53,084 bases of DNA from contig JAUVGW010000001.1 of the NCBI GenBank assembly GCA_030593565.1, positions 1 to 53,084 of the forward strand. Reading direction: 5' to 3'. A program made the translations under genes and the position numbers. Source of the stretch: Phycisphaerae bacterium (GTDB lineage: Bacteria; Planctomycetota; Phycisphaerae; UBA1845; UTPLA1). This document shows positions 1 through 53,084 of this stretch, piece by piece. Below the pieces are notes generated by a model, which ran no database searches, was not told where the DNA came from, and saw only the letters and a program-made list of their open reading frames with translations. Within the stretch, counting starts at the first letter, position 1. Every line of letters begins with the position of its first letter.

Positions 1-371
1 GTTGCGGCGACTGGGATTCTCTTACCTGTGTCCGCGCCTGGCCCACGAGAAATCGGATCCCAAGGCCCAGGCGGCTTTCAAAAAAAATCCCCGAAAACAT
101 TGGAGAAAATCGCCGGCAAACACCCCGAGCGGCGAATAGAAGTGTACTTCCAGGATGAAGCCCGATTCGGTCAGCAAGGCACGCTAACGCGTGGCTGGGC
201 ACGTCGGGCGAGCGGTTCACGGCGGTACGTCAGACGCGATACGATTGGCTCTATGTCATCGGAACCGCTTGCTGTGAAGGCGGTGCACCGTGTTCACAGA
301 ACACGGCTCTGTCCTGCAACCCGGACACTATCAAATCGGTCTGCAAGGCCCTTTACACTCTAGCGCAGTAA
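1..371 (+). pseudogene. IS630-family DDE transposase fragment, truncated by the window edge and frameshifted
   Basis: Three frames must be spliced: LRRLGFSY..KSDPKAQAAFKKN (frame 2), KTLEKIAGKHPERRIEVYFQDEARFGQQGTLTRGWARR (frame 1), GERFTAVRQTRYDWLYVIGTA (frame 3, stop 369-371). The shifts lie at an A8 tract (80-87) and near 205-210. The pattern resembles IS630/Tc1 transposases. The distal catalytic part is absent. Confidence 0.6.
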
Positions 372-966
372 CTTTGTGCGCCTGGTATCAGACGCCGAAT
401 CAGCCCCGTAGCACGATTCCCAACCCGCGCCGATCCAAACCCCATTTCCTCACGTCGCATTCATTGCAGGCCATCTTTGGCCATATTGAGGTCTACCCTA
501 TAAACGGTCCACCAGTTGCAGGGTGGTTCATCGGCGCCAGACGGCGCGAGCGCCTCCCGAATAGCCGGCCTGTCTTTGTCAGGCAATGCGGCAGGTTGTG
601 CGATCAGCGCCGCCAGATCAAGCTGATCTTCTGGCGCCAACGCGGTGCAGGATGTGGCGGATTCGGAAGTGGCGATAACCGTTGTACGCTCCGTGGGATT
701 CGGTTTCGACTCGGACCGTCTCTTTGCGTCTCGGTATGGCGCACTCGGTCAGTCGCCTCATTCGTAAGTGTTCCTGTCGTCTCGATTTGTCTTGGAGACC
801 GGAGGATTGAGTCGCGGCTTCGATTCCCGTCAGGCTCGTTTCTTCATCCCTCGTTTGACAAGGGGGGCGCTTTTGGCTTATCCTCTAATTGCGCATTCAG
901 TGCGTGACCACACAATCGGCTCCGACTTGGTCTGTCATGAAATACCTGCTCGTAAGGAGGTAGCGC

Positions 967-3420
967 ATGGCGCCGCGTGCATTTCTACTGACAACCACCG
1001 TCGTACTGGCACTTGCGGCTGTGAGTCGCTCGCAGGCACAGGAGTCCCATCAGGCTGGGGCACGAGCCGCATCGCCGAAGCAGGCGGTGTCCGCTCACGC
1101 GCCACAGCGATGGGAACACAGGGAAACACCCCGGAATCCGTACGTCCACGTTCCCTGGGGGGCACGGCTCACGACACCATCTCCCCCGCGTGTCCGCAAT
1201 GGGTATGTCAGCTATCAAGTAAACGTCGATCCCGCGGGTGACAACATCCTGTTGGATGCCGCAAACGAACCCTCGATCGCGGTTCACCCGACCTTGCCGG
1301 AATACATGGCCATTGGCTGGCGCCAATTCGACGATGTTACCAGCGACTTCCGACAGGCCGGCTGGGGCCATACCTGGGACGGTGGGACGAGGTGGGAGTT
1401 TCCCGGCGTCATCGAGCCGGGGGTCTTCCGCTCCGACCCGGTGTTGGCCTCGTACACGTCAGGCAACTTTTACTATCACAGCCTCAGTTCAGCCGAGACC
1501 GCGGGAGGGGGGCGGGAGTACTGGTGTCACATCTTCAGGTCCACCGACCGCGGAGCAAGTTGGGAGGACGGCATCTACGCCCGGGGCGGCGACAAACAAT
1601 GGATGACCATTGATCACACGTACGGCATCGGGCGAAACAACATCTACGTGTATTGGACGTCGTGGGCGTCTTCCTGCGCACCGGGACAGTTCACGCGTTC
1701 GTACGACGGCGGGGTAACGTGGGCCGAATGCGTAGAATTACCCGACCACCCTTACTGGGGAACCCTGGCCGTCGGGCCCGATGGTGAACTGTATATCATC
1801 GGCAACAGCTCCCCGAGTTGGCCTCCGGACAGCATGCTCCTCACGAAGTCCAGCACGGTGCAGGATGAGACCTTGCCCGTGGCGTTCGATTTCAGTACGG
1901 ATGTGAACCTTGATGGAAGGTTGAGTTTGGGCGGCCCCAACCCCGGCGGCCTGCTTGGCCAAGCCTGGGTCGCGGTCGACCACACCGACAGCGATGCACG
2001 GGGGAATGTGTACGCGCTGGCCTCCGTGAGGAGGGAATCGACGACGGACCCGCTCGACGTGATGTTCGCTCGGAGCATCGATGGTGGCGAAACGTGGAGC
2101 GATCCCGTGCGGATCAACGACGACCCCGAGGACAACGAGGCCTTTCAGTGGTTCGGCACAATGGCGGTTGCCCCTAATGGCCGGATCGACGTCGTCTGGA
2201 ACGATACGCGGAACGCTCCTACGCAGTCGTACGCCACCGAGCTCTACTACGCGACTTCCGCCGACGGTGGCCAGACCTGGTCGGACAACATCGTGCTCAC
2301 CGATCCGTTTGATCCTCACGTGGGCTGGCCCGGCACGCCCCCGCAGCAGAAGCTCGGCGACTACAACGACATGGTCTCCGACGACTCGGGTGCGTGCGTG
2401 GCGTACGCCGCCACGTTCAACAATGAACAGGACATCTACTTCCTGCGGATTCCCGCGCCATTCCTGCTCGGCATCCCGGAAGACGTACCGCCTTATTGGA
2501 TGTTCGAACCCTTCGAGCTCTTCTACATTCGCATCCGCATTCTCCCGGGAGCCGACAGCTACATCGCCGGCTCGGGCATGATCCACTACCGCTACCATGA
2601 GGGTCCATTCCAGACATTGCCGCTGGAGCAGCCGTTGCGGGCGGGAGGTGGTCTCTACGAAGCCACGCTGCCGGCGCCAACCTGTGACGCCAAGCCGGAG
2701 TTCTATTTCAGCGCGAAGGGTAAGGCCAGCGGCGTCGTCTACTACCCACCCGGCGCCCCGGAACAGTACTTCACGGCCCGCGTGGAAGATCCGCTCGACT
2801 ACGACAAGGATGGGATCGGTAACGCCTGTGACAACTGCGTCACGACGCCGAATAAGGATCAGACCGATACCGACGGAGACGGTGTCGGCGACGAATGTGA
2901 TGGCTGCCCCGACGATCTGAACAAGATCGATCCAGGCTTCTGCGGGTGCGATACACCGGATACGGATGCCGACGCGGACGGCGTACCGGACTGCAAAGAC
3001 AATTGTCCGAACGATTCCCACAAGCTCGATCCAGGTGCCTGTGGTTGTGGAGTCTCGGATGATGACAGCGATGGCGACAGTGTGCCGGATTGCCTTGACA
3101 AATGCCCTGAAGATCCGGCCAAGCTCGATCCCGGACTTTGTGGCTGTGGCGTACCGGACATTGACACAGATGATGACGCGGTCCTGGACTGCGAAGATAA
3201 CTGCCCCGAAGCGCCGAACCCGGATCAGATCGACTCCGACGGCGACGGGACCGGCGATGCCTGCACGCCGCCTCCCGCCGGTCTGCCGGGACCGTGCGGT
3301 GTGTGTGGCGGGGGCACGGCGACGATGATGCCACTGACGTTGCTGGGCATCGTTTGGATGCGACGCAGGAAGCCAAGTCCGAGACGGCAGGACCGTTGCC
3401 GGTCAATCCCCGTATCTTGA
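967..3420 (+). CDS. Secreted BNR/Asp-box (sialidase-fold) protein with thrombospondin type-3 Ca-binding repeats and a C-terminal Cys/Gly-rich, TM, basic tail
   Basis: AAGGAGG lies 7 nt upstream of the ATG and there is an N-terminal signal-like segment (LLTTTVVLALAAVSRSQA). Four SxDxGxTW boxes are present (STDRGASW, SYDGGVTW, SIDGGETW, SADGGQTW). DxDxDGxxDxCD and KLDPGxCGCG repeats follow. The protein ends ..CGVCGGGTATMMPLTLLGIVWMRRRK.. Confidence 0.85.
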   Translation: MAPRAFLLTTTVVLALAAVSRSQAQESHQAGARAASPKQAVSAHAPQRWEHRETPRNPYVHVPWGARLTTPSPPRVRNGYVSYQVNVDPAGDNILLDAANEPSIAVHPTLPEYMAIGWRQFDDVTSDFRQAGWGHTWDGGTRWEFPGVIEPGVFRSDPVLASYTSGNFYYHSLSSAETAGGGREYWCHIFRSTDRGASWEDGIYARGGDKQWMTIDHTYGIGRNNIYVYWTSWASSCAPGQFTRSYDGGVTWAECVELPDHPYWGTLAVGPDGELYIIGNSSPSWPPDSMLLTKSSTVQDETLPVAFDFSTDVNLDGRLSLGGPNPGGLLGQAWVAVDHTDSDARGNVYALASVRRESTTDPLDVMFARSIDGGETWSDPVRINDDPEDNEAFQWFGTMAVAPNGRIDVVWNDTRNAPTQSYATELYYATSADGGQTWSDNIVLTDPFDPHVGWPGTPPQQKLGDYNDMVSDDSGACVAYAATFNNEQDIYFLRIPAPFLLGIPEDVPPYWMFEPFELFYIRIRILPGADSYIAGSGMIHYRYHEGPFQTLPLEQPLRAGGGLYEATLPAPTCDAKPEFYFSAKGKASGVVYYPPGAPEQYFTARVEDPLDYDKDGIGNACDNCVTTPNKDQTDTDGDGVGDECDGCPDDLNKIDPGFCGCDTPDTDADADGVPDCKDNCPNDSHKLDPGACGCGVSDDDSDGDSVPDCLDKCPEDPAKLDPGLCGCGVPDIDTDDDAVLDCEDNCPEAPNPDQIDSDGDGTGDACTPPPAGLPGPCGVCGGGTATMMPLTLLGIVWMRRRKPSPRRQDRCRSIPVS

Positions 3421-3474
3421 CCAGCCTTTCGATGGCCTTGCGGACCCGATCTGCATCAGCTCGGTCACGGTGAT

Positions 3475-3830
3475 TCAGAGTAGATTGGTCAGCACCTTGG
3501 TGGGTGAACAGAACTCAAGTGTCTTGTCGTCCACGTTAAAGTGGAATCCCGTGAAAGCCCGGGCGTCCCCGTCAAACAACGTAGGCGACTAGCCTCGAAT
3601 GGTGCCGAGGCGGGAGGTGATGCGCTGTTGGCCATCGAGCAGGAGTTTGATGGTGTTCGGCGTAGGCCGCCATTGCTTTCGATACAGGCCGTCTGTGGGC
3701 TGCTGGGGACTACCCTAGATGTGGTCTACGAGTTGCTGAACTGTTCGCTGACGCGACCAGGCACCACAGCGGTGATTGGTGGTTGGCGGGTGGTGAGCAC
3801 GAAAGTTCCGTCAAGAGGTGTCGCGTTCCA
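3475..3830 (-). pseudogene. Decayed DUF262 (ParB-like, GmrSD N-terminal type) gene remnant
   Basis: One minus-strand frame reads ..GAWSRQRTVQQLVDHI*GSPQQPTDGLYRKQWRPTPNTIKLLLDGQQRITSRLGTIRG*SPTLFDGDARAFTGFHFNVDDKTLEF..LL*. It carries the DGQQR(I/L)T hallmark but has in-frame stops and no intact start. Confidence 0.5.
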
Positions 3831-3861
3831 CCGGCCTTGTTTTACAGTGTGATCCAGAGCC

Positions 3862-3891
3862 TCAAAAATGGTTCTTCTCCCATAATGGGGG
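3862..3891. repeat. Solo copy of the GGTTCTTCTCC terminal-repeat-like motif
   Basis: tcaaaaatGGTTCTTCTCCcataatggggg. The same core recurs at 4120-4150 (direct) and 4197-4229 (inverted). Confidence 0.6.
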
Positions 3892-4119
3892 AGCGACGGA
3901 CAGTATCAGCAGTCGACCGGTCGTTCTAAGGGGCATAATTCATTAGAAACACACCACTTATGACGACCTCGTCGCCTCCTCGCTCCGCCATCAAGACCGC
4001 CTGGATTCGATTGGAAATCGCGGGCGTCGGTCGCGACGCAGGACGAAGCTGCGGGGGTCGAGAGGACCGACGGATTACGAGCGGAGAGCTCGCTGCCCCC
4101 AAGCGTACGCAAGGAGGGG

Positions 4120-4229
4120 TCATTTTTGAGGTTCTTCTCCCAAAATGGGCAAGCTCGGACAGGCCTTTCTGCGATCTGATCACCCTTGGTTTCGGTCCCC
4201 TATGTTTGGAGAAGAACCAAATCTTAGGG
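4120..4229. repeat. About 110-bp MITE-like unit bounded by imperfect inverted GGTTCTTCTCC repeats
   Basis: Left end is GGTTCTTCTCCCAAAATGGG. The reverse complement of the right end is GGTTCTTCTCCAAACATAGGGG. Confidence 0.6.
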
Positions 4230-4432
4230 TGGTGTCAGTCGATCGCTTGATCTTGGCGGTGTTTTTCGTTTCGGTACCAATCCACGAACCGAGCCACGCC
4301 GCCTTGCATTCATCAGAATGCGTTGTGACAATGCGGATCGCAAGCGGTGGGCGTCGGTATCTCGCACCGGTGGGCACGAGTGGCGTCTGTTGTTGTGGCG
4401 AAGGATGAGGCGGGTGGCCTGAATCACAGATC

Positions 4433-5032
4433 ATGTCCGGCAAGAGGGGTGCATTGCGTGGTGTCGTGGAATCCGACGCTGAACCGGTCGTGGGAGGGAA
4501 GACCGTGACAAGGCCCGAGGAGCGGTTGGTGGCGGCGGTGACCACGCTGATTGAGAGAATGGCGGAAGCGACAACGGCACCGCAGGCGACCGGGCGCAGC
4601 GCCGCTCGATCGGAGAACACCGCAGAAGACGAGCATCGGCTCCGAGCGTTCGTGGACGACCTTCAAGATGCTGAAGCCGAGTGCGAGGCGTTGTGGCGGG
4701 AGAACGAGCGGCTCAAAACCGAGAACGCCAATCTCCTCGAGGCAAACGGGCATCTCGATCAGGCGTTTTTCCATGTCCGTCGCGAGCTTGACGATGCGCG
4801 CCGGCTGATCAATGCGATGGAATCAACGCGGGGCTGGAGGATCTTGAACGTCCCCCGTCGTATGCGCAACGCGGTCAGGCTGCGATGCCCGCAACCTGAC
4901 CAGAAGAGTGAACACATGGTGGATCGCGCCGTCGCGGATCCGCCTCGACGGGGATATGTACGAATCCACGATGGACGGCCTGGTCAACCTCTATCCGAAG
5001 CTCTCTGTGGGAGGATACCTGATCGTGGATGA
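4433..5032 (+). CDS. Hypothetical coiled-coil protein; its 3' part overlaps the TylF fragment, so it may be chimeric
   Basis: ORF with a heptad-like acidic/Leu segment (LRAFVDDLQDAEAECEALWRENERLKTENANLLEANGHL) followed by ESTRGWRILNVP. I believe that combination is seen in proteins of glycan loci, from memory only. No recognisable catalytic domain. Confidence 0.35.
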   Translation: MSGKRGALRGVVESDAEPVVGGKTVTRPEERLVAAVTTLIERMAEATTAPQATGRSAARSENTAEDEHRLRAFVDDLQDAEAECEALWRENERLKTENANLLEANGHLDQAFFHVRRELDDARRLINAMESTRGWRILNVPRRMRNAVRLRCPQPDQKSEHMVDRAVADPPRRGYVRIHDGRPGQPLSEALCGRIPDRG

Positions 5033-5147
5033 CTACGACTGCCTCTCGGCCTGCAGGCAAGCCGTGGAAGATTACCGCGGGCAACACGGCATCACCGACG
5101 AGATAAAGGAAATAGACTGGACCGGCGTGTATTGGATGCGGTCTTGA
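4908..5147 (+). pseudogene. C-terminal fragment of a TylF/macrocin-O-methyltransferase-family (class I SAM) methyltransferase
   Basis: RIRLDGDMYESTMDGLVNLYPKLSVGGYLIVDDY..CRQAVEDYRGQHGITDEIKEIDWTGVYW matches only the last roughly 70 residues of TylF-family enzymes. The SAM-binding N-terminal two thirds are missing, and the frame opens only at 4848 after a stop. Confidence 0.65.
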
Positions 5148-5184
5148 GACGATATCGCCGTGGGAAGAAGGCGACGCTTAGGGA

Positions 5185-7536
5185 TTGGTCAGTCACTCCC
5201 GGATTATCTGGAGAACCATGTTCCCCATCCGTAACCAATGGGCGCGAATCAACCTGGCCGCTCAACATCACCCTCGGGTCCTCACGATCGTCGAAGCCAT
5301 CGCCGCGTTCATTGTGGTTTCCTTCGCGGCCGTCTATCTCGGTCAGTACGTCCACGCCATGAGCACAACATCCCTCTGGACGGACGAATTATTCACCATC
5401 GCCCGGTACTCCTCGCAAGGACCGCTTGTCACCATCACGAACGGCGGTGGAAACAATCATCACTTCTTCAACCTGGTCAACTCGCTGACGCCCTGGATGG
5501 ACCAGTACAACCCGCTCAGGGCGCGTCTTTGGTCCATCACCGCCGTCATCGCCATGCAACTCATTGTGCTCGTGTTCTTCGCGAGGCGCAGGCGTTTCAT
5601 CGAAGGCGCCCTGCTCTTCCAGTTGTTGGCCGTCAACAGTCCGCTCCTCGATCTCACGCTCCAGGCTCGCGGCTACGGATTCGCCTGCTTCTTTGCTGTT
5701 TCCATAGCACTGCTGCTTGTGAGGTACTTCGAAACCCGACACCGACGTGACGTGCTGCTGATCGCACTGCTGTCATTCCTCGGTGCCTGGACCTTCCCCC
5801 CCTTCGTCATCTTCGCCGGCCCCCTGCTGCTCCTCTTGTTCCTCTGGACGAAAGACAGATGGATCTTCCTCGTCGGGAGCCTCACCGCCTTGGCGATCAT
5901 CCTCGTTCATTTGCCGGTCATGGACGAGATCACACACAACGCCGTCTCATACTCATCCAAGAGGTACAACAACTTCCCAGGCGTCCAAATGGTCTTCGCG
6001 GCCATCGGGCTCTACCTGCTGTCCGCGCTCGACGCAAGCTCCATCGCCTGGGCCCAGTTCAGCGCCGTCATGGCCGCCGCCATTCTCCCCTGGGTCGCTT
6101 GGCGCCGGCGAGACCCGCAGGGCGCACCGGCCAGGATCATCTGCCTCTCGTTCTGCGCGATGTTCTTGATCTACTTGGCGATGCGAACGCCCCCGTTACG
6201 AATGGCTTCGTTCGGCGTCGTGCCGTTGGCCGTGATGGCGACACTTCTATTCCAACGATTCTACAGACACGACCGCTTCCGCCCGATCCGCCCCATACTC
6301 TGCATCGGAATCGCGGCGCCCCTCGTCCTCCTCAGCCAGACACGCATCGCGGACTTCCACTTCGTTCCGAGAGAAAACTGGAAAGGACCGGCCGACTTTA
6401 TCACAGCGAACTTCCCCATCGGCACCAGAGTCCCGGCCGACTTCAAGACCGGCTACCTGAGCGCCTATCTCAGTGGGGAATACCCCGTCGTTCCCTATCA
6501 CCGAAAGCAATTCGTCCGAGGTGAGTCCATCTCTGTCAATTCACGTGTCGGCAAGCGCCCTGTGGGCATCGCCGACGCCGACATCGCCCGTGTGTCGTTC
6601 CCTCAGCGCAGGTGGGCCGGCGAACAGACCTTGCGATTCGCCCCGCCTGTTCACTCATACATCCGGAACCTCACCGACGCCACAGGCCGCGACCTGTCCG
6701 GAACCCTGCTTGATCGGAATATGCACACGCGCTGGCGCGCGACACTACCACAAGAAGACGGAAACGGCGCTATCCTGTTGAAGGCCTTCCTGCAACCGGG
6801 CAAGACGTATCACTCGCTGCATCTCATATGCAAGAATGACCAGGCTTTTCCGGAAACCTTGCCGCCGACACATTCGCACATCACCAAGGTCGTGATCGAA
6901 AAGCGTGAAACCGAAGACGAGCGCATCTCGAATCTCATGCTTGATCGCGATTTGAAGACAGTCTGGAAGACGAAAGGGAGACAAAGCAGGCTGCACGAGA
7001 AGATCGTGCTCCGCGCAACGTTGGATCCCGACACAAGATATCACTCCCTCCACCTTGTGTGCCCGAAAGAGGCCTGGCCGCGGAATCTCTCAGCATACCA
7101 GGTTACCGGCGACCGACGGGTCCCTATCGACGACGCCGACATTCACACACTCGGTGAGCATCTGTGCATCGGTCTCAGTGACAAGACCGTTGATGCCGTC
7201 GAATTGCACATCGCAAAAGCGCGCGGCATCAAGCAGGGTATCGCGATTAGCGAAATATGGGCCTTCAAGAGCGGAACCGTTGCCGCCATGCCGGACCATT
7301 GGCACATCACCGCCCGATGCATGATCGGAAACCGCTCGGAGCCTGTCGCGCCGAGCGACATCACAATCCATGGTGAACACGTCGGCGTCTTCCTGGGCAA
7401 CCGGGCGATCGACGCCGTCGAGATCGCCGTCAAGCCCGCCGACCCTCACGTCGCCCCGGACATTTGGTCGATTTCAATCAGCGAAGTCTGGGCATGCCCA
7501 AACCGGGGGAAGGGTGATTTACAGATCCGGCGATAG
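5185..7536 (+). CDS. GT-C fold (ArnT/PMT, GT39/GT83-like) membrane glycosyltransferase with duplicated extracytoplasmic C-terminal modules
   Basis: There are more than 10 hydrophobic segments and an LWTDELFT acidic motif in the first loop. The C-terminal roughly 330 aa contain paired repeats: LLDRNMHTRWRA..YHSLHLICK / LMLDRDLKTVWKT..YHSLHLVCP, and ..AVELHIA..ISEIWAF / ..AVEIAV..ISEVWAC. The start could be the internal Met at 5218. Confidence 0.8.
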   Translation: MVSHSRIIWRTMFPIRNQWARINLAAQHHPRVLTIVEAIAAFIVVSFAAVYLGQYVHAMSTTSLWTDELFTIARYSSQGPLVTITNGGGNNHHFFNLVNSLTPWMDQYNPLRARLWSITAVIAMQLIVLVFFARRRRFIEGALLFQLLAVNSPLLDLTLQARGYGFACFFAVSIALLLVRYFETRHRRDVLLIALLSFLGAWTFPPFVIFAGPLLLLLFLWTKDRWIFLVGSLTALAIILVHLPVMDEITHNAVSYSSKRYNNFPGVQMVFAAIGLYLLSALDASSIAWAQFSAVMAAAILPWVAWRRRDPQGAPARIICLSFCAMFLIYLAMRTPPLRMASFGVVPLAVMATLLFQRFYRHDRFRPIRPILCIGIAAPLVLLSQTRIADFHFVPRENWKGPADFITANFPIGTRVPADFKTGYLSAYLSGEYPVVPYHRKQFVRGESISVNSRVGKRPVGIADADIARVSFPQRRWAGEQTLRFAPPVHSYIRNLTDATGRDLSGTLLDRNMHTRWRATLPQEDGNGAILLKAFLQPGKTYHSLHLICKNDQAFPETLPPTHSHITKVVIEKRETEDERISNLMLDRDLKTVWKTKGRQSRLHEKIVLRATLDPDTRYHSLHLVCPKEAWPRNLSAYQVTGDRRVPIDDADIHTLGEHLCIGLSDKTVDAVELHIAKARGIKQGIAISEIWAFKSGTVAAMPDHWHITARCMIGNRSEPVAPSDITIHGEHVGVFLGNRAIDAVEIAVKPADPHVAPDIWSISISEVWACPNRGKGDLQIRR

Positions 7537-7558
7537 TCACCCGCCGCAGTAGTTTGCC

Positions 7559-8857
7559 TCAACTCGCAGTTGCTTCATCCACATCTTCTTGCCTCGATCC
7601 CGCCCTCGCGACCTGCTCGACCTGTCGGATGACTTCGGCCGTGATGTACGATTCCGGTCGGCGCGGCTTCTCCGACAGCCGCATCGCTGAATCGACCTTC
7701 AGCCCGGGTTTCTTCATAAGACCCCGCAACGCAAGGAGGATCGCCTTCATCAAACTCGGATAGTGTATGAGAATGTTGTTGTATGATTGATTCGCCAGCG
7801 GACATGCGCACTGGCGATTCCTGATACCACGACGCACATCTTGTGCTTGTTGTGAATGCCATACCTTGTCAAAGTCGTAACCCACATCCCGCAGGTTTCC
7901 CATCGGCTTGTCATATCCCAGGACACAACACGGCCACAGGTCGCCGGTCGGCGTCAGATGCACGTTGGAGATTCCCGCATAACATGGGATCACTTGCCGC
8001 TTCTCCTTGACGATCCGCGCGGCAATATCGTAGTACACAATGCGCAACGCCTCCGTCAGCCGTGTCAGGCGACCTTTCGTGCCGATGTTCTCCCAAATCT
8101 TGCGCGAAAAGCTTCGTATCAGATCGGCATACTCCTCTCCGGAGGGTGTGATCGGATCACCTATATTGTAGAACTCGGTGCGCTGCTCCGCGATTTCATT
8201 ACGGTAGCTGCCGACACGCATCGCATGGCCAATGTCTTCGATGTCCTCCAGATGCGCCTTATTCATATTGGAGATGACTGTGCCCACCTCGACGTGCAGA
8301 TTCGGAAACTCTACCGCAAGACGCTTTAGGCGAATAATCGTGTCGACCAGACGGTTCCAATTACCCTTGACACCGCGCACCTCGTCGTGCATCACCCCCA
8401 CGCCGTCATAGGACGGTTTGATCGTGAATGGAACTTCCAGTCGTAAACGTCGCATCGTCTCCATGATACGGCGCATCTGCTGTTCGATCACTTTCGGTTG
8501 GATCGCATTCGTCGGAGTATGGAGAATGCGAGGGCGCAGGTGACGACACGCCAGTTCGACGATCTCGGGCAAATCCTTCCGCAAGAACGGCTCACCGCCC
8601 GAGATGTTGAAGAAGTAGATTCGACCAATACTCCTGAAGATTTTCTCAATCTCCTCCAACGACAGCTCGTTGTGCCTCTGTTCCGGCCACCACTTGTAGA
8701 TCTGCCAGATGTTGCAGGTCCGACAGCGTGATTGACAGAGATTCGTCACCGAGAACGTCAGGGTGAGGGGGCGTCCATGGCGCTTTACACCGCCGTAGGA
8801 CAGGCGGTAGTCAACCGTTCGAGGAAACAGGCATGTTATGAAGTCCTTCACGTTCAT
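7559..8857 (-). CDS. Radical SAM protein with a C-terminal SPASM/twitch-like Cys cluster
   Basis: It has a CQSRCRTCN (CX3CX2C) motif and a GGEPFL SAM-binding motif. A C-terminal Cys set follows (CYAG..WPCCVLGY..RQCACPL). It is the last gene of the minus-strand glycan operon. Confidence 0.9.
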   Translation of the reverse strand: MNVKDFITCLFPRTVDYRLSYGGVKRHGRPLTLTFSVTNLCQSRCRTCNIWQIYKWWPEQRHNELSLEEIEKIFRSIGRIYFFNISGGEPFLRKDLPEIVELACRHLRPRILHTPTNAIQPKVIEQQMRRIMETMRRLRLEVPFTIKPSYDGVGVMHDEVRGVKGNWNRLVDTIIRLKRLAVEFPNLHVEVGTVISNMNKAHLEDIEDIGHAMRVGSYRNEIAEQRTEFYNIGDPITPSGEEYADLIRSFSRKIWENIGTKGRLTRLTEALRIVYYDIAARIVKEKRQVIPCYAGISNVHLTPTGDLWPCCVLGYDKPMGNLRDVGYDFDKVWHSQQAQDVRRGIRNRQCACPLANQSYNNILIHYPSLMKAILLALRGLMKKPGLKVDSAMRLSEKPRRPESYITAEVIRQVEQVARAGSRQEDVDEATAS

Positions 8858-9033
8858 ATGCGTTGCTTTCCGCGTGTCAGCATATCAATCATCGTGCGTC
8901 CTCGAAGCCCAGCCGCCGTGATCACCCATCACGGCCGTGACCCTCATCTCACACCGAGATGATACGACATCGGGCCTTCGCCGGCCAACCGGATGCCTCG
9001 TTCGAAAAGCCCCGCCGCCGTGCCGTGTGAGCC

Positions 9034-10470
9034 CTACTGACTTCGCTTCCTCACACGATCAAGAACCGCGCTCACCTGCTCCCTTGTAATAGCGCCCGTA
9101 AGCAACATCAACAGCCCGAAGACCACAACGCTCGCCAGTCCCATGACGGGCAAGAACGCAACTGTCCTTACCTGTAAGCAGACCAGACCGACACATACCA
9201 CCACGCAGGCCAACACAGCCTTTGCCAACGTGGCGGGATGCGCGAGGGCGCCCGTGCGCCGGGCAACGACAACGGCGGCAATGGCCGTGCCGACGGCCAC
9301 CGACACCAGGTTCGCCGTCGCCATGCCGATCATGCCGTACCTCGGTGTCAACCAGACACCCAATCCAAAGTGCACTGGTACGCAGAGCAATACAATGACC
9401 ATTGCGTGTTGCGGTTTTCCGGCAGCAGTGATGACCGATGCAAGCGCGTGCAGTACGGCCAGCAGACACATCGAACTGAACAGTAGGATCAGGGCTTGCG
9501 AAGCCGCGCGATAGGCCGACGGATATACGAAGTCCAGACAAAGCCCCGCGGTCGCACCCACGAATGCGGTGCCGAACAGCCCGACAACGACCAGCGATGT
9601 GATGTTCTTACGAACGATCTTCCCCACCTTCGATGCTTCAGATGCTTCGCTCGAGCCCAAGGCTTGCGAGATTGTCGGGAGCAACGTCACGGAATAGGAG
9701 TATAGAACGAAGTATGGCAACTTTCCGAAGTTCATCGCTCCCGTGTAGAAGCCGATGATCTCGTCATCCGGGTAATAGTGTTTCAAGATCATGATGTCGA
9801 GATTCAGAAGCAGCGTGATCCCGATGGAGAAGGCAACGATTGGCAGCGAGAACGCCACGAGTTTACGCGCTTCGCAACTGCCTTCGCGGCTCGGCCGTCG
9901 GACTCGGACACGGATCAAGACCAGGGCAACCAGTACCGCTAGGATCAATCCGAACAACACGCCGTCTATGCTGAGACCTAATAGCACCAGCGCAATAGCG
10001 AACACGAACCTGCCGGCGGCGTATATGCCGGTGTAAAGGGCTTGAAGGCCGAATTCCGAACGCCCGTTGAGAAAGGCCTGATAGATTTGGAACACGGCCA
10101 TGCAGGGAATCAGCAGGGACGATATCAGGATGCTTCTTGTCAGGGACGTGTCGTTCAGAAGACGCGTCCAGATCGGCGTCCCAGCCGCATAGAGCACGAG
10201 GATACCCAAGGAACAGAGGAACTGGATTTTCAGTGCCGTCGCGAAGATCGCGCCTTCGTTGCTCGGATCCATCGCGATGAAGCGAGAAGTTGATTGCGGC
10301 AGACCCGTCGACAGGAATACCCGTGCCATCGTCACCATGCCGAGGATCACGCCCAGATCACCATAGTCCCGCGGGTCGGCCAGGAAGTACGCCATCGAGA
10401 CGTGGATCAGATAACTGCTGATCAGGAAGCCGAACCTCGCGATGACCTGGTATAACGTTCCTGTCGTCAT
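9034..10470 (-). CDS. Polysaccharide flippase (Wzx-like, MOP/MATE superfamily)
   Basis: 478 aa with about 12-14 hydrophobic helices throughout. Its position in the glycan operon and its N-terminal region are typical of the Polysacc_synt family. Confidence 0.8.
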   Translation of the reverse strand: MTTGTLYQVIARFGFLISSYLIHVSMAYFLADPRDYGDLGVILGMVTMARVFLSTGLPQSTSRFIAMDPSNEGAIFATALKIQFLCSLGILVLYAAGTPIWTRLLNDTSLTRSILISSLLIPCMAVFQIYQAFLNGRSEFGLQALYTGIYAAGRFVFAIALVLLGLSIDGVLFGLILAVLVALVLIRVRVRRPSREGSCEARKLVAFSLPIVAFSIGITLLLNLDIMILKHYYPDDEIIGFYTGAMNFGKLPYFVLYSYSVTLLPTISQALGSSEASEASKVGKIVRKNITSLVVVGLFGTAFVGATAGLCLDFVYPSAYRAASQALILLFSSMCLLAVLHALASVITAAGKPQHAMVIVLLCVPVHFGLGVWLTPRYGMIGMATANLVSVAVGTAIAAVVVARRTGALAHPATLAKAVLACVVVCVGLVCLQVRTVAFLPVMGLASVVVFGLLMLLTGAITREQVSAVLDRVRKRSQ

Positions 10471-10476
10471 GGCATA

Positions 10477-11172
10477 TTACGACCGAGCATCAGGCAGGAC
10501 CAATTCACCGTCTTTGTAATAGGGCCGTCGGCGCAGAGCCAACGCGTCCTCCGCCCTATACCCGAAATGTTCCCTGACTACCTTTGCGGGCGAGCCTCCG
10601 ATGAGTGCATCCTCCTCATGGATAGACTTCACAACCACTGATCCGAGTCCCACCACGCACCGTGCTCCGATCCGTGTGCCCATTTGAAAAAGACAATTCG
10701 ATCCGACATACACGTTATCGCCGATGACAATCGGTTTGAACTCCTGCAAGTGTAATGTATGCGTCATGAACACCGACCTGATGCCGCCTATCACCACGTT
10801 ATCTCCGATGATCACATCAGCACATATATCCATGTAGTGCATCAGTTCGATGATCGCGCATCCGCCGAGTCTCAGACAAGCAGCCGGATAGTCTTTCTTG
10901 TTTGCCGTGCCGCGAAACAGGTTCATGGAGAATCTGGGACCGCCGATTCGAGAATACGGCGCCATTTCGAGCCGATGCACGCTGAGGAAGATGTTGCCGA
11001 TGCCCCGGATCGCGGCATGTTCCTCCATCACGACCGTCCTGATATCGAGCAAGCTGAACATGCCGATCTTGACATGTCGACCGATCTTGAAGCCCAGCAG
11101 ACTCCTATACAGCACAACGCGCACACAGTTGATGGGTGTCATGGCGATGATGATCAGGATAAATAGTCTCAT
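10477..11172 (-). CDS. Hexapeptide-repeat (left-handed beta-helix) acetyltransferase, WcaF-like
   Basis: Repeated [LIV]G-x4 hexapeptides are present (IGDNVVIGG, IGDNVYVGSNCLF, IGARCVVGLGSVVV). The start overlaps the upstream stop (11169-11172). Confidence 0.75.
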   Translation of the reverse strand: MRLFILIIIAMTPINCVRVVLYRSLLGFKIGRHVKIGMFSLLDIRTVVMEEHAAIRGIGNIFLSVHRLEMAPYSRIGGPRFSMNLFRGTANKKDYPAACLRLGGCAIIELMHYMDICADVIIGDNVVIGGIRSVFMTHTLHLQEFKPIVIGDNVYVGSNCLFQMGTRIGARCVVGLGSVVVKSIHEEDALIGGSPAKVVREHFGYRAEDALALRRRPYYKDGELVLPDARS

Positions 11173-12425
11173 GGGAGCCGACCTCGCCTTACGCGCCTCG
11201 CCTCAAAGAAGTCCGCGATCAGTCCCGCGGGCCTGTCGACCACGTCTTTCATTCGTATATTCGATGCGCGGAGCATGTCACGAATACGGTCTTCCTCTGC
11301 CAGGCAGGATTCTATCGTCGCAATGAAGGCACCCTTGTTCAGCACGCAGTCGATGCTTGCCACATCGATCATGAATCGCTCCATGCCGCAGCGCCTCATG
11401 AATCGTGCTACTTTCTCCTGATAGCTCAAACCGACAAACGGTGTTTCGGCAACATGGGCGAGAATCAGTGAGTGCAACGGAACCCCGATCACCAGGCGCG
11501 ACTCCGTCAACATGGTCAGGACATCCATCGGCGAGTCACTGAGAAACACGTCGGCTCGATCGCCGTGGCGCATGCGAGACAGAATGTCATCACATATGAC
11601 ATCATCCCGCGCCGAGAATCGTGACTTGAGATAACCGCTGATGCCGCGTGCCTCACCCATGGCACTGTACATCGGCAGAAATCGGATGCGCGCGCCATGC
11701 TCGCAGACAAGAAAGTCGGCGACTTCCGCCAACAGCGTCTTGAAGCTGTCGAGCTTCGCGGAGTATCCCGCGGGCAGAAGACCCAAACGCTTGCGGATGT
11801 AAAAGGGCAGCAGCGAATTCGCATAATGGAAGATGCGCCGCGGCGAGATCACGACACAATTGTCCCTCGCCGCTGGGCGAGTGGCGGGGCGCAGGGAGAA
11901 GGCCGCGTCCTCCGTTACCGTTGTGCGCGTGCCCACGTCGGAACAGAGCGAGATAAGATCGCGGCGAGATTCGTCATCCCGCACGGTGCAGAACGTGAAT
12001 GCGGGGAGGAGATGGCGAACCAACCATGCACCGAGTCGGCTCATCCGCCCCGTTCCAATGGCGTAGGTCGCAATGGGTGTGCGATAAAAGCGCGATAGAT
12101 ACAGGAGGCTGGTATTGATGACAATGATCGCCTTCGAGGATACGTCGGTGAACACCGTTCCGCCCCCGAGGAGAACCATATCCGCCTCGCGGACCGCGCG
12201 CAGGATCCCGCCGATGCCGATGGGCAGGGCGCGAATCCCATACAGCGACGCGGTGTGATTCGGATCATCAGACAGCATGATGATATCGATTTCCGGAAGA
12301 GCGCGTTTCATGGCCTCAATGGTGGCGGTGATGATGGCCAAGTCGCCCAAATTGGAGCCGCGAGACTCCCAGCACTTGTTCTTCCAGATCAGAACCGTCG
12401 GCGTGTTGTTCTCCATACTGCCCAT
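11169..12425 (-). CDS. Polysaccharide pyruvyl transferase family protein (CsaB/WcaK-like), paralog 1
   Basis: It has an N-terminal ..GSNLGDLAIITATIEAMKRALPE motif and an LGGGTVFTD motif. I chose the start at 12425 (MGSMENN) to avoid a 28-nt overlap; the longest ORF starts at 12455. Confidence 0.75.
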   Translation of the reverse strand: MGSMENNTPTVLIWKNKCWESRGSNLGDLAIITATIEAMKRALPEIDIIMLSDDPNHTASLYGIRALPIGIGGILRAVREADMVLLGGGTVFTDVSSKAIIVINTSLLYLSRFYRTPIATYAIGTGRMSRLGAWLVRHLLPAFTFCTVRDDESRRDLISLCSDVGTRTTVTEDAAFSLRPATRPAARDNCVVISPRRIFHYANSLLPFYIRKRLGLLPAGYSAKLDSFKTLLAEVADFLVCEHGARIRFLPMYSAMGEARGISGYLKSRFSARDDVICDDILSRMRHGDRADVFLSDSPMDVLTMLTESRLVIGVPLHSLILAHVAETPFVGLSYQEKVARFMRRCGMERFMIDVASIDCVLNKGAFIATIESCLAEEDRIRDMLRASNIRMKDVVDRPAGLIADFFEARRVRRGRLP

Positions 12426-12427
12426 GA

Positions 12428-13599
12428 TCAGCCTCGCGCTCCGTCCGGGCGGCATTCAGCGGGTTGCGGAAACCGGTTTTTCATCAGTCGAATCACGGCA
12501 TCGGCGGAGTAGTTCTTGATATCGAGCAGTGCTTCCTCGTTCCGCGTCAGCGTCACAAACTCGGAGACTTTGTTGTCATAACTGGCGACGATCACGGGTA
12601 TGTTCATCACCGAAGCAAGAATAACAGCATGAAGCCGCATAAGAATCAGGCAGTCCATCTGCTCCAGGATCGCCATCATTACGCGGGGATGATGGTATGT
12701 CTCCAAAACGAAAAAACTTCCGCAATCCCGCAACCGCGCGGAAACCTGCCGGCCGAAATCCAGGTCGTCTTCGAAGTGCTGCGATGGATGTTGACTGATC
12801 GGCAGAAACAGAACATCGCAGTGCCTTTGCTCAACAAGATACTGCACGACGCGCACTGTTTCAGCGATAGAATGCTCGTTGTCGATCTCGGGATCACGAA
12901 CATACCGAATGTTAATCCCGACCAACGGCCGGTCGCGCGATTCCTTCGCAGACAATCCGATGGCTTCCAGTATCTCGACGGCTTCGCCCGTCGGAGCAGG
13001 CTCGAGAGACAGCGCCGGATCCAACACCTGCACAATGGCCCTGTTGACACCGATATCACGCAGGTTCTTCCCAGACAGAGGATCACGGACGGAAACGCAA
13101 TCAGCCCGACGCAGCACCCACCTTGCCAGCAGTCTGACATACGCATCGGGGAACGAGGTCGCACCGATCGCATAGAAGTGCGTCCGCGCGCCGAGCAGCT
13201 TCGCGGCCCATGCCGCCATGAACAGGAACTTGCCCTTCATGTCCAGTATCTTCAGGAATCTGCGGCCGGAGTAGGTGTTGATCCGGTTGATGATGCCGCC
13301 GCCCCCGATGATATAGATATGGCTTTTCACGATCGCCTTCAGTGCCGTGAGGCTCATGAAGTGACACGCCGCCACGTCGGGATACCACGCGCGCACGTTT
13401 TCAGGGCCGTGGCACAGGACCGTGATGCGGGCTGTCGGCAGATGCTTCCGCACGCGCTCGATCAGCACGTGCAGGATCGCGTCATCGCCCATGTTGCGCT
13501 TGCCATACCCGCCATGGATGACGACGCGCGGGGCCGCGATGCCCCTGTCCCGGACGTACGACGCATAGTCTTCCCACAGGCCTGGAACATCATGGGGGA
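12428..13599 (-). CDS. Polysaccharide pyruvyl transferase family protein, paralog 2
   Basis: Motifs are GYGKRNMGDDAILHVLIERVRKHLP and IIGGGGIIN. The longest ORF (to 13705) would overlap the DUF362 gene by 100 nt. A TTG at 13599 preceded by GGAG (6-nt spacing) removes the overlap. Confidence 0.7.
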
Positions 13600-13605
13600 T
13601 ATCTT

Positions 13606-14727
13606 TCAACGGGCACTCCGTCTTCTCGGAGGATTCAGACCGCCGAGCCGGATCGAGCCCGGCGGACCCTCGCGATAGCACTTCAGACAGCGAACCGCGA
13701 CGCATCGTTCTTTTATGATCGACCGTCGCTCGACGCTGATCGCTTCAACCGGGCACAACGCGGCAAGCTCGCGGAGTTCCGCGTCGGTCACGTCGCCCAG
13801 GGCCGGATGCACACCCAGCGTCCAGTGCAGGTGAGGTATAATCGATTTGCCGCCGACTGTCCCGCATTTGACGCCATCGAGCCAATAGAAGGCCGAGTAG
13901 AGCAACCGATGCAGACGCTGCTTTGGGGTCGTCGCCGTTGACAGATCGGCACACGCCGGGGGGGCGGCTCCGCGCACGTCGTACTCGGGCACACGCCCCA
14001 AATGCCGCACGGCCCCCGCGTCGATCGCCAACAGTCCGGAGCCAAAATGATCGAGGGCAAACGGGTCCGTCCCGGCCAGACAATAGTCCAACGGCCGTGT
14101 CTCACCGAAGACCGCGCGGGTCAGGAGGTCCCGCGCGTCGACAACGTGCAGGGCATTCGCAAAATGCCGCGCGACGGCGGCGATCCCCGCGTGCAAACCC
14201 CGGACGTGCAGCCTCCGCCGACTATCGAGACTCAACATCCCGAACAAGTTCTTCACCGCCCCGGTCACTTTCGTGATCGTGTGTCCCTTGAGCACCGGCA
14301 GGTTGACGATCCACTTGGCCCGCAGTGCCGGCTCCGCCACATCCACGACGGGCATGCCGCGCCCGAGGTCGACCGGCGCATAGCCGTGCTCCTCGAAGTT
14401 CACGATCTCGATCCCGCGCTCGGCGAGATACGGACCGATCCCGAGGATCTCGAACGTCTTGTTCGTGTCGAATTCGTAGCCACTCGATTCACCGACGATC
14501 GGCACGGCGCCGGCTTCTCGAATTCGCGTCGCGAAGAATTCTATGAATGTGAAATCGGTCGTAGCCCGCGGAAGCGGAGCCACGAAGTTCGGCTTGATCA
14601 ATACCAGGTCGCCCGGGCCGAGATCGCCCGGAAGGCCGCCCGCACAATTCAGCAGGTCTTCCAGCACCGGCACGGGATCGTCCCGCGACGACAGCCTTCG
14701 ACTATGAACAACCGACCGAGGCATCAC
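13606..14727 (-). CDS. DUF362 domain protein with a C-terminal Cys-rich (ferredoxin-like) tail
   Basis: It has the LVLIKPNFV hallmark near the N-terminus. The C-terminus reads CPVEAISV..CVAVRCLKC. An ATGA overlap links it to the upstream epimerase gene. Confidence 0.75.
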   Translation of the reverse strand: MMPRSVVHSRRLSSRDDPVPVLEDLLNCAGGLPGDLGPGDLVLIKPNFVAPLPRATTDFTFIEFFATRIREAGAVPIVGESSGYEFDTNKTFEILGIGPYLAERGIEIVNFEEHGYAPVDLGRGMPVVDVAEPALRAKWIVNLPVLKGHTITKVTGAVKNLFGMLSLDSRRRLHVRGLHAGIAAVARHFANALHVVDARDLLTRAVFGETRPLDYCLAGTDPFALDHFGSGLLAIDAGAVRHLGRVPEYDVRGAAPPACADLSTATTPKQRLHRLLYSAFYWLDGVKCGTVGGKSIIPHLHWTLGVHPALGDVTDAELRELAALCPVEAISVERRSIIKERCVAVRCLKCYREGPPGSIRLGGLNPPRRRSAR

Positions 14728-15710
14728 CGCTCACTCTCAAACCAGCGCACGGTTTCCAGGATGCCTTCCCGAAAACTGACCGCGGGTTCGTAACCCAATT
14801 CCCGCATGGCTTTCTCGATCGAAAACTCCCGGTCCCAGACGGTCGAGGCGACGTTACGCCGCGTTACGATCGGCGCTCCGCCCATGACCCTCGCCGTCGC
14901 CTCGCAGCACCACGCGACCGCGTGCATGAACCAGACGGGCACATACGGATACCAACGGCGGACGCCCCACGCCTCCATCGCGAATCGTCGAAGCTCCGCC
15001 AGTTCGATCGACCGCTCCGAGGCGATCAGGTATACCTCGCCCGGCCTGCCATTCTCCGCGGCCAAGGCCGCCCCGCGAACGACGTCCCGTACATGAACGA
15101 GCGGCGTCAGGTTGCGTCCGAAGCCGACCCGGGGAAACAGGCCCTTTCGCATCAGCCGGCACATCTTGAAGAACTCGCCGCGGCCGTTAACACCATAGAC
15201 CATACAGGGCCGCAGGGCCACGACGGAGACTCCCAGCGCCCGGCCTGTCTCGAAGGCGATACGCTCGCTTTCCAGCTTGCTCCGTTGATACGGCGTCCTG
15301 GGTCGAGGCTCGGTTGCCTCACTCACGAGCGGTTCGGTGATCAGCCCCATCGCCGCGGTCGAGCTGAAATGAACGAATGTTTCTACGCCACAACCCGAAC
15401 ACGCCGACAGCAGGTTCCTCGTTCCCTCGACATTGACCTCGACGAACTTGCGGAATGCCGCCTTTGAAACCGCCGACACGTGCCCCTCCGCGGCAAGATG
15501 GTACACGTGCCGCACGCCATCGGCGACGCCGGCAAGCGTTTCGGGCCGCAGGATGTCGCCCTCGTGGTACTCCACACCGCCGACATCCGCGAGGCCCCGT
15601 CGGTCGCTCGTCGGCCGCACCAACACACGGCATTCCACACCCCGCGAAGCCAGTTCCCTCACGAGGTATCGACCGACGAAACCCGTGCCGCCCGTCACCA
15701 GCGCCTTCAC
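14724..15710 (-). CDS. NAD-dependent nucleotide-sugar epimerase/dehydratase (extended SDR)
   Basis: MKALVTGGTGFVGRYL Rossmann motif and a YQRSK (YxxxK) catalytic motif. Confidence 0.9.
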   Translation of the reverse strand: MKALVTGGTGFVGRYLVRELASRGVECRVLVRPTSDRRGLADVGGVEYHEGDILRPETLAGVADGVRHVYHLAAEGHVSAVSKAAFRKFVEVNVEGTRNLLSACSGCGVETFVHFSSTAAMGLITEPLVSEATEPRPRTPYQRSKLESERIAFETGRALGVSVVALRPCMVYGVNGRGEFFKMCRLMRKGLFPRVGFGRNLTPLVHVRDVVRGAALAAENGRPGEVYLIASERSIELAELRRFAMEAWGVRRWYPYVPVWFMHAVAWCCEATARVMGGAPIVTRRNVASTVWDREFSIEKAMRELGYEPAVSFREGILETVRWFESER

Positions 15711-16855
15711 CGATCACCGTCTCCCGTGTCTGTGTCGCCGTCCGACGTGATGATCCGAACCAGCTCCTCCCACGAAAAGCGCTCCTTCGTCTTCGCCGCC
15801 CGGTGTGTGTATTCCTCAAGCGTCGGTGGGTCGAGGCTTTCCACGACCGCCCGCGCGAGGGCGGCCGGATCGCTCGGCGGCACGAGTCGGCCGTTCACGC
15901 CGTCCTCGACAATCTCCGACAGCGAGCCGACCCGCGTCGCTACGACGGGCCGATCAAACCCGTAGGCCAGTTGCAGCACACCGCTCCCGGTGGCCGACAC
16001 ATACGGCTGCACCACCAGGTCCGCCGCGCAGAAGTAAACCGCCATTTCCTCGCTGGTCACATACTCGTCGACGACGCGTACCGACGACGCCATGTCGTGT
16101 TTTACGATCTGATCCAGGTATGCCTGTTTGTCTTTCCAGAACTCCCCGACGACCAGTAGTGTCACGGGCCGTTTCGGCAGAATCCGCGGCATCGCGTCGA
16201 GCAAAACGCCAAGTCCTTTGTAAGCACGCACGAAACCGAAGAACAGCAGCACGTCGCCCTTCAAACCCAAACGCTCTTTAGCCTCGTCCTTGGCATACTG
16301 GCGCGTCTTGAGATCCACGTACGTCGGATGAAATGCCGTCGCGATGTCCGCTCCGTCGCCGAGCAGCCCGCGCAGGCGTGCGGTTTCCTCCCGCGAATGC
16401 GTGATAAGCCTGTCGGCCTTGGAGAGCACCTTCCTCGACGCCGCGACCTTCAGCCAGCTCGCCTCGTGCTCGACGACGTTGTGGCACTCGATCACGACCC
16501 GTGCGGGCGATCGCCGCTTCACAAAGCCGATGATATATGCGTATTGCGGCATCCAAAACGCCACCCACCACGGAAGCACTAACAGATCAGGGCGAAACGC
16601 CACGATCGCCCGAGCCGTCCGCCGCCACGTCAGCGGGTTCATCGAGTCCAACAGATACTCGACATGGCCCGTCGGCAGCGGCGCCTCGCCGGGTTCCTTG
16701 TCCGTCTTGCCGGGAAACAGCCATTGCGGATATTGACGCGTGTATGAAATGAACTTCGTCGTATGACGGCGGCCCAGCGCCCGCGCCAGGATGGTCGTGT
16801 AATGGGCGATTCCGCCGCGATACGGATGGGTCGGCCCCAGGAGGCAGATCCTCAT
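15707..16855 (-). CDS. Glycosyltransferase family 4 (GT-B, Glycos_transf_1)
   Basis: C-terminal ..GSGVLQLAYGFDRPVVATRVGSLSEIVEDGVNG (EX7E-type) motif. 4-nt overlaps with both neighbours. Confidence 0.85.
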   Translation of the reverse strand: MRICLLGPTHPYRGGIAHYTTILARALGRRHTTKFISYTRQYPQWLFPGKTDKEPGEAPLPTGHVEYLLDSMNPLTWRRTARAIVAFRPDLLVLPWWVAFWMPQYAYIIGFVKRRSPARVVIECHNVVEHEASWLKVAASRKVLSKADRLITHSREETARLRGLLGDGADIATAFHPTYVDLKTRQYAKDEAKERLGLKGDVLLFFGFVRAYKGLGVLLDAMPRILPKRPVTLLVVGEFWKDKQAYLDQIVKHDMASSVRVVDEYVTSEEMAVYFCAADLVVQPYVSATGSGVLQLAYGFDRPVVATRVGSLSEIVEDGVNGRLVPPSDPAALARAVVESLDPPTLEEYTHRAAKTKERFSWEELVRIITSDGDTDTGDGDR

Positions 16856-17958
16856 GCTTTCCCCCGGCCGCCGTCTGCCGCGCCGACCTCCGTCTGCCGC
16901 GGCGCTGGTCCCGCCGATGGGCCGGTCGAGTTGGCCGAGTCGTCCTCGGCCTGCGGCACAGGTTGCGGCTCGGGCGTCTCACGGCGCGACGGTTCGCGCC
17001 GATCAGGATAGGCCGAGGTCGGCGGTTGGGCGGACTGCTTCGAACGAAACAGGATGTCCTCCAACAGCCGGCGGTTGAATCCGATCAAATCCGCGAGCAC
17101 GCCGAGGACGAACAGCATGAAACTCAGATTCAGCAGCACCGTGCACAAGATCAGCGATTGAATGTGCCCGGCGCCCTGGCCCGTGAGATAGAAGTACAGG
17201 AACCGGATACCGAGACCCACGCCGATCACGAACGGGACCGACGCGAGAATCGTAAAGACCTTCAACGCCTTGTAGAGCGTGTAAATCCGCAGGATCGTCA
17301 CACCGCTGCGCCGCAGGTAACTCCGGATCGAACTGAACAATCGGCTGGGCCGCATCTTCGGATTCACCGAGATCGGCACCGACAATATCCCCAAGTTATG
17401 CAGCCCCGCCTGGATGATGGTCTCGTGCGTATAGGTGTAGCTGCTCAACACGTTCAGGTGCATCGCCGCCGTTCGACTGAACGCCCGAAAACCGCTGGTC
17501 ACATCCGGCACCGGCGTCCGCGCCAACTGGCTGACAACACGGCTCCCAAACGCTTGCAGCCACTTCTTGACAGGTCCGAACTCCGCATGATGACGGATCT
17601 GGCGATCGCCGATCACCATCTCCGCACGGCCCTCCACAATGGGCCGCACCAGCTTCTCGATGTCCGCACCCTGATATTGGTTGTCCGCGTCCGTGTTGAC
17701 GATGATGTCCGCGCCGTGGTCCAGACAGGCTTGTACGCCCACCCGAAACGCTGCCGCGAGACCGCGATTCGTCGGGAAGCGCACGATATGGTGCACCCCG
17801 TGTGCACGGGCCACCTCGGACGTCCGGTCCGTGGAACCGTCATCAATCACGAGGAACTCGATGCAATCCACGCCCTCGATCCGACGCGGCAACTCCGCCA
17901 GCGTCACGGGAAGCGAGCGTTCCTCGTTAAGGCAAGGTATCTGGATGATGAGCTTCAT
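16852..17958 (-). CDS. GT2 polyprenyl-phosphate glycosyltransferase (GtrB/ArnC/DPM1-like) with C-terminal TM helices and a Pro-rich tail
   Basis: N-terminus reads IQIPCLNEE..LVIDDGSTDRT..NTDADNQY. Two hydrophobic helices follow the catalytic domain. Confidence 0.85.
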   Translation of the reverse strand: MKLIIQIPCLNEERSLPVTLAELPRRIEGVDCIEFLVIDDGSTDRTSEVARAHGVHHIVRFPTNRGLAAAFRVGVQACLDHGADIIVNTDADNQYQGADIEKLVRPIVEGRAEMVIGDRQIRHHAEFGPVKKWLQAFGSRVVSQLARTPVPDVTSGFRAFSRTAAMHLNVLSSYTYTHETIIQAGLHNLGILSVPISVNPKMRPSRLFSSIRSYLRRSGVTILRIYTLYKALKVFTILASVPFVIGVGLGIRFLYFYLTGQGAGHIQSLILCTVLLNLSFMLFVLGVLADLIGFNRRLLEDILFRSKQSAQPPTSAYPDRREPSRRETPEPQPVPQAEDDSANSTGPSAGPAPRQTEVGAADGGRGKA

Positions 17959-17970
17959 CGATCACCCCGA

Positions 17971-18017
17971 AATCAACCGATTCCGTCATTTAGCCGCGAC
18001 CCCTGAATCCTGGGCCC
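17971..18017. repeat. REP-E half copy (TTTAGCCGCGAC family)
   Basis: caaccgattccgtcaTTTAGCCGCGACCCctgaatcctgggccc matches the reverse complement of the right end of the 29625-29706 element. It encodes the last roughly 15 codons of the GT-C ORF. Confidence 0.6.
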
Positions 18018-20147
18018 TTCCACGCCGGACGAGCGCGAAACGTTAGCCTCATCACGCTCGTTCGTCAAACGATAGTACACACCGAAGACGGCCGGACTCC
18101 GCGTTCGCGGCCACCACCGCCCCAGGAACGAGCCTTCATCAACCGCTGCCTGATTCAACAACCGGACAAACACAAGCCGTCTGCCGATGTCGGACGCCGT
18201 CAGCGGAATGCAAACTCTGTACGTCTCGATCGTGTCGTCGGCCTCCACCGTGGCCCGCAGGGCCGCCGAGTCGGGCGACGTGCGATTTCCCTTTTCAATC
18301 ACCTCGCAGATGCCGACGCCCAGCCGGGCGTCCTCGCCGAATGCCGTGTCGCCCCGCACCCACAACAGGACCTCCAACACGTCGCCCTCCACGCCGGACA
18401 CATCGATCTCCCCCGCCAGCGTGCTTCCCCGCCAGTGCAACCGATGGTAGCTCGGCAGCCTGTTCTTGGGTCGTTTCCTGTAACCCTTGGCCAACAGTTT
18501 CCTCGGCCAGCTTCGATCGATTTCCACTTTCGCGAACCCCTCGACCTCCAGGCGCTCGGCGATCACCGTCGGCATGTCGGACCGGAGATAGAACTCCACC
18601 GTCCGCCGCGTGTAACAGAACGGGTCGAACAAAACGACAAACAGGCCTAACAGACCGACGGATGCCGGGCCCCAGTGCAGCGCCGCCCGAATCCTCCCGC
18701 CGCCGCGACGGCGCGAACCGGCCATGATGAACATGCTGAGAATGAGGAGTTGCAGATAGCCGAAGAAATACCGCCCGTGCGCCGCATAGCGATTGATCGT
18801 GTGATAGGCGTGGTGGTTGCGGTAAACGAAGTAGAGAAAGTACACCGCGACCAGGACCAGGTACGCCCCCACGAGTAGCTTGGCACCTGTGGCACCGCCG
18901 TCCCGGCGGTGCGGACACGGGGCCGGGCCGGGGACGGCCCGGCTCGCTGTGGAAGTTACGGGGCGTGCCCTAAGAAAAAATCCAAACGACGACGCGAATA
19001 CGAGCAGCAGACTGACGCCGAACAGATAGGCGATCTGTCTGTTGTTGTGGCGATACAGCCGTTCGGCGTGGCCGAGGATACCATTCGTGCTGCGCAGGAT
19101 GTTCGTCGCGCACAATTCGGCCATCTCGGTGTACGACTTCGGTGGGATATGGCCGTCGGCAGGCACCTGGTAGAACTTGCTCCGCTCCTTCGCGATGTCG
19201 TGCACGCGCGAATACGACGGCTGCACCGCGCCGTACCGTGCCAGGTTCGTGCCCAGATGGATGATGACGACGACGCAAAGCGCAATCGCAGCAATCCGCC
19301 ACGCAAACAGGCCCGCGCGGTCACGCAACTGCGGCACCGGCGCGGTCGGAGCTGGAAGCTGTTGAAGCCGACCGGCCCGCCACCTTCCGCGCACCTCCCA
19401 AAACAGCCGGCCGCACAGGAGCAACCCGAAGCCCAACACGAACATCCAAAGCGTCGCCTTCGACAGCACGCCCGCGGCCAGCAGGAACACCGACACCCAA
19501 AACGCCTGCCTGTCGCCCTCGAGGAAGTACCGACTGCAATACAGCGTGATGTACGGCCACAGCGTGAGCAACATGACGTCGTTGTTCAGGCTGCCTCCGG
19601 TATACAGGGAGACCGGCGGAAGCACCATCAGCGCCGTCGCCGGTACCGCCAGCCACGCGTGCAGCAGCCCGATCCGAACGAAGTGGCGCACCAGCAGATA
19701 GACACCCAATAGACCGACAAACGCAAGGAACTGCGACGCCGACCGCAACACAGGGATGATCACCCGACTCGTCTCGCGGCTACCGTATGGCACGCACTCG
19801 CGGCCGACCTCCGTGAATTGCCGGTCCGGCTCCACCAGAAGATAGACACCGGCCAACAGGTAGTAATACAGCGGCGGATGTTTCAGGTGATTCGGGTCCG
19901 TTGGCCGGTCCGTGAACATGGACGCATAGTCAATCGGAAACTCGCCGAAGTGGTCCGCGACGTACTTGATGTAGGAGTAGTGGTGTCGCTCGTCCGGCGC
20001 GGTCCGCGGCGACGCGATCGACCCGCTGAGGCTCGTCAACAACGCCGCAACGACGAGAATAGCCGAGACCAGGAACCGGCACACGCCCCCGAACGGACGC
20101 AAGGGACGATTGCCGGCATTGCCTGTACCACCATCAGCCACCAACAT
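17973..20147 (-). CDS. GT-C fold (ArnT/PMT-like) membrane glycosyltransferase, first gene of the operon
   Basis: It is multi-pass, with an APDERHHYSY acidic loop motif and KHPPLYYYLLAGVYLL typical of the PMT_2/ArnT family. The C-terminal roughly 200 aa form a soluble domain. Confidence 0.8.
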   Translation of the reverse strand: MLVADGGTGNAGNRPLRPFGGVCRFLVSAILVVAALLTSLSGSIASPRTAPDERHHYSYIKYVADHFGEFPIDYASMFTDRPTDPNHLKHPPLYYYLLAGVYLLVEPDRQFTEVGRECVPYGSRETSRVIIPVLRSASQFLAFVGLLGVYLLVRHFVRIGLLHAWLAVPATALMVLPPVSLYTGGSLNNDVMLLTLWPYITLYCSRYFLEGDRQAFWVSVFLLAAGVLSKATLWMFVLGFGLLLCGRLFWEVRGRWRAGRLQQLPAPTAPVPQLRDRAGLFAWRIAAIALCVVVIIHLGTNLARYGAVQPSYSRVHDIAKERSKFYQVPADGHIPPKSYTEMAELCATNILRSTNGILGHAERLYRHNNRQIAYLFGVSLLLVFASSFGFFLRARPVTSTASRAVPGPAPCPHRRDGGATGAKLLVGAYLVLVAVYFLYFVYRNHHAYHTINRYAAHGRYFFGYLQLLILSMFIMAGSRRRGGGRIRAALHWGPASVGLLGLFVVLFDPFCYTRRTVEFYLRSDMPTVIAERLEVEGFAKVEIDRSWPRKLLAKGYRKRPKNRLPSYHRLHWRGSTLAGEIDVSGVEGDVLEVLLWVRGDTAFGEDARLGVGICEVIEKGNRTSPDSAALRATVEADDTIETYRVCIPLTASDIGRRLVFVRLLNQAAVDEGSFLGRWWPRTRSPAVFGVYYRLTNERDEANVSRSSGVEGPRIQGSRLNDGIG

Positions 20148-21277
20148 GCTCCCATTTTAGACACTGCCGTGGGATTGGGCCATGCACTGGGTGCCCCACT
20201 CCATTTCGTCCATCTGAAGGACCGGCGATCGCCGTGGAAAACCGAATTGGAGTTGACGTGATCTTCTCCTTGCCTCTAGCCCCCGCCTCTGGAAGCGGTG
20301 GGAGCTCCTTCTCGCACTCACGCAGGGCTGTGCCGTCATTCCGGCTCACCAGCTCCGACAGGCCCGATACGCTCCAGAACCACCGATTCGGCAAACACGT
20401 TCTTGTCCGCTTCTTCCTAGCTCGGCAAGCACAACTCGTCATTCAGGAACGTCAACACGATCGTTACCAATTCGGGTTCATCGATCGCGATCGTACCATC
20501 CTAGCAGCCCGTGGCAGAAGTCCGTGACGGCCCTTTACGACTGCGTTTCCGATAGCGCCAGGACAGACGAATCGGCCCTCTCGGCACTTTCACTACAGGC
20601 TGCTACGCTACCGTCTCATCCGGCCTCGCCGCGCTCTCCTGTTGGGGCTGCCCGGACCAACCGGACTCCATCCGGCGGACGACGTGGCGATGATGATTAC
20701 TATGGGCGCATCGCTCCAGCCCAAGCCGACGAGTACATGTTGCACAGCATTTTGGGGCTCATTCTGAACACCCCCCTGGAGGGTGTCAAGAGGCCACACG
20801 CTACCGCCAATCTCCCGTCAGCGTAAACGCTGCTCAGTAGTAGGGAGGTGATGGAACTCGGCATGGCGGGCGTGTCTGCGAAGCCGCTTGGTTGCCTGGA
20901 TACGTGCCGACTGGCTCAGGCGATGTGCGACCCGCCGATCTACGAACTCGGTACGGTCGTCCGCTGCCTGGGGATCGAAGTGAATGGGGAACACAGGCCG
21001 CTCGCCGATGGGCCGGCTGGTCGTCTCGTCCGCTGTCCGATCGGTCAGTCGGTCGGGCGGGGTCGTCGGCCGGATTGTCGGGCGTGTGCTCATGTCGGTG
21101 GTTCCTTGCCGTGCTGCGTATTCTAAGGCCGGACTCGCCGTTTCCGCAACACGCCTTGTGGCCGCCACACGAAAACGGGCGTGCCGTTGTGACGGCCCCC
21201 GCGGCGGGAATGCAAGGCCGCATCGCGGACCACGGCGAAGTTGCATCCAGCTCGCAGCGCATGGGACACACGAAGTT

Positions 21278-21456
21278 ATGGCAACCATCGTGGATGGTGA
21301 GGCCCTGTGTTCGGTCCTGAGTCCTGCATCGACTGTGGGCTGTGCGTCGATGAATACACGAAAGACACCATCTTCCCCGACGACGAACTGCCGGACAAGT
21401 GGAAGTCGTACCGGCAACGCAATGCGGAGCACTTCAAACGGTTGTCCGGCGGATAG
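21278..21456 (+). pseudogene. Internally deleted and frameshifted 7Fe-type ferredoxin remnant
   Basis: MATIVDGE.. (ATG 21278) resembles a ferredoxin N-terminus. Frame 1 from 21301 reads GPVFGPESCIDCGLCVDEYTKDTIFPDDELPDKWKSYRQRNAEHFKRLSGG*, like the C-terminal half of FdxA-type ferredoxins, but the final CP of the cluster motif is lost. The two parts are out of frame. Confidence 0.5.
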
Positions 21457-21494
21457 ACGCTTTCACGATTCAATGTGGCACCGGCATCTCGGTG

Positions 21495-21515
21495 TCACCG
21501 GCGTCTCGCCGGTGA
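21495..21515. terminator. 9-bp GC hairpin between convergent gene ends
   Basis: TCACCGGCG-TCT-CGCCGGTGA lies 32 nt beyond the thiC stop. It has no clear U-tract. Confidence 0.35.
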
Positions 21516-21546
21516 TCCCACCTCCGTGTGGGGTAAATGTCGGATT

Positions 21547-23259
21547 TCACCGTTTGGCCATGTTCGATTCAGCGGAGCTTTTTTGGATTTCCTCAGCTTC
21601 CTTCACGTCGGCGACGTTGTCACTGTGGCAGGCGCGTTTTCCGTCATGTCGGGCCGGCAGCCCGCGCTGCTCGGATATCGGTTTGGGCGACTGCGCGCTA
21701 CCGGGATCGGGGGAGGCCACCGGCGAGACGCCGGTGCCGCAGGTTTGTTTGTCGGCTTCGTCCTTGCCGCTGGCGAACTGCTCGATTTCCTTGCTGATCC
21801 GCAACGTGCACCAGTCGTGGCCGCACATCGCGCAGTAGTCGGCCTCGACGTCCAGTTCCTCGGTCCGTAGCGAGCGCGCCGTCTCACCGTCGAAGGCGAG
21901 TTCGAAATGTCTCGGCCAGTCCAAGGCTGCCCGGGCACGACCCATGTCGTGATCCCACTCGATTGCGCCGGGGACGCCACGCGCGATATCGCCGGCGTGG
22001 GCGGCGATCTTGTACGCGATGCAGCCCTCCTTGACGTCATGCGACTTCGGCAGGCCGACATGCTCCTTCGGCGTGACGTAGCACAGCATGGCCGCACCGG
22101 CACGGGCCGCCTCGGTCGCGCCGATGCAACTCGTGATATGGTCGTAGCCCGGGAAGACATCCGTAACGACCGGCCCGAGCACGTAAAACGGGGCGTCATC
22201 GCAGATGCGCTGCTCGATCTGCATGTTCCACGCCACCTCGTGCAACGGCACGTGGCCCGGCCCCTCGACCATGACCTGCACGCCGGCTTCGCGGGCGCGG
22301 TGGGTCAACTCGCCGAGGACCTCCAATTCCGCGATCTGTGCCGCGTCGCCCGCGTCCTTCAGGCAGCCCGGCCGCACGCCGTCGCCCAGCGAATAGGCCA
22401 CGTCGTACTCGCGCATGATCGCGGAGATGTCGTCGAACACCTCGTACGTCGGGTTCTGCTTGCCGTGGTGCAGCATCCATTTGGCCAGCAGCGACCCGCC
22501 CCGCGAGACCAGCCCGGACAGCCGATGATTGATCAGGTGCAGGTTCTCCCGAAGGATGCCCGCATGGATCGTGAAGTAGTCTACGCCCTGTCGGGCCTGG
22601 TTTTCGACCTCCTTCAGGATGTCGTCGTATGTCAGGTCCTCGACCGAGCGGTTGATGATCATCGAGTAGATCGGCACGGTACCGATGGGGATCGTGCTGT
22701 TGTCGATGATGGCTTGTCGACACTCGTCGAGATTCCCGCCGGTGGACAAGTCCATCAGCGTGTCGGCTCCGTACTTCTGAGCCCAGCGGAGTTTCTCGAT
22801 TTCCGCCTGCGTGCCGGACGCGACCGGGCTGGCGCCGATGTTGGCGTTGATCTTGGTGGTGATCATCCGGCCGATGCCGATCGGGTCGAGACGCCGAGGC
22901 GCGACCTGGCCCTCGAGGACGCCCGGCCGGTCGATCTCGGCCCACCGCTGGGCGGCGGTCTGGTTCACCCACAGCCGCGCGCTGTCGCCGTGCCCCGGGT
23001 GACCGGCGGCCAGGTCGAGGTGCTCGACATCGACGATCTGCCGCGCACTGCTACCACCGGCTACGTCATCGCCGGTGGCCTCGCGCATCCGCGGCGCCTG
23101 CCCCGCCGAGCCAGCAAGGTGCCGCACATTGGCCGGTATGATCAACCGCCCCCGCGCGACTTCCTCGCGGATGAAAGACGGCGAAACATTCTCGCGCTGG
23201 GCGACACGCGTCATCTCAAGTGTCGTAATGCCCTTTCGGGCGGATTGTAGTTGTGTCAT
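21547..23259 (-). CDS. thiC: Phosphomethylpyrimidine synthase ThiC
   Basis: There is full-length similarity to ThiC (ARKGITTLEM.., ..FYVLGP..TD..GYDHI.., C-terminal CAMCGHDWC cluster motif). It also has a roughly 80-aa low-complexity tail. Confidence 0.95.
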   Translation of the reverse strand: MTQLQSARKGITTLEMTRVAQRENVSPSFIREEVARGRLIIPANVRHLAGSAGQAPRMREATGDDVAGGSSARQIVDVEHLDLAAGHPGHGDSARLWVNQTAAQRWAEIDRPGVLEGQVAPRRLDPIGIGRMITTKINANIGASPVASGTQAEIEKLRWAQKYGADTLMDLSTGGNLDECRQAIIDNSTIPIGTVPIYSMIINRSVEDLTYDDILKEVENQARQGVDYFTIHAGILRENLHLINHRLSGLVSRGGSLLAKWMLHHGKQNPTYEVFDDISAIMREYDVAYSLGDGVRPGCLKDAGDAAQIAELEVLGELTHRAREAGVQVMVEGPGHVPLHEVAWNMQIEQRICDDAPFYVLGPVVTDVFPGYDHITSCIGATEAARAGAAMLCYVTPKEHVGLPKSHDVKEGCIAYKIAAHAGDIARGVPGAIEWDHDMGRARAALDWPRHFELAFDGETARSLRTEELDVEADYCAMCGHDWCTLRISKEIEQFASGKDEADKQTCGTGVSPVASPDPGSAQSPKPISEQRGLPARHDGKRACHSDNVADVKEAEEIQKSSAESNMAKR

Positions 23260-23357
23260 GGGATTACCTATTCGTTACCATGGGATTGCCTTGGCCCCTC
23301 CGGAGCCAGTGAAGACATCCATACAACGCGCCAGACGGTGGCAAAAGGCCACATCGA

Positions 23358-24428
23358 TTACGCCGGCCCCCTTCTCGATTCCGCCAAGTCCAGTTCGGGC
23401 GCTTTGGTGCCGAGCCGGCGCAGCATGTTGACCGCCTGGGCTCGGTGGTGGGTGCCGTGGCCGAGTAGTTGCAGCATCGACTCGCCCAGGCGGAAGTTCA
23501 GTTTCACTTCATTCCGCACGTATGCCGAGACGACGCGGTGAAGATCGTCGTTCGTCAGCCCGTCGAAAAACGAATCTCGCCGCTGGGCAGATTGCGTGAA
23601 CGCCGATAGCACATCGGCGATTGGCGCATCCGCCGCCAAGTCGTCAAACCCGAGCTGCGGTCCTTCCGTCCAATTCCTGTACCACCAGTGTTCGGCGTCG
23701 CGAATGTGGATCAACGTCTTGCGAACTGTACCGAGCCCCATCTCGAACGACCGATCGAGCTGTTCATCCGAAAGCACCGCGGCGACGGCGGCCACACGAC
23801 CGAAGGCCCAATCGCCATAGCGGAAGAAGTCGCGGATCGTTGCGAGGTCCAGCGGCGCCGGTGCCACGACCGTGTCGCTCACGGCGAAATCCAGTTCGCC
23901 CAATCTGGGTAGAAACTCCGGCTCGTGTTCGACGGTCGGGCGTTCCAGTCGCATGAACAAGTAGTCCAACCCCGGCGGCTTGACGCCGTGGTGGCGCAGC
24001 ATGTTGAGCGCCTGCGCCCGATGGTGAATGCCGTGGTTGACTAGATGGATCAACACGTCGCCAAGGCGATTCGTGGCACTCACACCGCCGTCCGGCGTCA
24101 TTGTGACCGTTCTGTCGAGATCGGCGGTCGTGAGAGCCGCCAGCCACGCGTCGCGGGCATCCGCAACATTGCCCGTAGCCGTCGCGAGGTCGTCCATCGT
24201 CGCCAGGTCACGAGCGCGCGCGAGGTCGTCATACCCCAGCGCTGCCGTCCACTTGTGCCAGATTCGCTCGGCACCGTAGATGTGTCGCAGGTTCGCGCGT
24301 AGCGATCCCCAGCCCATCTCGACCGGGGCGTCGAGATGCTCATCCGTCAGGCCAGCGGCGGTCCGCATGACTTTTTGATTGGCCCAGCGGTTGTAAACGT
24401 TCAGTTCGCGAATCGTATCGAGGGACAT
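23358..24428 (-). CDS. Tandem DinB-fold protein (two DinB/DinB_2-like four-helix-bundle halves)
   Basis: Half 1: YNRWANQKV..LRHIYGAERIW..HLVNHGIHHRAQALNMLRHHGVKPPGLDY. Half 2: YGDWAFGRV..LIHIRDAEHWW..LLGHGTHHRAQAVNMLRRLGTKAPELD. Confidence 0.85.
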   Translation of the reverse strand: MSLDTIRELNVYNRWANQKVMRTAAGLTDEHLDAPVEMGWGSLRANLRHIYGAERIWHKWTAALGYDDLARARDLATMDDLATATGNVADARDAWLAALTTADLDRTVTMTPDGGVSATNRLGDVLIHLVNHGIHHRAQALNMLRHHGVKPPGLDYLFMRLERPTVEHEPEFLPRLGELDFAVSDTVVAPAPLDLATIRDFFRYGDWAFGRVAAVAAVLSDEQLDRSFEMGLGTVRKTLIHIRDAEHWWYRNWTEGPQLGFDDLAADAPIADVLSAFTQSAQRRDSFFDGLTNDDLHRVVSAYVRNEVKLNFRLGESMLQLLGHGTHHRAQAVNMLRRLGTKAPELDLAESRRGPA

Positions 24429-24434
24429 GGCTTG

Positions 24435-24545
24435 CCGCTTCCCTACGCACCTCGTCGCCGCGCGGAGCCAGCGCCTCGGTGGTCAGGTTCGAAGGGTTCC
24501 GGCTCACCGGCCGGATCTCAGCCCTCATCGGGCACCCCTAGCGAA
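24435..24545 (-). promoter_or_regulatory. TPP (THI-box) riboswitch
   Basis: The minus strand reads CGCTAGGGGTGCCCGATGAGGGCTGAGATCCGGCCGGTGAGCCGGAACCCTTCGAACCTGACCACCGAGGCGCTGGCTCCGCGCGGCGACGAGGTGCGTAGGGAAGCGG. All conserved cores (GGGGTGC, GCTGAGA, ACCC..GAACCTGA, GCGTAGGGAA) are in canonical order. It ends 6 nt before the ATG at 24428. The P4/P5 arm is longer than in E. coli thiM. Confidence 0.8.
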
Positions 24546-24612
24546 CGAACAGATGATAGGCCGGAACCGGTGGGATGGCAATTGGGAGGGGCGACGGTAT
24601 GTGGCGGCCAGC

Positions 24613-25128
24613 CTAGCCGACGTTGCAGAGCGTGAATGAACCGTCCGAAGCACTTGCGGCTTGGGTGTGCGGTGGGTTCGGGAGCCCGTGGCCCAGACTC
24701 GCACCGGCATCGTCGATCACGATGCGTGTCCGCACGTCTTCGGGAAAGTACACGCCTCCGGCCAGGACTTCATCGATGGCGACGGAGATGAGCTGCCAGA
24801 GTTGGTGTTTTGGAACGAGGGCCCGGATGCCTGTTTGGAGGGCTCGCGCGATGCATCGATCGTCGAAGGTGGTGGCGATAAGGATCAAACGCGTCGTCGG
24901 CCAACGCGATCTGATCCTGGTCGCAAGCTGGAAGCAGTTGCTTTCTGCGGAGTCGATGTCCATGATGATGATGCTTGCGGCCCGCCAGTCCAGGTTTTCG
25001 GTCGGGTCTGCCGGTAGGTCGACAATGCCGAGAAGGAACAGACGCGGATCACGTTCCAACCGGAGGGCAACGCAGTCCATCAGAAACCCATGGTTGCCGA
25101 CGAGGAGTGTTGTAGCCCTTTTCTGCAA
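24613..25128 (-). CDS. NarL/FixJ-like receiver-domain protein lacking an output domain and the N-terminal acidic pair
   Basis: LLVGNHGFL stands in place of the usual ..DDHP... IIIMDID (phospho-acceptor Asp) and ALVPK (conserved Lys) are retained. GGVYFPEDV is the linker typical of NarL-type regulators, but no LuxR HTH follows. Confidence 0.7.
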   Translation of the reverse strand: MQKRATTLLVGNHGFLMDCVALRLERDPRLFLLGIVDLPADPTENLDWRAASIIIMDIDSAESNCFQLATRIRSRWPTTRLILIATTFDDRCIARALQTGIRALVPKHQLWQLISVAIDEVLAGGVYFPEDVRTRIVIDDAGASLGHGLPNPPHTQAASASDGSFTLCNVG

Positions 25129-25180
25129 TTCCCACCTCCCTTAAACTGTCTAAAGGCCAGGTGCCACGGTGTCCATGATA

Positions 25181-25290
25181 GATTCGGCGGGCTGCGACAC
25201 CGAGGGTAGCGTCGGCCCCCCGCGGCCGACGTGAAGTACTGAGGGGGTCCTCCGCGGATACGTCGGCCACGGGGGGGCCGATGCCACATT
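25181..25290. repeat. REP-A copy 1 (nested palindrome GTAGCGTCGGCCCCCCGYGGCCGACGT..ACGTCGGCCACGGGGGGCCGAYGC)
   Basis: It shares the prefix GGCTGCGACAC and both arms with the copies at 26511-26620 and 44917-45022. Confidence 0.85.
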
Positions 25291-25507
25291 CACCACCGGC
25301 TTTGGCGCCGGTGCCACAGCGCCCGTTCACCTGCCGTTCCCTTAGTTGTTCGCCGTTGGTGGGGCCAATCTTTCTCATCTCCGGAAAGAAATGAGAAAGA
25401 TTTGGACGGGTTCCGACGAATGGTGAAGTAGATGGCGTCTATTCGGAGGCCAGCCTCGGCAAGTAGTCGTAACAGCGGTGTCGCAATCTTGCATTTGGGA
25501 TGGTCTC

Positions 25508-26104
25508 ATGACGACGGTCACGAGCCTGACGTTGTTGGAAGCACTCGGCGGTGGCCGGGATGAACGCGCCTGGCGGGAGTTCTTCCGGTTATACGCGCCG
25601 ATGCTGATGGGCTTCACTCGCCAATTGGGGCTTCGCGAAGAAGACGCGAATGATGCGGTGCAGGAAACGCTCGTGGCGGTACATGCAGCGTTTCGGGAAG
25701 CTAACAACCCGTTCGACCGCTCGAAAGGCAGGTTCAAGGCGTGGCTGCGCGGGATCGCCCAACACAAAGTGCGCGACGTGCAGCGGCGACGAATGCGCGC
25801 GGAAACGGTCGAAATAATGGGGGACCGTGCGGCGGGCTTGGTCGACGCGGTCCAGCAGAATCTGGACGAAGCGTTTGATCGCGAATGGCAGCGGACAATG
25901 TTGGCTCGGTGCCTGGATGAAGTGGCCGGGCAGGTCGATCCCGTCGTGTATCAGGCCTTTGAGCTGTACGCGGTACACGGTCGGGACCCACGGGAAGTCG
26001 CGAAGCTGCTGGGTGTCAGCCGCAATGCGATCTACATCAGCAAGACGCGTGTGATGAAGCGAATCAAGGCGGTCCTCGCGGATATCAGAGCGATTGAGGA
26101 TTGA
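25508..26104 (+). CDS. ECF (group 4) RNA polymerase sigma factor
   Basis: A region 2-like segment (DANDAVQETLVAV) and a region 4 HTH (VSRNAIYISKTRVMKRIK) are present. I chose the ATG at 25508; the ORF opens at 25478 (GTG). Confidence 0.85.
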   Translation: MTTVTSLTLLEALGGGRDERAWREFFRLYAPMLMGFTRQLGLREEDANDAVQETLVAVHAAFREANNPFDRSKGRFKAWLRGIAQHKVRDVQRRRMRAETVEIMGDRAAGLVDAVQQNLDEAFDREWQRTMLARCLDEVAGQVDPVVYQAFELYAVHGRDPREVAKLLGVSRNAIYISKTRVMKRIKAVLADIRAIED

Positions 26105-26382
26105 CGATGATGTCACGATGCCTGGAATCGGACGTGTTGGAGCGGTTTGCTCGTGGTGAGTTATCGGGCGAGTCCGACGCCAAGGCTGAAGCGCACGTCG
26201 CGACATGTCGCCGTTGCGCCAGGAGACTGGCGAGTTTGCCTATTGACGAGGAGTTGCTCGAGCAAATCCGCGATGCGGATCGTTCGCGGCGGGAAATCGC
26301 TCCCGCCCTGTCGACCTTGAACGCCATCACGGAGCGGTTGACCACGACGCTGTTTCACGCTCCGCCGCCCGGGTCCGTGTAG
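26101..26382 (+). CDS. Putative zf-HC2 anti-sigma factor, short, with no TM segment
   Basis: An ATGA overlap links it to the sigma gene. H-x3-C-x2-C motif (HVATCRRCARRL). Confidence 0.6.
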   Translation: MTMMSRCLESDVLERFARGELSGESDAKAEAHVATCRRCARRLASLPIDEELLEQIRDADRSRREIAPALSTLNAITERLTTTLFHAPPPGSV

Positions 26383-26510
26383 CGCGTATTGGGGGGATTC
26401 ATCGTATTCACATCCCAAGGGGGCCTTCGGCCGTTCTGGATGACTGGCGCTGGGGATCTCCGTGGCTAGCGAAGAAAACTGTGGCGTTACCGTCCCTGTG
26501 GGCACGCGAC

Positions 26511-26620
26511 AGTTTCCGCGGGCTGCGATACCGAATGTAGCGTCGGCCCCCCGTGGCCGACGTGAAATATTGAGTAGTTCCTCCGCATATACGTCGGCCA
26601 CGGGGGGCCGACGCTACATC
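26511..26620. repeat. REP-A copy 2
   Basis: The 27-nt arms are perfectly complementary (GTAGCGTCGGCCCCCCGTGGCCGACGT / ACGTCGGCCACGGGGGGCCGACGCTAC). Confidence 0.9.
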
Positions 26621-26875
26621 TCGCGGCACTGAAGCGTCCCGCCTAATCTGTCACGCACCCGACGCCTGTGCCGAGGACGCATGCGGCTTGATCGGGAGCC
26701 GGCAATTGCATTAACATCATCGGCTCGGCGCTCCGGGGTTGCCGTCGCGGCCGGGGTAGAGGGATGAATCGGAGAATGGGCGGCGATTTTCGCCGGCCCG
26801 TCGGGGCAACAAAGGCTTGATCGTTTTCGCAGGGGTCCCGGAGAAAGCTGGACCGGCGCGTTGTGGGGCAGATGC

Positions 26876-28177
26876 ATGGCTCGGATCGGGATACGCCGTG
26901 AAGATAAGAACCACTGGGAGGCCCGGACACCGTTGGTGCCGGCGGACGTGGCCCGTTTGACACGCGAACACGGCCTCGATATCACCGTGCAAAGGTCTCC
27001 GATTCGCGTCTTTAAGGACGGTGAATACGATGCCGCGGGCGCGGCGATCGCGAATGATCTGACAGACTGTCCGATCATCATGGGCGTCAAGGAGATTCCG
27101 CCGAGTTACTTCGAGTCTGACAAGACGTATGTTTTCTTCTCGCACGTCATCAAGGGACAGACGCACAACATGCCGATGTTGCGGCGGCTGATGGACCTGC
27201 GATGCCAAGTCATCGACTACGAGAAGATCGCGGACGATCAGGGACGACGGCTCGTGTTCTTCGGGCGGTTCGCCGGGTTGGCCGGGATGATCGACACGTT
27301 GTGGGCGCTTGGGCGGCGACTGAAGCACGAAGGCTCGGATACGCCGTTCGCCGCGATCCAGCCGTCGCATCGCTACCGGGATTTGGACCATATCAAGGAC
27401 GAGTTCCGCAAGGTGGGGGAACAGGTACGTCGGGTCGGGCTGCCCGCCGCCATCCAGCCGTTCGTCTGCGGGTTCGCCGGTTACGGCCAAGTCTCGCAAG
27501 GCGCCCAGGAAATATTCGACCTGCTGCCGGTCGAGGAGGTGGGCCCGGACGATCTGGCCTCGGTGAAGGCTGTTCCGGATCGGTGCTACAAGGTCGTTTT
27601 TCATGAGGAGCACATGGTGCGGCGGGGCGATCCGTCGTCGCCGTTCGAGCTCCAGGAATACTACGATCATCCCGAGCGCTATCGGGCGGATTTCTTCCGA
27701 TTCATCCCGTATCTGACGGTGCTTATCAACTGTATTTACTGGGAGCCCAGGTATCCACAATTCGTCAGCCGAGAGCAGTTGCGCGAGTTGTTCGCAGGCC
27801 CACAGCCACCGCGTTTGCGGGTGGTTGGCGACATCACGGCCGACACGGACGGCGCGCTGGCCTGCACGCCGCGGGTCACCACGCCGGACAACCCGGTCTA
27901 CGTGTACGACCCAGCCACGGGTGAAACACGGGACGGGGTCGAAGGCGATGGCGTCGTCGTGCAGGCGGTGGACTTCCTGCCGTGCGAGCTTCCAGTGGAT
28001 GCCTCGAACGCGTTCAGCCAAGCGATGATGCCGTTTATGCCGGCTTTGGCTGCGGCGGACTTCACGGGTATGCTGAAGGATAGTGGATTGCCGCAGGAAC
28101 TGGTGCGAGCCACGATTGTCTATCAAGGCCAATTGACGGGGCCTTATAAGGATCTGGAGCACTACTTGAGCAAGTAA
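26876..28177 (+). CDS. Saccharopine dehydrogenase (L-lysine-forming), lysine-2-oxoglutarate reductase-like (AlaDH/PNT fold)
   Basis: MARIGIRREDKNHWEARTPLVPADV resembles the N-terminus of the LKR half of bifunctional AASS. The length is about 433 aa. Confidence 0.8.
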   Translation: MARIGIRREDKNHWEARTPLVPADVARLTREHGLDITVQRSPIRVFKDGEYDAAGAAIANDLTDCPIIMGVKEIPPSYFESDKTYVFFSHVIKGQTHNMPMLRRLMDLRCQVIDYEKIADDQGRRLVFFGRFAGLAGMIDTLWALGRRLKHEGSDTPFAAIQPSHRYRDLDHIKDEFRKVGEQVRRVGLPAAIQPFVCGFAGYGQVSQGAQEIFDLLPVEEVGPDDLASVKAVPDRCYKVVFHEEHMVRRGDPSSPFELQEYYDHPERYRADFFRFIPYLTVLINCIYWEPRYPQFVSREQLRELFAGPQPPRLRVVGDITADTDGALACTPRVTTPDNPVYVYDPATGETRDGVEGDGVVVQAVDFLPCELPVDASNAFSQAMMPFMPALAAADFTGMLKDSGLPQELVRATIVYQGQLTGPYKDLEHYLSK

Positions 28178-28282
28178 CGATTGCACGGCCGAGGATGCGG
28201 CCAAGTGGCACGCGGCGTGCAAGTTAACAAGCCGACAGATACGTCAACACGGCGACTGATCGGAGATGCAGGAGATCGAGAG

Positions 28283-29617
28283 ATGAAGAAGGTTCTGGTT
28301 CTGGGCGCGGGTTTGGTTTCTCGGCCGCTGGTTCGCTACTTGCTGGACCAGCCTGATTTCAAGGTAACGGTCGCCAGCCGCACGGTCAGCAAGGCGGAGG
28401 CCCTGATCGACGGCCATGCCGACGGCATGGCGATGACGCTGCTGGCCGACGAGACGGACAAGCTAAGCCGACTGATCAGCGAACACGACTTGGCGGTCAG
28501 CCTGCTGCCCGCGCCACTGCACCCGGTCGTGGCGGAGCTGTGCATCAAGCACGGCAAACACATGGTGACCACGTCGTATGTCAGCCCGGAGATGCAGGCA
28601 CTCGACGGACCTGCCCGCAATGCTGGCGTAATGATCCTCAACGAAATCGGCGTCGACCCCGGCATCGACCATATGTCGGCCATGCGGATCATCGACGACG
28701 TCCGCAAGCGAGGCGGTAAGGTGGTCAGCTTCAAGTCGTATTGCGGTGGTCTGCCCGCCCCCGAGGCGAATGACAATCCGTTCGGCTACAAGTTCTCGTG
28801 GGCTCCGCGGGCCGTCTGTACGGCGGGGACGAATCCGGGCCGCTATCGCGAAGGCGGCAAGGAAATCAATGTGCCGGGGCCGGAGTTGTTCGCACACACG
28901 CACCGCGTGCAGGTCGAAGGGCTCGGCGAGTTGGAGGCATATCCAAACCGGGACTCGCTGGGATACATTGACGTGTACGGCCTTAAAGGCATCGAGACGA
29001 TGTTCCGCGGAACGTTCCGATATGTCGGCTGGTGTGAGACGTTGAAGAAGATCGTCGACCTCGGCATCCTCGAGGAAACGCCTACCACCTATCCGGCGGG
29101 AACGACCTTCGCCCAGTTCATGGCCGGTTTCCTGACGTCGCCCGGTACCGGCAACCTGCGGGCCGATCTGGCGAAGCAGCTTGGTCTGGACGCGGCGTCC
29201 GGCGTCCTCGATCGCATGGAGTGGCTCGGGCTGCTGAATGACGACGAGTTGCCGATCACCGGCGAAGAAACGACGCCGCTGGACATCCTGTCGGCGCGCC
29301 TCCTCGAGAAGATGCCGTACAAGCCGGGCGAGCGCGACATGATCGCGCTGTGTCATTATTTCGTCGCCCGGTTCCCCGACGGCAAGGAGGAGGAGATCAC
29401 GTCGACCCTGATCGACTACGGCATCCCGAATGGTGACTCGTCGATGTCGAGAACGGTGAGCCTGCCCGCCGCGGTGGCGTCGAAGTTGATCCTCACCGGG
29501 CAGATTCAGAAGACGGGCGTGCATGTGCCGGTGTCGGGGGACATCTATAATCCCGTGCTCGACGAATTGGAGAAGATGGAAATTCGCTGCGTGGAGAAGA
29601 CGACGCCGCGTGGGTAG
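28283..29617 (+). CDS. Saccharopine dehydrogenase (L-glutamate-forming), SDH half
   Basis: MKKVLVLGAGLVSRPLVRYL Rossmann start, with similarity to the SDH half of AASS/LYS9. GGAG lies upstream of the ATG at 28283. Confidence 0.85.
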   Translation: MKKVLVLGAGLVSRPLVRYLLDQPDFKVTVASRTVSKAEALIDGHADGMAMTLLADETDKLSRLISEHDLAVSLLPAPLHPVVAELCIKHGKHMVTTSYVSPEMQALDGPARNAGVMILNEIGVDPGIDHMSAMRIIDDVRKRGGKVVSFKSYCGGLPAPEANDNPFGYKFSWAPRAVCTAGTNPGRYREGGKEINVPGPELFAHTHRVQVEGLGELEAYPNRDSLGYIDVYGLKGIETMFRGTFRYVGWCETLKKIVDLGILEETPTTYPAGTTFAQFMAGFLTSPGTGNLRADLAKQLGLDAASGVLDRMEWLGLLNDDELPITGEETTPLDILSARLLEKMPYKPGERDMIALCHYFVARFPDGKEEEITSTLIDYGIPNGDSSMSRTVSLPAAVASKLILTGQIQKTGVHVPVSGDIYNPVLDELEKMEIRCVEKTTPRG

Positions 29618-29624
29618 CGATCTG

Positions 29625-29706
29625 TTTAGCCGCGATCCGCAGGGGAGCGCGTGGAGGGCGCGCTCCCCTGTGGGTCGCGGCTAAACGACGGAATCGGTTG
29701 ATTCCG
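29625..29706. repeat. REP-E full palindrome, possible terminator for the SDH gene
   Basis: TTTAGCCGCGATCCGCAGGGGAGCGCG..CGCGCTCCCCTGTGGGTCGCGGCTAAA has 25 of 27 positions paired. A GGAATC/GATTCC mini-hairpin follows. Confidence 0.85.
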
Positions 29707-29746
29707 GCCGCCTGGGGCCGCCGTGATGTTGACCCTCATGACCTGC

Positions 29747-29903
29747 CTAATAGTACAGCGCAAGGTCGTGCCAGCAGTCTCAAGAGCCCCCGACCTTGGT
29801 CGGGGGGTTGCCTTGCGGCATGTGGGAGCGTATCCCCCGAGCAAGCTCGGGGGCTCTTGGGGGTAGTCGTCGCCTGTTTTGCGCTGTACTGCTAAACTGT
29901 CAC
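29747..29903. mobile_element. MITE-like element, family F, copy 1 (about 157 bp)
   Basis: The termini CCTAATAGTACAGCGC..GCGCTGTACTGCTAAACTGTCA and the core AAGAGCCCCCGACCTTGGTCGGGGGGTTGC..CCCCCGAGCAAGCTCGGGGGCTCTTGG are shared with 41971-42118. Confidence 0.8.
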
Positions 29904-29976
29904 GGACTCGCGCCAGGTGCATAACCTAGGATTCCGAGGGCGCAAAACTGTGGATGTGAGAAAATGACAGGTGAAT

Positions 29977-30060
29977 TGCGGCCGAGAGGACTCGAACCTC
30001 CACGGGGTTGCCCCCACTGGCACCTGAAGCCAGCGCGTCTGCCAATTCCGCCACGGCCGC
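29977..30060 (-). tRNA. tRNA-Leu (anticodon CAG), CCA not encoded
   Basis: The reverse complement reads GCGGCCGTGGCGGAATTGGCAGACGCGCTGGCTTCAGGTGCCAGTGGGGGCAACCCCGTGGAGGTTCGAGTCCTCTCGGCCGCA. It has a 7-bp acceptor stem, a CTGGC/GCCAG anticodon stem with loop TTCAGGT, a long variable arm and a GGTTCGAGTCC T-loop. Confidence 0.9.
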
Positions 30061-30116
30061 GCGGATCGGATCAATGGACGTCGGTGGGCCAAGTGTGGAG
30101 CACCGGCGAGCCGCGT

Positions 30117-30145
30117 AGTGTAGCGAGGCGCCGCCTGCGAAGCAA
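30117..30145 (-). promoter_or_regulatory. Possible sigma70-like promoter for tRNA-Leu
   Basis: The minus strand reads TTGCTT-17 nt-TACACT, about 55 nt upstream of the tRNA 5' end. This is a sequence match only. Confidence 0.25.
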
Positions 30146-30498
30146 GGACGAATGAGAATCTTGTCAACCCGTCAAGGCCGCAGGCCGAACCTTCGTATAT
30201 CCGTTGCGGAGTGGGGCAGGCGCTGCCGAGGCCAGGGACGGGGAATCGTCGGAGGTCCGTGATTCGTTGCGGGGGACATGGCCGGGAGTGGATTGCGCGA
30301 GACATGGATGCTATCGTATTGCTAGCGCCTCCGTGCACATGAATGTGCGGGTTGGCCGACCAGCACTACAATCTGTGGCGCGGGCGCCGAAAAGGTGTAT
30401 CTCCACCACCGAGACGGCGGTGCCACAGGGGAACCGGCTGGACGATGGTTATGACGAGGCATGCCCGCACAGCACCGGAGACAGACAGGCCAGAAAAA

Positions 30499-32382
30499 AT
30501 GACGACGGAAACGGCGACCAGCAAGCATGTAGAGATCCCCGTCGAGGAAATGGACGAAGTCGTAATCCGCTTCGCGGGCGACTCGGGCGACGGAATGCAG
30601 CTCGTGGGCACGCAGTTCACGCGTAGCTCCGCGATCTTTGGGAATGACGTCAGCACATTCCCGGACTATCCGGCAGAAATTCGGGCTCCGGCAGGTTCGG
30701 TTGCAGGCGTGAGCGGGTTTCAGCTTACGTTCAGCAGCCATGACGTGCACACCCACGGCGACAGCGTGGATGCCCTCGTCGCGTTGAATCCCGCCGCCCT
30801 AAAGACGGGTTTGGCGGATGTCCGGCGCGGCGGGGCAGTCATCGTCAACGACGATGCATTCGGCAAGGTGAACCTCCAGCGGGCCGGCTACACGTCGAGC
30901 CCGCTCGATGACGACACTGTGTCCGGCTACAAGCTGTATCGCGTGCCAATCACGCGACTGACGCGCGAGGCCCTGAAAGACACGGGACTCGGCACGAAAC
31001 AGATGGACCGTTGCAGGAATTTCCTCGCACTCGGCGTGATCTATTGGCTGTACGGCCGGCCGATGGAGCCGACGTTGGCGTGGATCACCGAGAAATTCGC
31101 CAAGAGCCCCGCTGTGGCCAAGGCCAACACGGCTGTATTGAAGGCGGGGTACTACTTCGGTGAAACGTGCGAGTTGTTCGATCACCGATACCGCGTGGCG
31201 AAGGCGGCGCTGCCGCCCGGGCAATATCGGAACGTATCTGGGAATCTTGCGGCGGCACTCGGTCTGATCACCGCCGCCCACTTGGCGGGCAAGGAACTGT
31301 TCTACGGCAGCTATCCGATCACGCCGGCCAGCGAGATTTTGCATGAGTTGTCGCGTCACAAGAATTTCCGGGTCAAGACATTTCAGGCGGAAGACGAAAT
31401 CGCGGCGATGGCATCGGTAATTGGGGCGGCGTTTGCCGGCGACTTGGCGGCTACCGGGACCAGCGGCCCCGGCTTGGCCTTAAAGAGTGAGGCCATCGGA
31501 TTGGGCATGATGATCGAACTGCCGATGGTCATCATCAACGTCCAGCGCGGTGGGCCGAGCACCGGTTTGCCTACCAAGACGGAGCAGGCGGATTTGCTTC
31601 AAAGCCTGTTCGGACGACATGGTGAATGCCCGATTTGTGTCATGGCGGCGTCATCCCCGTCCGACTGTTTCGATAGTGTCATCGAGGCCTGCCGAATCGC
31701 GATTCGTTACATGACGCCGGTGATCCTGCTGACAGACGGTTATATCGCCAATGGCGAGGAGCCGTGGCGCATTCCGGCGGTGGCGGATTTGTCGAAGATC
31801 GAAGTCCACCATCCCGACGCCCCGAACAGCGAATCCGGGTTTCTGCCGTACAAACGGAACGACGATCTTTCTCGCCCGTGGGCGCTGCCGGGCACACCGG
31901 GGCTCCGCCACCGCGTCGGCGGCCTGGAAAGTGAGGACCTCACCGGAAACGTGTCCTACGACGCGGACAACCACGAACGCATGATCCGCCTTCGAGCAGC
32001 GAAGATCGACAACATTGCCGACGCCGTTGGGGATCAGGATGTAGTGGGGCCGCCCGAAGGAGACCTGCTCGTGGTCGGGTGGGGGGGAACGAGCGGTGCG
32101 ATCACGAGCGCAACGGAGCGGGCCCGGAGCCGGGGGCTTCCGGTCGCAGACGCAATCATCCGGCATATCCACCCATTCCCGAAGAACCTCGGCGCGATCT
32201 TCGATCGCTATCGCACGATTCTGGTTCCCGAACTCAACATGGGGCAGCTTCGCTACGTTCTGCGAGCCGAGTACGGGATCGAGGCCGTCGGCCTGAACAA
32301 GATCTCGGGCAAGCCGTTCATGATTTCGGAGATCGAGTCGAAGATCGATGAAATCCTAGAGAGCGGGGGAGTACAATCATGA
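30499..32382 (+). CDS. korA: 2-oxoglutarate:ferredoxin oxidoreductase, alpha subunit
   Basis: [31 protein letters not shown] is typical of KorA of the two-subunit OFOR. Alternative in-frame ATGs lie at 30445 and 30451. Confidence 0.9.
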
Positions 32383-33401
32383 GCGACCCACTACCGGGAC
32401 TGAAGGCAAAGGACTACGCCAGCAACCAGGAGGTACGGTGGTGCCCGGGCTGCGGTGACTACTCCATCCTGACGCAAGTCAGGAAGGTGTTTGCCGAACT
32501 TCACCTCCCGCGGCAGCAGATCGTTTGCGTTTCCGGGATCGGCTGTTCCAGCAGGTTTCCTTACTACCTCGAGACCTATGGTTTTCACGGTATCCACGGC
32601 CGGGCGCTGCCGATCGCCACCGGCGTCAAGGTGGCGAATCCCGAGCTGTCCGTCTGGGTCGTGACGGGCGATGGCGACGGGCTGAGCATCGGCGGCAACC
32701 ACCTGATCCACGCGATCCGCCGGAATCTGGACATCAACATCCTTCTGTTCAACAACCGAATCTACGGCCTCACGAAGGGACAGACGTCTCCGACCTCGGA
32801 GTTGGGCAAGCGCACCAAGTCCACACCGTGGGGCTCGACCGAGAATCCGATCCACCCGTTGGCCATTGCCATCGGCGCCGAGGCGACGTTTGTGGCCCGT
32901 TCGCTGGATGTCAACACGAAGCACCTGGCCGCGACGCTACACCGGGCGGCTGAACATCTCGGGTCGTCCTTCATCGAGATATACCAGGATTGCCACGTGT
33001 TCAATCATGGCGCATTCAGTTACGCCAGCGACAAGGACCAACGCGACGACTCCGTCATCTATCTGGAACACGGTCGGCCGCTGATCTTCGGCAAGAACCG
33101 CGACAAGGGCATCCGCCTCAACGGGCTGAATCCGGAAGTCGTGAAACTCGGGAATGGCATCAGCGAGGACGACCTGCTGTTCCACGACGAACGCGCACGG
33201 GAACCAAGCCTGGCATATCTGCTGAGCCGGATGACGGTCCCGGAGTTCCCGGAGCCGATGGGTGTCTTCCGGTGTGCTGACGCGCCGCGATACGAGACGG
33301 AAATGCAGAACCAAATGGCGGATGCCGTCGACAGGATGGGGCCGGGCAACGTTCAGGAGTTGCTCAGTTCCGGCGGTACCTGGGTCGTGGAAGCGCCATA
33401 A
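32379..33401 (+). CDS. korB: 2-oxoglutarate:ferredoxin oxidoreductase, beta (TPP-binding) subunit
   Basis: [11 protein letters not shown] and [12 protein letters not shown] motifs. ATGA overlap with korA. Confidence 0.9.
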
Positions 33402-33496
33402 ACCTTTTTTTCGCTGATTCCCGCGGCATCGAAGGCGTTGGTACGCGCATCAGCGGCCGATGCGCGGCGGGGCCGATGGTAAGGAGCGATGGGACC

Positions 33497-36433
33497 ATGG
33501 AGAAACGACTATCGAAGGTGGCGGTGTGGCTGGTGGTCGCCGGATTCTCGGCGCCGGCCTGCCAGGGACAGTGGTCGGCCGCGGGCGGCGTCAAGGACGC
33601 GCCACCGGACGTCGTCCTCGACATCGCGGCGGAGGACGGCATTCTGCTGGACGACGCCATACCGACGCCGAAGTCGGTCTTGGGTTTCGAGTTGGGCTCA
33701 CGTCCAATGCGGTATCCCGAACTGGAGCAGTATCTGCACAGACTCGCCGAGTCCAGCGACCGAGTCCAACTGCGCGACTACGGCACGACCCACGAAGGGC
33801 GCACGCTGTACTACGTCGTCATCAGTGACGCGGCAAACATGCGCCGCTTGGGCGAGATACGAGCGGGCCTCCGCAAGCTAGCCGACCCGCGCATAACCAC
33901 CGACGATGAAGCCGAGCAACTGGTTGGGTCGCTACCTGCCGTCGCGTGGCTTGCCTATACGGTCCACGGAGACGAGCTCAGCGGCACCGACGCCGCCGTC
34001 ATGGCCGCGTACCGCTTGGCCGCCGGCCGCGACGACGCGACGACGACCGTCCTCGAGTCGGTCATCACCTGCATCAATCCGCTTCAAAATCCGGACGGCC
34101 GAGAACGATACCTCGCGATGATGCAGCAGCTTGGCGGCAAGATCCCGACGGGCGACACCCAAAGCGCCGAACACACCGGCTCCTGGCCACGCGGTCGGAC
34201 GAATCACTATCTGTTCGACCTGAACCGGGACTGGAACATGACCGTCCAGCCGGAAAGCCGTGGGCACGTGGCGGCAATTCAGGCTTGGCATCCACAGTTG
34301 CTCGTGGACGCCCACGAGATGTGGGGCACGGATACATTCCTGTTCAGCCCGCCGCGAGCGCCCTTGAACGCGCATATCCCTCCCACCGTGTTGAAGTGGA
34401 CCGACCGTTATTCCGCCGATCAGGCGGCCGCCTTTGACCAACGGGGCTGGAGCTACTACAGCGGTGAATGGAACGAGGGCTGGGCGATCGGCTTCTCCGA
34501 CATCTGGGCCAAACACCACGGCGCTGTCGGCATGTTGTTCGAGCAGGCGAGAAGCGATGGCTCGTTCATCCGGCTGCCGACCGAGCAGGATCGGTACTAC
34601 CGCGAGGACGTGGCACACCAGTATGTGGGCTCCATGGCCAACCTGACGACGCTCGCCGAGAACCGACAGGCGATCTTGTCCGACTTCTACGCGACAAAAA
34701 AGCGGGCGGCAGCGGACGAGGCAGGTAAAAACGACCGCGACGTCTTCCTGCTCGTGCCCGGCTCGAACAAGACCCGCGCGGCGGCATTTTTGGCCATGCT
34801 CGACCGTCAAAACATCGAAACGTTCGCCTTGCCGGAGGGCGGGGCCGTCTTGAAGAACGTGACGAACCACTTCGGCGAAGTCCAGGCTGAAAAAACGTTC
34901 CCGGCGGGAACGATCGCCGTCTCGATGAAGCAACCGCTGAGCCCATTGGCGCGAGCCATGCTGGGATTCGACCCGCGCCCGTCCGACGAATTCCTGAAGA
35001 TCGAACGACGCGAGTTGGAATTCAAGAATCGCAGCAAGTTCTACGACATCACCGGCTGGTGCGTGTCCATGTGCTACGACGTCGACGCCTACTGGGCCGA
35101 CGACGATGGAATGCCAGACGTGTCAACATGGCCGCCCGCTTCGGTAGGCCGAATCCTCGATGGCTCGATAGGCAACATGACACCATCCGCCGACACAGGC
35201 GTAACAAAACCGTCAGCGCCAACGGGTAGTGACGCGAAGTCACCGGTCTACGGCTACGTTATCGACGGCGCGGACGACGCGAGCCTCCGATTGGTGGCGC
35301 GGCTGTTGCAGTCGAAATGGAAGATCCGCGTGGCTCGCAAGCCGTTCACGGCGGGGGGCCGCTCGTATCCGCCCGGCAGCTTCCTGATTCGCGCCCACGA
35401 GAACACGCAATCGAATGAGCAGCTTGTCGAACAGCTCGCCACGTTGCCGCCGGGGGTGTCGTCCGCCGTGCGAACCGGCCGCACGAGCGCCGGACCTGAT
35501 CTCGGTGGCGGCAGGTTCCCATTGCTCGCAGAACCGCGCATCGCGATCGGCTTCCGGTCGCCGTTTTCCGGTGGTTCATCTGGGGCGATCTGGCATCTGC
35601 TGGATGCGGAGATCGGCATCCGTACGTCCCGCCTATCGGCCCAAGGGCTTACCGGCGGCGACCTCCGCAAATACAACGTGATCGTCCTGCCGAACGCGTG
35701 GGGCGGCTCGCTACAACGGATGCTGGATGCCGGCGGCCGCGACAGGCTCGAACGCTGGGTCCGCGACGGCGGCACGCTCGTCGCCATCGGCGGCACGGCG
35801 ACGGCCCTGTGCAAAAAGAAAGGCGGCCTCGGCAGTGTCAGGCTGCGACGCGACGTCCTGGACGAACTCGACATCTATGCCGAGGCCGTCGCAAGAACGC
35901 AGTCGGCGGCGCAGCCCCAGTTCGATATCAACCAGGTATGGGACTACAAAGACGACGCACCGCCCGCGACCACGCAGCCAACCGATGCGACCACGCAGCC
36001 GACCGAAGCGACCAAGAAAGAGGACACCAAAGCGCTCAAGCGTTGGGATGCCTGGGCGCGGCGATTCATGCCGCGCGGTGTCCTGCTGCGGGCGGACCTG
36101 CACCCGGAGCATTGGCTGGCACATGGAATGCGCCCTCGCGTACCGGTGTTCTACAACGCCTCGCACGTCCTGATGGCGATGGACCCCGTGCAAGTCATCG
36201 CTCGGTTGTCCAAGCCCGAGTCGATTCGGCTCAGCGGGCTCGTGTGGCCCGAGGCACGCCGGCGACTGGCCGACGGCGCATACATGACACGCCAAGGCAT
36301 GGGCCGGGGACAACTGATCCTGTTCGCCGTTGATCCCGTGTTCCGAGGCTACGCGCACGGTACGAGCAGGCTGTTCCTGAACGCGGTGATCCTCGGCCCC
36401 GGCGTCGGGGCGTCTACGCCCGCGCCCTGGTAA
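33497..36433 (+). CDS. Secreted M14-family zinc carboxypeptidase-like protein with a large C-terminal extension
   Basis: AAGGAG lies upstream of the ATG at 33497, followed by a signal peptide (VAVWLVVAGFSAPACQG). HGDELSG (HxxE), NPDGRERY and DAHEM zinc and substrate motifs are present. Confidence 0.85.
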   Translation: MEKRLSKVAVWLVVAGFSAPACQGQWSAAGGVKDAPPDVVLDIAAEDGILLDDAIPTPKSVLGFELGSRPMRYPELEQYLHRLAESSDRVQLRDYGTTHEGRTLYYVVISDAANMRRLGEIRAGLRKLADPRITTDDEAEQLVGSLPAVAWLAYTVHGDELSGTDAAVMAAYRLAAGRDDATTTVLESVITCINPLQNPDGRERYLAMMQQLGGKIPTGDTQSAEHTGSWPRGRTNHYLFDLNRDWNMTVQPESRGHVAAIQAWHPQLLVDAHEMWGTDTFLFSPPRAPLNAHIPPTVLKWTDRYSADQAAAFDQRGWSYYSGEWNEGWAIGFSDIWAKHHGAVGMLFEQARSDGSFIRLPTEQDRYYREDVAHQYVGSMANLTTLAENRQAILSDFYATKKRAAADEAGKNDRDVFLLVPGSNKTRAAAFLAMLDRQNIETFALPEGGAVLKNVTNHFGEVQAEKTFPAGTIAVSMKQPLSPLARAMLGFDPRPSDEFLKIERRELEFKNRSKFYDITGWCVSMCYDVDAYWADDDGMPDVSTWPPASVGRILDGSIGNMTPSADTGVTKPSAPTGSDAKSPVYGYVIDGADDASLRLVARLLQSKWKIRVARKPFTAGGRSYPPGSFLIRAHENTQSNEQLVEQLATLPPGVSSAVRTGRTSAGPDLGGGRFPLLAEPRIAIGFRSPFSGGSSGAIWHLLDAEIGIRTSRLSAQGLTGGDLRKYNVIVLPNAWGGSLQRMLDAGGRDRLERWVRDGGTLVAIGGTATALCKKKGGLGSVRLRRDVLDELDIYAEAVARTQSAAQPQFDINQVWDYKDDAPPATTQPTDATTQPTEATKKEDTKALKRWDAWARRFMPRGVLLRADLHPEHWLAHGMRPRVPVFYNASHVLMAMDPVQVIARLSKPESIRLSGLVWPEARRRLADGAYMTRQGMGRGQLILFAVDPVFRGYAHGTSRLFLNAVILGPGVGASTPAPW

Positions 36434-36480
36434 TGTGACAACACTCCGCCGGCGCGGTATGGTGCTTCCCGCAAGCGAGG

Positions 36481-36568
36481 GAAAAAAGGGGTCAGGCTAC
36501 TTTATCTTGGTCGACCTCTCGAACAGAACCATGGCTTCGATGATAAAGTAGCCTGACCCCTTTTTTCC
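36481..36568. terminator. 26-bp inverted repeat with flanking A- and T-tracts (bidirectional-terminator-like, or REP family H)
   Basis: GAAAAAAGGGGTCAGGCTACTTTATC, a 35-nt loop, then GATAAAGTAGCCTGACCCCTTTTTTC. It lies between the M14 gene and the DegT gene. Confidence 0.5.
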
Positions 36569-36605
36569 GCCATCAACGACAGACACGAGACACCCGAGGT
36601 AACAC

Positions 36606-37742
36606 ATGACACAGACGGCGATCAAAAACGACACGGCGATTCCCCTGTTGGACCTGAAGGCACAATACGCGACGATCCGCGACGAGATCCGCCCGGTGAT
36701 CGACGAGGTCTGCGACGCACAGTGGTTCATCGGCGGGCCGGAGGTAACCAAGTGCGAAGAAGAGGTCGCCGCGTACAGCGATTGCCGCCATGGCATCGGC
36801 GTCACATCGGGCACTGACGCGATCCTGTGTGGGATGATGGCGCTCGGCATCGGCCCAGGCGACGAGGTGATCCTGCCGTCATTCACCTTCTTCGCGACCG
36901 GCGGCTGTGTCAGCAGGCTCGGCGCGAAGCCCGTCTTCGTCGATAACGACCCGGAAACCTACAACATCACCGGCAAGTCGATCGAATCCGCCATCACTGA
37001 ACGGACGAAGTTGATCGTCCCGGTTCACCTGTTCGGCCAGTGCGCCGACATGCAGTCGATTCTGGAAGTGGCCGACCGCCGGTCGATTCCCGTCATGGAA
37101 GATGCGGCACAGTCCGTCGGCTCGATCCACAAGGGGCAGAAGGCCTGCGCGATGGGACGCCTGGGCACGCTGTCGTTCTTCCCCAGCAAGAACCTCGGCG
37201 CGTTCGGCGATGGCGGCATGATCCTGACGAACGACGACGCGCTCGCGGAACGATGCCGGCTGCTCCGCAACCACGGTGGACACCCGAAATACTATCACAA
37301 GATCGTCGGCGGCAATTTCCGGCTCGACGCGTTGCAGGCCGCGGTCATCCGAATCAAGCTGCGACACCTCGACGGGTGGTCCGCGCAACGAGCCGCAAAC
37401 GCCGCCCGCTACAACGAGCTTTTTGCCGGCAGTGTCGTCAAAACGCCGACCATCGCCGACGGCAACACGTCCATCTACAACCAGTATGTCATCCGTGTGC
37501 CGCGCCGAGACGCGCTTCGCGATCACCTGACCGCCGCCAAGATCGCGACGGAGATATACTATCCCGTGCCACTGCACATGCAGGAGTGCTTCGCCGACCT
37601 CGGCTGCAAGCGCGGCGATCTGCCGCACTGCGAAAAGGCGGCGGATGAAGTCCTCGCCCTGCCCATCTACCCCGAACTGACGAAGGACCAACAGGAGCGA
37701 ATCGCCGCCGCCATCCTGTCGTTCCTGAACGCCGGAGGCTAA
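36606..37742 (+). CDS. DegT/DnrJ/EryC1/StrS-family PLP-dependent sugar aminotransferase
   Basis: The family is typical throughout, including FFPSKNLGAFGDGG (PLP lysine). Confidence 0.9.
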   Translation: MTQTAIKNDTAIPLLDLKAQYATIRDEIRPVIDEVCDAQWFIGGPEVTKCEEEVAAYSDCRHGIGVTSGTDAILCGMMALGIGPGDEVILPSFTFFATGGCVSRLGAKPVFVDNDPETYNITGKSIESAITERTKLIVPVHLFGQCADMQSILEVADRRSIPVMEDAAQSVGSIHKGQKACAMGRLGTLSFFPSKNLGAFGDGGMILTNDDALAERCRLLRNHGGHPKYYHKIVGGNFRLDALQAAVIRIKLRHLDGWSAQRAANAARYNELFAGSVVKTPTIADGNTSIYNQYVIRVPRRDALRDHLTAAKIATEIYYPVPLHMQECFADLGCKRGDLPHCEKAADEVLALPIYPELTKDQQERIAAAILSFLNAGG

Positions 37743-37754
37743 TCCTGATTATTC

Positions 37755-37916
37755 AAACCACAGAGACCGCAGAGAACACAGAGTGTTGTTGAGAAAATAA
37801 TTATGGCGGAATCCGAGTACGTTCTGTTCTGACGGTGTGCATCTTCCGTCATCCTGTGGCGGCTTCGCTATGTCCTTTTCTGGCATTTCTCTGTGATCTC
37901 TGTGTGCTCTGTGGTG
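37755..37916. repeat. About 160-bp element with CACAGAG-rich terminal inverted repeats (family I)
   Basis: AACCACAGAGACCGCAGAGAACACAGAG (37755-37782) pairs with CTCTGTGATCTCTGTGTGCTCTGTGGTG (37889-37916). The centre is AT-richer. Confidence 0.75.
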
Positions 37917-37964
37917 AATCATCTGGGCTAATCCGCGTTTCTCACGAGTGATCAGAGCCGCGAT

Positions 37965-39122
37965 GTGACGACGATTGCGACAGTGACCATGGGTGCGATG
38001 TTCCCGACCGACATCGGCTGGCTGGCTCCGTTCGTGCTGGCGTTTTGCGCCGCGTTGGTGACGGTCCCCATCCTGAGGCGAGTCGCCTCCCAATTCGACC
38101 TATACGACCGCCCGGATGCCGGCCTGAAGCCCCACGAGAAGCCTATCCCATTCTTGGGCGGCCTCGCGATTTGGGCCGGCTGGATGGCATTCTTGCTTCT
38201 GTGGATGGGCTGGTATCGCGGTCTGTCCTCCGCTTGGCCCCCGGCCTATGTCGCCATCGGCGGCAGCCTCCTGATGTTGTTGGGGCTCGTCGACGACATC
38301 CGCCATCTGCCGCCCAAGCTGCGGTTGCTCGCACAGGCCCTTGTCGCGGGTCTGCTGCTGTACGGAGGCATCGGACGAGGGATTGCGGAATCCATGATTG
38401 GACAGACGGGCTGGGCTGTCGGTGACACCACGGGCTACCTGCTGAGCGTCCTATTCTGCATATTCGTTCTCGCCGGCGCGGCCAACTCCACGAACATGAT
38501 CGACGGGCTCGACGGACTGTGCGCCGGCATCCTAGGCATCGCCTCGGCCGGTTTCTTCGCAATGGCGATCATCTTGTGGGACGTGCCGGGCGGCCCCGCA
38601 ATGCCGGACCATGCCGCGCTGGTCCTGGCCATCTGCGCCGCCACGGTGGCGGCCTGCGGCGCTTTCCTGTGCTACAACTTCAACCCCGCTTCGATCTTCA
38701 TGGGGGACAGTGGATCGCTGCTACTCGGCTTCAATGCCGCAGCCTGCATCATCCTGCTAACCGAGCACGCCGCGTGGCGGGGCTTGGTTGGGGCCGTGAT
38801 CGTGTTTGGATTCCCCATCTTCGATACGGCACTGGCGATCGCCCGACGCAAGCTCAACGGCAAGCCGCTATTCGTGGGCGATCGCAGCCATTTCTACGAC
38901 CAGTTGCGCGATCGAGGGTTGTCGGTTCGGCAAACCGTGGCAATCTGCTACGGTCTCGGCCTCGCCTTCGCGGCCATCGGCTGCATCTGTGTGATGCTGC
39001 CGACCGGCTGGCTCGTCGCCGTGGCAGTCGGGATGCCCATCCTCACCGCGGCAGTATGCCGACAACTCGGCATGTTACGCGTCGACGACGCGGCGGAACG
39101 ATCCGAGGGATTGAGGGGTTGA
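37965..39122 (+). CDS. Polyprenyl-phosphate N-acetylhexosamine-1-phosphate transferase (WecA/MraY family, GT4 membrane family)
   Basis: It is multi-pass, with DDIRHLPPKLR, NSTNMIDGLDGL and MGDSGS motifs. It opens with GTG at 37965; an ATG at 37989 is an alternative start. Confidence 0.85.
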   Translation: MTTIATVTMGAMFPTDIGWLAPFVLAFCAALVTVPILRRVASQFDLYDRPDAGLKPHEKPIPFLGGLAIWAGWMAFLLLWMGWYRGLSSAWPPAYVAIGGSLLMLLGLVDDIRHLPPKLRLLAQALVAGLLLYGGIGRGIAESMIGQTGWAVGDTTGYLLSVLFCIFVLAGAANSTNMIDGLDGLCAGILGIASAGFFAMAIILWDVPGGPAMPDHAALVLAICAATVAACGAFLCYNFNPASIFMGDSGSLLLGFNAAACIILLTEHAAWRGLVGAVIVFGFPIFDTALAIARRKLNGKPLFVGDRSHFYDQLRDRGLSVRQTVAICYGLGLAFAAIGCICVMLPTGWLVAVAVGMPILTAAVCRQLGMLRVDDAAERSEGLRG

Positions 39123-39178
39123 GGGGCCGAGGGATCAGGGGATCGAGGGATCGGGTGGTCGAGGAATCGGGGGATCAG
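39100..39178. repeat. Short-period GGGATC-type tandem repeat (family J1)
   Basis: gagggattgaggggttgaggggccgagggatcaggggatcgagggatcgggtggtcgaggaatcgggggatc. It overlaps the last codons of the WecA-like gene. Confidence 0.7.
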
Positions 39179-39180
39179 AA

Positions 39181-39277
39181 CCGCCCCGGAGGGGCGGACG
39201 CGAGTAGCCACGGGTGGAGCGAAGCGGAACCCGTGGATACCGTGCGTGCAAATCCCGCCGCCCCGGAGGGGCGGACG
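39181..39277. repeat. REP-K unit, forward orientation
   Basis: CCGCCCCGGAGGGGCGGACGCGAGTAGCCACGGGTGGAGCGAAGCGGAACCCGTGG...CCGCCCCGGAGGGGCGGAC, i.e. three hairpins. It is homologous to 52945-53041. Confidence 0.85.
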
Positions 39278-39312
39278 AGGCCAGCGGCGCGATCTTCCGG
39301 ATGTTCGCGTTC

Positions 39313-39400
39313 CGTCCGCCCCTCCGGGGCGGCATCTGTCTTGCCGACCGGCTTTCCACGGGCTGCGCCCGTGGCTACTCGCGTTGGCCCCTCCGGGGCC
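39313..39400. repeat. REP-K unit, inverted orientation
   Basis: GTCCGCCCCTCCGGGGCGG...CCACGGGCTGCGCCCGTGGCTACTCGCGTTGGCCCCTCCGGGGCC is the reverse complement pattern of the forward unit. Confidence 0.8.
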
Positions 39401-39500
39401 CTTTGCGATGGTCTGCCTGCCAGCGTACCCTACGGAACTGGGTCATGGTCGCACCGCGTGGGTAAAACCCGAGTCCGGCCCCCGCGCGCGTGGTAGCCGA

Positions 39501-40415
39501 ATGATGGGGCGAGATATGAACACCGCAAATGACATACTTCGCCGCACCCGGACTCAGAATGCTGAGTTCGTCATCGAATCGATCAAAGAGCTTGGACTTC
39601 AGCCGCACCCGCAGTCGCGTCTGATGCAGATGTATCGGGTATTGACCGGTGAAGAAGGTATCATTCAGCCCGATCACGCGGAGTTCGAGGTCGCGCTTGA
39701 AGCGGAGCGAGATTTCAACGTGCTTGGCTTTGTTTTCGATCAGGCTCGGGCGCACGCGCTAGATTCTGGATTCATACGGTTGGTTAAAGACGTATTGAAG
39801 GACTCCCTGTTTCCTAATGAGGATCGCACACAGTCAAAGGGTCGTGACGCGCAATTCGAACTCTTCGTGGCGGCGATCTGCCAAGCTGCCAACCTTACCC
39901 CCGTTGTAAGGGAGGAGCCCGATGTAACTTGCCACATTGATGGCATCAAGTTTGGCATTGCGGCAAAGCGTATCAAGAGCACTTCGAGTCTCGAAAAACG
40001 CGTGCGCAAGGGTGCGAAACAGATTAACGCAGCAGGCTTACCTGGCGTCGTTGCTCTCGAAATGACTGAAGCGTTGAACCCAGACAATGACAGGATCACA
40101 ACACCGATATCAGACAATCAGATTGGACGGCTGTACAGCCAAGCTCTGAGGGAATACATGGGCGGCGACCTCGGTCGCCTTCAGGAGTGGGTAGGTGACA
40201 AAGGCGTCTGCGGTGTTGTTATCCACTACCAGCAAGTGCGACGTCTACCGAACGGGGAATGGTCCCTGGACGGGATGACCTTGCGTGTGAAAACTGCTCG
40301 AAGAAGCCGGCGCCTCAATCGAGAGTACGCGATGTTCGACACGCACTATTGGAAGGGACTTCCCAATGTGGAGATGGTGCCGCGTGCTACGCCTTCACGG
40401 GCGAAGCCCGGGTAG
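39501..40415 (+). CDS. Hypothetical protein, apparently lower GC than its neighbours, with a PD-(D/E)xK-like signature
   Basis: The ORF upstream of 39501 is REP-K sequence, so I chose the ATG at 39501 (MMGRDMNTAND). The core GRDAQFELFVAAICQAANL..EEPDVTCHIDGIKFGIAAKRIKS fits a helix-Glu / PD / x-x-K arrangement. No family is recognised with confidence. Confidence 0.6.
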   Translation: MMGRDMNTANDILRRTRTQNAEFVIESIKELGLQPHPQSRLMQMYRVLTGEEGIIQPDHAEFEVALEAERDFNVLGFVFDQARAHALDSGFIRLVKDVLKDSLFPNEDRTQSKGRDAQFELFVAAICQAANLTPVVREEPDVTCHIDGIKFGIAAKRIKSTSSLEKRVRKGAKQINAAGLPGVVALEMTEALNPDNDRITTPISDNQIGRLYSQALREYMGGDLGRLQEWVGDKGVCGVVIHYQQVRRLPNGEWSLDGMTLRVKTARRSRRLNREYAMFDTHYWKGLPNVEMVPRATPSRAKPG

Positions 40416-40539
40416 GCATGTTTGACCCTACGCCAACATGCTTGCCCGCGACTTCGTCGCGTGAAAGCATGGCACCCGGCTCGACATTCCCCACCGCACA
40501 CGGTTGACCGTGCAACGGGGGGACATACCATGTCGAGGC

Positions 40540-42111
40540 ATGATCCCTGTGCGTCGTATTCTTGTTTTGGCGTGCATTGCCGTCGCGGCCGGTGGCTGTG
40601 CGGACCTACACTATGACAACACTGCCGCGTCGTTCGATCGGCCGTTCAGGGGCGGCGATGATTCGCTCGGCAACATTTGGCTCAAGACGAGCTATCTGTA
40701 TCCGGCCCGCGACCTGCTCACATTAGACCCGCTATACCGGCTCCTGACCGGCGATGCAGCATGGAATGTCACGGCAGACGACGGTGTGGCCGATGGACCG
40801 TTCTTCACTAACCGCGACATCCGCGCCTTGTCCGCCGCGCAAGCAGGCCTGGGGCCGGCCACCGAACCGCCGCCCATTGCGCCGTGGCGCGTGAAGAAGG
40901 CGAAGCGGAAAGGCCTCACCCCCGGCTTCATTGGCGAGGATGCCACCGGACGGACGTTTCTGGTCAAGCTCGATCATCCCGACTATCCGGAGTTGGGCAC
41001 CTCGTCGGAGATCATCGGCTCCCGCCTGGCGTGGCTGCTGGGTTATCACGTACCGGCCGTCTACCTGGTCACGATCGAAGGCACCGGCGACCCGCGTTAT
41101 GACGGCCGCCGCGCAACGGCCTCGTTGTTCGTGCCTGGCGAAGTCGTCGGCGGATTCAAGTTCGACCACTATCGGATGCGCCGCGAGGTGCGGGCATTGC
41201 GGTTGGTGGCGGCATGGCTGAACGACACGGATCGCGGTGACAACAATACGCTGGCGACTGTACGCAGAGTGCCACTGGCGGCTCGTCCGCCAGTGTTGTG
41301 TGATGAATCGCAGGCGAGTTCCGGCCGCTGGTGCGAGAATCCTTTCTCGCACCCACTCCGCCGGGCGACGTGCTACCTGGTCGACTTCAACTCCTGCCTC
41401 GGCAGTTGGAACGGACGCCCCAAGGAACCGTGGCGCGGGTGGCGGCACGCGTGGGATGTGGAATACCAGTTAATATGGCTTGCGACGTTCGGGTTCCTGC
41501 CGCGACTGCCCGACTCCATTGAGGTCTGGAGCCCGGCCGTGGGTTCGTATGACCCAATGGCGAGGCGCGACGCGCGGCACTGGCGATCTCAGAATCCGAA
41601 TACCGCCTTCCAACGCCTTACGCCGTCCGACGCCGAGTGGATCGCGCAACGCATCGCCGCCGTGTCTTGCGCCCAACTGAGGGGCATCGTCTCCGCCGCG
41701 GCATTCACACGTGCGGACGACGCCGAGGCGGTCTTGACGCTGCTGTTGAAGCGGCGTCGGCAGGTCCTGGCGGCATGGGGATTGGAATACCTATTGGACG
41801 ATCGCCCCCCCGAGCCCCCAACGGGGGCGGCGGATCAGAGCCCCGAGCGCAAGCGAGTGGGTCTTTGTGGACGGACCGTTGGCCTTCAGACCCACTCGCT
41901 TGCGCTCGGGGCTCGGATCGAGTGCCCCTCGCGGGCAAAAACAGGTGCCACGCTGCTCATTCGCGAGCCGCCTAATATGACAGCGCTACATGCGTCCAAG
42001 AGCCCCCGACCTTGGTCGGGGGGTTGCTTTCCGACACGCGGGAACGTACCCCCCGAGCAAGCTCGGGGGCTCTTGGGCGCCGCCAACGCCTATCTAGCGC
42101 TGTCATACTAA
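40540..42111 (+). CDS. Lipoprotein with protein-kinase-like (PI3K/HipA/ePK-type) motifs; the last roughly 100 codons are repeat-derived
   Basis: Lipobox IAVAAGGC. Motifs are GRTFLVKLD, SSEIIGSRL, WLNDTDRGDNN and YLVDFNSCLG. From about 41815 the ORF reads through REP-G and MITE-F2. Confidence 0.65.
   Translation: MIPVRRILVLACIAVAAGGCADLHYDNTAASFDRPFRGGDDSLGNIWLKTSYLYPARDLLTLDPLYRLLTGDAAWNVTADDGVADGPFFTNRDIRALSAAQAGLGPATEPPPIAPWRVKKAKRKGLTPGFIGEDATGRTFLVKLDHPDYPELGTSSEIIGSRLAWLLGYHVPAVYLVTIEGTGDPRYDGRRATASLFVPGEVVGGFKFDHYRMRREVRALRLVAAWLNDTDRGDNNTLATVRRVPLAARPPVLCDESQASSGRWCENPFSHPLRRATCYLVDFNSCLGSWNGRPKEPWRGWRHAWDVEYQLIWLATFGFLPRLPDSIEVWSPAVGSYDPMARRDARHWRSQNPNTAFQRLTPSDAEWIAQRIAAVSCAQLRGIVSAAAFTRADDAEAVLTLLLKRRRQVLAAWGLEYLLDDRPPEPPTGAADQSPERKRVGLCGRTVGLQTHSLALGARIECPSRAKTGATLLIREPPNMTALHASKSPRPWSGGCFPTRGNVPPEQARGLLGAANAYLALSY
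41833..41919. repeat. REP-G perfect 27-bp palindrome
   Basis: GAGCCCCGAGCGCAAGCGAGTGGGTCT, 23 nt, then AGACCCACTCGCTTGCGCTCGGGGCTC. Confidence 0.9.
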
Positions 42112-42118
42112 ACAGTCA
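41971..42118. mobile_element. MITE-like element, family F, copy 2 (about 148 bp)
   Basis: CCTAATATGACAGCGC..GCGCTGTCATACTAAACAGTCA, with the same core as copy 1. Confidence 0.8.
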
Positions 42119-42227
42119 TGGACCCCCCGAACATCGACAGGGTCTCGCGGGCTTGTCGCTACCCGAACGTACCGGCTAGAATGCCAGTGCCCGTCGGCGC
42201 GAGGCGAGGTCATGGCGGCGAACCGCG

Positions 42228-43106
42228 ATGGCAGACTCGCGCATTGGCACGGATGTAGCGAGGGCACGGATGAAGGGAAGTCAAACCGTGAGCAGCAACG
42301 TTGCCGGCGTGCGACGCCGGATATCCGACAATCTCAAGCGGATTCGCGAGCGGATCGCCGCGGCCTGTGACCGCACCAAGCGAGATCCGGATGCCGTGCG
42401 GGTCGTTGCTGTGTGCAAGTACGTCGAGATGGACATCCTGCGCCAAACGTTGGAGGTCGGCCTGCTCGATATCGGTGAGAGCCGCGCGCAGCAGCTCAAC
42501 CAGCGTGCCGGCATGCTTCAGGAACTCAGCCAGCGCAGAAGCGTCCTGGCGAGCGGCACAGGCGCGAAAAAGGATGCTCGCGTCGTCGGCCCGCCGCGTC
42601 CGCGATGGCACATGGTGGGGCACTTGCAACGAAACAAGGTCAAGCTGGTCGTGCCCTGGGCGGAGCTGATCCACAGCGTCGACAGCCTGCGCCTGGCCGA
42701 AGACCTCCACAAGCAGGCGACGAGTGTCGGCCGCGTCGTGAACATCCTGCTGCAGGTCAACACCAGCGCCGAGAAGGCTAAGTTCGGCATCGCTGTCGGG
42801 GCGGTTTCGCATCTTGCCGAGCATTTCATCGAATGGCCCGGCATTCGCTTGTGTGGACTGATGACCATGGGGCCGCTGGAGGGGACGCCGTATGAAGTCC
42901 GCCTATGCTTCGACCGCCTGCGCGACGTCTTCGACGACCTGCGCGGCGAGCGATATCTCGGCCCGCATTTCAACGTATTGTCGATGGGCATGAGCGGCGA
43001 TTTCGAGATGGGCATCGAAGCCGGCGCGACCATGATTCGCATCGGCACCGCCCTGTTTGAAGGCCTGCCGACCACGGCAGGCTTGTCGCATGGGGACGAT
43101 CCGTGA
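42228..43106 (+). CDS. yggS: YggS-family pyridoxal-phosphate homeostasis protein (PLPBP)
   Basis: VRVVAVCKYV (PLP Lys), WHMVGHLQRNKVK and LSMGMSGDFE motifs. The start may be the internal Met at 42270. There is a roughly 25-aa insertion before WHMVGHLQ. Confidence 0.85.
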   Translation: MADSRIGTDVARARMKGSQTVSSNVAGVRRRISDNLKRIRERIAAACDRTKRDPDAVRVVAVCKYVEMDILRQTLEVGLLDIGESRAQQLNQRAGMLQELSQRRSVLASGTGAKKDARVVGPPRPRWHMVGHLQRNKVKLVVPWAELIHSVDSLRLAEDLHKQATSVGRVVNILLQVNTSAEKAKFGIAVGAVSHLAEHFIEWPGIRLCGLMTMGPLEGTPYEVRLCFDRLRDVFDDLRGERYLGPHFNVLSMGMSGDFEMGIEAGATMIRIGTALFEGLPTTAGLSHGDDP

Positions 43107-43372
43107 TTTTCGGCGGGCGAGATTTATTCGAGTTCTGGCGGCTGGCCCTGACGACCACCTGCTGCATCTACGCCGCAGTCATGATGGCCCGTTCGCTGTG
43201 GCGGCTCGCGGTGTTCCTATCGGGCGCCGACCGGACCGCGTCGATGATGCGCAGCTATGTTGTCGTCCAGATTATGCGATTACGGCTGCGCCGCTTCACC
43301 GGGGAGTTCGTCCGGATCGGCTCGTGGCTCGTAATCCTGGCCGCCGTCCTGTATGCCCACACTAGGATTTAG
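43103..43372 (+). CDS. Small hypothetical membrane protein (2 predicted TM helices)
   Basis: The GTG start overlaps the yggS stop (GTGA). There are two hydrophobic segments. No YggT motifs are recognised. Confidence 0.45.
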   Translation: MIFGGRDLFEFWRLALTTTCCIYAAVMMARSLWRLAVFLSGADRTASMMRSYVVVQIMRLRLRRFTGEFVRIGSWLVILAAVLYAHTRI

Positions 43373-43380
43373 AGCAGTTT

Positions 43381-43473
43381 AAGAAATGGTGTAGCGGCCG
43401 ACGCCCCTGTCGGCCGTCAAGAGTGGTTGGATTTCGTCGTCCGACACGGGGGTCGGACGCTACAGGGTTTCTT
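43381..43473. repeat. REP-B copy 1
   Basis: GTAGCGGCCGACGCCCCTGTCGGCCG..CGTCCGACACGGGGGTCGGACGCTAC, flanked by AAGAAA/TTTCTT. Confidence 0.85.
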
Positions 43474-43550
43474 AAGGCGCTAACGCCTCGGTGATCTCCG
43501 CGGTCTCCGGCGTAAGGATCAACCGGGAAAATCGCGACGAAAGCACGCCA

Positions 43551-44876
43551 ATGGACATCATCCTGTGGGTCTGGCTCGGGCTGACGGTCGTGACCTTCCT
43601 CGTGTGGACGGGTCGCCATCTTCAGATCGGCAAGGTCGCGCGGCTGATGCCGCCGCTACGCTCCGGCATGTACGCCGAGGCCGTCGATGAATCGTCGTCG
43701 GCCGGTCATTCACCCGACGAAACCGAACTCGCGCCACCCGTGTCCATCCTCGTGGCGGCCAAGGACGAGGAGTCGAACATCGAGGCCTGCCTCCAATCGC
43801 TTCTGCGGCAGGACTACCCGGACTACGAGGTCATCGCGATTGACGACAGGAGCGCCGACCGCACCGCCGAGTTGATCGACGCGGCCGCCGCCGCGGACAG
43901 CCGCGTCACCGCACTGCACATCAAGGAGATCAAGCCGGGCTGGTTCGGCAAGCCCAACGCCATGCGTGAAGGCGGCGACCGCGCCCGAGGCGAGTGGCTG
44001 TGCTTCACCGACGCCGACTGCGTGTTCGTCTCGCCAAGGGCGCTCACCGTCGCGCTGCGATACGCCATGGACAAGGGCGCGGATTTCCTGTCCGTGCTGC
44101 CCGCCCATGAAACGGGCAGCTTCTGGGAACGCCTGATCCAGCCCGCGTGTAGCGGCATCCTGATGATCTGGTTCAATCCGATGCACGTCAACGATCCCAA
44201 GCGCCCCACCGCCTATGCCAATGGTGCATTCATCCTGATGCGACGATCTTGCTACGATGCCATCGACGGGTTCGACCGCGTCAAGGCCGAGATCAACGAA
44301 GACATGCGCCTTGCCCGACAGGCCAAGCAGGCCGGGCATCGCCTCGCCGTCGTCTCGAACGACGACCTGTACACCGTGCGGATGTACGATTCCGTCGCAG
44401 AATGTTGGTCGGGCTGGACCCGCATTTTTTACGGCTGCTTCGGCACATTTCGACGGCTCGCCGCGTCGATGGCGCTCGTGACGACGTTCAGTCTACTCCC
44501 GTGGATCGCCCTGGCCGCCGGCATCGGTGTAACATGCCTCGGCACGGAATTCTCGATCAGCAGTACGGAACTTTCCCCCGATAGCGCGGGGCTTTCCATC
44601 GATGGCACGGAACCGTCCGCCGGCTGGCTCCGCCTGGCCTGGACCGCTGCCGCCGCTTGCGTCGCCCAGATCACCGTCATGCTTCGCTTCTACGCGATGA
44701 ACCGCTCACATCCGCTATACGGCCTGCTATACCCCATCGGCGCCGCCATCGGCCTCGCCGTCCTCGTCAACGCCACCCTCCGAATAGGCGGCCGCCGTTC
44801 CGTCACCTGGCGCGGTACGACCTACCGCGACGGACGCCTCGTCGAGACGACCCCCTCGCCCACAGACCATCCTTGA
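43551..44876 (+). CDS. Membrane-bound family 2 glycosyltransferase (CrtQ/HpnB/ceramide-glucosyltransferase-like architecture)
   Basis: An N-terminal TM helix, VSILVAAKDEE..DYEVIAIDDRSADRT, WFGKPNAM, FTDADCVF and C-terminal TM helices. The ORF opens at GTG 43491. Confidence 0.8.
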   Translation: MDIILWVWLGLTVVTFLVWTGRHLQIGKVARLMPPLRSGMYAEAVDESSSAGHSPDETELAPPVSILVAAKDEESNIEACLQSLLRQDYPDYEVIAIDDRSADRTAELIDAAAAADSRVTALHIKEIKPGWFGKPNAMREGGDRARGEWLCFTDADCVFVSPRALTVALRYAMDKGADFLSVLPAHETGSFWERLIQPACSGILMIWFNPMHVNDPKRPTAYANGAFILMRRSCYDAIDGFDRVKAEINEDMRLARQAKQAGHRLAVVSNDDLYTVRMYDSVAECWSGWTRIFYGCFGTFRRLAASMALVTTFSLLPWIALAAGIGVTCLGTEFSISSTELSPDSAGLSIDGTEPSAGWLRLAWTAAAACVAQITVMLRFYAMNRSHPLYGLLYPIGAAIGLAVLVNATLRIGGRRSVTWRGTTYRDGRLVETTPSPTDHP

Positions 44877-44916
44877 CCAAGGACCACCGGCCGGCCCCAG
44901 ACTCGGCCACCCTACA

Positions 44917-45022
44917 GATTCGGCAGGCTGCGACACTGAAGGTAGCGTCGGCCCCCCGTGGCCGACGTAAAATGTGGAGAGATCCCCCCTCGCATACGTC
45001 GACCACAGGGCCGACGCTACTA
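44917..45022. repeat. REP-A copy 3
   Basis: AGATTCGGCAGGCTGCGACACTGAAGGTAGCGTCGGCCCCCCGTGGCCGACGT..ACGTCGACCACAGGGCCGACGCTAC. Confidence 0.85.
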
Positions 45023-45077
45023 CCCGCAAACACAGATGGAATGAACCACTACGTATTCACGTAGGATCGGCGATTTC

Positions 45078-45190
45078 GGGTACTGGTAAAGTTTGGGGAG
45101 CATCGGCGTCTCGCCGGTACAAAATCCTCGTTTTCGACCTACGTACCGGCCAGGGGCCGATGCTCCCCAATTCAAACTGTACCAGTACCC
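45078..45190. repeat. REP-D copy 1 (GGGGAGCATCGGCGTCTCGCCGGT hairpin with an outer GGTACTGGTA stem)
   Basis: GGGTACTGGTAAAGTTTGGGGAGCATCGGCGTCTCGCCGGTAC..GTACCGGCCAGGGGCCGATGCTCCCCAATTCAAACTGTACCAGTACCC. Confidence 0.8.
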
Positions 45191-45245
45191 AATCTTGCCC
45201 ATCTGTTGAGCCGATCAGCAGATGGGCAAAATTGCCCATCCCACA
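45188..45245. repeat. REP-C copy 1 (GGGCAATCTTGCCCATCTG hairpin)
   Basis: CCCAATCTTGCCCATCTGTTGAGCCGATCAGCAGATGGGCAAAATTGCCCATCCC. Confidence 0.85.
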
Positions 45246-45268
45246 ACAATAGCGGTTTGCTGGCTTTC

Positions 45269-45341
45269 GTAGCGGCCGACGCTCCTGTCGGCCGCCGGAA
45301 ACCGTCGGTCTTCAACGTCCGACACGGGGGGTGGACGCTAT
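45269..45341. repeat. REP-B copy 2
   Basis: GTAGCGGCCGACGCTCCTGTCGGCCG..CGTCCGACACGGGGGGTGGACGCTAT. Confidence 0.85.
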
Positions 45342-45367
45342 GGTTATCTTGAATCTGCTCCAGGCGC

Positions 45368-46069
45368 TCAATACGCCTCATCCGTGCGACCGAGCTTCTG
45401 GAGGAAATCAACCACCTGCCCCGCTGCGAAATCATGCGTCGTCTTGATCCGGTCGACGATCACCTGTGGATCCCACTGTGCCGGCGCGCCCCAACGAGCG
45501 TCCACCTGGATGAACAACTGCCGGATGTCCTCGACCAGCGATTCGACCTTGACCTCGACCTGCCAATTCGGCTTGTCCTTGCCAGGCAGCGGCGGCAGCA
45601 GCATCTTCAGGCCCACTGCATGCACCGGCCGCCCCAGCGGCGTCAGCCGGTCATCCAGTTGCAGGCATTTCTGGCCAAGATACACCCGGGCATCGTCCCC
45701 CACCGACTGGGCGGCCATTCGGAGAACAACGCCTGAACCGACGATGACCTTCGGACTGAACACCGACGCAACGCTGTCCAGCGCCATCCTCACGTTGTCG
45801 AAAAACATATCGAGCGAGCCCGTCGGAAAGATGTCCTCGAAGTTCATCACGTCGGGAAAGACGGACAGCTTGAGCTGGCTGCGCGGATCGCCGTCGGCCT
45901 GCGGGCTGATCAGGTGCCAGGCCTTCTCGGCGAATTCCTGTTTTCGCCAATCGAAGCCTTCGTTCGACTTCAACTGGAACTGCTGCCGGTGTTCCTTGTC
46001 CAGTAAGGCCTGTGGAGCAAACCGGACTCCTACGTGCATGCCGCGCGTCTTGATCGTCTCAGGAAGCAT
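45368..46069 (-). CDS. Hypothetical protein (233 aa)
   Basis: I chose the start at ATG 46069 (MLPETIKTRG). The upstream part of the 360-aa ORF is Arg/Gly-rich and overlaps the preceding gene region. No family is recognised. Confidence 0.6.
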   Translation of the reverse strand: MLPETIKTRGMHVGVRFAPQALLDKEHRQQFQLKSNEGFDWRKQEFAEKAWHLISPQADGDPRSQLKLSVFPDVMNFEDIFPTGSLDMFFDNVRMALDSVASVFSPKVIVGSGVVLRMAAQSVGDDARVYLGQKCLQLDDRLTPLGRPVHAVGLKMLLPPLPGKDKPNWQVEVKVESLVEDIRQLFIQVDARWGAPAQWDPQVIVDRIKTTHDFAAGQVVDFLQKLGRTDEAY

Positions 46070-46182
46070 GTGTCCGCCTATATGTGCGTGTTCAGCCGCG
46101 TCTGCGTCGCCGCCGTCCCCGGCGGCAGGATCGCGGGCTAGCCATCCGTGCCGCAGCGTTGCGGGAGATAACTCGTGCGTTC

Positions 46183-47037
46183 CTATGGAGCATTCGTTCC
46201 GCCGGACGGCCCGGCAGGCTGAGTCGTGGCCGTCGGTTTCGTGGGGGCATTGTCCTTCGTGGCCGCGGCCGTGGCCTCGGCCACGGCTTTCTCTGCGGCC
46301 TTTTCGGCCGGGCTCGGCGGCAATATGAATGTAAAATCCGATGGTGGTTTGGTTACGGCCGCGTCCGGCGGCGACTTGGATGCGGCGATCTCCGGTGGCG
46401 GTTCGGGAACCGTGGGCATGGCCACGGGGAAGATCACCGGTTCCGCCCACCGATTCAGGTTGGCCAACCGATACGAGGCCTGGTCACGAAACGGGTAATT
46501 CGCAAACCGCGAGTCATCGACGACCTTCTGATACCAGCTTCTCGCTGTTTCCTGATCGTCTTGATTCTCCGCGATGATGCCGAGGGACAGCATCGCTTGT
46601 CCGGTAGCGGTCACGTCTTGCGGGTATCGGGAGACGACTTGGCCGTAGGCGGTCCTGGCTTGGTCCAGTTCCTCAGCGGTTGCCGAGTCAGGATCCAACG
46701 GCCCCGACGCCATTGTCTTTGCCATTGTGGCGCTGCCCACCGTGAGCAACGCTTGGGTCGTCAAAGCCGCGTCGAGGTCCTCCGCGACGACCGACTCATA
46801 GACGCTGACCGGAACCTCGTCGCCGCCTGTCGTCACCCTGCGGTCCAGGCTCGCCCAGCCGTCCATGATGCGCTGTTGATGCTGGTGATAGTACCAGTAG
46901 CCGCCCACCGCGATGATAAGGACTACGACAAAGATCCCGCTGAGCTTGGCCGCGTTCTCCTTGGCGTAGTCGCGGATCTCCTCGATCTGCTGTGACAGTT
47001 CGTTTGTCTTCAGGTCCTGACGTCTCGTTGGCTTCAT
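46183..47037 (-). CDS. Single-pass membrane protein with a TPR/YfgM-like periplasmic domain and a Pro/Ala-rich tail
   Basis: An N-terminal basic segment, then a TM helix (LSGIFVVVLIIAVGGYWYY), then a helical-repeat-like region (ARTAYGQVVSRYP.., ARSWYQKVVDD). Confidence 0.65.
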   Translation of the reverse strand: MKPTRRQDLKTNELSQQIEEIRDYAKENAAKLSGIFVVVLIIAVGGYWYYHQHQQRIMDGWASLDRRVTTGGDEVPVSVYESVVAEDLDAALTTQALLTVGSATMAKTMASGPLDPDSATAEELDQARTAYGQVVSRYPQDVTATGQAMLSLGIIAENQDDQETARSWYQKVVDDSRFANYPFRDQASYRLANLNRWAEPVIFPVAMPTVPEPPPEIAASKSPPDAAVTKPPSDFTFILPPSPAEKAAEKAVAEATAAATKDNAPTKPTATTQPAGPSGGTNAP

Positions 47038-47043
47038 GGTTGC

Positions 47044-47511
47044 CTATCCGCCGGTCGTAGCCGGCGTCCCCGTGTTGTCTGATTGAATGCCGGCGCGAAT
47101 CTGGGTCACCGCCGCGCCGAAAAGCCCGGACGGCATTCGCTCGATCCTGACCTCGCAACGCTCCTGCGCCTTTTTGTACTTCAGCACGTAAACACCCTTG
47201 TTCAGGGTTTGTTCATCCAATTGCCAGTTGGCCTGCGGCATGTGATACTGATAGAAGTTCTTGACAGCCTGCAGGCTCGCTTTGCCATGATAGATATGCT
47301 TGACCGATCGGAAACCCGGTGTGACCTTGTCGGCGGACTGCCGCTCAATCAGTTTGAAGTCCTTGGGCAGTGGCAGGTCGCTCACATAGGGATGCTCGGC
47401 GACATCGAGGATCGTCGGGCCCGTCGGCTTATTTGTACAACCGCCTGTCACGGCGAGCCCAAATGCGAGTCCAAACATCAACACAACCGTCTGTCCCAGT
47501 CGATCGTTCAT
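47044..47511 (-). CDS. Hypothetical lipoprotein
   Basis: Signal peptide with lipobox LAVTGGC. Only a 6-nt gap separates it from the downstream gene. Confidence 0.7.
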   Translation of the reverse strand: MNDRLGQTVVLMFGLAFGLAVTGGCTNKPTGPTILDVAEHPYVSDLPLPKDFKLIERQSADKVTPGFRSVKHIYHGKASLQAVKNFYQYHMPQANWQLDEQTLNKGVYVLKYKKAQERCEVRIERMPSGLFGAAVTQIRAGIQSDNTGTPATTGG

Positions 47512-47707
47512 GGCTATCCGACCGCCTCAGGCAAAAAAAGGTCAAACGAAGGGCAACGCTCCTCGTCGCGGCGAAAAGACCTCGCCGCCTGACAACCACA
47601 CAAATCTACCTTCGCGCCTGGCAACTGTCAATCCGCCGGCGCCGCCCACCTGCCGACGGGGTCCATGACAGTTTAGGCGGCATTGCTCCGAAGGGTCCAA
47701 CGGGTGC

Positions 47708-47780
47708 CACTGGCGGCTTGTCCGCCAGTGCCTCAACAGATAGCGCCCTACACGGACACTGGCAGGCAAGCTGCCAGTGT
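47708..47780. repeat. Two short CACTGGC-type GC hairpins
   Basis: CACTGGCGG-cttgt-CCGCCAGTG (47708-47730) and ACACTGGCAG-gcaag-CTGCCAGTGT (47756-47780). Confidence 0.8.
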
Positions 47781-47937
47781 CGCCCCGCCGCCGATTGTGT
47801 CATGGATCCCTGCCGGCCACCGGGAGGGCTGGATGGTATCGGCAACGCGGTTAGGCGGCTGGAAATGGACCCTCGGCAACACAGGGCCGACCTGAAAATC
47901 GGCCGGCCATCCTGATGTGGGTGCTCTGTTGATGTTT

Positions 47938-48020
47938 GAATGGCCAATGAAGCGCGCCCCAAGCCCATGGATAGCAATCCATGGGCTTCCGGTGGATGCG
48001 GAATGTTCAATTGGCCATTC
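47938..48020. repeat. Nested inverted repeat (outer GAATGGCCAAT, inner AAGCCCATGGAT)
   Basis: GAATGGCCAAT..AAGCCCATGGAT-agca-ATCCATGGGCTT..ATTGGCCATTC. Confidence 0.85.
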
Positions 48021-48119
48021 GAGTATCAATAGTTCGGAACCACATTTGGACGAGTCGCGAGCACCATGTCCTCTGCGGCAGCGCCGACGCAAAACGCGGA
48101 TTCCACTGCGAACGGGCGC

Positions 48120-49463
48120 CTACATCACCGTGAAGTACACGGATACGGCATAGTCGAGCAGTTCCGGCGTCAGCACCACGGGCTGATCCAGGTACAGACA
48201 TCGATTACGGACCTGCAACAGCAGGTCGCGCGGTTGGCAGCAGCGAAACGGCCGATCCTCGGATTCGTAGTGCTTGGCGATCAAGTGGTCCACCGCCGCG
48301 CGCGCCTGGTCATCGATGTCGAACCCGAACGACGGACCGACGAACTCGAACAGCTTGCGGAAATCCGCCTCGGTCGGGTCCCGAACCTCGATCTTGTACG
48401 GGATACGCCGCAAGAAAGCCTCGTCACATAGTTCCTTCGGCTCCAGGTTCGTCGAGAAGATGATGAGCTGGTCGAACGGGATGCGGATCTTCTTGCCGTT
48501 TGGCAACGCCAGGAAATCGTAGCGCTTCTCGAGCGGTAGAATCCAGCGGTTCAGTAGCTCGATCGGCTCCATCCGCTGCCTGCCGAAGTCGTCAATCACC
48601 AGCGTGCCACAGTTGGACTTCATTTGCAGCGGCGCTTCACAGGTCTTGGCCGTTGTGTTGTATTGGACGTCCAACGCTTCCATGGTCAGTTCGCCGGCGG
48701 CCACGATCGTCGGCCGGCGTATCTTCACCCAACGGTCGTCGATCTGATCCTGCTTGACGATCAAGCCACGCTTCCGCTCGATCACCTCGTGGTTCGCCAC
48801 GTCAAATAGCTTGATGATCAGCCCGTCCACTATGACGCACTGGGGAATGTAGATTTCGTCGCCGAAGCACTTGGTGATCCGTTCCGCTATGCTGGTTTTT
48901 CCATTGCCAGGAGGGCCGTAAAGAAACATGCCGCGGCCCGAATTGATGGCAGGTCCCAGTACCTGGAACATCTCCTCCGAGATCAGCAGGTCGCTGAAGG
49001 CGTTTCTCAGATCATCCTTGCCGGGCGACTTCACGGTAATCGTCTGCGCCTCGACCGCAGCCACATACTCGTTGATCGACACCGGGGCGGGTCCGACATA
49101 CATCGATTCCAGCATGAAACGTTGCGCGCGGTCACGCCCCGCATCGGTCAATGTATACGTGAAGTCACCCAGTTGGGCCGTACCCACGTACACCACGATC
49201 TGCTGCTGCTTGAGGTTGGTCAGGTACTCGATGATCGGCTTCGATGGCAGGCAGAGCGCCTCGGCAATCGACGCGCCCGGCGCGGAACCTACGGCAGCGA
49301 GGTACTTCAGGATCAGCGACTCGACGACGCCGGGATCGAGTCCGGCCTCCTCAAAATCGGCCGGCGCCTTTGGGATAAACGGCGCTGCGGCCGGCGCGGC
49401 ATCGGCCGCCACGGCGGTCACGGGCATTGACGGATCCAGCTTTCGGGGTGCTCGTACAATCAT
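48120..49463 (-). CDS. AAA+ ATPase (single classical AAA module) with an N-terminal winged-helix-like domain
   Basis: Walker A is LYGPPGNGKTS, Walker B is LVIDDFGRQ and sensor-1 is IIFSTN, followed by FLRRIPYKIEV. The ORF opens at 49505; ATG 49463 (MIVRAPRK) is an alternative start. Confidence 0.85.
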   Translation of the reverse strand: MIVRAPRKLDPSMPVTAVAADAAPAAAPFIPKAPADFEEAGLDPGVVESLILKYLAAVGSAPGASIAEALCLPSKPIIEYLTNLKQQQIVVYVGTAQLGDFTYTLTDAGRDRAQRFMLESMYVGPAPVSINEYVAAVEAQTITVKSPGKDDLRNAFSDLLISEEMFQVLGPAINSGRGMFLYGPPGNGKTSIAERITKCFGDEIYIPQCVIVDGLIIKLFDVANHEVIERKRGLIVKQDQIDDRWVKIRRPTIVAAGELTMEALDVQYNTTAKTCEAPLQMKSNCGTLVIDDFGRQRMEPIELLNRWILPLEKRYDFLALPNGKKIRIPFDQLIIFSTNLEPKELCDEAFLRRIPYKIEVRDPTEADFRKLFEFVGPSFGFDIDDQARAAVDHLIAKHYESEDRPFRCCQPRDLLLQVRNRCLYLDQPVVLTPELLDYAVSVYFTVM

Positions 49464-49686
49464 ATTTCGCTCCGCGCGTGGACCTTGAGCGGCTCGGCTT
49501 GTCACTGACGCCGCCGACAGGATGAACCACGTAGCTATGATCGGTCCGGTGACGGGGCCGCTTGACGCAGGTATTGCCGATACTCGTTATCGTAAACACG
49601 ATGATTGTCCGATAAGCGTGACTGCGGCCTTGGGCCGCGGCTAAAGGGCCCAGGGGTTACGGTTCCATCCCCCATGCCAGATTCGT

Positions 49687-49760
49687 GACGCCTGACCCGT
49701 GAACCCCCTGGACCCTGCACCCTGGACCCTGAACTCCGCACCCTGAACCCTGAACCCCAA
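49687..49760. repeat. Heptamer-period tandem repeat (NACCCTG, about 9 units), family J2
   Basis: gacgcctgacccgtgaaccccctggaccctgcaccctggaccctgaactccgcaccctgaaccctgaacccc, in the divergent AAA+/aroC intergenic region. Confidence 0.75.
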
Positions 49761-49836
49761 GGCGGCCTTATGCCGCCGCCACAGCGACATACCGGGCGCA
49801 GACTGCCGACCTGGTATTGGCTTATAATCCTCGGCC

Positions 49837-50997
49837 ATGGCAATTCTCGATTACCGAACTGCGGGAGAATCCCATGGTCAGGCCCTGCTCACGATCGTCG
49901 AAGGCCTGCCCGCCGGGCTCACACTCGACCTCGGGGCCGTCAACGAGGCCCTTCGACGGCGGCAGGGGGGCTACGGCCGCGGCAAGCGTATGGCCATCGA
50001 GAAGGACCGCGCCACTGTTCTATCCGGCATCCGCAATGGCGTTACCATTGGTTCCCCCCTTGCCATGGAACTCCGCAACAAAGACTGGCGCATCGACGAG
50101 GCTCCGACGATCAATCGGCCGCGGCCCGGACACGCGGACTTCGCCGGCTCCGTAAAATGGTTGACGACGGACTGCCGGTGCGTACTGGAACGAGCCAGCG
50201 CCCGCGAAACTGCGGTTCGTGTCGCCGCCGGTTCTGTGGCGGCATCCTTGCTCAGGCTATTCGCGGTCGACGTGGTCGGGTTCGTCGTGCAGATCGGCGA
50301 TGCCAAGGCGGACGTACCCGAGGATGCCGCTCCGACGGCACTCAGATCGGCCCGGGATGCCAACGACGTGTATTGTCCTGATGCTGCCGCCGCCGAGGCG
50401 ATGATCGACGCGATCACGGCGGCACAGCGACAGAAGGACACCATCGGCGGCATCGTCGAGGTCCGTGTGTCGGGCTTGCCGCCCGGGATCGGGAGCTGTG
50501 CGCGTTGGCAGGATCGGCTCGATGGCCGTCTCATGGCCGCCGTCGGTTCCATTCAGGCGTTCAAGGGCGTCGAGATCGGGCTCGGGTTCGGTTGTGCCCA
50601 ACGGCCGGGCAGCCGTGTCCACGATGAATTCGACTTCGTGCCAGATCAGCGCGAATCCGCGAATCTCGGCTTCGTGCGTCGCACGAACCATGCCGGAGGC
50701 ATCGAGGGCGGCATGACCAACGGAATGCCAATCATCCTCCGCGGCGTCATGAAGCCCATCAGCACGTTGCAGCGGGGCCTCGACAGCGTGAATCTCGAGA
50801 CGTTGCGACCCGAGCGCAGCGACTATGAGCGCAGCGATATCTGTGCCGTGCCGGCCGCGAGCGTGGTCGTCGAAAACGTCGTCGCATTTGAGATTGCGCG
50901 GGCATTTCTCGAGAAGTTCGCAGGGGACACGATGTCGGAACTCCACGCGGCCTACGACTTTTACATGGCATCCGCGCGCGGGCTCGGCGGTGCGTAG
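49837..50997 (+). CDS. aroC: Chorismate synthase
   Basis: YRTAGESHGQALLTIVEGLPAGL..RRQGGYGRG..RPGHADF is typical of AroC along its full length. Confidence 0.95.
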   Translation: MAILDYRTAGESHGQALLTIVEGLPAGLTLDLGAVNEALRRRQGGYGRGKRMAIEKDRATVLSGIRNGVTIGSPLAMELRNKDWRIDEAPTINRPRPGHADFAGSVKWLTTDCRCVLERASARETAVRVAAGSVAASLLRLFAVDVVGFVVQIGDAKADVPEDAAPTALRSARDANDVYCPDAAAAEAMIDAITAAQRQKDTIGGIVEVRVSGLPPGIGSCARWQDRLDGRLMAAVGSIQAFKGVEIGLGFGCAQRPGSRVHDEFDFVPDQRESANLGFVRRTNHAGGIEGGMTNGMPIILRGVMKPISTLQRGLDSVNLETLRPERSDYERSDICAVPAASVVVENVVAFEIARAFLEKFAGDTMSELHAAYDFYMASARGLGGA

Positions 50998-51030
50998 CTT
51001 GACGACGCGGCACGGTCCGCCATGCCGCAA

Positions 51031-51142
51031 GTTGTAGGATGGGCAATCTTGCCCATCTGTTGAGCCGATCAGGTTGTAGGATGGGCAATCTTGCCCATCT
51101 GTTGAGCCGATCAGCAGATGGGCAAGATTGCCCATCCTACAC
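51031..51142. repeat. REP-C copy 2 with a tandemly duplicated 42-nt left half
   Basis: GTTGTAGGATGGGCAATCTTGCCCATCTGTTGAGCCGATCAG occurs twice (51031-51072 and 51073-51114). The inverted arm CAGATGGGCAAGATTGCCCATCCTACAC follows. Confidence 0.9.
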
Positions 51143-51160
51143 TGTTATCAGGCGCATTCT

Positions 51161-51255
51161 TCGCGGCTCGCGAAGAAAAGGGGAGCATCGGTGTCTCGCC
51201 GGTGTTCCTACCGGCGAGACGCCGATGCTCCCCTTTGAATGCGCCCGTAGGCCGC
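51161..51255. repeat. REP-D copy 2 with an outer GGCGCATTC stem and an extra TTCTTCGCG mini-hairpin
   Basis: GGCGCATTCTTCGCGGCTCGCGAAGAAAAGGGGAGCATCGGTGTCTCGCCGGTgttcctACCGGCGAGACGCCGATGCTCCCCTTTGAATGCGCC. Confidence 0.85.
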
Positions 51256-51350
51256 GCTGCGGGGCTGTTTACAACGCTTGTCTCTTCAATCACACTGTCC
51301 GTTCCGTGATCTAGCGTTAACGCGTACCGCCAAGGACGGGCCACACTCGT

Positions 51351-52889
51351 ATGCTTCCACACCGAAGGCTCCTGCTGGTTCTCGCCGTGGTTCTCGTGGG
51401 TGGGTCATTGGCGTGGAACGCCTACTACGGGCTGCACATCCGGAGCGAGGCTTATCGGGCCGAGGTCGAGAACGACCTCAGCCTGTTCTTCGAGTTGCCG
51501 TGCGACCTCGGGAGCATTCGGGGCCATACGTTCGACAGCCGGGTTTTTGATGATATCACCTTGTGGCTGCCGGGCCGCCGGGACCGGGTCTTCTCGTGCC
51601 GGCGCGCCATCTGGCACGAGAAGGAGAACGGCGACGAACGAAACGAACTCGACCTCATCGACGGCGTGCTCATCCTGGGTACCGACCGATGGCAAAGCGA
51701 TGACTATCGCCAGGTCTTCCAATCCAGCCTCGGCCACGACTTCGAGGATTTGAACCTGCACCGCGTCGGCATGTCGGGCTTCGAGATATCCTTCGCGCGA
51801 AGCGACGTCACGATCCTGTGCCGCAACACGTCCGGAACCATCGACATGTCCGACCCGGATGACGGGATCGCGCATTTGAGGGCCTACGAACTGAACGGGT
51901 ATCACATTCGCCAAGGCGTTGCCATCTACGCGAGGTTCTCCCCGGAAAACGGCGTCGAGGTCTCCGAGTTCGTGCTAACGCTGCCCGAGGTGCCGCTCGC
52001 ATCCGTCGGCATCGGTGCGGCCCTCAATGGAAACATCACCGCCGGCACATTTGCCGGCCAGATCGAGTACAACGCGACAAAGCCGCAGCCTGAGGTCTGG
52101 CTTCGAGGCGAATTGCTCGATGTCAATCTTGAGGAGATGACATCTGCCTTGCCCTTGGGCCCGTTCAGTGGCCGGCTGTCGATCAGTGTCGATTGGGCGA
52201 AGGTCGTCGATTCTGTCGTCACACGTTTTCGTGGACGCGGTACGCTGACGGATTTCTCGTTCGCGCCGTTTGCGCCGTTGCTAGGATTGGAGAGCCTGTC
52301 GGGTTCTGCGACGTTCTCCATCGATCCGGCCGACCTCGCGCTGGGACATGTCAATCGTCTTCGACTGGACGGGCACGTCGATGATCTCACGTTGGAGCAA
52401 CTGCTCCATCCCCTGGGAGCGGGCTCGGCAACCGGGAAACTGGCGGTTCGCATCAACCACCTGGACATCGCTGACGACAACATCCGTGCCGCTGATATCG
52501 AGGTATATGTCGTTCCTCCCGCTGATGGACCGGGCACGATCGACCAGGACCTTCTGCTGACCGCCGCCGAACGGCTGCTTGATTTTTCGTGGCCCGAGGC
52601 CATCCCCAAGCGCTTGCTGCCCGAGAAAGTGGAGTATGCGGAATTCGGCGTCCGCCTGTTGGTGCGGGACAACCAATTGCGGGTACTGGGCACGCACGGT
52701 CCTGACGGCAAGACGGTCCTCACGATCATCGTGTTTGGAAAGCGTCTCGGGCTTGTCACGGAACCATCGGGCACCATCGACCTCGGGCCGGTCATCGACG
52801 ACGTGCTCGCGCGGATTCGTTCATATGACCCGGATCGGGTGCGGGAATGGTGGCATTCGGAATCACACTTGGGCTTCGAGGGACCGTGA
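51351..52889 (+). CDS. Membrane-anchored hypothetical protein (N-terminal TM helix, beta-rich; AsmA-like architecture is a guess)
   Basis: N-terminal LLLVLAVVLVGGSLAW anchor and a 512-aa ORF. No motif is recognised with confidence. Confidence 0.6.
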   Translation: MLPHRRLLLVLAVVLVGGSLAWNAYYGLHIRSEAYRAEVENDLSLFFELPCDLGSIRGHTFDSRVFDDITLWLPGRRDRVFSCRRAIWHEKENGDERNELDLIDGVLILGTDRWQSDDYRQVFQSSLGHDFEDLNLHRVGMSGFEISFARSDVTILCRNTSGTIDMSDPDDGIAHLRAYELNGYHIRQGVAIYARFSPENGVEVSEFVLTLPEVPLASVGIGAALNGNITAGTFAGQIEYNATKPQPEVWLRGELLDVNLEEMTSALPLGPFSGRLSISVDWAKVVDSVVTRFRGRGTLTDFSFAPFAPLLGLESLSGSATFSIDPADLALGHVNRLRLDGHVDDLTLEQLLHPLGAGSATGKLAVRINHLDIADDNIRAADIEVYVVPPADGPGTIDQDLLLTAAERLLDFSWPEAIPKRLLPEKVEYAEFGVRLLVRDNQLRVLGTHGPDGKTVLTIIVFGKRLGLVTEPSGTIDLGPVIDDVLARIRSYDPDRVREWWHSESHLGFEGP

Positions 52890-52944
52890 CGCCCGCCCGA
52901 TTTTGTTGACGGGCCATTGCCCCGATCTTCGCCATAGCATTTTT

Positions 52945-53041
52945 GGCCCCGGAGGGGCCGAGGCGAGTAGCCACGGGCGAAGCGCAGCGGAACCCGTGGT
53001 CCCGGTTGGCCCGCATCCCATTTCGCCCCGGAGGGGCGGAC
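52945..53041. repeat. REP-K unit, copy 3
   Basis: GGCCCCGGAGGGGCCGAGGCGAGTAGCCACGGGCGAAGCGCAGCGGAACCCGTGG..CGCCCCGGAGGGGCGGAC is collinear with 39181-39277. Confidence 0.85.
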
Positions 53042-53084
53042 GAAACCGCTCGACCTTTGAGTCCCCTGCCGGAATCGCGCATTT

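Follow-up and report, generated by a model that had tools for sequence, protein, structure and literature searches.

A tandem DinB gene between a TPP riboswitch and thiC in a Phycisphaerae bacterium and its relatives is a candidate new member of the thiamine regulon

The DNA analyzed here, referred to below as the window, is a stretch of 53,084 nt from a Phycisphaerae bacterium (assembly GCA_030593565.1, contig JAUVGW010000001.1). On its minus strand, a promoter-like site is followed by a TPP riboswitch aptamer (THI-box), a gene encoding a tandem DinB protein, a 98-nt spacer, and thiC. The promoter-like site (24581 to 24553) is of the sigma-70 type, with TTGCCA and TATCAT separated by 17 nt; it matches the consensus at 10 of 12 positions, while 0.5 sites were expected in shuffled sequences. 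Since its last base is 4 nt before the aptamer match, the transcription start would fall at or near the aptamer's first base. In six relatives (L001, L003, L006, L009, L010, and L030), a -10-like hexamer, TAnnnT, precedes GCUAGGGG by the same distance. The tandem DinB gene (24428 to 23358) encodes 356 amino acids, with PF05163 matched twice. thiC (23259 to 21547) encodes a phosphomethylpyrimidine (HMP-P) synthase of 570 amino acids, which was assigned by the NF009895 equivalog (602 bits; cutoff, 410) and PF01964 (579.9 bits) and whose translation carries the C-terminal cluster motif CX2CX4C (CAMCGHDWC). In this GC-rich DNA, a greedy search for ORFs gave rise to spurious antisense ORFs, and tblastn, Pfam, and precomputed gene calls were used instead. 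The core motifs, the coordinates, the 356-amino-acid ORF, and the 98-nt spacer reported in an initial annotation of this DNA were all found as described. A search for contigs encoding the DinB protein of the window returned solely a 2-kb duplicate contig.

The aptamer was matched by the Rfam model RF00059 in a local scan at 24549 to 24423, with 52.7 bits (E = 4.6e-9) over model positions 1 to 105, the full length of the model. The cores GGGGTGC, GCTGAGA, ACCCTTCGAACCTGA, and GCGTAGGGAA all lie within 24545 to 24435 on the minus strand. The P1 helix (24544 to 24435) results from the pairing of UCGCU (24544 to 24540) with AGCGG (24439 to 24435), and 6 nt (CAAGCC) separate it from the ATG at 24428. 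The architecture from P1 to P5 is present, and the ligand-contact cores are intact, including UGAGA of the pyrimidine sensor, here in its canonical CUGAGA form, and ACCUGA with GCGUAGGGAA of the pyrophosphate sensor. The initial annotation had called this element the only THI-box in the window. The RF00059 search bore out its identity as a THI-box by its full-length match and complete set of cores, but the score is formally 1.6 bits under the gathering score of 54.3, and a whole-window Rfam scan at that threshold gave no TPP match. The shortfall is due to loop insertions, and 28 nt are inserted in the P5 loop of the aptamer; the gathering score is a working cutoff rather than a property of the biology. 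With a covariance model built for the clade (R1), exactly one THI-box was found in the window (94.8 bits; E about 1e-22), in agreement with its being unique. By its sequence and predicted fold, we identify the element as a TPP riboswitch, which would be expected to bind TPP.

The same difficulty was met in related genomes. Sister elements scored 33.6 to 48.9 bits with RF00059, no TPP match was returned when 10 related loci were scanned at the Rfam gathering score, and permissive local scans together with a custom covariance model were required for the detection of the clade elements. Most of them carry AUGAGA instead of CUGAGA, plus long loop insertions. These subthreshold elements are genuine because they are located before thiC and thi4: homologous copies were found directly 5' of thiC in seven metagenome loci (L087, L089, L092 to L094, L097, and L098) and in L036, and directly 5' of Thi4 in three loci (L080 to L082). 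The helices are kept, since pairing holds in 92.8% of cells over 37 homologous copies, versus 38 to 55% when the pairing partners are slid, and GC-to-CG swaps occur in P5 among the copies. The sub-gathering score is therefore a calibration issue for this clade, whose elements are missed by standard annotation because they score below the cutoff. A chance match or a decayed, nonfunctional aptamer would fit the missed gathering score, and decayed copies do exist in relatives (only a remnant in L040 and two core substitutions in L003). However, the E value of the full-length match, the intact state of every ligand-contact core, the promoter immediately upstream, the 36 homologous copies before thiC, thi4, or DinB, and the maintained pairing with its swaps in P5 make such an explanation hardly credible.

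Within the aptamer, the purine tract AGGGAAG (24444 to 24438) runs through the 3' strand of P4, the junction, and the 3' strand of P1 and resembles a Shine-Dalgarno sequence, 9 nt upstream of the DinB start codon. The tract is conserved in all aptamer copies, and in about 27 of 35 copies an ATG start codon follows GGGAA by 2 to 10 nt. In several relatives, a short leader ORF overlaps by ATGA or TGATG with the start of DinB (L001, L009, L011, and L021), and leader ORFs overlap the start of thiC in L087, L089, and L094. The use of Shine-Dalgarno sequences is plausible in this clade, since the thiC genes of relatives carry ribosome-binding sites of the GGAG type. The conserved tract with its spacing to a start codon and the leader ORFs coupled by ATGA thus support the suggestion of the initial annotation that AGGGAAG acts as a Shine-Dalgarno sequence, and they point to a probable translational control through this tract.

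The spacer between DinB and thiC (23357 to 23260, exactly 98 nt) was searched for elements that could separate the two genes. It contained no second THI-box by the local RF00059 scan, no promoter-like site, and no intrinsic terminator-like site, and its fold was not unusually stable (z = -0.23). In relatives, the corresponding spacer measures 3 nt (L001), 18 nt (L006), 35 nt (L040), or 160 nt (L005). Each locus has one THI-box, and thiC never has its own THI-box where DinB is present. A length of 98 nt would be enough for a promoter, the thiC gene of the window has its own Shine-Dalgarno-like site (TAGGTAA), and in L005 and L103 DinB is followed by thiC without any THI-box. These features could mean that the riboswitch acts on DinB only, with thiC expressed from a promoter of its own in the spacer and either unregulated or regulated differently. 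We consider this quite improbable, since no promoter-like site was found in the spacer, the homologous spacers of 3 to 35 nt are too short to hold one, and thiC here would be the sole unregulated thiC in a clade where it is otherwise associated with this riboswitch. The operon of dinB-like and thiC genes under riboswitch control, as first proposed from the window, is thereby supported. Because thiC has its own Shine-Dalgarno-like site, its repression would need an effect at the level of the transcript.

The arrangement is not confined to the window, and its recurrence, along with the cargo found at the same position elsewhere, bears on the question of whether the DinB gene belongs to thiamine metabolism at all. 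Counting the window, 19 loci, in related genomes or on metagenome contigs, have a THI-box immediately before a double-DinB gene (the others being L001, L002b, L003, L004, L006, L009, L010, L011, L021, L030, L050, L083, L085, L088, L090, L100, L102, and L104). The linked DinB genes span at least four deep subclades. About 27 loci have thiC after a double-DinB gene, and 18 of 79 species-representative genomes have it downstream of DinB in the same orientation, compared with a chance expectation estimated at roughly 0.1 if genomes of about 5 Mb and a single-copy thiC are assumed. In all four of the closest homologues (51 to 56% identity), DinB is followed by thiC while the outer flanks are entirely different, and an all-against-all clustering of flanking ORFs gave thiC as the only widely shared neighbor. 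A divergent Rid-family protein often joins the tandem DinB gene. In L004 the order is THI-box, DinB, Rid, and an unknown gene, and in L003 it is THI-box, DinB, and queA, with no thiC immediately after in either case. With a riboswitch directly upstream of the tandem DinB gene and this arrangement conserved over several genomes, the gene qualifies, on comparative grounds, as a putative new member of the TPP (THI) regulon, and its recurrence in about 19 related loci lends credibility to it as a new gene of thiamine metabolism.

The linkage has its limits. Neither thiC nor a THI-box lies near about 75% of the family members, comprising all those of Pirellulales and many others. In six loci (L031, L033, L034, L036, L044, and L056) DinB lies upstream of the THI-box and outside its control, at 4 to 7 kb or less from thiC, and in L005, L007, L008, L040, and L103 DinB is followed by thiC with no detectable THI-box. 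In relatives, the slot between the THI-box and thiC also carries cupin, LolA-like, DMP19-like, and rhomboid-like proteins, HEPN/nucleotidyltransferase (NTP_transf_2) pairs, and, in L031, a redoxin. Since these genes are unrelated, occupancy of the slot is no proof of a thiamine function. The interval could thus be a hot spot for insertion, in which DinB is a general stress or detoxification gene that became coregulated by accident and has no role in thiamine metabolism; such cargo, the many DinB family members without a link to thiC, and the repeat-rich leaders of L100 and L102, which suggest frequent insertions, are consistent with this possibility. We nevertheless judge it rather unlikely. 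Double-DinB is by far the commonest occupant of the slot (19 loci) and is retained over 40 to 56% protein divergence in at least four subclades while the other flanks turn over. It also stays within 4 to 7 kb of thiC even outside the segment controlled by the riboswitch, follows the riboswitch in L003 and L004 where thiC does not come next, and holds the position coupled to a leader ORF that is occupied elsewhere by thiC.

PF05163 matched the DinB protein in two stretches (132.7 bits; cutoff, 23), and PF12867 matched with 72.1 bits. The N-terminal domain covers roughly residues 1 to 165 and the C-terminal domain residues 190 to 356, and the two halves are 43% identical to each other. Both three-His sites, H49/H132/H136 and H241/H324/H328, are invariant in 36 homologues. 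An AlphaFold2 (AF2) model was obtained with a pLDDT of 94.3 and a pTM of 0.91, and in Foldseek each half matched YfiT (1rxq), YizA (2qe9), and 3di5, with 6iz2 matched as well. According to this model, the protein is a fused pseudo-dimer of the four-helix-bundle fold with two intact predicted three-His metal sites. When the PDB was searched by sequence and by fold, the matches were limited to uncharacterized single-domain DinB proteins and thiol transferases at 15 to 20% identity, so that no function can be transferred. Using the NCBIfam equivalog profiles for thiol transferases, NF009807 and NF047843, a bacillithiol S-transferase was rejected (32.6 versus 160 bits), as was a mycothiol S-transferase (25.3 bits versus a cutoff of 170); with scores so far under the cutoffs, the protein was not filed as a thiol transferase. 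An exhaustive profile search yielded no informative domain fusion. Apparent fusions with YhbY, HisG, and an alpha/beta-hydrolase were discounted, as they look like read-through calls or single-domain cases. In a literature search, no link was found between DinB-fold proteins and thiC, thiamine, or TPP riboswitches, nor any biochemically documented case of such an enzyme in thiamine metabolism.

Two conserved predicted metal sites next to thiC could also suggest that the protein serves ThiC itself, by supplying or maintaining a metal or thiol or by protecting the enzyme from inactivation. This is a subhypothesis of the explanation that we prefer, with the [4Fe-4S] cluster or the second mononuclear metal site of ThiC as the target. 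In Salmonella, glutathione and Fe-S defects affect thiamine synthesis at the ThiC and ThiH steps. The linkage is specific to thiC rather than to thi4, thiD, or thiE, the DinB-fold proteins of known character, which are thiol transferases (YfiT and MST) or Fe-binding domains (EgtB and OvsA), occur among the fold matches, and the redoxin of L031 sits in the same slot. Yet the thiol transferase profiles scored far under their cutoffs, many relatives containing ThiC have no DinB in the operon, and in L003 and L004 the DinB gene controlled by the THI-box is not adjacent to thiC. In E. coli cells stressed with H2O2 or superoxide, moreover, ThiC keeps its function (Rohaun and Imlay 2022, PMC9576991), on which ground a simple protection of ThiC from reactive oxygen was downgraded. 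Overall, a role as a helper of ThiC appears doubtful.

The explanation that we favor, with a probability of roughly 60%, is a bicistronic operon of promoter, THI-box, tandem DinB, and thiC controlled by the TPP riboswitch, in which DinB is an accessory of the HMP-P branch. When TPP is abundant, it would lock the aptamer through P1 and P4 and enclose the AGGGAAG ribosome-binding tract, so that translation of the first cistron, DinB, would be blocked. Having no leader of its own, thiC would fall with the first cistron through loss of the transcript, as polarity of the Rho type or decay sets in on a DinB cistron that is not translated, as described for E. coli thiM (Bastet et al. 2017, PMC5499598). 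In relatives with spacers of 3 to 35 nt, close coupling may contribute too. The tandem DinB protein would then serve the HMP-P (pyrimidine) branch as an accessory that is specific to the lineage and recurs in it, often together with the divergent Rid-family protein. As our best guess, it would be a metal-dependent enzyme whose substrate is a small molecule of the pyrimidine branch. It would either salvage or repair damaged pyrimidine or else remove or process a by-product of ThiC; a purely structural chaperone of ThiC is less likely. We see an even chance that the tandem DinB protein, often with its Rid partner, is an unrecognized enzyme of this kind. Such a role would have been overlooked because the variant TPP riboswitches of this clade, with their AUGAGA core, ribosome site embedded in the aptamer, and leader ORFs coupled by ATGA, score under the Rfam threshold.

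Time and again, genes tied to TPP riboswitches have filled gaps in thiamine synthesis, salvage, and transport; several such genes, oarX among them, are still unsolved. ThiC is among the most complex radical-SAM enzymes, with in vivo requirements that are incompletely understood. Planctomycetota abound in waters and sediments, habitats with an exchange of thiamine precursors, and the DinB superfamily is large and mostly uncharacterized. A thiamine role, if true, would add a new type of function to this superfamily and a further step to the pyrimidine branch in Planctomycetota; should this role be in salvage, in repair, or in by-product handling of the pyrimidine branch, it would be the first in vitamin metabolism for the DinB fold. 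As a whole clade of TPP riboswitches lies under the Rfam cutoff, regulon reconstruction based on riboswitches skips these organisms.

Several known systems can be compared with this locus. TenA and YlmB are soluble pyrimidine salvage hydrolases of THI regulons under TPP riboswitches, YlmB being metal dependent; the tandem DinB gene likewise lies under a TPP riboswitch, but its product has no sequence or fold relationship to them. The bacillithiol transferase YfiT/BstA and the mycothiol transferase Rv0443 are single-domain DinB homodimers. Like the protein studied here, they have a DinB four-helix bundle with a three-His site, and they rank high in its list of fold matches (1rxq and 8f5v), whereas the identity is 16 to 19% and the two domains are fused in tandem here. 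We know of no thiol cofactor for this clade. The RF00059 leaders of E. coli thiCEFSGH and thiM are similar in aptamer architecture, in ligand-contact cores, and, for the former, in the position 5' of the HMP-P synthase gene. The expression platform likewise appears to act on ribosome access, and the likely secondary effect on the transcript resembles that of thiM (PMC5499598). In contrast to the E. coli leaders, a gene for a protein of 356 amino acids stands between the aptamer and thiC, and the ribosome-binding tract lies within the aptamer, without a separate sequestor hairpin. The elements of this clade also differ in falling under the Rfam cutoff, in carrying mostly AUGAGA and long loop insertions, and in that many of them act on a short leader ORF, which an overlapping ATGA couples to the main gene. 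The closest parallel in kind may be OarX, a short-chain dehydrogenase (SDR) linked to TPP riboswitches with no role assigned (Oliveira-Filho, Rodionov and Hanson 2024, PMC11223231). Like OarX, the tandem DinB protein has a generic fold, a tie to thiamine through riboswitch association and clustering only, and no assigned reaction. It differs in being a predicted four-helix-bundle metalloprotein instead of an SDR, in occurring in Planctomycetota, and in having thiC as its partner rather than salvage or transport genes.

The operon lies on the minus strand of the window, and a re-reading of this strand bore out every sequence detail that the initial annotation had given for the locus. A sigma-70-like promoter (TTGCCA-17-TATCAT, 24581-24553) is followed by the THI-box with its P1 helix (24544-24435), by an open reading frame (ORF) of 356 aa starting with an ATG at 24428 (24428-23358), and by thiC (23259-21547). 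The ORF encodes a tandem DinB protein with two PF05163 domains (Pfam, 132.7 bits); the thiC product was recognized by Pfam (ThiC_Rad_SAM) and at the equivalog level by NCBIfam (602 bits; cutoff, 410). A promoter or terminator separating the two genes was sought in the 98-nt spacer between 23358 and 23259. The site scan found no promoter-like or terminator-like sites there, no second THI-box was detected by a local Rfam scan, and the spacer has no unusually stable fold. In relatives, this spacer measures 3, 18, 35 or 160 nt. Loci in which the DinB gene comes after the THI-box have no further riboswitch at thiC (one element per locus with the clade model described below), and in sister contigs without the DinB gene the same type of riboswitch lies directly 5' of thiC.

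Several other features were seen around the operon. A response-regulator-like ORF (24613-25128, minus strand), below the Pfam cutoff, terminates some 30 nt before the promoter of the riboswitch. An ECF sigma factor gene (25478-26104, plus strand) is divergent to the operon and is followed by a short ORF (26101-26382, plus strand) that may encode an anti-sigma factor; a tRNA-Leu(CAG) is found at 29977-30060 (minus strand). In ThiC itself, the N-terminal ANVRHLAG motif is followed by about 70 inserted aa (residues ~45-122), which are kept in relatives, and the Pfam match of ThiC is split into two stretches. Its tail of about 75 aa (residues ~495-570) contains cysteines and gave a very weak match to the MymT metallothionein.

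Next, the identity of the riboswitch was examined. At gathering thresholds, the Rfam scan of the whole window reported a tRNA as its sole match, and RF00059 was absent. In a local scan, the element scored 52.7 bits (E=4.6e-9; gathering score, 54.3), matching the whole 105-position model with the cores GGGGUGC, CUGAGA, ACCCUUCGAACCUGA and GCGUAGGGAA all in place; the loss of score was mainly caused by a 28-nt loop insertion. A score under the gathering threshold had been named in the initial annotation as evidence against the riboswitch, and formally this is the case, by 1.6 bits only; the identification as a riboswitch stands, backed by comparative data. None of ten related loci had a match at the gathering score. 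A covariance model built from 12 aptamer copies of the clade detected 37 elements, a single one at each locus. Among these copies, base pairing was seen in 92.8% of the cells, versus 38 to 55% when the partners were slid, and P5 displayed GC-to-CG swaps. The elements lie directly 5' of thiC in 8 loci and 5' of the Thi4 thiazole synthase gene in 3. These comparative data indicate that the clade elements are genuine TPP riboswitches and that the gathering threshold is mis-set for this clade. In most of them AUGAGA replaces the near-universal CUGAGA, so that the closing G-C pair of P3 turns into G.A, and long loop insertions are also present (related loci L001, 6827-6968; L006, 6858-6997; L009, 6832-6969; L010, 6862-7000; L030, 1951-2127; and L080-L098). 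Since the elements of related loci reached 33.6 to 48.9 bits in a permissive scan, Rfam-based annotation misses them. Two elements appear to be decaying: that of L040 (~2480-2680) has kept GCUAGUGUG and CUGCGUAGGGAAGC alone, its ligand cores being replaced, and that of L003 (6829-6969), which no thiC follows, has UGAAA for UGAGA and GCGGAGGGAU for GCGUAGGGAA.

A protein search with the tandem DinB returned 525 homologues, all from Phycisphaerae or Planctomycetota and all labelled merely "DinB family protein". Among 79 loci from species-representative genomes, 18 had thiC on the strand of the DinB gene and no more than about 8 kb downstream of it, where an estimated 0.1 would be expected by chance, and a THI-box lay directly 5' of the double-DinB gene in 11. 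The linkage is therefore not confined to one genome. A riboswitch-first scan of metagenomes, with the 5' half of the aptamer as the only query, gave seven loci with thiC directly after the THI-box, four with the double-DinB gene and then thiC, four with another gene and then thiC, three with Thi4, and one on a contig too short to tell. The four closest homologues (51 to 56% identity) all have DinB, an optional NTP_transf_2/HEPN pair and then ThiC, with a THI-box upstream in three and outer flanks unrelated to each other. When all flanking ORFs were clustered, thiC was the sole widely common neighbour. In the protein tree, thiC-linked genes occur in at least four deep subclades and are absent from the Pirellulales branch. 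No thiC stands immediately after DinB in L004 (THI-box, DinB, a Rid-family gene and an unknown gene, the contig ending 1.4 kb further) or in L003 (THI-box with two core substitutions, DinB, queA).

The AGGGAAG tract, for which translational control had been proposed, is part of the aptamer (P4 3' strand, junction and P1 3' strand). About 27 of 35 aptamer copies have an ATG 2 to 10 nt downstream of GGGAA. This ATG is the DinB start in the window and in L004, L010, L030, L050 and L104, and the thiC start in L036. Elsewhere it begins a short leader ORF, and the leader's stop codon and the start codon of the main gene overlap in ATGA or TGATG. Such leaders precede DinB in L001, L009, L011 and L021 (at ~6962-7001, ~6963-7001, ~6900-7001 and ~4508-4555, respectively), thiC in L087, L089 and L094, and, in L056, an uncharacterized ORF of 141 aa. 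The leaders before DinB and thiC have 12 to 58 codons and start 2 to 9 nt 3' of AGGGAAG, a layout that would pair the riboswitch with a translationally coupled leader peptide. From these positions, DinB occupies the exact regulatory position held by thiC elsewhere, and together with the spacing of tract and ATG and the coupled leaders this argues for translational control. At the window locus, the distal thiC would most plausibly be repressed because the first cistron, once untranslated, is subject to Rho-dependent termination or to decay, as demonstrated for the thiM TPP riboswitch of E. coli (PMC5499598).

The slot from the THI-box to thiC is variable in content. Besides the double-DinB gene, it may hold single DinB genes, toxin-antitoxin-like pairs, DMP19-like proteins (L033, 11874-12686; L044, 12599-13195), small cupins (L095 and L033), secreted LolA-like proteins (L091 and L096) or a redoxin/DUF3738 protein (L031, 5180-6475). 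We know of no thiamine role for the DMP19-like, cupin, LolA-like and redoxin occupants. Pairs of NTP_transf_2 and HEPN genes, similar to toxin-antitoxin modules, have been inserted repeatedly within the DinB-thiC operon or immediately behind thiC (L100, 3580-4321; L102, 8561-9323; L103, 7142-7907; also L002, L007, L011 and L095), so that the locus stands out as a hot spot for insertions. Another recurrent gene is a divergent member of the Rid family (Ribonuc_L-PSP), found in L030 (3181-3597), L004 (7769-8158) and L050 (9036-9425), and between DinB and thiC in L007, L008 and L009. Its product is below the RidA and RutC equivalog cutoffs, seems by eye to lack the catalytic arginine context of RidA, and might work together with the DinB protein. 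GC-rich palindromic repeats such as GUAGCGGCCCGCGCCCUCGCGCGGCCG separate the riboswitch from the first gene in L100 (180-490) and L102 (5720-5990) and are also present in the L091 and L096 leaders. Long perfect hairpins in L082 (5356-5447 and 1087-1169) matched the mir-3688 model on both strands below its cutoff; a miRNA reading was rejected, and they are repeat elements.

The two halves of the tandem DinB are 43% identical. Each carries the DinB three-His triad with matching arginines (H49/H132/H136 with R92/R137/R145; H241/H324/H328 with R284/R329/R337). An anionic ligand, for instance a phosphate ester or thiol peptide, might be bound by these paired, conserved arginines. AlphaFold models the protein with confidence (pLDDT, 94.3). 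In PDB sequence and fold searches each half matched single-domain DinB/YfiT structures, and no solved tandem structure was found. According to NCBIfam, the protein is not an equivalog of bacillithiol or mycothiol transferases. The tandem family is of modest extent, comprising 192 clusters (50% identity) with E<=1e-30, and a profile search revealed no informative domain fusions. L002 has two double-DinB paralogues (7001-8035 and ~10055-11143), just one of them behind a THI-box, and in L031 (1499-3789) and L021 (4552-6119) one or two extra single-domain DinB genes come after the double-DinB gene; duplication at this locus appears to be enlarging the family.

A thiamine-specific function of the tandem DinB is likely, with a probability of roughly 0.5 to 0.6, and not certain, because the slot is plastic, three-quarters of the family have no thiC linkage, and the DinB gene lies upstream of the THI-box in six loci. 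We consider a passenger role at this locus rather unlikely. For the thiamine-specific function, the case for oxidative protection of ThiC is weakened by the in vivo tolerance of the E. coli enzyme to H2O2 and superoxide (PMC9576991). Three candidates remain: the protein may salvage or repair the pyrimidine moiety, deal with a by-product of ThiC, or support ThiC through a metal or thiol.

Taken together, the observation is confirmed and its interpretation as a riboswitch-controlled DinB-thiC operon is supported. Each component by itself, whether riboswitch class, thiC or DinB fold, is already known. Against the literature searched, two points are new: the conserved placement of a tandem DinB under TPP riboswitch control, adjoining thiC, and the systematically sub-threshold TPP riboswitches of this clade. 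In kind, OarX (PMC11223231) comes closest as a precedent.
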